Origin: an uncultured Eubacteriales bacterium
Lineage (GTDB): Bacteria; Acidobacteriota; Aminicenantia; Aminicenantales; Saccharicenantaceae
Direction of reading: 5' to 3'
Assembly (NCBI GenBank): GCA_964541055.1
Contig: CAZIQR010000002.1
Location: 1-45,980 of the forward strand
Length of the DNA: 45,980 nucleotides
The notes under the pieces were generated by a model, which worked only from the letters and a program-made list of their open reading frames with translations, was not told where the DNA came from and did not search any database. This document shows positions 1 through 45,980 of this stretch, piece after piece. Each line of letters opens with the position of its first letter. Within the stretch, counting starts at the first letter, position 1. The position numbers were made by a program, and so were the translations under genes.

Positions 1-361
1 GCCCGGCCTGCCGGATCCGGCCCAGGTCTTCCTTCAGGCGGTCCGGCGCCATCACGCGGTCCACGCCCGCTCGGGCGGCCCGGTCCTTGAGCGAGGGCAG
101 GGGTCCCGTCCAGACAAAATCCTCGACCGTTGGCTCGAGGCCGTAGAGGGTTTCCGTGCCTTCGTCCAGATCGATCGTCGCGGATAGGCCGGCGTTATCG
201 AGGCCGAAATAGTAAAGGAATGAGCTGTCCTGCCGGAAACGGAACGGATTGTCCGCGTAATTCATGGGGCTTTCGTCGTTCCCCAGGAACAACGCGACCC
301 CCGAGCCGATCCCCCGGCGCAAGGCCTCCCTGCGGGCGCGATAGACGGTCCGGTCGAACAT
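1..361 (-). CDS. Xaa-Pro aminopeptidase (M24B / aminopeptidase P family), N-terminal AMP_N part; 3' end runs off the window
   Basis: Not in the ORF track because no stop lies in the window. Own translation from ATG at 361 (minus): MFDRTVYRARREALRRGIGSGVALFLGNDESPMNYADNPFRFRQDSSFLYYFGLDNAG... This fits the PepP N-terminal pattern (RR.AL ... pFRQdS.F.Y.tG). AGGAG (rc of 369-373) lies 7 nt upstream. Confidence 0.65.
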   Translation of the reverse strand, partial: MFDRTVYRARREALRRGIGSGVALFLGNDESPMNYADNPFRFRQDSSFLYYFGLDNAGLSATIDLDEGTETLYGLEPTVEDFVWTGPLPSLKDRAARAGVDRVMAPDRLKEDLGRIRQAG

Positions 362-397
362 CAGGGCTCTCCTTTCTCCCGCCGCGGGACGGCGGCC

Positions 398-1366
398 TTA
401 TTTCTTGATCTGCTCGATCGCGGCGATGGCCGCCTTGACGCCGGCCGCCTCGGGATTCTGCGGATCGAGCTCGAGGAATTTCTTCAGGTTCTCCGAGGCC
501 TTCGGGAAGTCGCCCTTGTTGAGGTAGACCAGCCCCAGCCGGTGATAGGCCTTCGGCCAGTCGCTCTTGATCTTGATCGCGAGCTCAAAATAGGCGATGG
601 CATCGTCGGTCTTCTGGTTGGAGAAAAAGATCTCGCCGACGTTGTAGGCCGCGCCGGGATCCTCGGGCGAGATCTCGAGGGCCCGCCGGAAAAAGCCCTG
701 GGCGGCCCCGAGGTCACCGCGCTTCAGGGCCACTTCGCCCAGGCCCGAAAGGGCCTTGAGTGACGTGTCCTTCTGCTTTCTCTGGTCCTCTAGGGCCGGG
801 CCGCTCTTCTCGAGGACGGCCTGGAACTCCGCCTCGGCCTTGTCCAGGCCCCCCTTCTCCTTGTAGACGCTGCCGATATTCAGGTGAACGGCGTAAACAT
901 CCGGGAACTTCGCGGCGAACTCCTCGAAGGCGGCAAGGGCCTCGTCGTACCGGCCTTCCTTGAGCAGCGCGTTCCCGCTGTCGAGAAGGCTCCCCCCGGC
1001 CTCAACAGAGGGCGACGCGCCGCCGGAGGACGCTGGCTTGAGCGTCAGAACGACCGGCGGGTTGGCGGCCAGCTGACTGACCTGGACCTCGGTGGTGACG
1101 CTGAGATAGGCCTCTTTAGAAGCGGTCACCCGCCAGGCCCCCGTGCCCAGCCCGCCAACGGCGAAGTGGCCTTTCTTGTCGGTCCGGGACTCGAAGCGGG
1201 CGTGGCTCCTTGGGCTCTCGACGACCACCAGGGCGCCCGGGACCTTGGCCCCGCTCTCGTCGATGACGTCCCCGCTGATCCTGCCTCGTCCGAGGTCGTC
1301 CTGGGCCGGCATGGCCAAGGCCAGGCCCAGGACGGCCAGGCACACCATGGCAGAGTAGTATTTCAT
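398..1366 (-). CDS. secreted protein with carboxypeptidase-regulatory-like (CarboxypepD_reg) domain and C-terminal TPR repeats
   Basis: 322-aa ORF. Signal peptide MKYYSAMVCLAVLGLALAMPAQ. ISGDVIDESGAKVPGALVVVES...TDKKGHFAVGGLGTGAWRVTASKEAY is CarboxypepD_reg-like. Several TPR-like repeats follow (GRYDEALAAFEE..., AYHRLGLVYLNKGDFPKA). GGAG SD lies upstream. Confidence 0.8.
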   Translation of the reverse strand: MKYYSAMVCLAVLGLALAMPAQDDLGRGRISGDVIDESGAKVPGALVVVESPRSHARFESRTDKKGHFAVGGLGTGAWRVTASKEAYLSVTTEVQVSQLAANPPVVLTLKPASSGGASPSVEAGGSLLDSGNALLKEGRYDEALAAFEEFAAKFPDVYAVHLNIGSVYKEKGGLDKAEAEFQAVLEKSGPALEDQRKQKDTSLKALSGLGEVALKRGDLGAAQGFFRRALEISPEDPGAAYNVGEIFFSNQKTDDAIAYFELAIKIKSDWPKAYHRLGLVYLNKGDFPKASENLKKFLELDPQNPEAAGVKAAIAAIEQIKK

Positions 1367-1389
1367 GGCGATCTCCGTTGGTTCAGGTC

Positions 1390-3453
1390 TTATTTGCGTT
1401 TCTTGAGCTCATCGACCCTGGCCCGGATCGACGGCTGGTCGGGGCTGAGCGCGAGAGATTTCTCGAAAGCCGCCAGCGCGTCCGGGATCCGGTCGAGCTC
1501 GACGTAGCACTCTCCCATCATGTTCATGAGGAGGGCATTGATCCCAAACCGTTCGACGGCCCTCGCGAGGGTCGTGACCGCCTCCTCGGAGCGGTGGGCC
1601 TGACGCAGGGCTTGGGCGCTCAGAACAAAGGTTTCATACTTGGCCGTCCGGGCCGGATCGATGAAGGGCCCGAGGATCTGGACGGCCTCGGAGGCCGCTC
1701 CGCGGGCCAGGTGGACGCGGGCCAGGGCCGCCGCGGCGTCCTCAGAACCCGGGAGCCTGGCGAACGCGCTCTCGAAGCGCGCCTGAGCCTCGGCGAGACG
1801 GCCAAGGTTGAAGAGCTGGAGTCCGATGATCCCCGCGTAGGCGGGATCGCCGGCGTCAGGCAGGATCCTCGAGAAATACCATGGACGGGGAAGTCGTTCG
1901 GCGAAGCTGACCTCGAATTCCTCGACAGCCGAAACGATCTCGACGCCGTCCGCGCCAACGCCCACTCGGAGGGTATAATGAGCGGGAGCGAAATCCGACA
2001 AGGGGTTCTCCTCGATGATATCGGGCAGGTCCGGGCACTCCGACGGCTTCTTGACGATCGTCCGGAAAGACCGGCCATCCTTGAGGAACTCGAACTTGAT
2101 CTCGGCCGTCGTGGCCAGGGCGCCGGTCAGATTGTGGAGCTGTAAGGCGACCGCCAGGGTTTCCTGGCGCGAGAACGTCCGGTCCGGCTGGCAGAAGATC
2201 TGATAGGGCCCGACCCGGAACGCTTTCATCCGCTGTGCCGCGGCGTCGAGCCGAACGGCGCGGTAGCCCAGCAACGGCTGGGTCATCTGGACCGCCTTCT
2301 CCGCGTCAGGGATCCGCAGGGCCTGCTCGACCGAGGTGAATTCCTTTGAGACCTCGTTCTTGATGAGCAGCGACAGCGTGTAGTCGCCGCCGACGAGCGG
2401 AAAGAGGTCCTGATAATTGAACGGGACCCGGCTCGCCTCATCCATCTGGGCGTCATTCAGGTTCAGTACGACCGACTTGTCGAACTGATAGATGAGCCGG
2501 CCGCCGGGCGCGGAGACGCGGCCATTCACTTTGAGGGTCGTGTAATAGGAGTCCCCTCGCTGATTGACGGACAGCCGTTGCGGCTGGACGTCGTAGTGGA
2601 CGAAGAAAAGACCGGAGGGGTCCTTGATGATCCGGATGAGGCTGGCGTTGTCGATGTAATTGGCCGAGTATTCGACCTCGACGAGGTCCTTGTAGGCTAG
2701 GAATTTTTGGGCGTATTGGGATGCGATGCTGCGGGCCGGGGCCGTGGCGATCCGTTGGAGGAGCAGATCGGCGCCCATCGACGGCCTCCCATAGATCGTT
2801 CCCGCCTCGGCGGGCTCGAGGGAGAGGGAGACCTCAGCCAGGTTGGGTTCGATGTCGCGGAGCTTTTCGTACGCGGCCGTCGGATCCATATCCCCCAAAT
2901 AGCCCGACATCAAGGCCTGGGGGCCGTCCGCCGTCGGACTGTAGAGCCGGAACTCGCCGGATCCGCCCGGCTTGAAGAAGACCACGTGGAAGGCCGGGGG
3001 GAGGCCGAGATCGGTCTTGCCTTGGTAGAACCAGACCTCGGTATCGTAGGTCGAAGACTTGCCTTCGTACCGCTCGACGTCCTGGGGTTCGCCGAGGATG
3101 ATGTAAATCCGGCCCCGGTCCGTCTTCCAACCAGGGCGTGAGGTGTCCCGGCCATAGGTGAGGTTGGCGTAAGCGATCCGGCGGTAATGCTCCGTCTTGA
3201 ACTCGTTCTCGGGAGTCCCGGGCGTGGGGTCCCGTTGCTTCCAGAAGGCCTCGATGAAGAGCTCCCGTTCGCGGTCGACCTGGAGCTTCAGGAACACGGA
3301 CCGTTCCGTTGGGCTGATGATATAGACGGCCTCCTCCTCGAGCCAAGCCTTGTGGGCGGCCGAAAGCTGCGGCTTCGCGACCGCTTGACCCGCGTGAAGC
3401 GCGCCCGCCAAGAGAAGCGTCACCGGCAAGAGGCGCAGGGGTAAGCGAAACAT
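1390..3453 (-). CDS. GWxTD domain-containing protein with C-terminal TPR region
   Basis: Motif GWKTDRGRIYIILGEP (GWxTD). Signal peptide MFRLPLRLLPVTLLLAGALHAGQA starts at the internal ATG 3453. The listed ORF start 3531 adds 26 aa with no signal-peptide logic. A TATAAT -10 sits 6 nt upstream of 3453. TPR-like C-terminus. Confidence 0.8.
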   Translation of the reverse strand: MFRLPLRLLPVTLLLAGALHAGQAVAKPQLSAAHKAWLEEEAVYIISPTERSVFLKLQVDRERELFIEAFWKQRDPTPGTPENEFKTEHYRRIAYANLTYGRDTSRPGWKTDRGRIYIILGEPQDVERYEGKSSTYDTEVWFYQGKTDLGLPPAFHVVFFKPGGSGEFRLYSPTADGPQALMSGYLGDMDPTAAYEKLRDIEPNLAEVSLSLEPAEAGTIYGRPSMGADLLLQRIATAPARSIASQYAQKFLAYKDLVEVEYSANYIDNASLIRIIKDPSGLFFVHYDVQPQRLSVNQRGDSYYTTLKVNGRVSAPGGRLIYQFDKSVVLNLNDAQMDEASRVPFNYQDLFPLVGGDYTLSLLIKNEVSKEFTSVEQALRIPDAEKAVQMTQPLLGYRAVRLDAAAQRMKAFRVGPYQIFCQPDRTFSRQETLAVALQLHNLTGALATTAEIKFEFLKDGRSFRTIVKKPSECPDLPDIIEENPLSDFAPAHYTLRVGVGADGVEIVSAVEEFEVSFAERLPRPWYFSRILPDAGDPAYAGIIGLQLFNLGRLAEAQARFESAFARLPGSEDAAAALARVHLARGAASEAVQILGPFIDPARTAKYETFVLSAQALRQAHRSEEAVTTLARAVERFGINALLMNMMGECYVELDRIPDALAAFEKSLALSPDQPSIRARVDELKKRK

Positions 3454-3459
3454 AATTTC

Positions 3460-3488
3460 ATTATATAACAAAGAAAGTTCCTTTTGAA
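3460..3488 (-). promoter_or_regulatory. putative sigma70-type promoter TTCAAA-17-TATAAT, 6 nt from the GWxTD ATG (leaderless arrangement)
   Basis: Minus strand reads TTCAAA (rc 3483-3488), 17 nt, TATAAT (rc 3460-3465), GAAATT, ATG(3453). There is no SD between the -10 and the ATG. Confidence 0.4.
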
Positions 3489-3569
3489 CAGGCGCCGGTC
3501 TGTGGCCTGGATTGGCAGGCGGCATTATCAAATACGGCCTTGTCTGTTAGAATAAACGGGGAGATGCCC

Positions 3570-4523
3570 ATGAGCCCGACGACGTCCGTCCGCTACGTCA
3601 CGACCGAGGAAGCCCGGGCCGCCCTGGCCATGCCGGCGGCGGTCAAGGCCGTGGGGATGGCCCTTGTCGAGCTCTCGGCGGGCCGGGCCGTCGTCCCGGC
3701 CCGGACGAGCCTCGAGGTCCCCGCCTTCCGCACCACGGCGCTGGTCATGCCGGCCTATCTGCCGGGCCCGAAGCGCATCGGGCTGAAGCTCATCTCTCTC
3801 TGCGAGAACAACCCCGCGCAGGGATTGCCCTTTGCACAGGCCCTGACGATCGTCATGGACGCCGAGCGGGGCGCGCCTCTCGCCGTCCTCGAGGCAGGAT
3901 ATCTCACCGCCGTCCGGACCGGCGCGGCGTCGGGAGCGGCGACGGACGCCCTCGCCCGGAGGGACGCCCGAGTCGCGGCCGTCTTCGGCGCCGGGGTCCA
4001 GGGCCGGACGCAGCTCGAGGCCGTGGCCGCCGTCCGTCCGCTCCGCAAGGCCTTTATCTTCGATGTCGACCCCCGGGCCGCGGCCGCCTTCGCCGGCGAG
4101 ATGAGCGCGAAGCTGGGCCTTCAGGTCGAGCCCGCCGCCGGGCCGACGGCCCTGCGGGAAGCGGACATCATCTGCACGGTCACGACGTCGTCGACGCCGG
4201 TCTTCGACGACCGGGACCTCAAGCCGGGCGTCCACATCAACGCCGTCGGCTCCTACAAGCCTCACATCCGGGAGATCCCGGGCGAGACGGTCCGCAGAGC
4301 CAACTTGTTCGTGGACGAGGCGCGGTCGTGTCTCGAAGAGGCCGGCGACATCCTCATCCCGCTCGGCGAGGGCCTCATCGGCAAAGACCACATCAGGGCT
4401 GAGATCGGCGAGGTCCTGGCGGGGCTCAAGCCGGGCCGCGGCTCGGAGGACGAGATCACGCTCTTCAAGTCCGTCGGCAACGCCGTCGAGGACCTGGCCG
4501 TGGCCTCCCTCATCCTGGGCTGA
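3570..4523 (+). CDS. ornithine cyclodeaminase / mu-crystallin family protein
   Basis: ORF 3540..4523. N-terminus ([38 protein letters not shown]) and Rossmann motif [14 protein letters not shown] are typical of the OCD/mu-crystallin family. GGGGAG at 3558-3563 favours ATG 3570 (6-nt spacing) over 3564 or the TTG at 3540. Confidence 0.8.
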
Positions 4524-4532
4524 AAGGCGATC

Positions 4533-5939
4533 ATGGAATTCATCAGCATCCTCAACGACGTCCTCGGGCCGGTCATGCGCGGGCCCTCGAGCTCGCACAC
4601 GGCCGGGTCCTATCACATCGGGCGGCTGCTTCGGTCGATGCTCGACGGGGAGCCGGCGCGGGCGACCTTCACCTTCGACCCGAAAGGCTCATACGCCGCG
4701 ACCTACCGGCAGCAGGGCGTCGACTTGGCGTTGACCGCGGGCCTGCTCGGCTGGCCGATCACCGACCACCGCTTCGCCCGGGCCCTCGATCACGCCGCTC
4801 GAAGGGGTTTCCGGCCGCTGTTCCGCGTCGCGCCGCTCGAGCGCGCGGACCATCCGAACACTGTGACGGCGGAGATCGTCTCGAAAAGCGGCCGGCGGCT
4901 TAGGGCCACGGCCAAATCGATCGGCGGCGGCATGGTCCTCGTGACCGAGGTCGACGGCCGGCCGGTACGGCTCGACGGCAAGAGCCAAGCGGCCGTTGCC
5001 CTCGGAGGAGGCGACGGCGGAGAGAGAGGCGAAACGGTCGTCGTCCCGCCGCTCTTCCATGTCCAAGAGGGCAAGCCGCTCTTCACGTCGTCGGAGGAGA
5101 TGGTCGCCCTGGCTCGGCGGCGCCGCGTGTCATTAGGCCGGGTCGCGCTCGCCTACGAGTCGCGATTGCTCGGGCTCCCCGAGGCCGATGTTCTTGACGA
5201 GATCGGCCGCCGGCTCGAGATCATGAAGGACTCCGTGCGCCGTGGCCTGAGGGGACCGGGGCTGCGCTTGAAACTCCTGAAACCCACGGCGGGGAGAATC
5301 CTCGGGGCCGAAGCGGCCGGCGGGCTGCCGGGCGGCGGCATGCCGGCCCGGGCCGCGGCCAGGTCCATGGCCGCCCTCCACGTCGCCGGAAGCGGCGGCG
5401 TCGTCTGCGCCGCTCCGACCGGCGGGTCGGCCGGGGTCCTGCCGGGGGTCATGGTCACGTTGGCGGAAGAGAAAGGGCTCGACAAGGAAAAGGCCGCCCT
5501 GGCGCTCCTCGCCGCAGGCGCCGTCGGGCTCATCGTGGCCCGCCGGGCGACCTTCGCCGCCGAGGTCGCGGGCTGCCAGGTCGAGATCGGCGTTGCCGGG
5601 GCCATGGCCGCGGCCGCGGTCGTCGAAGCGGCGGGCGGGACGGCGGCCCAGGCGGCCGACGCCGCGGCGATCTCCCTTCAAAACACCATGGGCTCGGTCT
5701 GCGACCTCGTCCAGGGGATGTGTGAGATCCCCTGCCACACCCGGAACGCCGTCGCGGCCTCGAGCGCATTCGTTTGCGCCGATCTCGTCGTCGGCGGTTA
5801 TGAGAACCCGGTCCCCCTCGACGAGACGATCGACGCCTCGTTCGACTCCGGCCGGATGCTGCCGCCCGAGCTTCGCTGCACGGCCATGGGCGGCCTGGCC
5901 GTCGCGCCCTCGGCTTTATCGCTCAAGAAAAGGCGCTAA
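4533..5939 (+). CDS. sdaA: L-serine ammonia-lyase (L-serine dehydratase), iron-sulfur dependent, single-chain beta-alpha form
   Basis: N-terminal GPSSSHTAGS motif. Cys-containing alpha-domain motifs are present (VVCAAPTGGSAGVLPG, GCQVEIG, GSVCDLVQGMCEIPCHTRNA). Starts 9 nt after the OCD-family gene. Confidence 0.8.
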   Translation: MEFISILNDVLGPVMRGPSSSHTAGSYHIGRLLRSMLDGEPARATFTFDPKGSYAATYRQQGVDLALTAGLLGWPITDHRFARALDHAARRGFRPLFRVAPLERADHPNTVTAEIVSKSGRRLRATAKSIGGGMVLVTEVDGRPVRLDGKSQAAVALGGGDGGERGETVVVPPLFHVQEGKPLFTSSEEMVALARRRRVSLGRVALAYESRLLGLPEADVLDEIGRRLEIMKDSVRRGLRGPGLRLKLLKPTAGRILGAEAAGGLPGGGMPARAAARSMAALHVAGSGGVVCAAPTGGSAGVLPGVMVTLAEEKGLDKEKAALALLAAGAVGLIVARRATFAAEVAGCQVEIGVAGAMAAAAVVEAAGGTAAQAADAAAISLQNTMGSVCDLVQGMCEIPCHTRNAVAASSAFVCADLVVGGYENPVPLDETIDASFDSGRMLPPELRCTAMGGLAVAPSALSLKKRR

Positions 5940-5990
5940 AGAGGAGAATCGCCCAAGATTCCTTCGGGAAGAGCTCTCTTCTGATATTTC

Positions 5991-6029
5991 GCAGAAATCC
6001 AGCTATGTGTATCTCCGCTGGATTTCTGC
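5991..6029. terminator. bidirectional hairpin between convergent genes
   Basis: Perfect 13-bp stem GCAGAAATCCAGC (5991-6003) / GCTGGATTTCTGC (6017-6029) with a 13-nt loop. Lies between the sdaA stop (5939) and the stop of the minus-strand gene (6037). Confidence 0.6.
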
Positions 6030-6036
6030 CCTCCGC

Positions 6037-8925
6037 TCACTTTCGTTCGCTGCGGTCGGAGGGCGGGGCCATGAGCCGGGTCGTGTATTCCGTCTCGACG
6101 TTCTCGAAGAAGGCCCCTTCAAATCGTCCGGGCTCGAGGGTCGGCAGGCTGACCTCGATATCGATGGGGCTGTCGGGCCGGATGCGGCTGACGTCGGCGT
6201 AGTGGCCGATGAAGGTCCGCTCCGGCGAGTGCCCGTAGATGCTGTTGTAACCCTTGAGGATCTCGACCGGCTGGCCGTTGATCCTCAGGCTCACGGGCAT
6301 CGCGTCCGTCCCATCGATGATGGGGATGTGGAGGAGCAACCGCCAGGGAGCGAGCCACGGGGACCGTAAATCCTCATCGCTGTAGGCCACGGGCCAGGAC
6401 TTCTTGCGCTCGACGAGCTGGTCGAGGACGCGCTTCGGCACGGTGATGCGGGCCTTGTAGATCCCGCCCGTGAACCCGGCCGGGACCGGACCGGCGCATT
6501 GGGACTTGGCGAAGACCCGGCCGGCGAAGCGCACCGTGGCCGTAACCACGTTCTTGTCGGCCTTGAAGGGGTAGGCGACGCCGTTGACCGAGAGGGCCCG
6601 GACGCGGGACTTCTCCGGCACGACGACGACGAGCGTCCGCGAGGTCCCGGCCTCGGCCGTGACCTCGGTCAGCGCCAGGCGCGTGGACTGGAGCGCGGCC
6701 GCGCCGGCGGCGTTGAAGAGGATGGGCTCCTTGATCGCCGCCGGGGCGGGAAAGACCTCGTAGACCGCCGCTTCGCGGCCCGGCAGGGTCAGGGCGACCT
6801 CGCTGCCGTAGGTCCACGGGCCCTCGGGAGAGCCGACGAGGCGGCCGGCCTCGGGATAGACCTCTTTGATCATGATCCGGTCGCCCTTGACGAGGCCGAT
6901 CGTCGGGTCGAGCTTGAAGCGGGCCGTCTTGGGGCCCGGATTGGGATTGAAGAGGAAAAGGAGGCCGCGGTCCTCGACGATGGCCGCCGTGCCGTCGATG
7001 CGGCCGGCCATGGGCGGGCCGAGGATCGGGCGCAGGGCGTGGAGGTAGCTCGCGTTCTCGTCCGTCCAGTCGAGCCAGCCCTTGAAAAAGGCCTTGTCCT
7101 CGTCCGAGAGGGCCTTGAACTCCTCGGGGTCGCGGGCCGGGATGAAGTCAATGACGTGGTTGAAGGGCGCCGTACCGATCGAGGACAGGAGCGAATAGGT
7201 CCAGCCGAGGACGTCCCAGTCCTTGGCGTGGAAGCGGTCGCGGCGCATGACGCCGGCCCCGTCGTTGCGCTCGGACTGGTGGGTGATGAAGCCGGGCATG
7301 ATCTCGGGCGGCGTAAATCGCTCGACACGGTAGGTCCAGGCGGCGAAGCGCTGCCGGTCGGCCGAGACGCGGTCGGTGTGGAGGTCGGGGAAGGCCTTGA
7401 AGCTTTCCGGCTGCTCGTCGGTCAGGGTCGGATGCGGGTAGGAGCCGCCGAGCCAGGTCCAGGGGCCGAAGTTCTGATATTGCTGGCGGCCGTCGACGAC
7501 GGCGTCGAAGGCGGCCCGGCGCAGGCTCTCGAGGATGCGGCGGCCGCCGTACCACTGCGCGTATTTGCTAGAGGCCTTGTCGAGGGCGATCCACCAGTGA
7601 TCGAAGGAGTAGCCGGCGGCACCGGTCGCCCTCATGAACGAGAGGAGCTTGTCCAGCCACCAATCCTGGAACGAGCGCAGGCCGGTGTCGGCGCCGGCTT
7701 TCGAGGCGCCGTCGCCGGCGTAGGCCGTCCACTCGGGGTTCTGGAGGAAGGGCAGCGAGGGGTAGGCGTAGGCCATGAGCTTGAGCTTCTTCGAGGCGGC
7801 GTAATCGAGCATGGCCTTGAGGCCGGCCGGCACGTCGTCACGGCGCGGGTCCCAATCCCCTTTCCGGATCTTCTGGCCGAGCCCGAACCAGAGGACGTTC
7901 TCCCAGCCCCACGAGTCGGCGTTCTCGTCGAGGCTCGAGAGGGCGCTGTTGGCCGGGGTGTAGAGGAGGTGGGTCGCGCCGAGCTCGGCGGCCCTGTCCA
8001 TGATCCGCTTGTATTCCTCGACGCCTTCGGGCGTGCCGACGTCGATCTGGTAGTCGTTCTCGCACCACGGGATATGGACGCGGACGCCGCGGGTGGGCAG
8101 GTCGAGCAGGAACGAGCGTACGCATTCGACGAGGGCGTTCGACTCGGCGATGTCGATCGTCGGCGAGTCCTTGAGGAGCTTGTCGTAGTCGGGGACGAAG
8201 ACCCATTCGGGCACGGCCTTGGCCGGGATGCGCAGGCCGGCGAGGTCGGTGATGCCGAGGCAGAGGCGGTCCGAGGCGAAGGGGCCGAGGTCGCGGCTCC
8301 AATCCATGTCGGGGGCGTAAGAGACGGAGACCGCGGCGCCTTCGCGGGTCCAGGTCATGAACGGGTTCTGGAGAAGGAAGAAGACGCTCCACGCAGTCCC
8401 GGCGGAGGCGTCGGCCCCGAGGAAGCGGCAGACGGCGCCGAACGAGCCGCCCTTGAGGGGCAGCTCCTCGACGACCGAACGGTCGAGCCGGGTCTGGAAC
8501 GGCATGACCGCGTTGATGTGAAAAGCGCGGCTCCGGGCCGAAGAGACGACGATCTGCTTGGTCAGGAACTCCCAGGCCGGCTTGAGCTCGTAGATGACGT
8601 CGAAGGTGTAAGGATCGCGGGTGTAGCGGTAGGCGACCTTGGCCGGGGTCATCTCGATCTCGGCCGGGCCGAGGCTGCCGATGAGAACGGCGGCGCCGTC
8701 GATGGTGATCGTGGACGGGTCGGCCGAGAAGGCGAGGGCGCGGCCGGACTTGGGCAGGCTGATGGAGGCGATCCCCTGGTCGTTGAAGGCGGCGCGGATG
8801 CGGCCGTTGTCGAGAGCCATGTCCTCGGCGTGGGCCTGGACGGCGGAGGCGAGAAGGACAGAGAGGGCGGCCAGGGCCAGAAGAGCGCGGGTCGGGCCGG
8901 GGGACGTCGGGCGCATCGCGGTCAT
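6037..8925 (-). CDS. large secreted protein, putative glycoside hydrolase, family unassigned
   Basis: 962-aa ORF with native codon bias. Signal peptide ...LLALAALSVLLASAVQAHAED. AAGGAG SD upstream. Lies 91 nt downstream of GH127 on the same strand. I see no diagnostic catalytic motif, so the function is only inferred from context and size. Confidence 0.7.
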   Translation of the reverse strand: MTAMRPTSPGPTRALLALAALSVLLASAVQAHAEDMALDNGRIRAAFNDQGIASISLPKSGRALAFSADPSTITIDGAAVLIGSLGPAEIEMTPAKVAYRYTRDPYTFDVIYELKPAWEFLTKQIVVSSARSRAFHINAVMPFQTRLDRSVVEELPLKGGSFGAVCRFLGADASAGTAWSVFFLLQNPFMTWTREGAAVSVSYAPDMDWSRDLGPFASDRLCLGITDLAGLRIPAKAVPEWVFVPDYDKLLKDSPTIDIAESNALVECVRSFLLDLPTRGVRVHIPWCENDYQIDVGTPEGVEEYKRIMDRAAELGATHLLYTPANSALSSLDENADSWGWENVLWFGLGQKIRKGDWDPRRDDVPAGLKAMLDYAASKKLKLMAYAYPSLPFLQNPEWTAYAGDGASKAGADTGLRSFQDWWLDKLLSFMRATGAAGYSFDHWWIALDKASSKYAQWYGGRRILESLRRAAFDAVVDGRQQYQNFGPWTWLGGSYPHPTLTDEQPESFKAFPDLHTDRVSADRQRFAAWTYRVERFTPPEIMPGFITHQSERNDGAGVMRRDRFHAKDWDVLGWTYSLLSSIGTAPFNHVIDFIPARDPEEFKALSDEDKAFFKGWLDWTDENASYLHALRPILGPPMAGRIDGTAAIVEDRGLLFLFNPNPGPKTARFKLDPTIGLVKGDRIMIKEVYPEAGRLVGSPEGPWTYGSEVALTLPGREAAVYEVFPAPAAIKEPILFNAAGAAALQSTRLALTEVTAEAGTSRTLVVVVPEKSRVRALSVNGVAYPFKADKNVVTATVRFAGRVFAKSQCAGPVPAGFTGGIYKARITVPKRVLDQLVERKKSWPVAYSDEDLRSPWLAPWRLLLHIPIIDGTDAMPVSLRINGQPVEILKGYNSIYGHSPERTFIGHYADVSRIRPDSPIDIEVSLPTLEPGRFEGAFFENVETEYTTRLMAPPSDRSERK

Positions 8926-9016
8926 CCTCGTTCTCCTTGGGGGGCTCTTTTGATTATAACCGAAGGAGCGGGCAATTGGCGAAAGAAAGGACGCTGGGGG
9001 CCTCTGGGGCCTGACC

Positions 9017-11164
9017 CTAATCGACGGTCATGTCGGTCTCTTTGGGGGGCTTGACGGCGGCGGCGGTGCGGGGCAGCCAGACGAGCATCGGGCCGGCGCC
9101 GCGGTTGGCCCAAGCGTAATACGGGACGGCCTGGAAGCGGCGCGGCGTCTCGAGGGTCTGTCCGGCGGCGCTCTTCGAGACCGTCAGGGCCGGGCCCGTG
9201 ATGACAGCGATCCCGTTAAGGAGATCCGTTCTGAAATCCGCCGACAGAACTGCGGCGTCCGGGACAACGAGGTCGAACACGCGGCCGTCGTTGTCCACGC
9301 CTTCGACGGCGTACACGATCGGTCCGCGCTGGAGGGCGATTCGTCCGGCGTCCTCGGTCACGCCGGCATTGGCCAGGACCCGGCGCACGGGCATCGGCAG
9401 AGCGAGCTCGACGGTGTCGCCGGACTTCCAGTCGCGGCGGATGCGGGCGTAGCCGTCGCGAAGATCGATGGCCTTTTCACGGCCGTTCACTTTCATGATC
9501 GGCTTTTCGTTCACGGTATCAAGGAAGGCATAGAGGCCGGTGGGCATGGCCTCGCCCCGGGCCCAGCCGGGGATGCGCACGGCCATCTCGAACGAGCCCG
9601 GGGTTTCGGGAGTGACGGTCAGCTTGACCGCCCCGTCCCAAGGATAGCGCGTCTCTTGGGTCAGGACGACGGGATGGCCGCCCGGGGCCGCCTTCCCCGT
9701 CCCGGCGATGAAGAGGTTGACGAAGAGGACGTCGTCCTTCGTCGCATAGACATAGCCGGGAAGCGAGGGCAGGAAGCGGGTCATGTTCGGCGGGCAGCAG
9801 GCCACCTCGAACCACGGGCTGCGGCCGTAGCCGCCGGCGGATTCGAGGGGATTCTGATAGAAGAAGCGGTCGCCGCTGAGGGCCACGCCGGAGAGCAGGC
9901 CGTTGTAGAGTACGCGCTCGAAAACGTCCATGTACTTCGACTCGCCGTGGAGAAGGAAGAGGCGGTAGTTCCAGAGGGCGTTGCCGATCGCGGCGCAGGT
10001 CTCGGTGTAGGCTTCGGCGTTCGGCAGCTCGTAGGCCGCTCCGAAGGCCTCGGAGCCGCCGCGGGCGCCGACGCCGCCCGTGAGGTACTGCTTCTTGCCG
10101 GCCACGTTCAGCCAGAGACGGTCGATGGCCGCGACATATTCCGGATAGCCGCCGAGGGCGGCGACATCGGCCATGCCCGAATACATGTACATCGCCCGGA
10201 CGGCGTGGCCGACGGCCTCGTCCTGCTCGACGACGGGCTTGTGGTTCTGCAAGTACTCGTCGGAGTCGTAGACGGCGAAAGGATCGTTCGCGGCGTGCCG
10301 CTCGCCGCCGAAATAATGGCCGCGCTCGTCGAGGAAGAACTTGGCCAGGTCGAGATAGGCGCGATTGCCGGTGGCGCGATAGAGCTTGGAGAGGCCGATC
10401 TCGATCTCCTGGTGGCCGGGGAAGCCGCGCCGCCGGCCTGGGCCCGTGCCGAAGGTGCGAAGGAGGAGGGCGGCGTTCTTCTCGGCGATGGCCAGGAAGG
10501 CGCGTTTGCCGGTGGCCTGGAAATGGGCCACGGCCGCCTCGTACATGTGGCCGACGTTGTAGAGCTCATGGCTGACGCGCAGGTTCGACCAACGCTCAGG
10601 GCCGGCGCCCGGCGCGGGATGCGCCGGGTCGACGGTGCGGGTCGTATAGAGGTACCCGTCGGGCTCCTGGGCTTTGGCGATGAGGGCGATGAGGTCGTCG
10701 AGGGTCTTGTCGAGGACCGGGTCGGGGTGGAGGCGGAGGGTGTAGGCGGCCGCCTCCATGGACTTGTAGACGTCGGAGTCGTTGAAGCGGCGGCCCTTGT
10801 AAGGCCCGCTCATGAGGCGGGCGGCCTTGCGGAAGTTGTCGATCCGGCCGGTCTCCTCGTTCATGCGCAGGGCGTAGGGGACGGAGACGGTGCGGTTGGT
10901 CTCGAGCCGGAGGGCCCAGAAGGAATCCGCAAGCGTGACTTCGGTGAAGGGGACGGGGCGGACGGGATAATCGAGGGCGGACGATGAAGAAGCGGAGGCG
11001 GAAGAGGAGGGCGGCGGCGAGGGAGGCGGCGTGTTTTGCCGGCCACGGCAGGCGGGCCAGACGAGTTGAGCGACAAGGGCCGCCGCTGTGATGGCCAAGG
11101 CGGCAGGGCGGCGGGAAGAGGGACGGGTTTCTTGCGCGATCGGTCGCTCGCTCGTATTGATCAT
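9017..11164 (-). CDS. glycoside hydrolase family 127 (beta-L-arabinofuranosidase, DUF1680-type)
   Basis: DUF1680/GH127-like blocks: VTLADSFWALRLETNRTVSVPYAL, GRIDNFRKAA, SHELYNVGHMYEAAVAHFQATGKRAFL, GHQEIEIGLSKLYRATGNRAYLDLAKFF. Start moved to ATG 11164 (MINTSERP..., GGAGG SD, SRRPAALAITAAAL twin-arginine-like signal). The listed N-terminal 97 aa would overlap the divergent tauE-like gene. Confidence 0.85.
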   Translation of the reverse strand: MINTSERPIAQETRPSSRRPAALAITAAALVAQLVWPACRGRQNTPPPSPPPSSSASASSSSALDYPVRPVPFTEVTLADSFWALRLETNRTVSVPYALRMNEETGRIDNFRKAARLMSGPYKGRRFNDSDVYKSMEAAAYTLRLHPDPVLDKTLDDLIALIAKAQEPDGYLYTTRTVDPAHPAPGAGPERWSNLRVSHELYNVGHMYEAAVAHFQATGKRAFLAIAEKNAALLLRTFGTGPGRRRGFPGHQEIEIGLSKLYRATGNRAYLDLAKFFLDERGHYFGGERHAANDPFAVYDSDEYLQNHKPVVEQDEAVGHAVRAMYMYSGMADVAALGGYPEYVAAIDRLWLNVAGKKQYLTGGVGARGGSEAFGAAYELPNAEAYTETCAAIGNALWNYRLFLLHGESKYMDVFERVLYNGLLSGVALSGDRFFYQNPLESAGGYGRSPWFEVACCPPNMTRFLPSLPGYVYATKDDVLFVNLFIAGTGKAAPGGHPVVLTQETRYPWDGAVKLTVTPETPGSFEMAVRIPGWARGEAMPTGLYAFLDTVNEKPIMKVNGREKAIDLRDGYARIRRDWKSGDTVELALPMPVRRVLANAGVTEDAGRIALQRGPIVYAVEGVDNDGRVFDLVVPDAAVLSADFRTDLLNGIAVITGPALTVSKSAAGQTLETPRRFQAVPYYAWANRGAGPMLVWLPRTAAAVKPPKETDMTVD

Positions 11165-11225
11165 GACGCCTCCATGGCCCCGCGAAGGCCCCGGGACCCA
11201 ATAGACTATCTTATCGCCTCGCCGT

Positions 11226-11265
11226 CCCGGAGGCAATTGCGGGCCTCCGGGGATTGACATATAAT
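11226..11265 (+). promoter_or_regulatory. 9-bp palindrome plus TATAAT -10 directly upstream of the TauE-family gene
   Basis: CCCGGAGGC (11226-11234) / GCCTCCGGG (11243-11251) with an 8-nt loop. TTGACA is at 11254-11259, immediately followed by TATAAT at 11260-11265. The ATG is at 11274 (8 nt after the -10) with no SD. Confidence 0.4.
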
Positions 11266-11273
11266 CGCGCCTT

Positions 11274-12050
11274 ATGAGCGGGCCCTGGTTGATCCTGGTC
11301 GGCGTCGCGGCCGGCGTTTTCGCCGGGCTGTTCGGCATCGGCGGCGGCATCATCATCGTGCCGTCGCTCATCCTGCTCGCGGCATTCCCGCTCGTCAAGG
11401 CCACGGGGACGTCGCTCGCCGCCATCCTCTTGCCGGTCGGGATCCTGGGGGTCATCGCCTACTACAAGGCCAAGGTCATCGACCTCCGGGCGTCGGCGTT
11501 CCTGGCGGCGGGGCTCCTGACGTCGGTCGTGGTCGGCGCCTGGCTGGCGAACACGCTGCCGGTCGACCTGATGCGCAAGTTCTTCGCCCTCTTCTGCCTC
11601 TATGTCAGTTGGAGCTTCATCGACCCGGTGCGGCGGTTCAGGAAGTGGCGGGGGCTCGAGGTCAAGCCCAAACCCGAGCCCGAGGAGAACCCGCATCCGT
11701 CGCCGTGGCCGCTCATCGGCATCGGGCTCCTGGCGGGGGTCATGGCCGGGATGTTCGGCATCGGCGGCGGCAACATCATCGTGCCGCTGCTGACCCTGGC
11801 CCTGCACTATCCGCCCAAGCGGGCCATCGCCACGTCGCTCGGGGCGATCATGTTCCCCTTCGGCATCCCCGGCGTGATCTATTATCACCGGGCCGGCCAT
11901 CTCGACCTGGCCGCGGCGGCCTGGATCGCCGGCGGGCTGTTCATCGGGACGGTCTTCGGGGCCTTGATCACCATCAGCCTGCCCGGCCGCACGGTCAAGT
12001 TCCTCTACGGCCTCTTCTTCCTCTTCGTCGCTTTCCGGTTCTTCTTTTAG
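11274..12050 (+). CDS. TauE/SafE (TSUP) family anion/sulfite exporter permease
   Basis: 258 aa, polytopic. Duplicated FGIGGG(I/N)IIVP motif in each half, typical of TSUP/TauE. Confidence 0.85.
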   Translation: MSGPWLILVGVAAGVFAGLFGIGGGIIIVPSLILLAAFPLVKATGTSLAAILLPVGILGVIAYYKAKVIDLRASAFLAAGLLTSVVVGAWLANTLPVDLMRKFFALFCLYVSWSFIDPVRRFRKWRGLEVKPKPEPEENPHPSPWPLIGIGLLAGVMAGMFGIGGGNIIVPLLTLALHYPPKRAIATSLGAIMFPFGIPGVIYYHRAGHLDLAAAAWIAGGLFIGTVFGALITISLPGRTVKFLYGLFFLFVAFRFFF

Positions 12051-12138
12051 CGGGGTCAGGCCCCAGAAAATGCCTTAATTATCAATCGCTTAAGATCGAT
12101 TTTCAGGCCATAAACCGCCTTAGGTTCGCGGTTGTTGG
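12051..12138 (+). repeat. post-stop repeat element, copy A (hairpin GGGGTCAGGCCCC plus ~75-nt tail)
   Basis: Begins 1 nt after the TAG stop (12048-12050): C-GGGGTCAGGCCCCAG... Aligns by hand over ~90 nt with the reverse complement of 13951-14041. The core is also found at 9004-9017. Confidence 0.55.
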
Positions 12139-12178
12139 ACCAAAACGAACGGGTTGGGGGGCGAGAGCGGGGATATGA

Positions 12179-12580
12179 TCAGATTTTGAACAACTTCCCA
12201 GTCGCCCGGGCGATCTCCCGGCCTTCGCCGTCATAAAGAAAGCTCTCCGCCAGGACGATGCGGCCCTTGTCCTCGACGAACCGCCCCTTGAGCGAGTAAG
12301 CGACCCCGGTCGAGGCGGGCTTGACGTAGCGCACCGTGACCTCGCCTGTTACGCACTTGAAGCCGCGCGCGCCGGCCGCGTAGATCAGCGCCTCGTCGAG
12401 CACGGTCGCGAGCAGCCCGCCGTGGACGACATCCGCCCAGCCTTGGAAGTAGGCCGGGAACGTCACCTCGGAGGCCGACTCGCCGCGCTCCTGGTCCGTT
12501 CTCAGCTTGAGCTTCAGGCCGACGGGGTTGTTCTCCCCGCAGACGAAACACATCCGGTCGTCGCGAAATCCTTCGGTCAT
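12179..12580 (-). CDS. PaaI-family (hotdog fold) acyl-CoA thioesterase
   Basis: MTEGFRDDRMCFVCGENNPVGLKLKL...WADVVHGGLLATVLDEALIYAAG is typical of PaaI/YbgC-like hotdog proteins. Start set to ATG 12580 (AAGGAG 8 nt upstream). The remaining N-terminal extension of the listed 276-aa ORF is Pro/Arg/Ala-rich and overlaps the divergent gene. Confidence 0.8.
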   Translation of the reverse strand: MTEGFRDDRMCFVCGENNPVGLKLKLRTDQERGESASEVTFPAYFQGWADVVHGGLLATVLDEALIYAAGARGFKCVTGEVTVRYVKPASTGVAYSLKGRFVEDKGRIVLAESFLYDGEGREIARATGKLFKI

Positions 12581-12713
12581 GGCCAGGGCTCCTTGCGCAT
12601 CTCGTCCCTCTCCGTGTAGCACAGCCGGCCCCGCTTCGGCAAGTCCTGCCTCTTGCCCGCCGGGCCGCAATCGTTTATAAGGGTAGGGTCCGTTCGCCCG
12701 AAGGGAGATCGAT

Positions 12714-13289
12714 ATGACGCGCGGCCCGTTCCGGTTCCTGTGGATCGTCCTTCTGCTCGTCATCGGCGTCGGCGCAGCCATGGCCGCCGGCTCTTCGCAG
12801 CAGCCGCCGGCCGGCGCGCCCGCCGACGTTTGGGCCCCCTTCCGCTTCTTCGTCGGAACCTGGAAGGGCGCCGGCGCGGGGAGCCCGGGCGCCGGGGCGG
12901 GCGAACAGAACTGGGCCTTCATCCTCCGCGGGACATTCCTCGAGGTGCAGAACAAAGCCGTCTTCGACCCGCAGGAAAAGAACCCGAAAGGCGAAGTCCA
13001 CGAGGACATGGGCGTCTTCAGCTACGACAAGGCTCGCCAAAAATACATCCTCCGCCAGTTCCACGTCGAGGGATTCGTCAATCAATACATCCTCGAGAGC
13101 CTGCCGGCCGACGGCAAGACCTTCGTCTTCGTGTCCGAGTCGATCGAGAACATCCCCGCCGGCTTCAAGGCCCGCCTGACCTACCGGCTCCTCGATCCCG
13201 ACTCGTTCGAGCAGACCTTCGACCTCGCCCCGCCCGGGCAGGCCTTCACCTGCTACAGCAAGGGCGTGATGAAACGCGTGAAGGGATAA
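12714..13289 (+). CDS. secreted beta-barrel protein (DUF1579 / nitrobindin-lipocalin-like), function unknown
   Basis: Signal peptide MTRGPFRFLWIVLLLVIGVGAAMA. FFVGTWKG motif and alternating beta-strand pattern. AAGGGAG SD. The family call is from memory of the GxWxG pattern only. Confidence 0.65.
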   Translation: MTRGPFRFLWIVLLLVIGVGAAMAAGSSQQPPAGAPADVWAPFRFFVGTWKGAGAGSPGAGAGEQNWAFILRGTFLEVQNKAVFDPQEKNPKGEVHEDMGVFSYDKARQKYILRQFHVEGFVNQYILESLPADGKTFVFVSESIENIPAGFKARLTYRLLDPDSFEQTFDLAPPGQAFTCYSKGVMKRVKG

Positions 13290-13298
13290 GGAAACACC

Positions 13299-13901
13299 AT
13301 GACCGAACCCGCCGCCGACGCGACCGTCCTCACCCTATTCAAGGAGAGCGACGCCCTCCTCCACGGGCACTTCAAGCTGACCTCGGGCAAGCACTCGGAA
13401 TGGTACTTCGAGAAGATCCGGCTCATCGAGAAGCCGGCGGCCCTCGACAGGATCGTCGACCTCCTCGTGGCCAAGATCCGCCGCGAGGTCTTGGATTTCG
13501 ACTACGTCGTCTCCCCCGCCTACGGCGCGATCGCCATCGGCTTCCTGGCCGCGCTCAAGCTCGGCAAGCGGTTCGCCTTCACCCAGCGCGGCGCCGACGA
13601 GAAGATGACCATCCGTTCGGGCTTCTCGGGACTCGACGGCGCGCGGGCCGTCGTCGTCGAGGACATCCTCACGACCGGCGGCTCGATCCAGGAGGTCCTG
13701 GCCTGCCTGCGCGAGCACCGGGTTGCCGTCGCCGGGATCTACGTCCTCGTCGACCGCACGGCCGGGTCGGTGACGATCGAGGGCCAGCCGGTCGGGAGCC
13801 TGCTCGCCCTCAAGGTCGAGGCCTTCGAGCCGGACGTCTGCCCCTTCTGTGCGAAAGGGGTCCCGCTCGCGAAGCCGGGCGCGTCGGACAAAAAGGTCTA
13901 A
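13299..13901 (+). CDS. pyrE: orotate phosphoribosyltransferase
   Basis: LLHGHFKLTSGKHSEWYFEK N-terminus and PRPP-binding motif AVVVEDILTTGGS. Confidence 0.85.
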   Translation: MTEPAADATVLTLFKESDALLHGHFKLTSGKHSEWYFEKIRLIEKPAALDRIVDLLVAKIRREVLDFDYVVSPAYGAIAIGFLAALKLGKRFAFTQRGADEKMTIRSGFSGLDGARAVVVEDILTTGGSIQEVLACLREHRVAVAGIYVLVDRTAGSVTIEGQPVGSLLALKVEAFEPDVCPFCAKGVPLAKPGASDKKV

Positions 13902-13950
13902 ACGACAACGCCCCGGGAGGCCGGGTCGTCATCTTCGATTTCTCGTTTTC

Positions 13951-14041
13951 GGGCCTAATAACACCGTTTTAAGGCCCTATCTGGCCCCCAAAACTGGGCT
14001 ATCTCACTGATAAATCAGGCCATTCCTGGGGTCAGACCCCG
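13951..14041 (-). repeat. post-stop repeat element, copy B (hairpin GGGGTCTGACCCC plus tail), inverted relative to copy A
   Basis: On the minus strand it starts 1 nt after the TAA stop of the RND gene (14042-14044): C-GGGGTCTGACCCCAGGAATGGCCTGATTTATCAG... About two-thirds of positions match copy A in my hand alignment. Confidence 0.55.
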
Positions 14042-17000
14042 TTAGGCCCGCGCCTTTTCGCCGTTCGGGACCTGGACGGCCTTCTTCTTTCCCAGCTTGT
14101 CGGACACGACGTAGAACGCCGGGACGACGATCAGGCTCAGGGCCGTCGACAGCACCAGGCCGCCGATGACGGCGATAGCCATGGGCATGCGGATCTCGGA
14201 CCCCGAGCCGATCCCCAATGCCGGCGGGATGGCGGCCATCATCGTCGCCGTGGCCGTCATCAGGATCGGCCGCAGCCGGATCGGCCCCGCCTTCTCCATG
14301 GATTCCTTGGCGTTGAAACCCTGGTTGCGGAAAGCGTTGGCGTAGTCGACGAGGATGATGGAGTTCTTCTTGACGATGCCCATCAGGAGCAGCAGCCCGA
14401 TCATGCTGAAGATATTGAGCGACTGACCGGCGATGAGCAGGGCGAAGGCCGCGCCGGCGACCGACAGCGGCAGAATGGTGATGATCGTGACCGGGTCCTT
14501 GAACGAGTTGAACTGCGAGCCGAGGATCATGTAAGCGATAAGGATGCCGAGGACCATGGCGAAGAGCAGACTGCTCATCGATTCGCGGAAGGCCATGCTC
14601 GACCCGCCGAGGACGATCCGGTAGCCGACCGGCAGCGTCTTGCCCAGCCCCTCGACGACGCGCAGCGCCTCCGCCTGGGCATGGCCCGGGGCGATGTTGG
14701 CGTAGATCGAGATGGCCCGCTCGCGGTCGCGCCGGGTAATGGCCTGCAGGGCCGCCTCCTCGTCAAACTGGACGAGCGTCGAGAGCGGCACGAGCTCGCC
14801 GTTCCGGGCCCGGACGCGCAGCCGCGAGATGTCCTCGGGACGGGAGCGCTGGCCGGCCATCAGCTTGACGCGGACGTCGAGCCGGCGGCCGCCGGTGCTG
14901 TACTTGCCGACGCGGATGCCCCCGACCAGGGCGTTGATGGTCGTGGCCACCTCGTCGACCGAGACGCCGACGTCGGCGCACACGGCCCGGTCCGGGGTCA
15001 CCCGCAGCTCGGGCATGCCGACGCGGTAGTCCGAATCGAGGTCGGTGACGACGCCGCTCGCGTTGAGGTCGCCCATGACCCTCTGGCTCAACGGCACGAG
15101 CTGGTTCCAGTCGGAGCCGCGCACGGAGAACTCGACCGGGAAGCCGCGCTGGGCCGTGAAGCCCTGCTGCGAGGTGTCCTGGATGACGGCCCGGATGCCC
15201 GGGATGGCGTTGAGCTCGCGCCGCAGGACGGCCCCGAGCTCCGCCTGGCTGAGCTTGCGCTCCTTGGGCGGGACCAGGGTCATGAAGATCATGCCGGAGT
15301 TTACGCCGCCGCCGCCCATGCCGCCGACGAAGCTGAAGACCTGCTCGGCCTCGGGGTGCGACTTGATGATGGCCTCGGCCTTGACGAGCAGGGCGTCCGT
15401 CTCGGTAAGGTCCGAGCCGACGGCCGTCTGGAGGCGGATCGAGATCTGGCTCTGGTCCTGGGACGGGACGAACTCGCTCGGCAGGATCAGGAAGACGGCC
15501 AGGGCGGCCGCGAAGAGTACCCCCGCCAGGACGAGCACGAGACCGGGCTTGCGCAGCCCGCCGCGCAGGATCCGGCCGTAGGCTTTCTCGAGCCGGCCGA
15601 ACTCGCGGTCGACGGCCTGGCCGATCCTGTTCCGGCCTTCGCGCGAGGTCTTGAGGAACTGCGAGCAACGGGCCGGGGCCAGGGTGACGGCCTCGATGTA
15701 AGAGAGGAGCACGCACAGGCACAGGGTGATGCCGAACTGCAGGAAGTAGCGGCCGATGATGCCCTTCATGAAGATGACCGGGATGAAGATGGCCACGACG
15801 GCCAGGGTCGCCGCCAGGGCGGCGAAGGCGATCTCCTTCGTCCCTTCGAGGGCCGCCGGCACGAGGTCCTTGCCGCCTTCGCGGTGGCGGAAGATGTTCT
15901 CCATGACCATGATGGCGTCGTCGACGACGATGCCGACGGCCAGGGCCAGGGCCAGCAGGGTGAACGTGTTGAACGTGAACCCCAGGAAATAGATGATGGC
16001 CACCGTGCCGAGGAGCGACATGGGGATGGCCAGGATGACGTTGAGGGTGCTCGACAGCGACCCCAGGAACAGCCAGCAGACGAAGGCCGTGAGAAGGACG
16101 GAGAGCAGGAGCTCGAACTGGATCTCCCGGACCGAGTCGCTGATGAACCGGGTGCTGTCGTTGGTGATGCCGAGGGTCATGTCTGCGGGCAGGGTCTTCG
16201 CGTATGCGTCGATGGCCGCCCGGACGCGCTTGGCCAGGGCCACGGCGTTGGCGCCGCGCTGCTTCTTGATGCCCAGGCCCTGGGCCGGGCCGCCGTCCAC
16301 CCGCGCGATGCGCCGGACGTCCTCGAAGCCGTCCTCGACGAGGCTGACGTCGCTGAGATAGATCGGGCTCCCGCCGGACTCGCGGATGACGATCTTGCGG
16401 AAGGTGTCGAGGTCAACGGCCTCGCCGAGGACGCGGACGTTGATCTCCCGGCCGGGCGTCTCGAGCCGGCCGGCCGGCAGCTCGACGTGCTCGCGCTGGA
16501 GGGCGCCGGTCACGTCGCTCACCGTCAGGCCCTTCTCGTCGAGCTTGGCGGCGTCGAGCCAGATGCGGACGTTCCGCGACAGGGTGCCCATCAGCGTGAT
16601 CTCGCCGATGCCGGGGATCGTCTGGAGCTTTTCCTTGAGCCCATACTGGACGAAATCGCTGAGGACGCGCTGGGGATAAGGCCCGCCGAGGCGGACCATC
16701 ATGATCGGGTTGTCCTCGGGGTTGGACTTGGAGACCGTCGGAGGATCCATGTCGCGCGGCAGCCGCCGGACGGCCTGCGAGACCTTGTTCTGGACGTCCT
16801 GGAGGGCGATATCGACGTCGCGGGAGAGCTCGACCTCGACGGTGATGTTGCAGGACCCCTGGCGCGAGCTCGAGGTCAGCGAGCGGATGCCCTCGATCTG
16901 GACGAGCGTCTCCTCGAGCGGCTCGACGACCTCGTTCTCCATGACCTCCGGCGCCGCGCCTTCCCAGCCGGCGGAGACGTTGATCGTCGGGAAGTCGACG

Positions 17001-17116
17001 TCCGGGAACTGGCTGATGCCGATCCGGCCGCCGGCGACGACGCCGAAGACGATCGTCCCGGCCATGAGCATCCAGGCCAGGACCGGTTTCTTGACGCAGG
17101 CTTCGGTCAGGTTCAT
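14042..17116 (-). CDS. RND family efflux transporter permease (AcrB/HAE-type)
   Basis: 1024 aa. N-terminus ...ACVKKPVLAWMLMAGTIVFGVVAGGRIGISQFPDVDFPTINV and twelve-TM / two-large-loop architecture typical of AcrB-like pumps. Confidence 0.95.
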   Translation of the reverse strand: MNLTEACVKKPVLAWMLMAGTIVFGVVAGGRIGISQFPDVDFPTINVSAGWEGAAPEVMENEVVEPLEETLVQIEGIRSLTSSSRQGSCNITVEVELSRDVDIALQDVQNKVSQAVRRLPRDMDPPTVSKSNPEDNPIMMVRLGGPYPQRVLSDFVQYGLKEKLQTIPGIGEITLMGTLSRNVRIWLDAAKLDEKGLTVSDVTGALQREHVELPAGRLETPGREINVRVLGEAVDLDTFRKIVIRESGGSPIYLSDVSLVEDGFEDVRRIARVDGGPAQGLGIKKQRGANAVALAKRVRAAIDAYAKTLPADMTLGITNDSTRFISDSVREIQFELLLSVLLTAFVCWLFLGSLSSTLNVILAIPMSLLGTVAIIYFLGFTFNTFTLLALALAVGIVVDDAIMVMENIFRHREGGKDLVPAALEGTKEIAFAALAATLAVVAIFIPVIFMKGIIGRYFLQFGITLCLCVLLSYIEAVTLAPARCSQFLKTSREGRNRIGQAVDREFGRLEKAYGRILRGGLRKPGLVLVLAGVLFAAALAVFLILPSEFVPSQDQSQISIRLQTAVGSDLTETDALLVKAEAIIKSHPEAEQVFSFVGGMGGGGVNSGMIFMTLVPPKERKLSQAELGAVLRRELNAIPGIRAVIQDTSQQGFTAQRGFPVEFSVRGSDWNQLVPLSQRVMGDLNASGVVTDLDSDYRVGMPELRVTPDRAVCADVGVSVDEVATTINALVGGIRVGKYSTGGRRLDVRVKLMAGQRSRPEDISRLRVRARNGELVPLSTLVQFDEEAALQAITRRDRERAISIYANIAPGHAQAEALRVVEGLGKTLPVGYRIVLGGSSMAFRESMSSLLFAMVLGILIAYMILGSQFNSFKDPVTIITILPLSVAGAAFALLIAGQSLNIFSMIGLLLLMGIVKKNSIILVDYANAFRNQGFNAKESMEKAGPIRLRPILMTATATMMAAIPPALGIGSGSEIRMPMAIAVIGGLVLSTALSLIVVPAFYVVSDKLGKKKAVQVPNGEKARA

Positions 17117-17126
17117 GGGGCGATCC

Positions 17127-18287
17127 TTATTTCTTTTCGGCCGGGGCCGGGGCGGCGCCCGGCAGGGCCGACTCCGGCGCGCCGATCCGCACGCTGACGC
17201 CGCTCGACAAAGCTTCGTTGCCGCGGATGACGAGCGTCTCGCCTCCCTTGAGCCCGGACAGGACCTCGACCTGCCCGTCGGCCGAACGCATGCCGAGGGT
17301 CAAGATGCGCTCGACGGCCTTGTCGGACTCGACGACGTAGGCGATGAAGCCGCGCTCGCTCGGCCGGACGGCGCCGACCGGGATGACGGCCGCCTGGCCG
17401 GGCGAGGCCACGGGCACGGAGATCTCGGCGAACGAGCCCGGCCGGAGGCTCTTGTCGCTTGGATCGTCGATGTTGGCGGTGATGTCGACCAGGCGCGAGG
17501 TGTCGTCGGCGGACTCGGCCACATGGACGACCTTGGCCGAGAACTCACGGCTGTCCTCGCGGACGCGGAAGAGGGCCTTCTGGCCGGGCTTGATCCGGGC
17601 CGCGTCACGCTCGGGCACGCGGAAGCGGAGCAGGAGCGGGTCGCGCCGGACGAGAGTGGCCAGGACGGTGCCGGTCTGGATGTACTGTCCCGTCTGGACG
17701 GTCCGCGTCTGGATGATGCCGGAGATCGGCGCCTTGACGAAGGCGTCGCTGAGGTTGAGCTTGGCTTGGTTGAGGGCGGATAACGTCTGGGCGACCTCGG
17801 AGGCGGCGGTCAGGACCTTCGTCCGCCAGGTCTCGACCTCTTCTCCCGGGATGAGGCCGGGGTTCTGGGCGACAACCGTCTCGCGCCGCTTGAGGCCGGC
17901 CTCGGCGTCGGCCTTGGAGGCCTGGGCCTTCTCGTAGGCGGCCTGGGCCGATTCGACGGCCAGCCGGTAGCGCTCGGTCTCGATCTCGACGAGGACCTGG
18001 CTGGCGTTCGCGTACTCGCCCTCGGCGAAGCGGACGCGGTCGACCGCGCCCGAGACGCGGGCCGTGACCTGGACCTTCTCGAAGGCCTCGACCGAGCCGA
18101 CGGCGGTCACGGTATAGACGAGGGAGCGGACCGGGACCTGGACGACATCGACGGGGAAGACGACCTGGCCCCGGCGCCCGCCCTTGGCGGCGGGCGACCC
18201 GGCATCCTTCTTGCAGGCTGCGGCGATGACGACGAGCGCCGCGGCGGCGGCGAGAGCGGCGATCTTCTGGCTTGTCTTGCTGATCAC
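17127..18287 (-). CDS. efflux RND transporter periplasmic adaptor (membrane fusion protein), lipoprotein
   Basis: HlyD/MFP-like sequence (VTARVSGAVDRVRFAEGEYANASQVLVEIE..., coiled-coil hairpin). Start re-called to GTG 18287 (VISKTSQKIAALAAAAALVVIAAAC lipobox), preceded by GGAAGGAG. It overlaps the tolC-like stop as GTGA. The listed upstream 134 aa are Arg/Pro-rich shadow. Confidence 0.9.
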   Translation of the reverse strand: MISKTSQKIAALAAAAALVVIAAACKKDAGSPAAKGGRRGQVVFPVDVVQVPVRSLVYTVTAVGSVEAFEKVQVTARVSGAVDRVRFAEGEYANASQVLVEIETERYRLAVESAQAAYEKAQASKADAEAGLKRRETVVAQNPGLIPGEEVETWRTKVLTAASEVAQTLSALNQAKLNLSDAFVKAPISGIIQTRTVQTGQYIQTGTVLATLVRRDPLLLRFRVPERDAARIKPGQKALFRVREDSREFSAKVVHVAESADDTSRLVDITANIDDPSDKSLRPGSFAEISVPVASPGQAAVIPVGAVRPSERGFIAYVVESDKAVERILTLGMRSADGQVEVLSGLKGGETLVIRGNEALSSGVSVRIGAPESALPGAAPAPAEKK

Positions 18288-19630
18288 TGACGTGGCTCCT
18301 TCCCGAAGGGGTCGAGTCCGAGGGCGGCTTCCAAGTTGAGGAAGGCGACACCCAGACCGTAGCGTTCCTGGACGAGGGCGACCTCGGCCTCGAAGAGGCT
18401 GACGTTGGCGTCGGCGACTTGGAGGGCCGTGGCCAGGCCTTGGCGGTAGAGTTCCGTTGTTTCGGCGGCGTTCTTCTTGGCGACCTCGTAGGCGGTCGTG
18501 GCCTGTTTCAGCGAGGCCCGCTGGTTGGTCATGGAGACGAGGGCTTCCCGGACCTCGAGATCGACGCGCCGGACCGCGGCCTGAAGGTCGAGGTCGGCCA
18601 GCTTCGCCAGGGCCCGGCGCTCCCGGGCCTGCCCGAAGCGGGCCAGTCCGTCGAAGAGGCTCCAGCTCAAAGTGGCCCCGGCCGTCCAAGTCGAGGTCTT
18701 GCCGCTGAACCCGGCTTCGTTCGTGATGGTGTAGCGGCCGCTGGCGCTGAGGGAGGGGAGGAAGCCGAGCAGGGGCACCTTCGACAGCGAGCGCTGCGAC
18801 GAGGCGATCCAGCGGAGCGAGCCGACGTCGAGCCGGCGGGCCAGGGCCTCCTCGACCAGGGCTTCGGTGTTCGCGGCCTCGGCCGAAGCGGCCTCGATCA
18901 GGAACTCCGGAACGACCAGCGAGCCGCGGACCGCCTCGGGGGCGTCGAGGAGATTGCCCAGCTGAAGGGTCGTCGTCTCGACCTGCCCCTGGAGCTGGGT
19001 CAAGCCGACCTCGGCCGTGGCGTATTCGAGCTCGGCCCGGGTGACATCGTTCACCGAGGCCAGGCCGGCATTGAAGCGGGCCTTGGCCGCGTCGAGGTTC
19101 TGCCCGGCGAAGGCGTAGCGGCGGGCCGAGGCCTCGCGGACCTGGTTCGTGCCGAGCGTTCCCAGGAAGGCCTGGCTGACCTCGAAGGCCAGCTGCCGGC
19201 GGCTCTCGGTCGCCGCGGCGACGTCCGCGTTCCGCTGGGCCCGGACCGCGGCCAGGCCGGTCATGCTCCGGGCGTCGAACAGGGTCCAGTTGAGCGACAA
19301 GGCCTCCGACAGGCCGTTCAGCCGCTGGATGACGACTGTGGTGTCGCCGACCGTGATCGTTCGTTCGAAGGGGCGCCGTGAATAGGTGCTCGTGCTGGTC
19401 AAGGAGGGGAGGAAGAACGACCGCGCTTGGGCGACCCGGGCGTTGGCCGCGGCGATATCCTGTTCGGCCGCCTGGGCACGCTCGTTCCGGTCCAAGGCCA
19501 GCTTAACCGCCTCGTCGAGGGTCAACGGCCGCTCCTGGGCGGTGAGCAGGGGGGCCAGGACGAAGATCAGGCCCAGGGTGATCAAGGCGAAGAAGCGTCT
19601 CGCCCCGCCTGGTCTCGAATTCTCTGCCAT
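18284..19630 (-). CDS. TolC family outer membrane efflux protein
   Basis: 448 aa. Signal peptide and duplicated OEP repeats (LTLDEAVKLALDRNERAQAAEQDIAAANARVAQARS...). First gene of the tolC-MFP-RND operon. Confidence 0.9.
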   Translation of the reverse strand: MAENSRPGGARRFFALITLGLIFVLAPLLTAQERPLTLDEAVKLALDRNERAQAAEQDIAAANARVAQARSFFLPSLTSTSTYSRRPFERTITVGDTTVVIQRLNGLSEALSLNWTLFDARSMTGLAAVRAQRNADVAAATESRRQLAFEVSQAFLGTLGTNQVREASARRYAFAGQNLDAAKARFNAGLASVNDVTRAELEYATAEVGLTQLQGQVETTTLQLGNLLDAPEAVRGSLVVPEFLIEAASAEAANTEALVEEALARRLDVGSLRWIASSQRSLSKVPLLGFLPSLSASGRYTITNEAGFSGKTSTWTAGATLSWSLFDGLARFGQARERRALAKLADLDLQAAVRRVDLEVREALVSMTNQRASLKQATTAYEVAKKNAAETTELYRQGLATALQVADANVSLFEAEVALVQERYGLGVAFLNLEAALGLDPFGKEPRQ

Positions 19631-19799
19631 CGTCGCGTCTCCTGATTCCCCCGGGCCTGGAGGAAGGCCTCGAGGGGGGCTTTAAATAGACAACTATACC
19701 ATAAGGTCTTTGGACGCCGAAGCGACCCCGATCTTCCCCTGAAAAGAGCGAAATTCGGATATAATGGAAAAAACGCCGTTTTCGCTCGCCGGAGGAGAC

Positions 19800-20174
19800 A
19801 TGAGAGCGCCTTTTCTGGAGATGGCCGGGCTTGTCGGGCTCGTTTTCTTCGCCTCCGCCGCGTCGGCCCAAAAGATCCCGGCCGCGGCGCCGGACCTCGA
19901 CCGGAAGGTCGTCCCGTCCCTGCCGGGTCCCTTCGATTTCGTCTTCTGCGACGCCGACAAGGACTGGTACAAGAACTATCTTGTCGCCGTCCTACCCAAG
20001 CTCACGGTCGGCGGCGCGTTCGCGGCCCACAACGTCTCGCCGCGCATGAGGGGCGGCCGCTGGGGCGCGGCCGGCTTCGTGGATCACGTCCTGTCCCTGC
20101 CGTTCCTGGAGACGTCGTTCGCCGAAGAAAGCGGAGCGGGGCTGTCGATCAGCATCAAGCGCGCCGAAAAATAG
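19800..20174 (+). CDS. truncated class I SAM-dependent O-methyltransferase (family 3), C-terminal half only, fused to a signal-peptide-like N-terminus; possible gene remnant
   Basis: GPFDFVFCDADKDWYKNYLVAVLPKLTVGGAFAAHNV matches the post-motif-I half of caffeoyl-CoA-OMT-like enzymes, but no GxGxG SAM-binding motif I is present. Start preferred at ATG 19800 (GGAGGAG SD, TATAAT at 19758-19763) rather than the listed 19764. Confidence 0.6.
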   Translation: MRAPFLEMAGLVGLVFFASAASAQKIPAAAPDLDRKVVPSLPGPFDFVFCDADKDWYKNYLVAVLPKLTVGGAFAAHNVSPRMRGGRWGAAGFVDHVLSLPFLETSFAEESGAGLSISIKRAEK

Positions 20175-20202
20175 GGCCCCGCCTCCCCGGCGAAGGCCGG
20201 CG

Positions 20203-21957
20203 CTATTCGAGCTTGACGGTCTTCGTGAGCTTGCCGCCGTGGCGCGACGCATAGCGGATCGTTAGCTCGCCTTTCCCTTCGACCAGGAATTGGTATTCGA
20301 CCTTGTCGAAGCCGGGCACGACCAGGAACTGGAGGTCGGGCCGGTCCTTTTTGTAGATCGCCTCGTCGCGGTAGGGGTCGACGAGAAGGCCGCCGGCGAC
20401 CACTTTCGCCCCGCTCACGGTGAGCGTGTCCTTGGGATAGAGATTGACCTTCTGGGCGAGGTAGCTCATGGTCGGCATGGCCTTGGGGTTGGAGAGGCGC
20501 GTCCGGACGCGATAGAGGTCACCGCCGAGCGGCTTGACCTCGAGGACCTCGAGCGAGACCTCCGGCAGGTGCTTGGCCGTGAACAGGGCGGCCATGGCGT
20601 TGCGGTGGACGAGGTCCTTGATCATGAAGGGCGCGCCGAGGCGCGAGCTCATCTTGACCCAGCCCCCGATCTCGACGTCGCCGTATTGCGGGTGCTTGAA
20701 GGGCTTCCAGGGCTTGTAGAGCGTGCCCGAGGCCACGTTGTCGCTGAACTTGAGGCGGTCGCGCTCGGAGACGCCTTCGTCCATGAAGCTGCGGGCCGCT
20801 TCCTCGCGCGGCGAGCGCGGCTCCGCCTTCTCCGAAGCCCCTTGGAAGGCCTCGGACTCGGTCTGGAAGACCTCGGCGCAGTAGAAATAGGCGCCCAGCG
20901 TCTGGGTGGCCCATTCGCCGGAATCGCCGTAGGTCGTATAGAGGTCCTTCCAGGAGATCAGGTAGCGGTAGCCGGGGATGATGCGCTCGCCCTGCTTTCC
21001 GAGGAAGTCGTAGACGGCGACGTCCTGCGCGGGATACTCGCCGAGCCCCTTGCGGCTCGGACCGCGGAGGAGCATGCCGCCGTTATTGTGATAAGACCAG
21101 ACGAAGGCGATGTTGGTCTTGGTCATCATCCATTCGGCCAGGCCCCTGAGCCCGACGGCCTGGAACGGAAAATCGCCCGAGCCGCCCTGGACGTAAGGCG
21201 GGGCCCAGTCAAAGCCCCAGTTCCGGTTGGGGTCGACATAGCCTTCGCCGTCCTCGTTGATCTGGCCGTCGCCGTCGTTGTCGATCCCCTCTTCCCCGAG
21301 GCGGGTCCATTCGCCCTTCTCGCCGGGCTTGATCCGGACCATCAGGCGCGGGTCCTCGGGGTCCGTCTTGTATGGACCGAAGGGGTCCTTCTTGCGCATC
21401 TCGCAGATGTTGCCGTCGCCGTCGAGGTCTTCGCTCGGATCTTCATCGATGAGCCCGTCGCGGTCGTCATCGATCGCGATGCGCAGGGTACGGTTGCTGT
21501 CGGGGCTGTTCGCGTCAGCGAAGAAGTGATAGCGCCCGTCGACATTGGCGACGGGCACGACATAGAAGCAATTCTTGTCGACGAGGGCCGTGATCTCGGG
21601 ATTCTTGCCGTAGTTCCCGAGCAGATAGTCGAGGAAGTAGAGCGAGATATCGCCGCCCTGGATCTCGTTGCCGTGCATATTGCCGTCGAGATAAAGCCCC
21701 GGCTTGTCGAGGGCGGCGCCGGTCTTGGGATTGTTGACGGTCATGGCCATGATCGGGCGGCCTTCCTCGCTCTTGCCGACGGTTTCGAGCGTCGTCAGCT
21801 GAGCGTAGGCCTTGTGGAGGGCCTCGAGGGCCTGGTAGACCTGGTCGAGCGGGTAATACTGGTCGAACCGCAGCGGGACCGTGATCTCGGCCTTCTGGGC
21901 CGGCAGGGTCGAGGCCAGGAACAGGGCCGCGAGCAGGGCATAGGCGAGCTTTTTCAC
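20203..21957 (-). CDS. secreted M14 family zinc carboxypeptidase with Asp-rich Ca-binding-like inserts
   Basis: Zinc/substrate motifs are present: NMHGNE (HxxE), DPNRNW, SYHNNGG. DxDxDG-type inserts DDDRDGLIDEDPSEDLDGDGN and DNDGDGQINEDG. Start re-called to GTG 21957 (VKKLAYALLAALFLASTLPAQ, GGGAGG SD), overlapping the upstream stop as GTGA. Confidence 0.85.
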   Translation of the reverse strand: MKKLAYALLAALFLASTLPAQKAEITVPLRFDQYYPLDQVYQALEALHKAYAQLTTLETVGKSEEGRPIMAMTVNNPKTGAALDKPGLYLDGNMHGNEIQGGDISLYFLDYLLGNYGKNPEITALVDKNCFYVVPVANVDGRYHFFADANSPDSNRTLRIAIDDDRDGLIDEDPSEDLDGDGNICEMRKKDPFGPYKTDPEDPRLMVRIKPGEKGEWTRLGEEGIDNDGDGQINEDGEGYVDPNRNWGFDWAPPYVQGGSGDFPFQAVGLRGLAEWMMTKTNIAFVWSYHNNGGMLLRGPSRKGLGEYPAQDVAVYDFLGKQGERIIPGYRYLISWKDLYTTYGDSGEWATQTLGAYFYCAEVFQTESEAFQGASEKAEPRSPREEAARSFMDEGVSERDRLKFSDNVASGTLYKPWKPFKHPQYGDVEIGGWVKMSSRLGAPFMIKDLVHRNAMAALFTAKHLPEVSLEVLEVKPLGGDLYRVRTRLSNPKAMPTMSYLAQKVNLYPKDTLTVSGAKVVAGGLLVDPYRDEAIYKKDRPDLQFLVVPGFDKVEYQFLVEGKGELTIRYASRHGGKLTKTVKLE

Positions 21958-23981
21958 TTGGCACCTCCCAGGTCGACCGTCCGGGCATCGCGCCAGGCGG
22001 TCTGGGTCTCCGCTTTGATCTCGATCTTGACCGGCGCGGCGGCCCGGACGAGCCACGTCACAGAATGGGAGCCCTGGGCCGGGATGGACTGGACCAGGCT
22101 GCGCTTCTTCCCCTGAACGATGTCGAATCCCTGGCCGCCGAGGCTGACGACGACCGGCAGGATGCGCTGGTCCCGGGCGCCCATGGCCGTCGGGTAGGGC
22201 AGGCCGCCCTTGTTCTCGATCCAGGCCTTGACCTCGTAGACGCCGCCGCCGAGGGCCTTGACCTTGGCGTCGGCGATGGCGACGCGGGCCATCTTCTTGG
22301 CCACTTCGAAGACCCAGGGGGCCTGGCCCGAGACGAGGCCGTCGATCATCTTGGCCGGTGGCGTGTTGTCGGCATAGGGCACGGCGCCGCCGATCTCGAC
22401 GTCGCCGAGCGTGGGGTGCTTGAACGGCTTCCAGGCGACGAAGCCCTGGCCGCCAAGCTCCTTGTCGCTCCAGGCGAGAAGGGCTTTTTCTTTGGGGTCG
22501 GCCCCGCCCTCGTCCGGCTTCTTCGGCATCTGCTTCAGCATCTCGGCCATCTTTTTGGTGTCCATCATGCCGCCCTTGATGGCTTCGATGACGTCCTTGG
22601 CTTTGAACTGATCGGGCGCGCCGGAGGACTTGAGGAAGGCGTTGATCTTGTCCTCGCCGAGGGCGATGAACTCGTCGTTCGTCATCTTCTCGAGCTTGTC
22701 GGGCGTGATCTCCTCGGCCGGCTTCTCCTCCTTGACCTCGGGCAGGGTCCAGAAGTCCAGGGCGAAGGAGGGCAGGCCGAGATGGTAATAGGCGTAGAGC
22801 TCGAGCGAGCCGTCTTTGTCGGGAGCGGGATCGAGGCGCTTCGCGTCAAGCTTGGCCGCCTTGAGGAATTCCTTGTATTTCTCGGAGAGCTCCTTGTAGA
22901 ACTTGAGGTCCTCGTCGAGCGGGTTGACGGCCGCCCCGAGATCGAGGAAGCCGGCGATCAGCCCTTCGTTGACCTCCATGCCCGGCGGGACGAGCGGCTT
23001 GACGAGCTCGATGAGCTCGGCCATGGTGTAGGTGCGGTTTGGGTCGGCGTTGACGAAGCTCGCGACACGCTCGGGCACCTTGATCTGGGTGAAGTCGGCG
23101 TCGCCCTTGCGGCCGGCGCGGGGCGGATTGAGGCAGAAGTTCGATTCGCCGAAGACGAAGAAGAGCCCGATCTCGCGGTGCTCATTGAAGAACTTGAGCA
23201 GGGCGAAGGTCTCCGGCTCGCTCCCGGGCCACGGGCCGGCGTCGGGGGTATGGTATTTGAAAAGGTGGGGGAAGGACGTGCCGAGGCTGACCCCGCCGGG
23301 GCCGTCCTCGTTGATCTGGCCGTCGCGGTCGTTGTCGATCCCTTCGGGATAGGTCTTCCAGATCCCCTTCTCCCCCTTCGTGCCGTCGGCCTTCTTCATC
23401 AGCCGCGGCTCGCCGGCGACGGTCATCAGGGTCCCTTCGGGGTCCTTGACGCGCATCTGGGTGATGAGGCCGTTGCCGTCGAGGTCGTCGGGGCCGTCCT
23501 CGTCGACAGCGTCGTCCTGGTCGTCGTTCATCGGCCGGCCGTTGCGGCTGTCGAGGCGCAGGGGCTTGGCGAAGTAGAGCGAAGCGGCGTCGGGATTGCC
23601 GCAGGCCAGGATGTACCAGGTCCGGTCGGCGCGAAGGTCGGCCTTGGCGCAGAGGGCCTTGGCCAGCCAGAGACCGGCCTCGGCCGAAAGCGGCACGGTG
23701 CCGTCCATGTCGGCGGCGACGAAGACGGCCGGCAGGGTTTTCGCGGCCTTGGCCGTCTCGGGACCGATCTCGAGCAGGACGAGGTCGCGGCCGCCGGGGC
23801 TTTTGGCCAGGACCGCGGCCTTGGCGAAGCCGGGATTGGCCCGGGCCAGGTCCTGCAGGGCGGCGGCGATCTCCTCGGGCCGGTGGTAGCGGTCGAAGGT
23901 CAGATCCGCGGCCGCCAGGGGGCCGAGGGCCAGACAGACGAGGGAAACGGCGATGAGGACGGGGATGCGGCGAAGGGTCAC
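21954..23981 (-). CDS. M14-like paralogue lacking the zinc ligands (probable pseudo-peptidase), secreted
   Basis: Collinear with the downstream M14 gene, with the same Asp-rich inserts (DDQDDAVDEDGPDDLDGNG, DNDRDGQINEDG). HGNE is replaced by DGTV, DPNRNW by GVSLGT and SYHNNGG by VFGESNF. Start preferred at GTG 23981 (VTLRRIPVLIAVSLVCLALGPLAAA, GGGAGG 8 nt upstream); the listed ATG is 24059. Confidence 0.8.
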   Translation of the reverse strand: MTLRRIPVLIAVSLVCLALGPLAAADLTFDRYHRPEEIAAALQDLARANPGFAKAAVLAKSPGGRDLVLLEIGPETAKAAKTLPAVFVAADMDGTVPLSAEAGLWLAKALCAKADLRADRTWYILACGNPDAASLYFAKPLRLDSRNGRPMNDDQDDAVDEDGPDDLDGNGLITQMRVKDPEGTLMTVAGEPRLMKKADGTKGEKGIWKTYPEGIDNDRDGQINEDGPGGVSLGTSFPHLFKYHTPDAGPWPGSEPETFALLKFFNEHREIGLFFVFGESNFCLNPPRAGRKGDADFTQIKVPERVASFVNADPNRTYTMAELIELVKPLVPPGMEVNEGLIAGFLDLGAAVNPLDEDLKFYKELSEKYKEFLKAAKLDAKRLDPAPDKDGSLELYAYYHLGLPSFALDFWTLPEVKEEKPAEEITPDKLEKMTNDEFIALGEDKINAFLKSSGAPDQFKAKDVIEAIKGGMMDTKKMAEMLKQMPKKPDEGGADPKEKALLAWSDKELGGQGFVAWKPFKHPTLGDVEIGGAVPYADNTPPAKMIDGLVSGQAPWVFEVAKKMARVAIADAKVKALGGGVYEVKAWIENKGGLPYPTAMGARDQRILPVVVSLGGQGFDIVQGKKRSLVQSIPAQGSHSVTWLVRAAAPVKIEIKAETQTAWRDARTVDLGGAK

Positions 23982-24133
23982 GTGAGGTACCTCCCGTAGA
24001 GAGGATAGTCGAGACATTCTCGCAAAACGCGGGCCCGAAATCAACTCGGACTCAGACACCGTTCTTTTATACGCGGGGCTGAGCCGAAATGTTCCGGCTC
24101 GCTATCTTGGCTCGGAGGATAATCTCGCGCTCA

Positions 24134-24281
24134 TGGGAAAATTTTTTAACGCCGGGACGTGCTCCGGACTCGGCGTCAAAACAACTCGCTCGGCGTGCGC
24201 TACGCCTCGCTCAAACACGTTTTGCCGGTTTCCAGGGAAACTGCCCTCGTTCGGAACGCGCCCCGGCTAAAATTTTCCAAA
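24134..24281. mobile_element. MITE-like element: terminal inverted repeats flanked by a 9-bp direct repeat
   Basis: GGAAAATTTT (24136-24145) / AAAATTTTCC (24269-24278) is a perfect 10-bp inverted repeat. It extends imperfectly inward (15 of the next 19 aligned positions after a 3-nt indel). TCGCGCTCA occurs at 24125-24133 and again at 24282-24290, just outside the repeats. Confidence 0.35.
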
Positions 24282-24385
24282 TCGCGCTCAACTCTCCTCC
24301 TCGCCATCATATCCGCTCGCCGGTATTGACCGGGCCAGACCGGCGGTGGTAGAACCAACGATAGCCAGAGTCGAAGGAGGGACCC

Positions 24386-25732
24386 ATGTTCAAGAAATCC
24401 GTCTTAGCCCTCGTTGTCGCCGGTTTCCTGATCGCCGCTCTGCCCGCCCCCGCCCAGCACGGCGGGACGCCGTCCGTCCTGTCCATCCGCGACCGGGCGG
24501 CACTCGTCTATCGGATCACCGCCAAGCGGCTCGACACGCTCGTGCCCCGGATGATGCGCGAGACCGGCTTCGACATGTGGATCGTCTCGTGCAACGAGGA
24601 CAACCTCGACCCGGTCTTCGAGACCATGGCCCCCTACGAGAACTGGAACCCCATCACCCAGATCCTGGTCTTCTTCGACCAGGGGCCGGCCAAGGGCGTC
24701 GAGCGGCTGAACGTCTCGCGGACGGACACCCAGGGCCTGTTCATGAACGCCTGGGATTCGTCCGCCTTCGACGCCAAGAAAGGCGAGAGCCAGTGGGAGG
24801 CCCTGGGCCGGATCGTCCGCGAGCGCGACCCAGAGAAGATCGGCCTCAACGAGGGCGAGGTCCAGTGGGTGGCCGGAGGCCTCTCCTCGGTCCTGAAGAA
24901 GCGGATCGTCGAGGCCGTCGGGTCGAAATACGCCTCCCGCCTGGCGTCGGCCGAGCCCCTCGTCACCCTCTGGGCCGAAACGCTCCTCGACGAGGAGGTC
25001 GAGATGATGGAGCGGGCGGCGGCCCTCTCCCGGTCGATCATCGCCGACATGTTCTCGCCCAAGGTCATCACCGTCGGCCAGACGACGGCCGACGACCTGC
25101 GCTGGTATTACTGGCAGCGCGTCGCCGACCTCGGCCTCAAGGTCTCTTTCAGCCCCTTCGTCTCGATCCGCGGCCGCTCGCCGAAGGACGTCGAGAAATG
25201 GGGCAAGGACGACAAGATCATCCGTCCCGGCGACGTCCTCCATTGCGACGTCGGGATCAAGTACGCCCGCTGGAACAGCGACCACCAGGAGCTGGCCTAT
25301 GTCCTGCGCCCCGGTGAAACGGACGCACCGGATGGGCTCAAGAAGCTCATGGCCGAGACCAACCGGCTTCAGGATATTTATTGCGGCGAATTCAAGGCGG
25401 GCCTCACCGGGAACGGGATGCTCGGGAATATGCTCAGGAAGGCCAAGGAGCTCGGTATTCCCGGCCCGCGCATCTATTCGCACTCGATGGGGCTTTTCCT
25501 CCATGAGCCCGGGCCGCTCATCGGCCTGCCCTGGGAGCAGGTGAACAACGCCGGCCGCGGCGACGTCAGGCTCGTGCCCATGAGCACCTTCACGGCCGAG
25601 ATGAGCGTCACCGGGCCGGTGCCCGAATGGGGGATCGACTTCCGCGTGCCGCTCGAACAGGACATTCTCTTCGACGGCGAGCGGACGGTTTTCCTCTCCG
25701 GCCGCCAGACGACGTTCCACCTGGTCCGATAG
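24386..25732 (+). CDS. secreted M24 family metallopeptidase (Xaa-Pro aminopeptidase/creatinase-like)
   Basis: Signal peptide MFKKSVLALVVAGFLIAALPAPAQ. Pita-bread motifs GDVLHCDVGIKY...SDHQE, YSHSMGLFLHEPGP. GAAGGAGG SD. Confidence 0.85.
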   Translation: MFKKSVLALVVAGFLIAALPAPAQHGGTPSVLSIRDRAALVYRITAKRLDTLVPRMMRETGFDMWIVSCNEDNLDPVFETMAPYENWNPITQILVFFDQGPAKGVERLNVSRTDTQGLFMNAWDSSAFDAKKGESQWEALGRIVRERDPEKIGLNEGEVQWVAGGLSSVLKKRIVEAVGSKYASRLASAEPLVTLWAETLLDEEVEMMERAAALSRSIIADMFSPKVITVGQTTADDLRWYYWQRVADLGLKVSFSPFVSIRGRSPKDVEKWGKDDKIIRPGDVLHCDVGIKYARWNSDHQELAYVLRPGETDAPDGLKKLMAETNRLQDIYCGEFKAGLTGNGMLGNMLRKAKELGIPGPRIYSHSMGLFLHEPGPLIGLPWEQVNNAGRGDVRLVPMSTFTAEMSVTGPVPEWGIDFRVPLEQDILFDGERTVFLSGRQTTFHLVR

Positions 25733-25814
25733 GGCCGGATTCCGGCGGCCGATGGTCTCTCGCGACTAAATTCTCTCAGGCCGGGCCCGGGCCCGTCCGG
25801 GAAGGAGTTCGCCC

Positions 25815-26444
25815 ATGAGACCCAAGCACGTCGCGTTCACCCTGATCATCGCCGCGGCCGTCGCCGGCTGCGCCGCCCATTACATCCTCGTCCCCCCGGC
25901 CGTCGATCTGAGCTCCGCCGGGACGATCGGCCTGGTGCTGTTCACGGCCAAGGACGCCAAAGGCGACCTCGACGCCGTCGCCACCCAGGATTTCCTCGAG
26001 GAGGTCACGGCCGCCCAGCGCGTGCCGGTCGTCGAGCTCGGCCCAGCCGGCAAGGTCCTGGGCGATATCGGCAGGACCGAGTTCGACCGGGACGCCTTCC
26101 CGGCCATCGGCGGCAAGGAGGGGGTCGACGCGGTCTTCCTCGGCGAGATCGCCGTGACCAAGGTCAAGCCCCAGCTCGACCTGGCGGCCCCGCTCTCCCG
26201 GACCCTGTTCGCCCGCGCCGCGATGGACATGGCGGTCAAGGTCCGCCTGGTCTCCACCAAGAGCGGCGCGACGCTGTGGACGAACTCGGCCATGCGTCAG
26301 GGCACGGTCGGATCGGTCGGGATGGACAACGGCATCCCCGTCTTCGCCGTCCGCGACAAGAACGCCGCCCTCAACGAGCTTCTCCGGCAGATCATGTTCC
26401 AGCTGACCTGGGATTTCCGCCCGACCCGTCAGCGGGTCCGCTAG
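25815..26444 (+). CDS. lipoprotein, function unknown
   Basis: Lipobox in AAAVAGC (MRPKHVAFTLIIAAAVAGCAAH). GGAAGGAG SD. Native codon usage. I recognise no family motif. Confidence 0.7.
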   Translation: MRPKHVAFTLIIAAAVAGCAAHYILVPPAVDLSSAGTIGLVLFTAKDAKGDLDAVATQDFLEEVTAAQRVPVVELGPAGKVLGDIGRTEFDRDAFPAIGGKEGVDAVFLGEIAVTKVKPQLDLAAPLSRTLFARAAMDMAVKVRLVSTKSGATLWTNSAMRQGTVGSVGMDNGIPVFAVRDKNAALNELLRQIMFQLTWDFRPTRQRVR

Positions 26445-26450
26445 GCCGGG

Positions 26451-27050
26451 TCATAGCGACCGGGGATTCGCCTTCCGCTCGATCTTGATGTTCAGGCGCG
26501 ACTGCAGATAGTCGGCCGCCGCGACGAGCGACCTCTCCAAAACCTGCCGCTCCTTGTCGAGAGACGATTCCGCCCGGCCGAGGACCCCCGGGATCCCCAC
26601 CGGAGCGGACGTCAGGCTTTTGAGGGCCTCCTTCATGGCCACGAGATCCTGAGGGTTCGCCGGCGACGGCCGGCGCGTCGTCTGGAAGACGATGACCCCG
26701 GCCGTGACGGCGAGGGCCAAAGCCGCCGCCGCGACGGGGAGGGGGCGAAGCCCAAAGACGAGGCGCCGGGGCGCCCGTGATATCCGTTCTGCCGTCCGAG
26801 GCGCCGTTTCGAACACAGCCTGACCGGCCCCGAGATCCAGGTCGAAGTCCGGGACCTTGTCCAGGAACGCGGCCCGCTCCGACTTGAGCCGTGACGCGAC
26901 CGTCATCGAGGCGCGGGCGAAGGCGCCGCAAACCCGGCAGCGGCCGACGTGCCGCTCGATCGCCCGGGGCAGTCTCCTCCCCGTATCCTGCGACCTCGAG
27001 ATCATCCAGCGGCTGATCCTGCACAACATCGGAGGTCTCCTTTTCCTCAA
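26451..27050 (-). CDS. anti-sigma factor (zf-HC2 type), single-pass membrane protein
   Basis: H-x3-C-x2-C motif in ERHVGRCRVCGAF. A central TM segment (LRPLPVAAAALALAVTAGVIVF). The ATG overlaps the sigma-factor stop (ATGA at 27047-27050). Confidence 0.75.
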   Translation of the reverse strand: MRKRRPPMLCRISRWMISRSQDTGRRLPRAIERHVGRCRVCGAFARASMTVASRLKSERAAFLDKVPDFDLDLGAGQAVFETAPRTAERISRAPRRLVFGLRPLPVAAAALALAVTAGVIVFQTTRRPSPANPQDLVAMKEALKSLTSAPVGIPGVLGRAESSLDKERQVLERSLVAAADYLQSRLNIKIERKANPRSL

Positions 27051-27652
27051 TTCCCCGCGGCCTGACGCGCCGCCCCGGTCTGCGGACCGACGGCACAGGC
27101 CGTCCCTGCGCCGACCCTCGCGGCCAGGCTCGTCCGGGCCCGATGGAGCAGCACCCGGACGGCGAGCTTGGTCCGCCCCAGAACGGCCGCGATCTCCTCG
27201 ACGGCCATGTCCTCGCCGTAGCGCAGCCAGAGCACGCGGAACCTGTCCTCGCTCAGGGTCCGGGCCGCGTCCCAGAGCCCCGACTCGCCGGGGCGGGACT
27301 CGGGTCCCGGCGCCGGGTCGGGGACGTCAAAACGATCGTCGAGGCCGGTCCGTTCCCGTACGGCGATGCCCTTGCGATAGGCATCGATAGCCAGACGGCC
27401 CGCCGACGTATACAGCCACGTCGAGAAACGGTAGGCGGGATCGTAGCCGTCGATGTTCCGGAAGAGCTTCAGAAACGTGTCCTGGACCATGTCCTCGGCG
27501 TCCTCGTCGCTCGCGAGCCGCGGCCGCAGATAGACGAAGAGCCGGCGCCGGTAGCGCGACGCCAGCTCCTCGAAAGACCGGCGCGAGCCGGCCCGCGCCT
27601 CGCGGGCCAGCTCCTCGTCGGTCCTCTCTGCGGTCCGTCCGGTCTCGGTCAT
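27047..27652 (-). CDS. ECF (sigma-70 family, group 4) RNA polymerase sigma factor
   Basis: Region 2 (EDMVQDTFLKLFRNIDGYDPAYRFSTWLYTSAGRLAIDAYRK) and region 4 HTH (EDMAVEEIAAVLGRTKLAVRVLLHRARTSL). Confidence 0.9.
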   Translation of the reverse strand: MTETGRTAERTDEELAREARAGSRRSFEELASRYRRRLFVYLRPRLASDEDAEDMVQDTFLKLFRNIDGYDPAYRFSTWLYTSAGRLAIDAYRKGIAVRERTGLDDRFDVPDPAPGPESRPGESGLWDAARTLSEDRFRVLWLRYGEDMAVEEIAAVLGRTKLAVRVLLHRARTSLAARVGAGTACAVGPQTGAARQAAGN

Positions 27653-27653
27653 C

Positions 27654-28577
27654 CTAATCCAGCAATCCTTTAACGCTCTTGTTGTGCGTGAGCAGGTCGG
27701 CGATCTCCTTGGACGGCCGTTCGAAGTCGAGCTTGATGACCTTGCCGTCCTGGCCGACCCGGAGGCCGTCGAGGACCTGCATCATCTCGGACATCTTGTC
27801 CTGGCCACCGCTCATGCGGCCGAGGGCCATCAGGCCTTGGATGATGTCCGTGATGTTCTTGGCCTTCTCGGCGTTGTCGGCCGTCAACTGAAGGTGCAAG
27901 AGGATATGATCGCTCTTTTCCTGGACCAGGAAGAACAGCCCAGTCGCCTGCTCGAGCATCTTGGACTCGCCGATCTCCTTGCCCAGCCCGGAGAGGTTGG
28001 GCACGAAGCCGCTTAGAAAAGCGCCCGAAGGGACTTCCTTGAGGGCATCGCTCAGGGGCGACCCGGAGAAGTTCCGGCCCTTCGAGTCGGCCGTGTCGAG
28101 GGACTTTTGGATGGCGGCCTGGCTGTCGCCAAGGACGATCAGGCGGTCGTTGGCGAAGGCGCCGAACTCGTCGTCGCCCGTCGAATAGATCTTGCGCTCC
28201 CCGTAGGGGATCTCCTTGTGCCCCTCCTGCAGACTGATCTGGCCCAGGATCGCGGACCGGTCGAACTTCCCGGCGAGGACCACGATGACCTCGTCCTTCT
28301 TATCATCCCCCAGGCCGAAGAGGGTCAATCCGGTGATGTCCTTTTTGATATCGATCTTCAGCCAGCCGTTGATCTTGTCGGCCTTGACCTGGAAGGCGCC
28401 GCTCCTGTCGAGATAGCCGTAGAGGCTGGTGGCGACGAACTTCTCCATATCGAAGTGGGCGAGCCATCGGGCATCGTTGGGGACGACGGACGAAGGGATG
28501 GTCCCCGGGAAGGCCGGGACGGCCCAAAACATGGCGGCCGCGATCAGGACCGCGGCGATAAGCATTGATCTCCTCAT
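27654..28577 (-). CDS. secreted protein of unknown function, first gene of the ECF sigma operon
   Basis: 307 aa. Signal peptide MRRSMLIAAVLIAAAMFWAVPAFPG. GAGGAG SD. Its stop lies 1 nt before the sigma ATG. Lys-rich and somewhat lower GC than its neighbours. Confidence 0.7.
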   Translation of the reverse strand: MRRSMLIAAVLIAAAMFWAVPAFPGTIPSSVVPNDARWLAHFDMEKFVATSLYGYLDRSGAFQVKADKINGWLKIDIKKDITGLTLFGLGDDKKDEVIVVLAGKFDRSAILGQISLQEGHKEIPYGERKIYSTGDDEFGAFANDRLIVLGDSQAAIQKSLDTADSKGRNFSGSPLSDALKEVPSGAFLSGFVPNLSGLGKEIGESKMLEQATGLFFLVQEKSDHILLHLQLTADNAEKAKNITDIIQGLMALGRMSGGQDKMSEMMQVLDGLRVGQDGKVIKLDFERPSKEIADLLTHNKSVKGLLD

Positions 28578-28651
28578 GTCGAACTCCTCATGGTCGATTT
28601 GGACGCCCTGTAATACGCGCCCCCAGGGGCCGTTGTTTCATTACCGCCGCC

Positions 28652-31258
28652 CTAGAATTCCAGGCTGAGCGACTCCCCGGGCCTGAGGGTCCGGACCTCT
28701 TTGAAGGCCTTGGCCGGGTCGTTCCCCAGGCGGAAGGACCTCAAGGCGATCGCGCCTTGAAGAAGCTTGAGCTCGGCCGTCTTGCCGCCGGGGCCCACCG
28801 TGCAGGTGCCCCAGGCCTCGCCGTTCGACCAGAACCAGGTCCCTTCGCCGGCGCCAAAGGCCATGGCCTGAACGCGGCCGTCCCACAAGAACCCTGAGAG
28901 GGCCGGCACGGCCGCCCAGCTGGCCATGGCTCTGGCATAGTGATGGCCGCATTCGGCCTCATCGAACGGGCTCCGCTTCTTCCCGTCGTAGCGGGCCCGG
29001 ATGTCGCCGATCGCCTTGAGCCCGCTCGCAAGCTCGCCTTCGTAGAGAAGCCCTGCGGCCGCCGTGTACTCGAAACCAGTCATGACCTCGGTGAAATACG
29101 GGAACGGGTTCCGCGGCCGGCCTTTGGGATAGCTGGCCATGAGCAGGGCCGTCTCGTCGCCGAGGACGAACGACCGCAGGCAATTGAAGTGGTCGTTGAA
29201 TCCCGTCTGGGTGTTGTATTTGAGGATGCTTTGGAGGGTCGTCTTGACGTGGGCCGGGTCGACGAGATAGCCCAGGCCGCAGATGTGGGCCATATATTGC
29301 CCGACGAGCTGGTCGACGAGGCAGCCCTGCGCCAGCTGGTAGTCGGGCTCCGTGACGCTTTTCGCGCCCATGTCGAGGCGGAGCGCCGGGGCGACATCCT
29401 CGACGGTCTTGGGCGGCTGGACATGGTGCTCGTAGTACTCGCCGTTCCAGAGGTTGGCGTCCGTCCAGGCCCGGCCCTTATTAAAGAGGTCGCGGCAGAG
29501 GGCGGCAAAGGCCTTGTCGCCGGCGCCCTTGGCCATCTCCTCCCCGGCCCGCAGCGCGCCGAGATACCAGAGCTCCATCTGCGGGTTCGGTCCGTAGTAC
29601 TCGACGTCCATGGTATTGTGCTGGCAGCCTTCCATGACCCCGTCGCGGTCGGCGTCCCAGCCGCCCTTGATCCAGGCAAAAGAGAGGGCCCGCTTGATCG
29701 ACGGCCAGAGCTTGGCCAGCCAGGCGTTGTCGCCCGACATCTTCCATTCGCGGAAGACGCGCATGATCGTGCCCATCTGGCCGTCGGCCGCGGCCTTGCC
29801 GAACTCGCGGGCCCGCTCGATCGGCAGGCGGACGCGGAAGCTCATCAGGCCCTGGTCGTCGGTCGCGGCCAGGAACTCGGTCTCGCGCATGGTCCGGGCC
29901 AGGTCGCCGAAGAGGAAGGCCGTGGCCTGCTCGTAGTTCCAGACGTGGGTGCACGAGCCCCAGCAGCAGCCCGAGTTGTTGCTGCACCCCTCGAAGCCGA
30001 AGAACTTGCCGTCGGGGGTCCGGAAGCAGGTCTGGGTCCGAAGCGTGCTGAGGTTGAAGAGGGCCGCCTCCTTGACCTCGGCCGGAAGAGCGCTTGAAAC
30101 GAAGGCCCGGACGAACTCGACCGTCCGCGATTCGAGCCCGCCGGCGCACGAGACGAAGGCCTCGGCCGCGTCCCACGCCGAGGCCCAGCGTGTCGTATAG
30201 TAGTTGCCGATGACGTCGTCCGGGGTGCCCCTGGGCGACCAGGTGACGCGGTTCGGGAAGTGCCAAGCGAGGATGAAGGCGGCCGTCGCGCTCCCGCCGG
30301 CCGGGACGTCGACCTCGACCGTGAGCGAGCCGAAAGGCATGTCCTCGTTCGTGGCCGGCCGCGCGTCGAGCTTGCCGTCGGCCGCGAAATCGTCCCAGAA
30401 ATCGAGGAGAGGCGTGCCCCAGCCGGCAACGAGCCAGGCCGCCCGGCTCGTACCGCGGGTCCCGGCGGGTGCGGCCAGGGCGATCGTGCCCCAGGCTTCG
30501 TGTTTGTCGCTGACCCCGTCCGAATGCATGAAGAGGCCGCGGAGCTTGTCGGTGGCCCGGAATTCGTTCTTGTTCTTGACCGGGCCCGCCGTGATCGGGT
30601 CGCCCTTCCAGTCCTTGGTCGTGCCCGAGCCGTCGGCGCCGATGAAATTGGGCAGAGTGCCGCAGACCGCGGCCTTGAGCGGCCGGCCGGTCCTGTTGAT
30701 GATCACGTAGCGCAAAGCCGCTACCGGGAAGCCGCTGTCGTCGGCGTCGCCGGGGATGAGCGGGTTCCAGGCTTCGAGGCGGATGTCCACGGGCGAATCC
30801 GGATCGGAGAAGAAGACCTGGCCGAGCGGATAGGCCGCGGCGAAGGAGACGTTGCGGAAGCGGGGCAGGCCGTGGTTGATGGCCGTCGAGCCGTGCGAGG
30901 CCTCGTAGGCGGAAAGCGGCAGCGGCCCTTCGATGGCCCGGGTGAACGGGGCCTCGCCGCCCTCGACGTGGATAGCGAAGAAGGGCCCGGTCTGCTGGCC
31001 GCTGTAAGGGGTATAGCCCTTGGCCGGCCGGTTCATGATCTCCCAGTCGATGAGGTTGCCGCGGCCGCCGAGCGAGACGGTGCCGGTGCCGATGCCGCCG
31101 AGCGGCATGGCGATCTTCTCGACGTGGTCGCGGTCGTAGGTTTTGACCACCGGCCAATCCGCGCGCCACGTATCGGCGGCGCCCAGGGGCGATGCCCCCG
31201 CGACGATGATCGCCGCGAGCATAACGAAAACGATCGGCAATCGAACGAGACTTCTCAT
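28652..31258 (-). CDS. glycoside hydrolase family 116 (GBA2-type beta-glucosidase / glucosylceramidase), secreted
   Basis: GH116 N-domain motif MPLGGIGTGTVSLGGRGNLIDWEIMNRP. Catalytic-domain motif GCCWGSCTHVWNYEQA. Start re-called to ATG 31258 (MRSLVRLPIVFVMLAAIIVAGASPLGA signal peptide, GGAGG SD). The listed 80-aa extension would run into glpK. Confidence 0.85.
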   Translation of the reverse strand: MRSLVRLPIVFVMLAAIIVAGASPLGAADTWRADWPVVKTYDRDHVEKIAMPLGGIGTGTVSLGGRGNLIDWEIMNRPAKGYTPYSGQQTGPFFAIHVEGGEAPFTRAIEGPLPLSAYEASHGSTAINHGLPRFRNVSFAAAYPLGQVFFSDPDSPVDIRLEAWNPLIPGDADDSGFPVAALRYVIINRTGRPLKAAVCGTLPNFIGADGSGTTKDWKGDPITAGPVKNKNEFRATDKLRGLFMHSDGVSDKHEAWGTIALAAPAGTRGTSRAAWLVAGWGTPLLDFWDDFAADGKLDARPATNEDMPFGSLTVEVDVPAGGSATAAFILAWHFPNRVTWSPRGTPDDVIGNYYTTRWASAWDAAEAFVSCAGGLESRTVEFVRAFVSSALPAEVKEAALFNLSTLRTQTCFRTPDGKFFGFEGCSNNSGCCWGSCTHVWNYEQATAFLFGDLARTMRETEFLAATDDQGLMSFRVRLPIERAREFGKAAADGQMGTIMRVFREWKMSGDNAWLAKLWPSIKRALSFAWIKGGWDADRDGVMEGCQHNTMDVEYYGPNPQMELWYLGALRAGEEMAKGAGDKAFAALCRDLFNKGRAWTDANLWNGEYYEHHVQPPKTVEDVAPALRLDMGAKSVTEPDYQLAQGCLVDQLVGQYMAHICGLGYLVDPAHVKTTLQSILKYNTQTGFNDHFNCLRSFVLGDETALLMASYPKGRPRNPFPYFTEVMTGFEYTAAAGLLYEGELASGLKAIGDIRARYDGKKRSPFDEAECGHHYARAMASWAAVPALSGFLWDGRVQAMAFGAGEGTWFWSNGEAWGTCTVGPGGKTAELKLLQGAIALRSFRLGNDPAKAFKEVRTLRPGESLSLEF

Positions 31259-31295
31259 CGGCGGGCCCTCCTCTGTGAATGGGCTTCTTAAAAAG

Positions 31296-32774
31296 CTAGA
31301 TCGCTCGGGCTTTACGAACGGCCGCCTGCCAACCCGCGTAGAGCTTGTCGGCCTGGCCGCGCGGCATGGCTGGGATGAACTTGCGCTCGTCGACGGCCAG
31401 CCGCTCGATGGCCGCGGTCGACTCGAAAATGCCGGCGCCGAGGCCGGCGAGATAGGCCGCGCCGAGCGAGGTCGTCTCGACCGTCTTCGGGCGAACAACG
31501 GGCAGGCCGAGGATGTCGGCCTGGAAGCGGCACAGGAAGTCGTTGGCCGAGGCGCCGCCGTCGACGCGCAGCTCCCTCACCCGCAGCCCCGAGTCGAGCC
31601 GCATCGTCTCGAGAACGTCACGCGTGGAATAGGCCATGGCCTCGACGGCGGCCCGGACGAGGTGGTTCCGGCCGGCGCCGCGCGTCAGGCCGACGATTGT
31701 GCCCCGGGCCTCGGCATCCCAATAGGGGGCGCCCAGGCCGACAAAGGCCGGTACGAAATAGACCCCGGCGTTATCGGCCACCGAGGCGGCCATGGCTTCC
31801 GATTCGCCGGCCGCTCCGAGCAGTCCGAGTTGGTCGCGCAGCCACTGGATGGCCGCGCCGGCGATGAAGACCGAACCCTCGAGGGCGTAAGCGGCCTTGC
31901 CGCCGGGCCCGCAGGCCACGGTGGTGATGATGCCGTGACGGGACTCGACCGGCTCCTTTCCCGTGTTGAGCAGGATGAAGAGGCCCGTGCCGTAGGTGTT
32001 CTTGATGGCCCCCGGCCGGAAGCCGGCCTGGCCGAAAAGCGCCGCCTGCTGGTCGCCGGCGATGCCCATGATCGGGATGCCCGCCGGAAGCCGTCCCAGC
32101 CGGACCGTGCGACCGAACTCGCCCGCCGAGGGCAACACCCGGGGCAGGATGGCGGCCGGCACGCCGAAGAGGTCGAGGAGTTCGGCGTCCCAGTCGAGGC
32201 CGCGGATGTTGAAGAGCATCGTCCGCGAGGCGTTGGTCGGGTCCGTGGCGTGGCTCGCGCCCCCCGCGAGCTTCCACAGGACCCAGGTGTCGGTCGTGCC
32301 GAAGAGAAGGCGCCCGCGCCGGGCCCGCTCGCGCAACCCGTCGCGCTTGAGAATCCACTCGGCCTTGGTGGCCGAGAAATAAGCGTCGATCGGCAGGCCG
32401 GTCTTCTCGCGGATGCGGGCGCTCATTCCGGGCCGGGCGGCGAGGTCGCGGCAGCGGCCGGCCGTCCGCCGGCACTGCCAGACGATGGCGTTGGCCACGG
32501 GCCGCCCGGTGCGCCGGTCCCAGATGACGGTCGTCTCGCGCTGGTTGGTGATGCCGACGGCGGCGATCGTCCGGCCGGGAACGCTCGTCAGCGCCTTCTG
32601 GATCGTCCGATAGACGCTCCGCCAGATCTCCTCCGGGTCGTGCTCGACCCAGCCGGGCCGCGGAAAATACTGGGGGAACTCCTCGTAGGCCGAGGCGACG
32701 GCCCGGCCGCCCCGGTCGAAGACGATGGCCCGGCTCCCGGTCGTGCCCTGGTCGATGGCCAGGATGTGGCTCAT
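31296..32774 (-). CDS. glpK: glycerol kinase
   Basis: MSHILAIDQGTTGSRAIVFD...ITNQRETTVIWDR...FGTTDTWVLWKL; canonical FGGY/GlpK motifs, 492 aa. Confidence 0.95.
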   Translation of the reverse strand: MSHILAIDQGTTGSRAIVFDRGGRAVASAYEEFPQYFPRPGWVEHDPEEIWRSVYRTIQKALTSVPGRTIAAVGITNQRETTVIWDRRTGRPVANAIVWQCRRTAGRCRDLAARPGMSARIREKTGLPIDAYFSATKAEWILKRDGLRERARRGRLLFGTTDTWVLWKLAGGASHATDPTNASRTMLFNIRGLDWDAELLDLFGVPAAILPRVLPSAGEFGRTVRLGRLPAGIPIMGIAGDQQAALFGQAGFRPGAIKNTYGTGLFILLNTGKEPVESRHGIITTVACGPGGKAAYALEGSVFIAGAAIQWLRDQLGLLGAAGESEAMAASVADNAGVYFVPAFVGLGAPYWDAEARGTIVGLTRGAGRNHLVRAAVEAMAYSTRDVLETMRLDSGLRVRELRVDGGASANDFLCRFQADILGLPVVRPKTVETTSLGAAYLAGLGAGIFESTAAIERLAVDERKFIPAMPRGQADKLYAGWQAAVRKARAI

Positions 32775-32775
32775 G

Positions 32776-33597
32776 TCAAATCCGTTCCGCCGTCCAATTC
32801 AGGACGTCGCCGAAGACCTTCTCCCGGTCGAGGTCGATATTGAGGGCGTGGTACATTTCCGGATACTCGATGATCGTCTTGTCGGCCACGGCGATCTTCC
32901 CGAAGATCTTCCGGCCGCCTCGCTCGTCGACGAGGTGGTCGATGCCGGGGATGAGGAAGAGCACGGGGCTCGCGAAGTCCTTGGCCAGGCGGCCGGCCCG
33001 CGCCTGGACCGGGAGGAACCCGGCCATGAGCTTGACGCTCGCCACGCGGATTTCATCGGGGTTGGCATTCATGACCGCGGCGTAATCGGGGTCGCGGGTG
33101 GCCATCTCGGAGGTGAAGGGCAGGTCGATCATGGTCTTCGGACGGAACGGCACCAGGCCGATTTTGGCGTAAGCGGACACTGGGAATTTCATGCCGTTCT
33201 TGAAGGCCGGGGCCAACAGGACCGTTCCGTTGAACCGCCCGGGGTGACGGGCGACGAGGTCATAGACGACGAGTCCCCCCATGCTCTCGCCGGCGATAAA
33301 GACCTTGCGCCCCGGATGGTCCGCAGCGATGCGGTCCCTCAGGGCCAGGATATCGCCGTCCCAGAAGCGCCACGCATCGACATGGCCGAGAGGCCTGTCG
33401 GGCGACCGCCCGAAGCCGCGGAGCTCGATGGCGTAGGACGCGAAGCCCCGCTCGGCGAAGAAAGCCCCCCAGAAGTCCCAGCGGGCCGAGTGGGCGCCGA
33501 GCCCGTGAACAAGCAGGAAGACGGCTTTGGGCGCGGCCGGATCCGGCGCGGCGTCCCAGCGGCGGAAGAGGAATGCGGTGCCTTGGAGGTCGCTCAT
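32776..33597 (-). CDS. alpha/beta hydrolase (monoacylglycerol lipase / lysophospholipase-like)
   Basis: HGLGAHS oxyanion region and nucleophile elbow GESMGG. 273 aa with no signal peptide. Its stop lies 1 nt before the glpK ATG. Confidence 0.8.
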   Translation of the reverse strand: MSDLQGTAFLFRRWDAAPDPAAPKAVFLLVHGLGAHSARWDFWGAFFAERGFASYAIELRGFGRSPDRPLGHVDAWRFWDGDILALRDRIAADHPGRKVFIAGESMGGLVVYDLVARHPGRFNGTVLLAPAFKNGMKFPVSAYAKIGLVPFRPKTMIDLPFTSEMATRDPDYAAVMNANPDEIRVASVKLMAGFLPVQARAGRLAKDFASPVLFLIPGIDHLVDERGGRKIFGKIAVADKTIIEYPEMYHALNIDLDREKVFGDVLNWTAERI

Positions 33598-33615
33598 GGC
33601 CGGATTATATCAGGC

Positions 33616-33644
33616 TTGAACCCCCCGGTGAATCTCTGTATGAT
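33616..33644 (+). promoter_or_regulatory. putative sigma70-type promoter TTGAAC-17-TATGAT
   Basis: TTGAAC at 33616-33621, a 17-nt spacer, TATGAT at 33639-33644. AAGGAGG at 33664-33670 then precedes GTG 33675. Confidence 0.45.
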
Positions 33645-33674
33645 ACAAGCGAAAATCCGGAACAAGGAGGTCTG

Positions 33675-33869
33675 GTGCCTAGAGGAAACCGAGCGTTCAG
33701 AAGCGAAAAAAGGACCAAAGAGCTGAAGCGTCTGAAGAAACAGGAAGAGAAGCGGTTGCGGCGCATAGGCAAGGTGACGGGCACGGAGTCCGAGCCCGAA
33801 GTCTTCTCCCCCGACGAGGCGCCGGCGGCCCCGCCTGCTCCGGACGATCCCGGAGAGGGAACGACCTGA
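33675..33869 (+). CDS. small (64 aa) protein with strongly basic N-terminus and acidic/Pro-rich tail, unknown function
   Basis: The in-frame GTG 33675 is preceded by AAGGAGG at 4-nt spacing. Product: VPRGNRAFRSEKRTKELKRLKKQEEKRLRRIGKVTGTESEPEVFSPDEAPAAPPAPDDPGEGTT. The listed ORF start 33573 would overlap the divergent hydrolase gene. Hairpin GTCCCC-tgcc-GGGGAC lies at 33912-33927. Confidence 0.5.
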   Translation: MPRGNRAFRSEKRTKELKRLKKQEEKRLRRIGKVTGTESEPEVFSPDEAPAAPPAPDDPGEGTT

Positions 33870-33962
33870 GGCCGTCCGCACACGACATTTGCCATCCCCA
33901 CTCCGGTCCGGGTCCCCTGCCGGGGACGCCTCAGCGGGCCGGATGAACCCGAGAAGGGTTCC

Positions 33963-35237
33963 ATGAACCCCCCCGCCAAGCTCAGGGGAGCGGTCTGGCT
34001 GACCGTCCTGAGCTTATTCGGCGCGGGCGTCCTGCTCTCCCGGCCGGGGCTCGAAAGGACCCTCTTCAGGGACCTGCCCTCGAACGACCCGGTCCAGGAG
34101 GTGGTCGAGACCATTCTCGGATCGAAGTACGCACCGGTCAAAAGCCTTTTCACCCCTGATGAATGGACGAACGGCGGATACGGCGCCGCTTGGGACCGGG
34201 CCCGGAGCTATTTCCCCGGCCGGGTCTATTTCGTCCGTCCCGGCACCTATTTCATGACCCATGGCTTCGACGCCGACGGCCGTCGCTTCATGGAGATCCA
34301 CGACTCGCCTTACCTCTCCCTCTGCGTGGCGAACCGCATCACCTTCACACCCGGCGCGATCGTCGGAGACTACGGCCGGATGCGGGCCGCCGAGAACGGC
34401 CGAGAGGCCTCGGCCTTCAGGGAGAAGCTCGGACGCCTCGAGGAAGGGTTTCGCGACGAGAAGGCCCATCGCGATCTCCGGGAAACGCTCGGCGGGCCGC
34501 TCTACGGGCGCCTGATCCAAGCCCTCCGCGATGAGGACTATCACATGCTCGCCGGTGGTCTCATCCACGAGGGCATGCACGCCGCCCTCGGCGACGCGCG
34601 GGCGGCAAGGCTCCAGGCCGAGTTCAAGGCCGGGACGCAGCCGGTCCAATGGGATGAGCTGGGGGCCTTCATGGCGGAGGCCGGCTACCACGCCCGCTTC
34701 GGCGGCTGGGCCGCCGCCGACATCCGCGCATCTTGGGGCCGGATCGAGCCGCTGCTCAAGGGGCTCGAAAAGTTCCGGAGAATGTCCCGGCTCCCGGCCG
34801 GCGGCAGCCGGACCGGATTCGACCGGATCAGGGCGCAGACTTGGGCCGAGGCGGCCCTCGTCCGCCTCAGGGCCCGCGAGATCTGGCAGTCGGCCCGGCG
34901 CATGGAGGAGCTTGTTGCGGGCTTCCGCCAGGACTATTGCCGCGGCGATGCTCCTCAGGACCTCGCGTCCCTGCTGGAGAAGCTCGAGAACGGCAGCGCT
35001 TCGTTCGTGGCCGCCGCCGGAGAGGCCATCCAGTCGAACGAGCTCGCCCTGCGCGCGCTCGAAGAGGTTCTGGACGCCTGGAGCGCCTGGGCCGGCGGAC
35101 GCCGTCCCTTCCCTCCGCCGATCACGGATTCGCAGGCAGCCCTTAAGCAGGCCACGGGCATCCGATGGCCCGCCGCGGACACGGCGGCGGCCGGCGCCCT
35201 CATGCGGAGGGCGGGCGAGGAACTCCTCAGAGACTAG
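33963..35237 (+). CDS. membrane-anchored hypothetical protein with HExxH motif (putative zinc metallopeptidase)
   Basis: 424 aa. N-terminal TM/signal anchor AVWLTVLSLFGAGVLLS. Motif GGLIHEGMHAALGD (HExxH), with WDELGAFMAEAGYH about 40 aa downstream. I recognise no family beyond the motif. Confidence 0.65.
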   Translation: MNPPAKLRGAVWLTVLSLFGAGVLLSRPGLERTLFRDLPSNDPVQEVVETILGSKYAPVKSLFTPDEWTNGGYGAAWDRARSYFPGRVYFVRPGTYFMTHGFDADGRRFMEIHDSPYLSLCVANRITFTPGAIVGDYGRMRAAENGREASAFREKLGRLEEGFRDEKAHRDLRETLGGPLYGRLIQALRDEDYHMLAGGLIHEGMHAALGDARAARLQAEFKAGTQPVQWDELGAFMAEAGYHARFGGWAAADIRASWGRIEPLLKGLEKFRRMSRLPAGGSRTGFDRIRAQTWAEAALVRLRAREIWQSARRMEELVAGFRQDYCRGDAPQDLASLLEKLENGSASFVAAAGEAIQSNELALRALEEVLDAWSAWAGGRRPFPPPITDSQAALKQATGIRWPAADTAAAGALMRRAGEELLRD

Positions 35238-36892
35238 CTCGGCCTCGTGAGCAGGCCGTCCAATCCCCACTTCTTCTCGGCCGCGAGGGTGCGGAGCGGT
35301 TTCTTCGGCGGTACGAAGGACATGGCCCGCTCGGCGAAAGCCGTGATGGACAGGGCCGGGTTGACGCCCAGGTTCTCGGGGATCTGGGAGCCGTCGCAGA
35401 TGAACATCCCGGCGTAGCCCTTGACCCGGTTCCGCTCGTCGATGACGCCTTCCTCGGGCGTCGGGCCGAACGAGCAGCCGCCGAGGATATGGGCGGTGAT
35501 GGGCGCCCCGACCGTGACTTCGCTGATGACGTTGGCCGCGCCGCCGCCGATCCGCCGGGCCAAGCGCTTGCCGAAATCGTTGCCGGCCGGGAACCAGGTG
35601 GGGTGCCGGGAATCGCCGCCGGGCTTCGAGGCAAGGACCGTCGCGAAGGGGAAGAACCACGGCCGGCGCCGCTTCAGGTGGAAATAGTTGTCGACGGTCT
35701 GCATGACGAGCAGGATGATCGTTTCCTTGGCCCAATTATGCGGGCTACGGATGCGGAAGTTGCGGACGGGATGGCGAAGCTCGTTCCCGAGCCAGCGGAG
35801 CATGCGCGGCAGTCTCTTCCCGCCGTCGGTCAAGGCGGCGACCAGGGCGCACATGGCGTCATGCCCCTTACCGAAGCGGACCGGCTCGAGATGGGTCTCG
35901 TCGTCGGGATGGACGCTCGAGGTGATGGCCACGCCCCGGGTGAAGTCGTCTTTCTTGAAAGACCGGACGCCGAGCATGGTCTCGCTGTTCGTCCGGGCAA
36001 AGCGCCCGAGATGTTCGGAGAGGTTGGGAAGACGCTTTTTGCGTTTCAGGTCAAGAAGCAGGGTGTTGGTCCCGAGCGCCCCGGCGGCCAGGACGAGGCC
36101 TTTCGCCCGCAGCGTGAGGCCGCGTCGCCGGCGGAACAGGCCGGTCGTCTTGCGCGTCCGTAAGATGTATCCCTCGCTCCCGTCCGCGCCGAGCGCCTCG
36201 ATGTCGACGACCTTGTTCTCGGCGAAGATCCGGGCCCCGAACTTCTCGGCGAAGTAGAGATAGTTCTTGTCGAGGCTGTTCTTGGCGTCCTTGCGGCAGC
36301 CGGTCATGCACTCGCCGCAGAGCTCGCAGCCGACGCGGTCCGGCCCCTCGCCCTCGAAATAGGGATCGGCGGCCGGCTCGCCTTCCTGGCCGAAATAGAC
36401 GGCAACGTTGGTCAGGCGATAGGTGGACTCGCGCCCGATCTCGGCCGCCGTCTCGCGCATGGCCACGTCCTGGACCGTCTCGACGGGGTTGGGCGTGAGG
36501 CCGAGCATGCGGCCCGCGAGCTCATAATAAGGAAGGAGCTCGGCCTTGCCGCCGAGGCGCCGGACGCTCGGCCGCTCGAAAAAGACGTCGGGCGGGACGT
36601 AGAGGGTATTGGCATAGTTGAGGCTGCCGCCGCCGACGCCGGACCCGGCCAGGATGAAGGCGCCGTTGAGAAGCCTAAGGCGCCACGTGCCGTAGAGGCC
36701 GAGGCCGGGCATCCAGATGAACTTGCGCAGGTTCCAGTTGCGGCGCGGGAACTGATCGGCGTGCCAGCGGCGGCCGGCCTCGACGACCCCGACCGAATAG
36801 CCCTTCTGGGCCAGGCGCATGGCCGAGACGCTGCCGCCGAAGCCCGAGCCGACAACGACGAAATCGAAAACGAGCTCGTCTGAGGTCTTCAT
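35234..36892 (-). CDS. GMC family FAD-dependent oxidoreductase (cholesterol oxidase-like)
   Basis: N-terminal FDFVVVGSGFGGSVSAMRLAQKGYSVGVVEAG (GxGxxG FAD fold). 552 aa. C-terminal GMC_oxred_C-like HILGGC...ICDGSQIP. Confidence 0.85.
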   Translation of the reverse strand: MKTSDELVFDFVVVGSGFGGSVSAMRLAQKGYSVGVVEAGRRWHADQFPRRNWNLRKFIWMPGLGLYGTWRLRLLNGAFILAGSGVGGGSLNYANTLYVPPDVFFERPSVRRLGGKAELLPYYELAGRMLGLTPNPVETVQDVAMRETAAEIGRESTYRLTNVAVYFGQEGEPAADPYFEGEGPDRVGCELCGECMTGCRKDAKNSLDKNYLYFAEKFGARIFAENKVVDIEALGADGSEGYILRTRKTTGLFRRRRGLTLRAKGLVLAAGALGTNTLLLDLKRKKRLPNLSEHLGRFARTNSETMLGVRSFKKDDFTRGVAITSSVHPDDETHLEPVRFGKGHDAMCALVAALTDGGKRLPRMLRWLGNELRHPVRNFRIRSPHNWAKETIILLVMQTVDNYFHLKRRRPWFFPFATVLASKPGGDSRHPTWFPAGNDFGKRLARRIGGGAANVISEVTVGAPITAHILGGCSFGPTPEEGVIDERNRVKGYAGMFICDGSQIPENLGVNPALSITAFAERAMSFVPPKKPLRTLAAEKKWGLDGLLTRPS

Positions 36893-37123
36893 GTCCGCGG
36901 GTGGGCCTCACTCTACAAAAGACTGGCGACGGGGTCAAGGGCCAAGAGCGCGCCCGCCCGGACGGGGCGGCCGGGCGAGCCGGATCGTCCCCGTGATATT
37001 CCGGCTCTAAATGTCATTTCATGAACAAGATAGTCCTCGGGGGAAGACAATTTTTTGGGTCGAATCCAATTTTTCAGGCGCGTCTTTTGACACAATTAAT
37101 GCTATCATCCGGGGTGAGTCATT

Positions 37124-39304
37124 ATGCTTGAGATACGCCCGTCTGCCAGTCTGCGTCTTCTTATCTTCACGGGCTTGGCTTTCTTGGCTATGACAGGTGC
37201 ATCGCCGGCTCCCGCCCGTGGACAGAACCAGACGCTGACGAAGCCTCTTCAATACGAAGTCAACGTCGTCCTCAAGCTCATCCATGTCTACGTGACGGAC
37301 AAGAAGGGCAACCCCGTGCCGGACCTGGTCGCGGGGGATTTCGTTGTAACGGACAACGGCCAGACGGTGGCGATCACGGCCCTCGAAAAGCACACCATCA
37401 AGGCCCAGCCCGCGTCTCCCGAGGAAGCCGCGCGCGTCGAGCCGCGTGAAGAGGCGCCCGTCGCGAAGCCTCAACCCGGCCCGGAGTCGAGCCGCAAGTT
37501 CTTCCTCTATTTCGATTTCGCCTATAACAACATGCGCGGCATCCTGAAGGCCCGCACGGCGGCCCTCCACTTCCTCGACGATGTTGTCCGTCCTGACGAC
37601 CAGGTGGCGGTGCTGACCTATTCCGCGGTCGGCGGCCTCTCCTTCCATGAATACCTGACGAGCGATCACGCCAAAGTGCGCAAGGTCCTTGAGGAGATCG
37701 GCCACCAGGACATCCGAGGTCGGGCGACCGAGATCGAAGACGCCTACTGGCGGCTGATGCAGGATTCCCCCGGCACCGGGGCCGGAGCGGCCATGGGCAC
37801 GAACTTCCGGGCGGAGGCCGACGCCAACCGCCAGGAATCGAGGAGCATGGCCCAGAGGTTCATCCTGGAGATGACGGGCCTGGCCCGCGCCCTGCGGCTC
37901 GTCGACGGGGAGAAACACTTCATCCTCTTCTCGACCGGCGTCCCCAACGCCTTGATCTATGGCTACACTCCAGGCAACCCCTTCTATCGGTCCGGCTTCG
38001 GCAGCGGCGAAACGGTCGGCGACAACGTCCTGCGCGGCCAGAACGAACAGATGTACAAGGAATTCAGCGCCGCGGGCTGCACGTATTACACGTTCGACAC
38101 GCGGGAAACGGCCAAAGAGGTCTCGCTCTTCACCTATGACGACGTCACCCTGGCGACCGGGGCCCGTTCCATGAGCACCGGGGTCACGGGCGCGACGGAC
38201 GTTTTCAAGGACGACAAGCAGGGCGGGCTGAACTCGCTCAAGCGGCTCTCCGACCTCACTGGCGGGAAATACTATTCGAACATCAATAGGTACGATAAGA
38301 ACCTGGCCCAGATCCAGGCCATGACAGGGACCTATTACGTCCTCGGTTACGCCATCAACGAGCGCTGGGACGGCCAGTTCCACGACGTCAAGGTCGCCGT
38401 CAACCGCAAGGGCTGCGAGGTCCGGGCCCAGGCGGGATACTTCAATCCCAAACCGTTCAGCGAATACACCGATCTCGAAAAGCAGATCCATCTCTTCGAC
38501 CTGGCGCTCAACGAGAAGGCCTTCTCGCGACTGCCTATCAACGTGCCGATGATCGCCTTGGCAACCGGAGCGGAAGGCCTCTCGCGGCTGGCCGTTCTGG
38601 CCAAGGTCCCGGCCGAGGTCACGGCCAAGCTCAAGGGCCAAAAGGTCGAATTCGTGGCCATCTTCTTTGATGCCAAGGGCGAGATCAGCGAGATCGTCCG
38701 GGAAGAGGCCGATCCGTCCGCGCTGAGGGACCGGGACTTCGCCTTTGCGGCGGGCGCGACGCTCAGCCCGGGGGATTACTCGTGCCGCCTGGTCATCCGG
38801 GACATAGGGACGGGCACGAGCGCCGTGGCCGCGGCCAAGGCGACGATCGTCAAGCCCCAGATCACGGGGCTCCAGCTCGGCACGCCCCTGATGCTCGAGG
38901 CCCGGACGGGATGCCGGCTTCTCGTCCCGACGGCAAAAAAGGCCAAAGCCGCTTTTCCCTGGGGCGAGATCTATCCTTATGACAGTGCGCTCTACGCGCC
39001 GGTCATGAACGAGTGTACGTCGGCGGCAGTGAACCTCGAGGCCGTCATCCCCTGCGCGAACGCGGCCGTCCAGTCGGACCTGGCCGTGACCGCGGCTCTG
39101 GTCAACGCCGCGACCGGGGCGCGCTCGCCCGTCGCCATCTCGGCGATGAACCGGACCCCCAAAGGCCCGCTCGAGATCCTGTCCCTGGAGATCCCGACGG
39201 CAGGCATTGCCCCGGGGACGTATTATCTGCATTTCTATGCCCAGGACAGGGCCTCGGGCGCGCTCGGGCACTCGTTCACGACCCTGGTCGTCGCCCCGCG
39301 ATAA
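37124..39304 (+). CDS. VWFA-related domain protein (TIGR03436-type, Acidobacterial)
   Basis: Signal peptide. N-terminal YEVNVVLKLIHVYVTDKKGNPVPDLVAGDFVVTDNGQTVAI is the characteristic start of this family. A VWA-like core follows (FFLYFDFAYNNMRG...VAVLTYS). Confidence 0.8.
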   Translation: MLEIRPSASLRLLIFTGLAFLAMTGASPAPARGQNQTLTKPLQYEVNVVLKLIHVYVTDKKGNPVPDLVAGDFVVTDNGQTVAITALEKHTIKAQPASPEEAARVEPREEAPVAKPQPGPESSRKFFLYFDFAYNNMRGILKARTAALHFLDDVVRPDDQVAVLTYSAVGGLSFHEYLTSDHAKVRKVLEEIGHQDIRGRATEIEDAYWRLMQDSPGTGAGAAMGTNFRAEADANRQESRSMAQRFILEMTGLARALRLVDGEKHFILFSTGVPNALIYGYTPGNPFYRSGFGSGETVGDNVLRGQNEQMYKEFSAAGCTYYTFDTRETAKEVSLFTYDDVTLATGARSMSTGVTGATDVFKDDKQGGLNSLKRLSDLTGGKYYSNINRYDKNLAQIQAMTGTYYVLGYAINERWDGQFHDVKVAVNRKGCEVRAQAGYFNPKPFSEYTDLEKQIHLFDLALNEKAFSRLPINVPMIALATGAEGLSRLAVLAKVPAEVTAKLKGQKVEFVAIFFDAKGEISEIVREEADPSALRDRDFAFAAGATLSPGDYSCRLVIRDIGTGTSAVAAAKATIVKPQITGLQLGTPLMLEARTGCRLLVPTAKKAKAAFPWGEIYPYDSALYAPVMNECTSAAVNLEAVIPCANAAVQSDLAVTAALVNAATGARSPVAISAMNRTPKGPLEILSLEIPTAGIAPGTYYLHFYAQDRASGALGHSFTTLVVAPR

Positions 39305-39346
39305 CCTTATCAGGCCCCGCCCCCGGGGAGATGGGACAGGATTGTT

Positions 39347-39390
39347 TTACCCTACATTTTCTTGACATTCGTCCTTTTGTAGGGTAATTT
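39347..39390 (+). promoter_or_regulatory. near-consensus promoter (TTGACA-17-TAATTT) embedded in the perfect palindrome TTACCCTACA-N21-TGTAGGGTAA
   Basis: Palindrome arms at 39347-39356 and 39378-39387. TTGACA at 39362-39367. TAATTT at 39385-39390. The ATG at 39397 is only 6 nt after the -10, with no SD. Confidence 0.55.
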
Positions 39391-39396
39391 GTCCGC

Positions 39397-40392
39397 ATGG
39401 AAGATCTTAGGAACGTCCTCAACGAAAATGCCGCGTTCTATAAGGACCAGGAACGGAAGATCTCCGCGCGGCTCGCCCTGCTCCCGAAAGGCACGGTCCG
39501 GATCAAGGTGATCGGCGAGGAGCATTATCATTATCTCCAATACAGAAAAGGCCGGTCCGTCAAAACGGATTATATCGGGAAGGTCGTTCCTCAAGAACTC
39601 AAGGACAACCTGGCGGAGAGGGACCGATTGGAGAAGGAACTGCTAAGGGTCCGGGAGGCCCAACGCCTCCTCAGATCGGGGCGAGGGGAGGAGCTCGATC
39701 TCACGGGCCCCGTCATGGACATCTTGCGGGCGATGACGGCGCACAAGCTCTGGGATGAGGGATTCGAGATCATCGGCAGCTGGTGTTTTCTTCTCTATCA
39801 AAAGCATCTGCCGATGGAGAAGTATCCTCTCCGGACGGAAGACCTCGATATTCTCGTGCCTCGACCGTTCAAGGGGCGTCCCTTTGACTTCGGAGAGCTC
39901 ATGGAGCGCCTGGGTTTCCGCCAGCATTTCAATGCGGACGGGTCCGTCTACTTTACCGGCAACCGGATGAAAGTGGAATTCGTCACCAAAGAAAGGAGGG
40001 ACGGAACCCTCCCCCCCCGCTTTATGAAGGAGATCTCCTTGACGCCCCAGGAACTGAGGCACCTGGAGATCCTCGCCGCCGAGCCTGTCACCCTCAAACT
40101 CGGACGGGGGACGCTGGCCCGCGTTCCCAGCCCCGCGGCATTCCTCTTGCACAAGCTTTTTCTGGCCGCCCGCCCTGAGCGATCGGCGAAGAGGGAAAAG
40201 GACATCAAACAGGCCGTATACGTCGGCCGGTATATTCTCACGGAAGCTTGTGAAAGAGCCCGATTACTCGGTCTTTGGGCCGGTCTCTCAAAGCGGTGGA
40301 AGTCTCTGGTCCGGCAGTCCTTGACAGGCGCCAAGGACTTGATGCCCCTGGAAACGCCTGCGATCGAGAGACTGCTGGAAATTCTAGGCTGA
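39397..40392 (+). CDS. Pol-beta-superfamily nucleotidyltransferase-fold protein (AbiEii / GSU2403-like) with fused N-terminal beta-hairpin/coiled-coil module
   Basis: 331 aa. NTase signature IIGSW (res 125-129) ... TEDLDILVP (D149, D151). N-terminal HYHYLQYRKGRSVKTDYIGK followed by a heptad-like ERDRLEKELLRVREAQRLL. Distinctly lower GC than all its neighbours. Confidence 0.7.
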   Translation: MEDLRNVLNENAAFYKDQERKISARLALLPKGTVRIKVIGEEHYHYLQYRKGRSVKTDYIGKVVPQELKDNLAERDRLEKELLRVREAQRLLRSGRGEELDLTGPVMDILRAMTAHKLWDEGFEIIGSWCFLLYQKHLPMEKYPLRTEDLDILVPRPFKGRPFDFGELMERLGFRQHFNADGSVYFTGNRMKVEFVTKERRDGTLPPRFMKEISLTPQELRHLEILAAEPVTLKLGRGTLARVPSPAAFLLHKLFLAARPERSAKREKDIKQAVYVGRYILTEACERARLLGLWAGLSKRWKSLVRQSLTGAKDLMPLETPAIERLLEILG

Positions 40393-40393
40393 T

Positions 40394-40434
40394 TTACCCT
40401 ACAAAACGCGGGATCCCCCGCCTCGGTAGGGCAA
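40394..40434 (+). repeat. second copy of the TTACCCTACA-N21-(T)GTAGGG(T)AA palindrome, starting 1 nt after the stop codon
   Basis: TTACCCTACA at 40394-40403 (identical to 39347-39356). Right arm gGTAGGGcAA at 40425-40434 (8/10). Same 21-nt spacing. The spacer contains a small GCGGG/CCCGC hairpin. Confidence 0.55.
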
Positions 40435-40486
40435 GCCAGCCCGGACTCGTCAAAAGTCGGCCGCTTCTTGGGCCGAAGAAAACCGC

Positions 40487-40564
40487 TTGACAGCGTTACC
40501 TCTGTCTACTATATTCCTATGCGTGCATGTTAATATTGATTTAATATTAATTTGAACGCATAGG
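40487..40564 (+). promoter_or_regulatory. promoter TTGACA-17-TATATT followed by the palindrome CCTATGCGT-N31-ACGCATAGG with an AT-rich core
   Basis: TTGACA 40487-40492. TATATT 40510-40515. Palindrome arms at 40516-40524 and 40556-40564. The core is TTAATATTgatTTAATATTAA. The right arm covers the weak SD (TAGG) of the MerR gene. Confidence 0.5.
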
Positions 40565-40570
40565 TATACT

Positions 40571-41278
40571 ATGAACAAAGACGTCCTGACCCTCCAAGAC
40601 CTCGCCGCCAAGTCCGGCGTCCCGGCTGAGCGCATCGCCGAATGGGCCAAGGTCAAGCTCGTCAGGCCCGAGGGCTACGGCGAAAAGAAGGCGCCGCTCT
40701 TCTCCGCCGCCTCCCTCGAGCGCGTGGCCCTCGTCCAGCGCCTGGCCGACCTCGGCTACGGCACGGACGAGATCCTCAAGATCGCCAAGAAGGTCGGGCT
40801 GCCGAAAGACGCCCGCGGCAAGAAGAAGGCCGCCGGCAAGGACCGCTTCCTGACCGTCGGCAACCTGGCCGAGCGCTCCGGCGTCAGCCCCCGCACGATC
40901 AAACACTGGGAAGACAAGGGCATCATCGAGCCCGACATGCGGACCGAGGGCGGCTTCCGGCTTTACTCCGAGTACTACGTTTTCCTCTGCCAGCTCATCC
41001 GCGATCTCCAGCTCTTCGGCTATTCGCTCGAGGAGGTCAAGGCCATCTCGAACGACGTTCGGACACTCCTCGCGATCGAGGACGACCTCGAGGCCACGCC
41101 GCCGGCCGAGGTCGAGAAGCGCCTCGCCGCCATGCTCGAGGCCATCCGCGGCCTTTATGACCGCATGAAGCTCATCGAGGAGGGCATCGAGCGCTGGCGC
41201 GACCAGCTCAAGAAGAAGAAAAGGGACATCCTCGCCCTCCAGTCCCGGAACGCCAAGCGGGCCAAGCCCGCGAAGTAG
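40571..41278 (+). CDS. MerR family transcriptional regulator with two tandem MerR-type HTH domains and a C-terminal coiled coil
   Basis: Domain 1, about res 6-72 (LTLQDLAAKSGVPAERIAEWAKVKLVRPEG...LFSAASLERVALVQRLADLGYGTDEI). Domain 2, about res 93-158 (LTVGNLAERSGVSPRTIKHWEDKGIIEPDMRTEGGFRLYSEYYVFLCQLIRDLQLFGYSLEEV). They are joined by a Lys-rich linker. Confidence 0.8.
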   Translation: MNKDVLTLQDLAAKSGVPAERIAEWAKVKLVRPEGYGEKKAPLFSAASLERVALVQRLADLGYGTDEILKIAKKVGLPKDARGKKKAAGKDRFLTVGNLAERSGVSPRTIKHWEDKGIIEPDMRTEGGFRLYSEYYVFLCQLIRDLQLFGYSLEEVKAISNDVRTLLAIEDDLEATPPAEVEKRLAAMLEAIRGLYDRMKLIEEGIERWRDQLKKKKRDILALQSRNAKRAKPAK

Positions 41279-41284
41279 GCCGCC

Positions 41285-42724
41285 ATGCCCAAGATCGTCT
41301 TCATCGAACCGAAAGCCCCCAATCTCCACATCTTCTCCCGGTTCCCGCTGCCGCGCCTGGGAACGCTCATCCTCGGGACGATGATGAAGCGGCGCGGCTG
41401 GGAGGTCGAGCTCTTCGTCGAGGATTTCCGCACGGTCGATTTCGACGTCATCGCCAAAGCCGATCTCGTCGGCATCTCGACGATCACCTCGACCGCGCCC
41501 CGGGCCTACGCCATCGCCGACAAGGTTCGGGCCATGGACATCCCCGTCCTGATGGGAGGCCCCCACGTCACCTACTTGACCGACGAGGCCCTCGAGCACG
41601 CCGATTTCGTCGTCCGGGGCGAGGGCGAGGCGGCGCTTGCGGCCTTCATCGACGCCCGGGAGCAAGGGACCGGCTACGCCGACGTGCCCAACCTCTCTTA
41701 CAGGGACGGGACCGGCGCTGTGGCCCATAATCCCCTCGCGCCGCGGGCCACGAATCTCGACGCCATCCCCTTCCCCGACTTCTCGCTCCTGCGCCCCGAC
41801 GCGAAGAGCCTCAAGCACATGTCCTCGATCCCCGTGCTGACTTCGCGCGGCTGCCCCTTCGACTGCTCCTTCTGCTCCGTGACGGGCATGTTCGGCCGCA
41901 AGTACCGCTTCCGCTCGACGGCGAACATCATCGAGGAGCTGCGGCTCTATTCGGGCCGCAAGACCATGATCTTCTTCTACGACGACAATTTCGCCGCCGA
42001 TCCCAAACGGACCCGAGAGCTCTGCGAGGCCATGATCCGGGAGAGGATCAAGGTCCGCTGGACGACCCAGGTCCGGGCCGACGTCACCCGCGACCCCGAT
42101 CTCATCCGGCTGATGAAGGAATCGGGCTGCCACACCGTCTACATCGGCTTCGAATCGGCCAATCCGGACGCCCTCGAGGAGATGAAGAAGAAGCAGACGG
42201 TCGAGGAGATCGGCCGGGCCGTCAAGGTCTTCCGCCAGAACCGCATCCACATCCACGGCATGTTCGTCCTCGGCTTCGACCAGGACGACTGGCGGACGGT
42301 CCGCAAGACGGTGCGCTGGGCCAAGCGGGCCCGCTTGACCTCGACGCAGTTCCTCATCCTGACGCCGCTCCCGGGATCGGCCTTCTACGACCGGGTCGCC
42401 GCGGAGGACCGCATCCGCTTCCACGACTGGGCCCTCTACGACGCCCACCACGCCGTCTTCCAGCCGGCCCGCTTCTCGCTCCCCGACCTCCAGAGGGCCC
42501 AGAGCTTCGCCCACCGCAAGTTCTACTCGCTCAAGGGTTCGGTCCGGAAGGTCCTGGCCGGCCAGTGGCTGGCCCTGGCCATCGCCCATTATGCCCGACG
42601 CCTCGACAAGACCTGGAAGAAGAAGAACCGGACCTTCCTCAAGGTCGCGGCCCTGCTCAAGCCCCGTCCGGGCTCCAGGGCCAAGATCTCGGTCGATTAC
42701 ATAGAGGACGTGGGCTTGGAATAA
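41285..42724 (+). CDS. B12-binding domain-containing radical SAM protein (class B)
   Basis: N-terminal cobalamin-binding-like Rossmann region (DLVGISTITSTAPRAYAIADKVRAMDIPVLMGGPHVT). CxxxCxxC cluster motif SRGCPFDCSFCSV (C190/C194/C197). 479 aa. Starts 6 nt after the MerR stop. Confidence 0.85.
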   Translation: MPKIVFIEPKAPNLHIFSRFPLPRLGTLILGTMMKRRGWEVELFVEDFRTVDFDVIAKADLVGISTITSTAPRAYAIADKVRAMDIPVLMGGPHVTYLTDEALEHADFVVRGEGEAALAAFIDAREQGTGYADVPNLSYRDGTGAVAHNPLAPRATNLDAIPFPDFSLLRPDAKSLKHMSSIPVLTSRGCPFDCSFCSVTGMFGRKYRFRSTANIIEELRLYSGRKTMIFFYDDNFAADPKRTRELCEAMIRERIKVRWTTQVRADVTRDPDLIRLMKESGCHTVYIGFESANPDALEEMKKKQTVEEIGRAVKVFRQNRIHIHGMFVLGFDQDDWRTVRKTVRWAKRARLTSTQFLILTPLPGSAFYDRVAAEDRIRFHDWALYDAHHAVFQPARFSLPDLQRAQSFAHRKFYSLKGSVRKVLAGQWLALAIAHYARRLDKTWKKKNRTFLKVAALLKPRPGSRAKISVDYIEDVGLE

Positions 42725-42822
42725 CGCCCCTGTCGGCGTCCCCGCCGAGAACGATTTACAGCCCCTTCCGTATGGTCTAGAATAGACCCTCTCAATTTCG
42801 GACTTCTTTAAGGGAGTCACGT

Positions 42823-43545
42823 ATGCCAAATGTTTTGACAGTCAGAGGATTGAAGAAATCCTACGGCACCCAGGTCGCCGTCGCCGGCGTCGATTTCGAC
42901 GTCCGCGCCGGCGAGGTCTTCGCCCTGATCGGCCCGAACGGCGCCGGCAAGACGACGACCCTGCGGATCATCGCCACGCTCCTCACGGCGACGTCCGGCG
43001 ACATCAAGTTCCTCGACCAGGACCTCTGCAAGGACCCCGATTTCGTCCGGGAGAAGATCAGCTATCTTCCGGAGGAAGCGGGCGCCTACAAGGACATGAA
43101 GGGGCTCGATTACCTCCGCTTCATGGCCAACTTCTATGCCCGGACGGCCGAAGAAGAAAAGACCTTCGTCGACCGGGCCGTGGCCATCACCGAGCTCGGC
43201 GACCGGCTCGCGACCAAGGTCGGCACCTACAGCAAGGGCATGACCCGCAAGCTCCTGCTGGCCCGGTCCCTCATGACCAAGCCGACCCTGGCCATCCTCG
43301 ACGAGCCGACCTCGGGCCTCGACGTCCTCAACGCCCTCGAGGTCCGCGAGATCGTCCGCCGCTACGTTAAGGAAGGCACCTCGGTCCTGCTCTCCTCCCA
43401 TAACATGCTCGAGATCGAGTTCCTCTCCGACCGGGTGGCCCTCATCAACAAGGGCCTCATCCTCGACAGCGGGACGCCCGCCGAGCTCAAGGACAAGCAC
43501 GGCGCCAAGAACCTCGAAGAGGTCTTCAGGAGTTCCCTCCGATGA
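42823..43545 (+). CDS. ABC transporter ATP-binding protein (ABC-2 exporter type)
   Basis: Walker A GPNGAGKTT, signature YSKGMTRKL, Walker B LAILDEPTSGLD, H-loop SSHNM. AAGGGAG SD. Confidence 0.9.
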   Translation: MPNVLTVRGLKKSYGTQVAVAGVDFDVRAGEVFALIGPNGAGKTTTLRIIATLLTATSGDIKFLDQDLCKDPDFVREKISYLPEEAGAYKDMKGLDYLRFMANFYARTAEEEKTFVDRAVAITELGDRLATKVGTYSKGMTRKLLLARSLMTKPTLAILDEPTSGLDVLNALEVREIVRRYVKEGTSVLLSSHNMLEIEFLSDRVALINKGLILDSGTPAELKDKHGAKNLEEVFRSSLR

Positions 43546-44837
43546 AAAAATTCGCCAACCTGCTCAAAAAAGAGATCAAGGAGCTGGTGAACAAGCAGCT
43601 CGTCTTCACCCTCCTCTTCATGGTCGTCTTCTACAATTTCATCGGCCAGGTCAGCAAGAAAGAGATCCAGAAGATCGTCGGCGTTCAGACCATCTCGGCC
43701 CTCGACGAGGACGGCTCCGGGGGCTCGCAGGCCCTGCTCAAGGGGCTCGAATCGGCCCGGTTCAAGATCCTCGACCAGTCGGGCAAGACCAAGGAGCAGG
43801 CCATCGAGGCCGCCAAGGCGAACGATTCGAAGCTCCTCCTCGTCATCCCGAAAGGATTCGGCGAGTCCCTGACCGCGTTCAAGCCGAGCGAGATCGAGAC
43901 CTACTCGTTCATGCGGACCTTCTCCATCATCGGCACCCGGGGCCAGATCGTCGTCGATGGCGTTGTTTCGGCCCTGAACAACGCCCTGTCCAACAACTTC
44001 CTCAAAGAGAAGCTGCCGGGCTTCGATCCTCAGGCCGTGAAGAACCCGATCAAGAGCAAGGACTTCGTCGTCGTCCGGGACCATGTCGCCCAGGGATCGG
44101 CGACGCAGGTGGCCGGCCTGATGTCCCAGCAGTCGATGCTCATCCCCATCGTCCTGATGATGATCATCATCTACTCGTCCCAGATGGTCATCTCGGCCGT
44201 GGCCATGGAGAAGCAGAACAAGACCCTGGAGACGCTCCTGACCGTGCCCATCAAGCGGACCTCGATCATCACCGCCAAGATGCTCGCGGCGGGCCTCGTC
44301 GGCCTGATCTCGGCCGGCGTCTACATGTTCGCCTTCAAGGGCTTCGTCGGCGGCATGACCGGCGAGGTCGCCAAGGCCGGGGCGCAGGCCGGGGGCGGGG
44401 CGCTGATGCGCCAGCTCGGCCTGACCTTCAACACGACCGGCTACATCGTTCTAGGCCTGGCCCTGTTCCTGGCCATCCTGGTCGCCTTGGCCCTGGCCAT
44501 GATCCTCGGCGTTCTGGCCGAGGACTTCCGCAGCGCCCAGACGATGATCATGCCCCTCATCTTCCTGGTCATGATCCCCTACTTCATCTCCCTCTTCGCC
44601 GACATGAACACGCTGTCGCTGCCGGCCAAGATCCTGATCCTGGTCATCCCCTTCTCGCACCCGTTCCTGGTCTCGCAGAACCTTTACCTCGGCAACTGGG
44701 GCATGATCGCCTTCGGGCTGGGCTACATGGCCGTGATCTTCGTCGTCCTGACCGTTATCGCCGCCCGGATCTTCTCCACGGACAAGATCCTGACCATGAA
44801 GCTGCGCCTGGGCAAGAAGAAACCGGCCACGGTTTGA
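43542..44837 (+). CDS. ABC-2 family transporter permease (NatB-like topology)
   Basis: 431 aa. One N-terminal TM, a soluble loop of about 170 aa, then a cluster of TM helices. The ATG overlaps the ATPase stop (ATGA). Confidence 0.8.
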   Translation: MKKFANLLKKEIKELVNKQLVFTLLFMVVFYNFIGQVSKKEIQKIVGVQTISALDEDGSGGSQALLKGLESARFKILDQSGKTKEQAIEAAKANDSKLLLVIPKGFGESLTAFKPSEIETYSFMRTFSIIGTRGQIVVDGVVSALNNALSNNFLKEKLPGFDPQAVKNPIKSKDFVVVRDHVAQGSATQVAGLMSQQSMLIPIVLMMIIIYSSQMVISAVAMEKQNKTLETLLTVPIKRTSIITAKMLAAGLVGLISAGVYMFAFKGFVGGMTGEVAKAGAQAGGGALMRQLGLTFNTTGYIVLGLALFLAILVALALAMILGVLAEDFRSAQTMIMPLIFLVMIPYFISLFADMNTLSLPAKILILVIPFSHPFLVSQNLYLGNWGMIAFGLGYMAVIFVVLTVIAARIFSTDKILTMKLRLGKKKPATV

Positions 44838-44856
44838 CCGCCGGATCAGAGCCGGT

Positions 44857-44885
44857 TTGACAGGTCCGGCGCTTCGCGGCACAAT
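44857..44885 (+). promoter_or_regulatory. putative promoter TTGACA-17-CACAAT
   Basis: TTGACA 44857-44862, a 17-nt spacer, CACAAT 44880-44885. GAAGGGAGG SD precedes ATG 44906. Confidence 0.4.
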
Positions 44886-44905
44886 AGGGGCCGAAGGGAG
44901 GTCTT

Positions 44906-45154
44906 ATGCACATTCTCTGGACGATCATTGTGGGGTTCATTGTCGGTGTCATCGCCAAGTTCATCTATCCCGGCCGCCAAAATATGGGCTGGATCTGGAC
45001 GATCATCCTGGGCGTCGCCGGCGCGTTCGTAGCCACCTATCTCGGAAAGCTGCTCGGCATCTATCAGCCGGGCCAGGCGGCCGGCTTCATCGGCGCCGTC
45101 ATCGGGGCGCTCGTCCTGCTCTTTATCTATAATCTGATCAAGAAAAAAGCCTAG
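44906..45154 (+). CDS. GlsB/YeaQ/YmgE family (transglycosylase-associated) small membrane stress protein
   Basis: 82 aa: MHILWTIIVGFIVGVIAKFIYPGRQNMGWIWTIILGVAGAFVATYLGKLLG..., the typical pattern of this family. Confidence 0.8.
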   Translation: MHILWTIIVGFIVGVIAKFIYPGRQNMGWIWTIILGVAGAFVATYLGKLLGIYQPGQAAGFIGAVIGALVLLFIYNLIKKKA

Positions 45155-45180
45155 GCCTTTCGCCGCGGCCGGAGCCAATG

Positions 45181-45212
45181 GCAGACCTGTCCCTTGAGGG
45201 GGAGGGGTCTGC
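45181..45212. terminator. hairpin between convergent genes
   Basis: GCAGACC (45181-45187) / GGTCTGC (45206-45212), with an inner CCCT/AGGG pairing. Lies between the stops at 45154 (+) and 45227 (-). Confidence 0.45.
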
Positions 45213-45226
45213 GCTCGAGGCGCCTC

Positions 45227-45775
45227 TTAGGTCCGGGCTCTCCTGCGCTCGTACCAACGGATGACGAGCCAGACGGCAAGCAGGAGAAGAAGCCCCAACA
45301 GGACCGGCGCCACGATCGCGAGGATCGTGGTCAGGCCCGACACGGCGTCCTCGGCCACGCTGACCACGGGATTCCCCAGGCCGGCCGTGCCCGCCGTCAC
45401 CGCCGGGCGGGCCACGGCCTTGGCCGTATGGACGCCGCCGGCGATGAGCAGGCCGCAGACCATAGCCAGGATCGGGCTGACGTTGCTGATGACGTTCCCG
45501 CTCGCCGCGAACAGGACGGCCCCGGCCGCCGGCCGGAAGACCGTCTGGATGACGTCGTTGACGGTGTCGACGGCCGGGATCTTGTCGACCGTGAACTCGA
45601 TCACCAGCAGCACCCCGATGACGATGAGGACGACGGGGTGCGTCAGGGCGCTCCAGGGCGCCTTGAGCGTGATCAGGGTCGTGTAGCGGGCCAGGAGTCC
45701 GACGATGAGGAGCGGCAGATAGGCGTTCAGGCCCGTGGCCGCGGCCAGGCCGAACCCGCCGAGGACGCCGAGCAT
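45227..45775 (-). CDS. DUF4126 domain-containing membrane protein
   Basis: 182 aa: GLNAYLPLLIVGLLAR...EFTVDKIPAVDTVNDVIQTVFRPAAGAVLFAA matches my memory of the DUF4126 pattern (DKIP.vD...RP.AGA). Confidence 0.7.
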   Translation of the reverse strand: MLGVLGGFGLAAATGLNAYLPLLIVGLLARYTTLITLKAPWSALTHPVVLIVIGVLLVIEFTVDKIPAVDTVNDVIQTVFRPAAGAVLFAASGNVISNVSPILAMVCGLLIAGGVHTAKAVARPAVTAGTAGLGNPVVSVAEDAVSGLTTILAIVAPVLLGLLLLLAVWLVIRWYERRRART

Positions 45776-45980
45776 CAGACCTTGGGGATCGTGAGCTTTT
45801 GGCCGACCTTGATCAGGTCGGGGTTGGTCAAGATGTCCTTGTTGGCCTCGAAGATCTTCATGTACAGGCTGGCCTTGCCGTAGAACTTCTGGGCGATGCC
45901 GCTGAGCGTGTCGCCGGGCTTGACCTCGTAGACCTGGGCCTCGCCGGCGGCCGGCCCGCCCGGGCCCGGCAGCGTCGAGG
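45775..45980 (-). CDS. LysM domain protein, C-terminal part; 5' end outside the window
   Basis: Own translation of the minus strand: ...AGEAQVYEVKPGDTLSGIAQKFYGKASLYMKIFEANKDILTNPDLIKVGQKLTIPKV*, a canonical LysM. Its TGA stop overlaps the DUF4126 ATG by 1 nt (TGATG). Confidence 0.7.
   Translation of the reverse strand, partial: STLPGPGGPAAGEAQVYEVKPGDTLSGIAQKFYGKASLYMKIFEANKDILTNPDLIKVGQKLTIPKV

Follow-up and report, generated by a model that had tools for sequence, protein, structure and literature searches.

The window, by which we mean the whole analysed stretch of 45,980 bp, contains an accessory, horizontally acquired module placed between two unrelated core genes. Its single gene encodes a DUF6788 module fused to a nucleotidyltransferase (NTase) domain of the NTP_transf_8 type. 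Because this gene joins two parts that occur as an overlapping gene pair in many other bacteria and lies between two palindromes that are conserved across phyla, the module looks self-regulating and of the toxin-antitoxin (TA) type. We give about an even chance to the interpretation that the self-contained unit of ~1.09 kb (39347-40434) is an autoregulated TA-like module in which a DUF6788 DNA binder is combined with a toxin-like NTase enzyme; a toxin or defence function of the gene is put forward as a hypothesis. The features of the locus are as follows.

39305..40466, unstranded: segment inserted after the stop of the 726-aa gene and before the conserved promoter region of MerR, from relatives with an empty junction; boundaries approximate (+/- ~30 bp)
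39347..39387, unstranded: upstream 41-bp palindrome, putative operator O1, with TTACCCTACA (39347-39356), a 21-nt spacer and TGTAGGGTAA (39378-39387); arms perfectly symmetric
39362..39367, + strand: -35 box TTGACA in the O1 spacer, from promoter geometry in 26 fused loci
39385..39390, + strand: -10-like hexamer TAATTT, beginning in the right arm of O1, 6 nt before the ATG
39397..40392, + strand: gene of the fused DUF6788/NTP_transf_8 (GSU2403-family) protein, ATG start, 331 aa, from the ORF list, Pfam, homologues and model
39397..39696, + strand: N-terminal module, aa 1-100, the putative DNA-binding, antitoxin-like part, from homology to stand-alone DUF6788 proteins and AF2
39676..39702, + strand: low-confidence linker between the modules, aa ~94-102 (pLDDT <50 at aa 95-99), equivalent to the stop/start overlap of split operons
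39703..40389, + strand: NTase domain, aa 103-331, Pfam NTP_transf_8, from the PF12281 match and Foldseek
39775..39849, + strand: catalytic core, G127-S128 (39775-39780) and T147-E-D149-L-D151 (39835-39849), from conservation in 29 homologues
39976..40203, + strand: further conserved residues E194 (39976-39978), H252-K253 (40150-40155) and D269 (40201-40203)
40394..40434, unstranded: downstream 41-bp palindrome, putative operator O2, with TTACCCTACA (40394-40403), a 21-nt spacer and GGTAGGGCAA (40425-40434); 2 mismatches in the second arm

The fused gene and its two domains

An earlier, sequence-only reading of this DNA had taken the 331-aa frame to be the sole credible gene, and all ORFs that overlap it are indeed antisense or out of frame. 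A chance ORF or an artefact is ruled out by 174 homologues (E<=1e-3, nearly all full length), by conservation over the whole length and by a confident AF2 model (pLDDT 88.6 for the full protein). The three 60-nt G+C counts of that reading were reproduced exactly (0.58, 0.48 and 0.47), and the intergenic DNA on both sides is AT-rich, as it had stated (51% and 48% G+C). The gene has a G+C content of 57.9%, the lowest of 30 ORFs (mean of the 29 others 67.0%, sd 2.8; z = -3.2), and a GC3 of 72.5% compared with 86.1% in the other ORFs of the window. What had been called a low-GC island is a real dip, although of moderate size (about -9 points) and not dramatic. The MerR label given to the downstream neighbour was borne out, and the VWFA label of the upstream neighbour was not, as this 726-aa protein has no Pfam match at all. 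MerR was rejected as a partner of the module, given that the MerR/radical-SAM pair is kept in 80 loci without the NTase. No conserved protein-coding partner was found beside the fused gene: in an all-against-all BLAST of 794 neighbouring ORFs from 29 loci, no family occurred in more than six loci (>6). The largest clusters in that comparison were artefacts of ORFs called on both strands of conserved noncoding flank DNA.

The C-terminal domain matches PF12281 with 83.3 bits (cut-off 26.3; E = 3e-23) over aa 106-283 and profile positions 3-204 of 218, which makes the protein a member of the GSU2403 family. The Pol-beta NTase signature that had been read from the letters was found, with 20 residues separating IIGSW (G127-S128) and TEDLDILV (D149-L-D151). 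In the superfamily notation, hG[GS] followed by [DE]h[DE]h, these segments are I-I-G127-S128 and D149-L-D151-I. Among 29 homologues, D151 is kept in at least 90%, and G127, T147, D149, H252, K253 and D269 do not vary. E194 lies in a V-E-F segment on model strand 191-198 and is replaced by Asp in two sequences, and the adjacent F195 is invariant; E194 is likely the third carboxylate or metal ligand. Profile and structure searches thus agreed with the proposed NTase fold and placed it exactly in the GSU2403/NTP_transf_8 type. The top Foldseek match was MenT1, a toxin that acts as a tRNA nucleotidyltransferase (8an5_B/8an4_B; E = 1e-4, probability 1.0), but the TM-scores were low (0.27-0.46). Further matches were 5uvd and ANT(2'')-Ia (probability 1.0; E = 5e-3 for ANT(2'')-Ia) and CCA-adding enzymes, and the matches in a viral structure library were poly(A) polymerases. 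The domain has a pI of 9.7. AbiEii/DUF1814, also named in the sequence-only reading, gave no Pfam match (PF08843) even at E<=10. The protein has no match in NCBIfam, and a PDB sequence search with the single sequence and with the profile returned none, so that there is no sequence-level tie to solved structures.

The N-terminal part had been described as a fused module of ~95 aa. It is a distinct module of ~100 aa in front of the Pfam NTase match. Its predicted fold (AF2) consists of a helix (2-28), a three-stranded beta-sheet (33-61) and a second helix (66-93/99), with a pLDDT of 92.9 when folded alone. The 100-aa alignment of the family is gap-free, with L8, G32, Y46, R50, Y59 and G61 invariant, and the net charge of the beta-sheet region is +5 here and +5 to +14 over the family. 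The tentative DUF6788 suggestion of the first reading held: a profile search returned DUF6788-annotated proteins of ~101 aa at E 1e-24 to 1e-38, and a precomputed PF20586 match exists, marked "weak" for the window protein and unmarked for the stand-alone relatives. A local Pfam scan found PF20586 in 0 of 35 members, the model probably being absent from that Pfam copy; therefore, the DUF6788 label rests on the precomputed annotation together with the homology. A fold search with the N-terminal module gave nothing significant, its best matches (E = 0.3 at best) being beta-sheet DNA binders of the integrase arm-type, Sso7d-like and AP2 kinds. We infer that the module is probably a DNA binder.

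Fused and split forms of the family

In six of the six contexts examined, a small stand-alone DUF6788 gene overlaps a separate NTP_transf_8 gene of 224-236 aa (~228), and we therefore regard the window gene as the fused counterpart of a conserved operon with two genes. The small gene comes first and the overlap measures 4-29 nt. The split NTase genes begin, and the small genes end, at the position that is equivalent to the linker of the fused protein. The profile of the N-terminal module has 211 matches; 120 of these were listed, and they are mainly DUF6788 proteins of ~96-108 aa that stand alone. The partner at locus L124 has no Pfam match, yet it is homologous by hhalign (96.8%, E = 2.4e-10). 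The NTase of a split operon scores 97 bits against PF12281. The two-gene module that the sequence-only reading named as the usual alternative does exist, and its small partner is this very N-terminal module. Loci L029 and L032 were rejected as split forms because they are frameshifted or deleted copies, L032 being without the D-x-D segment.

The same reading considered the single-polypeptide version to be an undescribed architecture, and here it went too far. Of the 150 best clusters of the family (50% identity), ~29 are fused and ~75 are split. A cultured organism, Paracoccus sp. TOH, has a fused member of 337 aa (27% identity; 236 bits against PF12281), and databases label fused homologues as PF20586+PF12281 or as "GSU2403 family nucleotidyltransferase fold protein". 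Existing catalogues already include the fused architecture, and only its function is undescribed. In the literature searched (8 million papers), GSU2403 is mentioned in a single paper, in passing, and the Pfam names of the family were not found; no description of the operator pair, the leaderless promoter or the fused/split relation was found there for the GSU2403 family.

Insertion site, palindromes and promoter

Horizontal acquisition of a single-gene insertion, as had been proposed from composition, is supported by comparison of related loci. In seven related metagenomic loci the homologue of the 726-aa gene and the MerR gene adjoin without the NTase gene, at a gap of 109-123 bp (~112 bp) compared with 1266 bp here, which gives an insertion of ~1.15 kb and answers the synteny question that had been raised about this junction. 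The conserved MerR promoter, CTTGACA..TATATT, picks up again at 40487. The NTase gene occurs at 0 of 80 related MerR/radical-SAM loci, the seven empty junctions included. The 726-aa protein is only 49-63% identical in the empty-site relatives, a divergence too great for nucleotide-precise boundaries or a target duplication to be defined. Copies of the module that are 81-89% identical share the context of the window, and copies at <=76% identity lie in unrelated contexts. The G+C content of the gene homologues is below that of their flanks at 21 of 29 loci.

The edges of the unit can be located by comparing copies at different sites. Near-identical copies (91-95%; L007/8/9/11) have three unrelated left flanks, and their homology breaks at -3. 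More generally, copies in different contexts become homologous at the DNA level 0-3 bp from the upstream palindrome's outer edge, and in many copy pairs the homology stops 0-4 bp past the downstream palindrome; in the right flanks of recent copies it continues for 20-118 bp beyond the palindrome. A bulk neighbour scan (+/-6 kb, all loci) found no recurring integrase or transposase and no recurring neighbour family, and the families listed from it include no integrase. The module was not found in viral contigs (IMG/VR) or INPHARED phages, and it occurs on one plasmid only. Housekeeping genes make up most of the 108 neighbours (31 loci), among which there was a single R-M pair besides some generic kinase/TPR matches, and the neighbourhoods show no enrichment of defence islands or mobile elements. 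The "defence-type system" of the first reading accordingly gained nothing from PADLOC (0 matches at E<=10, PADLOC-DB v2) or from a defence-island context.

The TTACCCTACA palindrome to which that reading drew attention is real and conserved. Three exact half-sites occur in the 45,980 bp, all of them flanking the gene and none elsewhere in the window; 0.25 are expected by chance, 3 were reached in 0 of 100 shuffles, and the fourth, degenerate arm is GGTAGGGCAA. O1 ends 9 nt before the ATG and O2 begins 1 nt past the stop codon. The distance between O1 and the start codon is constant in all fused loci for which upstream DNA is covered, and the fused loci examined do not differ in geometry, over a range of protein identity of 39-100% and of flank G+C of 26-68%. 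The layout is kept from Aminicenantes to Omnitrophota, and a related half-site is still present upstream of the Paracoccus gene. Among the split operons examined (L031, L033, L035, L036, L039), four have the upstream palindrome as a TTACACTACA variant, and the downstream palindrome of split operons straddles the stop; the upstream half-sites of L124 and L126 are more divergent. A downstream copy is found at 22 of 28 window and genome-scan loci, either 0-12 nt past the stop (0-2 nt except at L006) or overlapping the end of the ORF (L029/L030/L031). The spacer measures 20-21 nt at nearly all sites, the sequence of the downstream spacer is free, and the downstream arms are more degenerate than the upstream arms. 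There are three half-site variants, and both arms and both copies of a locus change together. At low-GC loci the two copies are near-duplicates, spacer included, and at L015 a further, third copy lies 2.5 kb upstream. In Paracoccus and L126 both sites are upstream and do not bracket the gene, and the sites of L124 and L126 are partly tandem upstream. Residues 3, 6, 18, 33 and 98 separate loci with CAC-type half-sites from those with CCC-type half-sites; this tracking was not used as evidence because it is confounded by clade membership.

The upstream palindrome also contains promoter elements. A TTGACA-like -35 box (>=4/6 positions) at a 16-17-nt spacer is present in 24 of 26 fused loci, with 12 perfect boxes and a spacer of 17 nt in 23 loci, and the -10 hexamer reads TAnnnT in 24 of the 26, at exactly 6 nt from the start codon in 19. 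An SD-like motif was found in 0 of the 26. Because the -10 element of the window gene lies 6 nt before the ATG without a Shine-Dalgarno motif, a leaderless mRNA is predicted. A simple consensus scanner missed this promoter because only 3/6 positions fit TATAAT. Given that the palindrome overlaps the -35 and -10 boxes and that the half-sites vary in concert, autoregulation by binding of the partner is predicted. As RNA, O2 folds with -29.3 kcal/mol (z = -3.4), with extra flanking and inner pairs, compared with -13 to -18 kcal/mol at other loci. The scanner found no intrinsic terminator after the gene on the + strand, and no U-tract follows O2.

Interpretation and comparison with known systems

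According to the TA-like interpretation, the N-terminal module, probably as a dimer, would bind the TTACCCTACA half-sites, which are predicted to lie on the same face of the DNA because ~31 bp from centre to centre corresponds to three helical turns. The -35 box of the gene's own promoter lies inside O1, and the -10 element overlaps with it, so that binding at O1 would repress transcription of the leaderless mRNA. The same protein is proposed to bind O2 as well; this second site could work by cooperative binding, by a repression loop or as a roadblock, and it may also provide the mRNA with a 3′ hairpin. The C-terminal NTase would be active and add nucleotides to RNA 3′ ends in the manner of MenT/AbiEii toxins, with tRNA the most likely substrate, and the N-terminal module would restrain the NTase, in cis in the fused form, and so neutralise its presumed toxicity. 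The layout of the family is of the TA type: a compact operon with the small gene first in the split form, unrelated neighbourhoods, a patchy distribution and empty-site polymorphism. Several observations speak against a TA interpretation. An inhibitor joined covalently to its enzyme would have to be released, and no mechanism for this is evident; there is no PADLOC, NCBIfam or AbiEii match; the MenT1 TM-scores are low, the structural neighbours of the N-terminal module are weak and the genomic neighbours are mostly housekeeping genes; and O2 could act purely as an RNA hairpin.

The unit could also be read as a regulated, non-toxic enzyme in which a DNA-binding domain is joined to an NTase that acts on a small molecule (an antibiotic, as ANT(2'')-Ia does) or in RNA-end (CCA-type) repair, or to an NTase fold that serves as a ligand sensor and controls the DNA-binding module, the palindromes being ordinary operators. 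It is usual for one-component systems to combine a DNA-binding domain with an enzyme or sensor domain; Foldseek also retrieved ANT(2'')-Ia (E = 5e-3) and CCA-adding enzymes; no PADLOC or TA family is matched; the neighbourhoods are housekeeping-like; and the gene is stably inherited within a sub-clade. However, the 4-29-nt overlap behind a small first gene, the patchy spread and the solitary intergenic insertion are typical of TA modules, the sole operator sites in the 46-kb window are the module's own, the best structural match is a toxin, and the signature of T-x-D, K and D resembles that of MenT. We consider the non-toxic enzyme somewhat unlikely. We regard as improbable the proposal that O2 serves only as an RNA 3′ stem-loop, a stabiliser or terminator to which no protein binds, and that O1 is the sole operator. 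The stable RNA fold (z = -3.4), the constant placement at the stop codon and arms more degenerate than those of O1 are consistent with such a role. Nevertheless, a hairpin needs only internal complementarity, yet the O2 arms keep the O1 sequence and its lineage-specific variant, and the 20-21-nt spacing is kept despite a free spacer sequence. Moreover, no U-tract follows, the scanner detected no + strand terminator, and distant members have two tandem upstream sites instead.

The palindromes might instead be recombination or transposition sites of a mobile cassette, the outer arms forming 10-bp terminal inverted repeats of a 1088-bp unit on which a host recombinase or the encoded protein acts. 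The breaks of homology at the outer edges of the palindromes, the three unrelated left flanks of copies 91-95% identical, the presence/absence polymorphism at one intergenic site, the near-duplicate palindromes of low-GC loci, the third copy in L015 and the weak resemblance of the N-terminal module to integrase arm-type DNA-binding domains all point in this direction. However, operator selection alone would also end the homology at the palindrome edges, and in every fused locus O1 forms a promoter whose distance to the start codon is fixed. The sites of Paracoccus and L126 are both upstream without bracketing, the right flanks of recent copies are homologous for 20-118 bp past the palindrome, and no integrase or transposase recurs near the module, which was not found in viral contigs or phages and is present on one plasmid only. 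A target-site duplication or a precise empty site is not definable, there is no multi-copy evidence, and we know of no NTase-fold recombinase. We therefore consider the mobile cassette very unlikely. Still less probable is its strongest version, an autonomous cassette of a new kind in which the palindromes would be both operators and recombination ends and the encoded protein, or a host factor recruited through the arm-type-like beta-sheet domain, would move the unit between intergenic sites. The unit also resembles an integron cassette, being a single promoter-proximal gene bounded by imperfect palindromes, and by our own reading of the sequence the arm core GTAGGGT/ACCCTAC is one base off the attC core GTTRRRY/RYYYAAC. 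TA cassettes are common in chromosomal integrons. Unlike attC, the sites here are 41-bp palindromes with a plain spacer, and in some members they are tandem and upstream. An attC cassette was rejected because no integrase or array occurs within +/-6 kb at any locus and because O1 serves the gene itself as its promoter.

For the TA-like module, the closest relatives are the NTP_transf_8/GSU2403 plus DUF6788 proteins themselves, of which the window protein is a direct member; most listed homologues have the same two-domain make-up, and the Paracoccus sp. TOH member shares both this layout and the upstream half-site. AbiEi is reportedly autoregulated (as in Hampton et al. 2018) through partner-bound promoter palindromes, which those described here resemble. 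Precedents for the functional parts are the MenT/AbiEii NTase toxins with their MenA/AbiEi antitoxins (PMC7450476, PMC10435456, PMC11375011). The window protein shares with them the Pol-beta NTase fold, MenT1 being the best solved-structure match, a basic surface and, in the split form, an antitoxin-like small gene upstream. It also has a Ser/Thr two residues before the catalytic Asp: T147 is placed as is the phospho-acceptor S78 of MenT3, two residues before D80 (PMC7450476, PMC11375011). Furthermore, Lys and Asp follow at a MenT4-like distance, the spacing D151->K253->D269 being 102/16 compared with 102/15 for D69->K171->D186 of MenT4 (PMC7450476), a likeness drawn from spacing and not from alignment. 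In contrast, there is no sequence relation (no PF08843, no PDB sequence match), and in place of AbiEi/COG5340 or MenA the partner is an unrelated helix/beta-sheet/helix module. Here the two parts form one chain, a second putative operator follows the stop, and toxicity and tRNA modification are putative for this protein. Fused single-chain toxin-antitoxins are represented by CapRelSJ46 (PMC9712102) and EzeT (PMC4826407), which likewise hold a toxin and a neutralising module in one chain and have relatives with separate genes; the effector predicted here would, like that of CapRel, target the tRNA 3′ end. Their toxin folds are toxSAS and zeta kinase, whereas here it is an NTase, and the antitoxin domain of CapRel is C-terminal, senses phage proteins and has no known DNA-binding or operator role, whereas the module here is N-terminal and apparently DNA-binding. 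NTase effectors are absent from a 2026 preprint about sensor proteins that sit on DNA and switch on effectors.

If our inference is right, DUF6788 and NTP_transf_8 would constitute a large uncharacterised family of NTase TA-like modules. The family comprises ~2,200 clusters at 50% identity, in Aminicenantes, Omnitrophota, WOR-3, Nitrospirota, Deltaproteobacteria, Alphaproteobacteria and other groups. The helix/beta-sheet/helix DNA binder would then be a new type of partner, with a recognition sequence unusually conserved across phyla, and the natural fused and split forms offer ready material for comparing neutralisation in cis and in trans. The layout, in which a promoter lies inside one operator, the mRNA is predicted to be leaderless and a second operator stands at the stop codon, is unusual for a TA module and gives directly testable predictions. 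For annotation, the DUF6788 gene could receive a name that marks it as a partner of GSU2403-family NTases, and the palindrome is a simple DNA marker of the module. The predicted leaderless start also accounts for the N-terminally truncated entries of the protein in databases.

The fused gene and its split counterparts

The features of the locus are the following.

37124-39304: 726-aa gene
39347..39387: upstream palindrome, 41 bp, putative operator
39397..40392, + strand: ORF of 331 aa, an N-module (residues 1-100) followed by a nucleotidyltransferase (NTase) domain
40394..40434: downstream palindrome, 41 bp, putative operator
40487-40570: promoter of the MerR-like gene and an inverted repeat
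40571-42724: MerR-like gene and B12-binding radical SAM gene

All ORFs overlapping the 331-aa ORF are antisense or out of frame. The sequence-only reading had assigned an NTase fold from G-S and D-x-D motifs, which are indeed found at G127-S128 and D149/D151. The fold is borne out by a match to NTP_transf_8 (PF12281; residues 106-283, 83 bits, cut-off 26.3) and by Foldseek matches of the predicted structure to NTases. Searches of NCBIfam, PADLOC and PDB sequences with the 331-aa protein returned no match. In an alignment of 29 homologues (45-89% identity), conservation extends from end to end; G127, T147, D149, H252, K253 and D269 are among the invariant residues, D151 is near-invariant, and E194 is conserved. 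The AlphaFold2 model (pLDDT 88.6) begins with a helix (2-28), three strands (33-39, 42-51, 54-61) and a second helix (66-93), which are followed by a disordered linker (95-99) and then by the NTase domain. This domain is of alpha/beta type, becomes helical in its C-terminal half, and has a basic pI of 9.7. The best Foldseek match in the PDB is the M. tuberculosis toxin MenT1 (8an5_B, E = 1.1e-4; 8an4_B ranks third), and the remaining top matches are a fungal NTase-like protein, ANT(2'')-Ia and CCA-adding enzymes. A viral structure library returned poly(A) polymerase subunits.

Nucleotide addition to tRNA 3' ends by MenT toxins requires the Asp of the Pol-beta motif together with a downstream Lys and Asp, which are D80/K189/D211 in MenT3 and D69/K171/D186 in MenT4 (PMC7450476). 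Phosphorylation of a Ser or Thr beside the catalytic Asp, S78 in MenT3 and T39 in MenT1, switches these toxins off (PMC11375011). This pattern is repeated in the NTP_transf_8 homologues as T147-x-D149-x-D151, K253 and D269, with spacings of 102 and 15 in MenT4 compared with 102 and 16 in the window protein. Judged from spacing rather than from an alignment, these residues would be equivalent to those of MenT.

A profile of residues 1-100 retrieved 211 proteins. Among the 120 matches listed, most are stand-alone proteins of ~96-108 aa annotated as DUF6788 (PF20586), from Omnitrophota, Margulisiibacteriota, Deltaproteobacteria and others, and these align with the window N-module without gaps. 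The earlier guess that the N-terminal part is DUF6788 was right. Because hmmscan against the local Pfam copy, from which the model is seemingly missing, gave no PF20586 match in any member, strongly annotated ones included, the name rests on precomputed annotations and homology, and a missing match to this domain in that copy carries no weight.

The two parts also exist as separate, overlapping genes, and the reading of the window gene as a fused module is thus correct. In the split operon of locus L031, ATGA closes a 98-aa gene and opens a 226-aa NTase gene. Each of four more independently chosen stand-alone genes is followed by an NTP_transf_8 gene encoding 227-230 aa, with an overlap of 4-8 nt. 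Moreover, in two distant NTase-only representatives, a gene of 104-108 aa lies upstream and overlaps the NTase gene; for one of these partners, which lacks a Pfam match, profile-profile comparison shows the homology (96.8%, E = 2.4e-10). The lengths sum accordingly, 101 + 230 = 331.

Of the 2,202 clusters (E<=1e-3) that an exhaustive profile search of the NTase family gave, the best 150 include ~29 that are fused (314-355 aa, matching from profile position 1-40, mostly 1-6) and ~75 that are NTase-only (roughly 207-255 aa, matching from position 98-124). A cultured Paracoccus carries a fused member of 337 aa on a megaplasmid, annotated as a "GSU2403 family nucleotidyltransferase fold protein". 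The earlier suggestion of an undescribed architecture therefore does not hold, since the fused form is common and already catalogued, and the window gene belongs as a regular member to a family that is catalogued but functionally undescribed. In the literature searched, GSU2403 is mentioned by a single paper, in passing, and NTP_transf_8, DUF6788, PF12281 and PF20586 are not mentioned. What appears to be new is the role of DUF6788 as a dedicated partner of NTP_transf_8 NTases in a natural fused/split pair, the link to MenT/AbiEii toxins at the level of fold and motif, and a conserved layout of two operators, a promoter within the palindrome and a leaderless start.

Two degraded copies were also observed. 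One (L029:5992-7043, a long-read MAG of Spirochaetota) has a frameshift within the N-module, and the other (L032:379-1406) has lost the segment with the D-x-D motif; both retain the upstream palindrome.

Insertion between the 726-aa gene and the MerR-like gene

The sequence-only reading had proposed that the gene was horizontally acquired. Its three G+C counts were reproduced on recount (0.58, 0.48, 0.47). The G+C content of the gene, 57.9%, is the minimum among the 30 window ORFs (mean 67.0%, sd 2.8, z = -3.2), its GC3 is 72.5% compared with a mean of 86.1%, and the intergenic DNA on its two sides has 51% and 48% G+C. The flanks are richer in G+C than the NTase gene in 21 of 29 loci.

A metagenome scan anchored on the downstream MerR-like gene yielded 80 related MerR/B12-radical-SAM loci, of which 0/80 carry the NTase gene. 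In seven of the 80 (L045, L046, L050, L052, L057, L069 and L119), a homologue of the 726-aa gene is followed by MerR after just 109-123 bp, and its stop codon lies ~25 bp from the conserved MerR promoter (CTTGACA..TATATT). In the window, the same gap spans 1266 bp and the shared promoter picks up again at 40487; therefore, ~1.15 kb has been inserted, with edges that are not base-precise because the empty-site loci are too divergent. The synteny comparison, with its empty junction in seven relatives, thus upholds the proposed acquisition. The MerR label of the downstream gene was confirmed, but "VWFA" for the 726-aa protein is unsupported, as neither the precomputed annotation nor our scan contains a Pfam match. 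The insertion is not private to the window genome, because copies of 89% and 81% identity occupy the same context. Locus L121 carries the gene though its MerR is just 77% identical, whereas loci with a MerR of 74-85% identity lack it, and presence is thus patchy among similarly diverged genomes. Homologues of <=76% identity lie in unrelated neighbourhoods, and no neighbour gene family recurs across the 29 loci.

Several observations concern the junction itself. In a related genome, a different, unrelated insertion of ~1.2 kb (L067:634-1846), carrying an ORF for a probable secreted protein, occupies the same 726-aa/MerR junction as window 39305-40570; because of it, this intergenic spot may be a recurrent landing place for accessory genes. 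Homologues of the 726-aa protein are just 40-63% identical compared with 71-78% for the adjoining MerR, which indicates that this protein evolves fast. The promoter of the MerR-like gene is strong (TTGACA-17-TATATT, 11/12 matches) and is followed by an inverted repeat, CCTATGCGT (40516-40524) and ACGCATAGG (40556-40564), around an AT-rich core. Promoter and repeat are kept in every related locus, whether or not it has the NTase, so this region probably serves the MerR/B12-radical-SAM operon as its MerR operator. The pair is tightly conserved; the two-HTH regulator has 235 aa and its partner, a B12-binding radical SAM enzyme, 479 aa, and the two genes lie 5-50 bp apart in ~70 of the 80 metagenomic loci L041-L120, all those with downstream DNA.

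Palindromes and promoter

Within the 45,980 bp, the decamer TTACCCTACA is found at three places, all of them adjoining the NTase gene (chance expectation 0.25; three copies in 0/100 shuffles), and the flanking palindrome noticed earlier is therefore real. The layout is identical in every fused locus with upstream sequence, over a range of 39-100% in protein identity and 26-68% in flank G+C. The upstream site consists of TTACCCTACA, a 20-21-nt spacer and TGTAGGGTAA, and its end is 8-11 nt, in most loci 9, from the start codon. Of the 28 loci examined (window and genome scan), 22 have a second copy downstream, which either overlaps the ORF end or begins 0-12 nt past the stop codon; only one locus falls outside 0-2 nt.

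A TTGACA-like box lies within the upstream spacer (at least 4/6 positions in 24 of 26 loci, perfect in 12), 16-17 nt (17 in 23 loci) upstream of a hexamer that starts in the right arm and reads TAnnnT in 24/26. The distance from hexamer to start codon is exactly 6 nt in 19 of the 26, and a Shine-Dalgarno-like motif before the start codon is absent from all 26 (0/26). From this geometry and the missing motif, we predict a leaderless mRNA for the fused gene, with a promoter inside the palindrome and, in the window, transcription starting at the A of the ATG (39397). Three NCBI entries of close homologues (P0064, P0073 and P0075; 254 aa) lack the first ~77 residues, most likely through a start-codon miscall, because the real start would be leaderless and has no Shine-Dalgarno motif. 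This arrangement is found in the split operons too, where the half-site is TTACACTACA, the right arm is overlapped by a TATAAT box with an AAGGAG ribosome-binding site after it, and the NTase stop codon lies inside a second palindrome.

Symmetry is perfect in 26 of 33 upstream sites. There are three half-site variants (CCCTAC, CACTAC, CCCCAC), and whichever of them a locus has is shared by its two upstream arms and its downstream copy. More distant members differ in placement: the Paracoccus gene (27% identity) carries TTACCCCAC-N12-GTGGGGTAA plus one more site, GTGGGGTAAG, 4 nt upstream of the ATG, L126 has two tandem TTAACCTACA palindromes upstream, and the half-site of L124 is TTACC(T/A)TAC. 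Two sites thus recur, although they bracket the gene in some members and stand in tandem in others.

The N-module is a natural candidate for the reader of the palindromes. Its beta-sheet region has a net charge of +5 in the window protein and +5 to +14 in the family, and its fold neighbours, all below significance (E >= 0.3), are P4-type and HPI integrase arm-type domains, an Sso7d-derived scaffold and AP2, all of them three-stranded-sheet DNA binders.

In L015, a third palindrome copy (3510-3550) lies 2.5 kb upstream of the NTase gene, and matches the downstream copy of that locus except at the first base; between copies of the palindrome there is a 413-aa gene. Within 4 kb (3480-7200), the locus also contains at least four copies of a ~100-bp repeat that resembles a dispersed REP- or MITE-like element and yields the spurious peptide TLIFSRIATPSPNPSAI... 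in several ORFs.

Proposed function and competing explanations

The locus looks like an autoregulated NTase module of the toxin-antitoxin type. The DUF6788 part would bind the operators and repress the promoter, and the NTase part would be an active nucleotidyltransferase of RNA 3' ends, probably of tRNA, restrained by its partner in trans in the split operons and in cis in the window protein. The downstream operator might serve cooperative binding, a loop across the ~1-kb gene, or a roadblock. Fused toxin-antitoxins with other toxin folds are known, namely CapRelSJ46 (PMC9712102) and EzeT (PMC4826407). We hold the architectural and evolutionary statements with high confidence and consider DNA binding and autoregulation likely, whereas toxin function is a tentative proposal with slightly less than even chances. 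Against a toxin or defence role are the lack of an AbiEii match in Pfam and of a PADLOC match, the absence of the module from viral contigs and phages, and neighbours that are ordinary metabolic and regulatory genes, with one restriction-modification pair among 108 and neither integrases nor transposases in the list of the commonest neighbour families. A non-toxic regulated enzyme or one-component regulator is a plausible, less likely reading, at roughly one chance in four in our judgment; ANT(2'')-Ia and CCA enzymes are among the fold matches as well. As a separate observation, the split operon of L035 (509-3021) lies ~1 kb, or one small gene, downstream of a type II restriction-modification system (DNA methylase, HaeII-type enzyme and Vsr endonuclease), the sole defence-island-like context among the loci examined.

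The palindromes themselves allow other explanations. The downstream copy would fold into a stable 3' hairpin as RNA (-29.3 kcal/mol, z = -3.4), which may be its sole function. However, a hairpin needs complementarity within one site only and is the less fitting explanation, whereas identity between sites and a fixed spacer length, with free downstream spacer sequence, are expected of a dimeric DNA-binding protein, which would read two half-sites ~31 bp apart on the same helix face. That the palindrome-gene-palindrome unit is a mobile cassette appears improbable to us. Where copies lie in different contexts, their homology sets in at 0-3 bp from the upstream palindrome's outer edge and frequently stops 0-4 bp past the downstream one, and the 91-95% identical copies of L007/8/9/11 have three unrelated left flanks. 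Nevertheless, selection on the operators alone would produce the same edges, the right flanks of these four copies remain homologous for 20-118 bp more, into a shared terminator-like repeat, no recombinase recurs among the nearby families listed, and both sites lie upstream in distant members. The terminator-like repeat, GAAAATAAAAAAGGGCGGA..CCC....GGG.CATCCGCCCTT, follows the module in all four loci (about 7100-7170) and also lies 60-90 bp to its left in L008 and L009 (about 5850-5900); recombination between such repeats could explain the reshuffling of the unit.

Follow-up and report, generated by a model that had tools for sequence, protein, structure and literature searches.

A palindrome-bounded gene for a fused NTase protein, with predicted operators of its own product, in an uncultured bacterium of the Aminicenantales

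The AbiEi and Rv2827c antitoxins carry out negative autoregulation through inverted repeats in their promoters, and two pairs of repeats are used by Rv2827c (PMC7319586). Two features of these type IV toxin-antitoxin and abortive-infection systems (AbiE/MenAT) were found again at the locus described here, namely an effector with the nucleotidyltransferase (NTase) fold, for which MenT1 was matched, and a promoter embedded in inverted repeats. The differences were as follows. The toxin of AbiE/MenAT belongs to Pfam DUF1814 (PF08843), whereas the enzyme domain of our locus belongs to PF12281. The DNA-binding module of AbiEi is a winged helix, while the module in the corresponding role here is predicted as a helix-sheet-helix, DUF6788-like domain. 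AbiE/MenAT loci are bicistronic with a separate antitoxin, whereas both parts were fused in one polypeptide here. Their repeats are 23 bp long and separated by 3 or 13 bp, in contrast to 10-bp arms with a gap of 20-21 nt, and unlike AbiE/MenAT, our locus has a further predicted operator after the stop codon.

Auxiliary operators and repressor loops are known from lambda CI (OL and OR, flanking cI-rexAB), lac (O1/O2), gal (OE/OI) and deo; the repressor gene of lambda itself lies between its two operator regions. A strong site at the promoter, paired with a weaker one at a distance of hundreds to thousands of bp, is common to these systems and the present locus, where looping would have to be assumed; the present locus differs in its single gene, in the fold of the protein and in the fusion of the putative repressor to an enzyme. 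CapRel(SJ46) is a fused toxin-antitoxin defence protein, which likewise joins a toxin-like enzyme domain and a regulatory partner in one polypeptide, but its enzyme family is unrelated.

The gene and its sites were located in the window, which is the whole analysed stretch of DNA (45,980 nucleotides), and were arranged as follows:

39347-39387, no strand assigned: predicted operator palindrome O1, with arms TTACCCTACA and TGTAGGGTAA and a 21-nt spacer, enclosing the promoter
39362-39367, + strand: -35 hexamer TTGACA, at positions 6-11 of the O1 spacer
39385-39390, + strand: -10 hexamer TAATTT, 17 nt past the -35 hexamer, as read from the sequence
39397-40392, + strand: NTase gene for a 331-aa fusion protein, with its ATG 6 nt past the -10 hexamer
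39397-39711, + strand: N-terminal domain (residues 1-105), composed of a helix, a three-stranded basic sheet and a long helix, DUF6788-like
39712-40389, + strand: NTase domain, PF12281 (NTP_transf_8), with a MenT/AbiEii-like fold according to Pfam and Foldseek
40394-40434, no strand assigned: predicted operator palindrome O2, with arms TTACCCTACA and GGTAGGGCAA and a 21-nt spacer
40408-40421, no strand assigned: inner hairpin GCGGG-ATCC-CCCGC within the O2 spacer, lineage-specific and shared with G002 and G054

The unit from palindrome to palindrome (39347-40434, 1,088 bp) would be a self-contained toxin-antitoxin-like module of a single gene, with both palindromes serving as operators of the encoded protein, and this reading was given a probability of about 60%. 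The O1 arms were placed at 39347-39356 and, as the reverse complement, at 39378-39387, and the O2 arms at 40394-40403 and 40425-40434, the last of which matched at 8/10 positions. All of the coordinates that the earlier note had given for the two copies, together with their equal spacers of 21 nt, were correct when rechecked on the sequence. The two palindromes were offset by 1,047 bp, and O2 began 1 nt past the stop since the TGA codon occupied 40390-40392. Between the arm centres there were 31 bp, or roughly three turns of the helix, and both arms would therefore be presented on one face of the DNA. With at most one mismatch allowed, three matches to the 10-mer were counted in the window against 0.25 expected, a number reached by none of 100 shuffles. 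The 10-mer TTACCCTACA had been noticed only at the NTase locus within the window, and this was borne out for the entire 3.03-Mb genome, where it occurred exactly three times and every time at the NTase gene.

The first three nucleotides of the -10 hexamer were also the final three bases of the O1 right arm. In the family the -10 pattern is TAAnnT, and a TAnnnT pattern was found again at homologous loci. The -10 hexamer matched the consensus at only 3/6 positions, and for this reason the NTase promoter was missing from the consensus promoter scan. Given that the ATG followed the -10 hexamer after 6 nt and that no Shine-Dalgarno sequence was present, the mRNA was predicted to be leaderless.

The enzyme domain matched the PF12281 profile over residues 106-283 with 83.3 bits (cut-off 26.3, E 3.1e-23), while PF08843 (DUF1814) was absent from the Pfam scan, and Foldseek aligned it with MenT1 (8an5_B, E 4.4e-4, probability 1.0). 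Both catalytic motifs of the MenT-like fold, hG[GS] and Dx[DE], were found in the domain, which contained IIGS at residues 125-128 and DLDIL at residues 149-153; G127, D149 and K253 were invariant, and the pairs G127-S128 and D149/D151 invariant or nearly so. PADLOC gave no match for the locus, and neither did a sequence search against solved structures for the protein. No described function was found in a full-text literature search on PF12281 NTases and the DUF6788-like domain.

AlphaFold models of the N-terminal domain had a pLDDT of 88-90, and it resembled DUF6788, Arm-DNA-bind_5 and integrase arm domains weakly. When it was used alone in Foldseek nothing significant was returned (best E 0.27); the score of the integrase arm domains was equalled by that of prefoldin beta, which is an oligomerisation fold. 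Precomputed PF20586 (DUF6788) matches were given for most homologs of the window protein; the PF20586 profile itself retrieved nothing from the window N-terminal domain at E<=10, and 3/32 family members in a profile search (best E 0.0085). Homologs of the domain formed 1,338 clusters at 50% identity, and most of the 150 best listed among these consisted of stand-alone proteins with a length of about 100 aa. The domain is thus a separable module, and it was predicted to be the one that binds the operators and exerts autoregulation. Some public records annotate a 254-aa product which lacks the N-terminal domain.

Conservation was followed in 87 non-identical homologous genes, which reached down to 40% protein identity and covered GC contents of 29-66%. 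O1, in the form TTACCCTACA-N20/21-TGTAGGGTAA, was found at 83/86 homologous loci, with a distance of 9 nt between its right arm and the ATG in 76/83. O2 was present in 60/79 testable loci and started 0-3 nt past the stop in 58/60. The information content of the arms was near-maximal, and the spacers drifted with the sole exception of TTGACA in O1, the TTG of which reached 2.0 bits. The left arm was perfect in 23/51 copies of O2 versus 42/69 copies of O1, so O2 was the more degenerate and would be the weaker site, as expected for an auxiliary operator. Its arms were kept though its spacers had diverged beyond recognition between lineages whose proteins are 45-70% identical, which points to selection on the arms. 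At about one quarter of the fused loci, including one whole clade, O2 was missing and no second upstream copy was seen, thus O2 is dispensable.

Arm positions 1, 5 and 7 showed symmetric double changes, such as TTACCCCACA/TGTGGGGTAA or TTACACTACA/TGTAGTGTAA, and at L111/G043 the C-variant occurred in O1 and O2 alike. Residue 48 in strand 2 was mostly His instead of Gln in the C-variant clade, and an unrelated protein with His48 (L123) was likewise accompanied by a C-variant site, which makes residue 48 a candidate for contact with the arm, judged from these sequence comparisons.

In the two-gene relatives, a small gene for the N-terminal domain overlapped a PF12281-like gene. The palindromes in their promoters shared the architecture but had different arms (TTACCATACA, TTGCCTAAC, TTACCAAACA and TTACACCACA), and tandem pairs of palindromes, 56-58 bp apart, were located upstream in 4/6 of them; the arm sequence covaried with the protein subfamily. 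L032 is a genuine example of the two-gene form. L030 (Spirochaetota) and L031 were discarded as such, being frameshifted and probably broken or mis-sequenced copies, and L179 was discarded as a family member, because its NTase and small ORF had no profile similarity beyond the DxD motif. A 'third arm' upstream at G014, TTGCCCTACC, was set aside as a coincidence, since it belonged to the loop of an ordinary terminator hairpin which is found again downstream.

According to the operator reading, the basic three-stranded sheet, held between the two long helices of the N-terminal domain, would recognise the 10-bp arms, and protein bound at O1 would sit on the DNA immediately before the -35 hexamer and on the first three positions of the -10 hexamer. 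Occupancy of O1 would then repress the promoter of the leaderless mRNA, and by this autorepression the NTase level would be capped by its own concentration, restraining an enzyme which may be toxic. O2, directly after the stop, could act as a weaker auxiliary operator which raises the local concentration of the repressor and works together with O1 across a gene-enclosing loop of about 1.05 kb, and at the 3' boundary it may in addition be a protein roadblock. Autoregulation with DNA looping had been one suggestion of the earlier note. Autoregulation is the direction best supported by the arm conservation at about 90 loci, the symmetric changes and the two-gene relatives; the 1-kb loop may be formed, and is one of several ways in which a 3' operator could act.

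The palindromes could instead function as nucleic-acid hairpins, O2 being a terminator or a stabiliser of the mRNA 3' end and O1 an insulator against readthrough, with no dedicated protein, but this was considered unlikely. O2 does sit right where the ORF ends, RNA folding of the two copies gave -25 and -15 kcal/mol (z-scores -4.0 and -4.5), and O2 was retained beside the end of a neighbouring gene in deletion derivatives; between tail-fibre genes of one phage family this palindrome forms a 15-bp stem with a T-run behind it, and at L179 it likewise has a T-run behind it. However, a hairpin would need pairing alone, whereas the arm sequence was constant across phyla and GC contents with a loop of 20-21 nt, and O2 variants contained A-C and other mismatches that disrupt pairing on either strand. 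O1 lies outside the transcript of its own promoter. A T-run on the + strand after O2 was absent in the window and at most loci, and in the window the O2 right arm is followed by CAAGCCAGCC; a GC-rich stem with subsequent U-tract, as in an intrinsic terminator, was not found there on the transcribed strand. The terminator scan revealed no + strand terminator at O2 and a single - strand match inside the spacer, and the Rfam scan of 39200-40650 returned no match, with two sub-threshold hits to miRNA models in the MerR leader. No extra structure was detected in the downstream spacers relative to shuffled ones (z -0.32, p 0.19), nor any difference from the O1 spacers. It is also very doubtful that O2 is a functionless relic, left by duplication of the promoter-operator or of the whole cassette and later loss of the second gene copy. 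Its dispensability at about a quarter of the loci would suit such an origin, as would the low-GC lineages, in which O2 was nearly identical to O1, even in its spacer and in a -35-like element (spacer identity 19/20 in L027 and 18/21 in L121), but the arms were conserved while the spacers diverged, and the position 0-3 nt past the stop was maintained.

A repeated palindromic element family, another suggestion made from the window, was refuted by the genome-wide distribution: searches of 201 genomes from the order, and of 401 from the phylum, found 0-2 palindromes per genome, always at the NTase gene or its remnants, and a reversed control palindrome was found in none of them. REP-type dispersed palindromes were rejected on the same counts together with the three arm copies of the 3.03-Mb genome. 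Integron cassettes (ORF plus attC) and REP/RAYT elements resemble the unit in having an imperfect palindrome behind, or on either side of, an ORF; here, however, there was no attC core (RYYYAAC / GTTRRRY), array or integrase, the motif was not dispersed, the neighbours were unrelated housekeeping genes, and unlike those elements the unit had its own promoter. In some IS, for example IS1 with InsA, the left-end promoter is repressed by the element's own end-binding protein. The unit is like such an IS in its size of about 1.1 kb, its related ends, the promoter inside the left end and the single ORF by which it is filled. It could be imagined that the palindromes are the ends of an IS-like or integron-cassette-like mobile element, either recombination or attachment sites, as had been suggested before, or terminal repeats bound by an encoded mobilising enzyme. 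Homology between distant genomes began exactly at the O1 left arm and, between G014 and G027, stopped at the O2 right arm; the cassette was patchy (6/24 species of the genus) and its location differed among species; the gene tree departed from the species tree, the identity being 70% to another family and 55% within the genus; and the GC content was 0.58 in the gene versus 0.64 in the flanks. Even so, mobile ends were regarded as a slim prospect. More than one cassette was found in none of about 600 genomes searched, neither target duplication nor direct repeats were seen at the cassette ends, and no recombinase or transposase fold was revealed in the gene product by the Pfam scan and Foldseek. 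Relocated copies with 94% identity had common DNA past the palindromes (3-35 nt upstream and 20-100 nt downstream), so the boundaries of recent transfer are off the repeats. One cassette stayed in an unchanged context across more than 10 samples, and plasmid and phage collections contained no homolog or cassette copy. The solo palindromes examined in detail, which might have passed for empty sites in relatives, turned out on alignment to be remnants of ordinary deletions: in G129 the deletion of 1,028 bp ran from 43 nt inside the gene to 24 nt past O1, and in G013, G054 and G002 fragments of the 3' part of the gene were retained. The exact palindrome was also present in 14 viral contigs of at least five unrelated families, with a protein homolog in 0/5 of the records searched, and three composition-matched control palindromes had no match in viral contigs; the 8-mer version had 54 matches, about the chance number by the author's estimate, so the signal was in the 10-mer matches alone. 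Binding of the arms by a host or phage factor rather than by the gene's own product would account for this, yet it was thought highly improbable, because in cellular genomes the site was found only with the NTase gene or its remnants, was present with this gene in other phyla too (MAGs of Spirochaetota and Nitrospira-like ones), and shifted in arm sequence with the protein subfamily, and because the viral records were fragments of 5-52% completeness. The sole protein which always accompanied the palindrome was the product of the NTase gene itself, in keeping with the operator reading. An extension of it starts from the exact palindrome occurring once each in several unrelated phage contigs: the product, bound at the two ends, would loop its own gene, the DNA-bound NTase would be silent or inactive, and palindrome-bearing DNA would titrate the protein off the operators and switch the enzyme on. 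This was put forward as a very speculative idea with little chance of being correct.

For the PF12281/DUF6788-like family, a concrete cis-element and a predicted regulator are thus provided from comparative data, with a defined half-site (10 bp), a defined spacing and specificity variants that occur naturally, namely T7C together with Gln48His and the four further arm types of the two-gene relatives. Among toxin-antitoxin-like modules it is unusual that an operator is placed directly past the stop, as O2 is, and that this placement is kept between lineages whose proteins have no more than 45% identity. If the titration idea were true, the gene would encode a defence module made of one protein, with a DNA sequence as its trigger. 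The locus may offer a compact natural system for long-range auto-repression, or for roadblock insulation, of a potentially toxic, genome-hopping gene.

The nucleotidyltransferase (NTase) gene in the window is bracketed by two copies of one palindrome, O1 around its promoter and O2 after its stop codon; gene and copies together are called the cassette or module (39347-40434). The arms, positions, spacers and distance that the earlier note had given were all borne out by the sequence. On the forward strand the features are:

39347-39356, O1 left arm, TTACCCTACA
39362-39367, -35 element TTGACA, inside the O1 spacer
39378-39387, O1 right arm, TGTAGGGTAA
39397-40392, NTase open reading frame, 331 aa
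40394-40403, O2 left arm, TTACCCTACA
40425-40434, O2 right arm, GGTAGGGCAA, 8/10 match

The spacer is 21 nt in both copies, which lie 1,047 bp apart, and 1 nt separates the TGA of the gene from O2. The 10-mer was matched three times in the window at one mismatch or fewer, against 0.25 expected, a number reached by no shuffle, and exactly three times in the whole assembly (3.03 Mb, 66% GC), every time at the NTase gene. The palindrome is therefore neither chance nor a generic repeat, and the copies were confirmed as a real, conserved, gene-specific site pair.

TAATTT lies 17 nt past TTGACA, its first three bases being the end of the O1 right arm, and the ATG follows 6 nt past TAATTT. No Shine-Dalgarno sequence was found ahead of this ATG, so with such a short distance to the -10 element we predict a leaderless NTase mRNA; a start further upstream is excluded by a TAA in frame within the O1 right arm. 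Under the name 'GSU2403 family nucleotidyltransferase fold protein', three NCBI protein records of 254 aa (P0064, P0073 and P0075) reach just 76% coverage of the 331-aa product. Their N-terminal domain seems to have been removed by an internal start call, a plausible error where a leaderless gene offers no ribosome-binding site.

PF12281 (NTP_transf_8) covers residues 106-283 of the product (Pfam, E 3e-23), and no match for the protein was obtained in NCBIfam or PADLOC. The AlphaFold model (pLDDT 88) is composed of a helix (residues 2-28), three strands (33-61) and a long helix (66-94), followed by a disordered linker and the nucleotidyltransferase domain. The enzyme domain matched a fungal NTase-like protein and the M. 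tuberculosis MenT1 toxin (8an5_B, E 4.4e-4, probability 1.0) in structure, and the IIGS and DLDIL motifs are invariant or nearly so across the family. In a search of 1.84 billion representatives, the profile of the DUF6788-like N-domain (residues 1-105) matched 1,338 clusters with E<=1e-3; among the best 150 of these, stand-alone proteins of about 97-110 aa made up most and fused proteins of about 331-339 aa a minority. Pfam gave a few sub-threshold matches to this domain (DUF6788 and Arm-DNA-bind_5), and its structural matches, all with E > 0.27, were integrase arm-type domains, a Sac7d-derived binder and prefoldin beta. Its sheet is basic, with 8 Lys/Arg vs 3 Asp/Glu in residues 30-62 (hand count from sequence). 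The profile and structure matches lend DNA binding by the N-domain weak direct support.

Homologous loci were collected from genomes of the same genus and order, GTDB (one genome per species), JGI metagenomes and whole-genome pattern scans, and sites were counted over 87 non-identical genes. O1 was found in 83 of 86 testable loci, its right arm ending 9 nt ahead of the ATG in 76 of the 83. O2 was found in 60 of 79 testable loci, and in 58 of the 60 it starts 0-3 nt past the stop codon. The information content per arm position is 1.1-2.0 bits, somewhat inflated by the detection limit of up to three mismatches per arm, while conservation in the O1 spacer was limited to TTGACA and the O2 spacer had none. 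The arms are retained in lineages of 29% and of 66% GC, and also occur in Nitrospira-like and Spirochaetota MAGs.

Arm changes tend to symmetry, with both arms altered together (TTACCCCACA/TGTGGGGTAA in one whole clade, TTACACTACA/TGTAGTGTAA in loci L029 and L031, GTACCCTACA/TGTAGGGTAC in L101), and within the C-variant clade the locus L111 (also genome G043) has the variant in O1 and O2 alike. Most C-variant proteins have His48 (strand 2) in place of Gln, and an unrelated His48 protein at L123 likewise goes with a C-variant site, a suggestive pairing which is confounded by relatedness. A degraded copy (L008/L010, G004:C7 ~84672-85189) has an intact C-variant O1 followed by only residues 1-44 and 219-330, about 175 codons having been lost in between.

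The pattern ACCCYACA-N18-23-TGTRGGGT was found in 19 of 201 genomes of the order, one or two per genome, and a reversed control pattern had zero occurrences in the same genomes; a stricter pattern was found in 7 of 401 genomes of the phylum, every one in the same class. All matches of both scans were at a homolog of the gene, a contig end or a remnant. The neighbours vary between loci (VWA and MerR in the window, protein kinase and GH127 elsewhere), so the gene's own product is the only constant protein companion of the site. A repeated palindromic element family, one proposal of the earlier note, is thus not supported, either by these scans or by the whole-genome motif search it had called for.

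In two-gene relatives from the phylum, the N-domain gene (104-139 aa) and the PF12281-like gene (225-240 aa) overlap, and the promoter palindromes have the same build (inverted arms of about 10 bp, 20-22 nt gap) with different arm sequences, namely TTACCATACA in genome G387, TTGCCTAAC in G551 and G233, TTACCAAACA in G030 and TTACACCACA in G312; G359, with the fused form, has TATAACTAC. A shared architecture whose arm sequence is subfamily-specific is typical of a regulator paired with its cognate operator. G387, G551, G233 and G312 have two tandem palindromes with starts 56-58 bp apart, and no downstream palindrome was found in these four. Two operators appear to be a common state across the wider family.

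The module has moved between genomes. It occurs in 6 of 24 sampled species of the genus, has 70% identity to a copy in another family vs 55% to a copy in the same genus, is found away from the conserved MerR locus, on other contigs, in G014, G018, G024 and G004, and is lower in GC than its flanks. As for recombination or attachment sites at the cassette ends, another proposal of the earlier note, homology starts exactly at the O1 left arm in distant genomes and ends at the O2 right arm between G014 and G027; we read these limits as the edge of the sequence under selection and not as a recombination point. The cassettes of G014, G018 and G024 (90-95% mutual identity, differing contexts) share sequence that extends past the palindromes by 3-35 nt upstream and 20-100 nt downstream, no target duplication was seen, and no genome searched had two cassettes. 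The VWA-MerR locus of the genus has the full cassette in G000, only the final ~100 nt of the gene and O2 in G054 and G002 (the latter also without the O2 right arm), one palindrome with about 20-40 nt still resembling the gene end in G013, and no trace in G046 and G051. At a place where metagenome contig L075 carries a full cassette, G129 has a solo palindrome, and their alignment gave a 1,028-bp deletion with one end 43 nt into the gene and the other 24 nt past O1. These solo palindromes, considered as empty attachment sites, are ordinary deletion remnants instead of excisions, and the recombination-site proposal is not supported. That O2 is merely a hairpin is unlikely as well: arm conservation is of the sequence itself, beyond pairing, O2 variants carry mismatches on either strand, no U-tract follows O2 on the + strand, O2 spacers have no excess of structure over shuffled ones, and O1 lies outside the transcript of its own promoter.

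The interval from a GMC-type oxidoreductase gene (- strand) to MerR (window 36892-40570) varies in content within the genus (L155, L156, L017), being empty or holding one VWA gene or two VWA paralogs (G002, G013, G054) by species, with just the final bases of a VWA gene in G055. The tandem-HTH MerR gene has a control region (window 40487-40570) in which an inverted repeat, CCTATGCGT...ACGCATAGG with an AT-rich core, comes after the promoter TTGACA-17-TATATT; ahead of the MerR ortholog this region is conserved nearly base for base in about 30 genus genomes regardless of upstream content (L125-L154). The cassette at L108 is directly upstream of a tRNA gene, and L167 (G045:C61) has a solo C-variant palindrome about 30 nt from a tRNA gene 3' end.

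The exact palindrome TTACCCTACA-N19-21-TGTAGGGTAA also occurs in 14 IMG/VR contigs (L176-L189) of at least five unrelated groups, and three composition-matched control palindromes had 0 matches there. The five viral records searched, all of them fragments, have one site each (a cluster of arms in one record), and no homolog of the NTase protein was found in them. One group has the site between tail-fibre genes, as a 15-bp stem with a T-run. In phage contig L179 (24% GC; 212-1107), a 96-aa ORF overlaps (ATGA) an unrelated 188-aa NTase-fold gene with weak DUF6036 and NTP_transf_5 matches; the palindrome starts 2 nt past the stop of this small gene, followed by a T-run. In provirus fragment L184 (6591-6649) arms are clustered, in the order TAACCCTACA, TTACCCTACA and three tandem copies of TGTAGGGTAA. 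The cluster has a YqaJ recombinase-type gene on one side and a small ORF plus a replication-type gene on the other, and resembles an operator or iteron region.

The reading of the palindromes as operators for the gene's own product is well supported by comparison. The N-domain, the predicted binder, would contact the arms, and O1 occupancy would occlude the promoter, giving negative autoregulation of the leaderless mRNA. Such negative autoregulation via promoter repeats is known for AbiEi and Rv2827c (PMC7319586), whose proteins and repeats are different ones. O2, more degenerate than O1, may correspond to the second of the tandem operators in the two-gene relatives, relocated to the 3' boundary, and could add cooperativity via a ~1.05 kb loop, block RNA polymerase at the gene end, or both. 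One clade of fused genes has neither O2 nor a second upstream copy, so O2 is dispensable. Of the autoregulation with looping proposed earlier, the operator reading is supported; we infer binding, repression, looping and toxicity alike. We rate the module as a probable autoregulated, toxin-antitoxin-like nucleotidyltransferase module with an uncharacterised regulator domain and a putative operator placed, unusually, after the stop codon.
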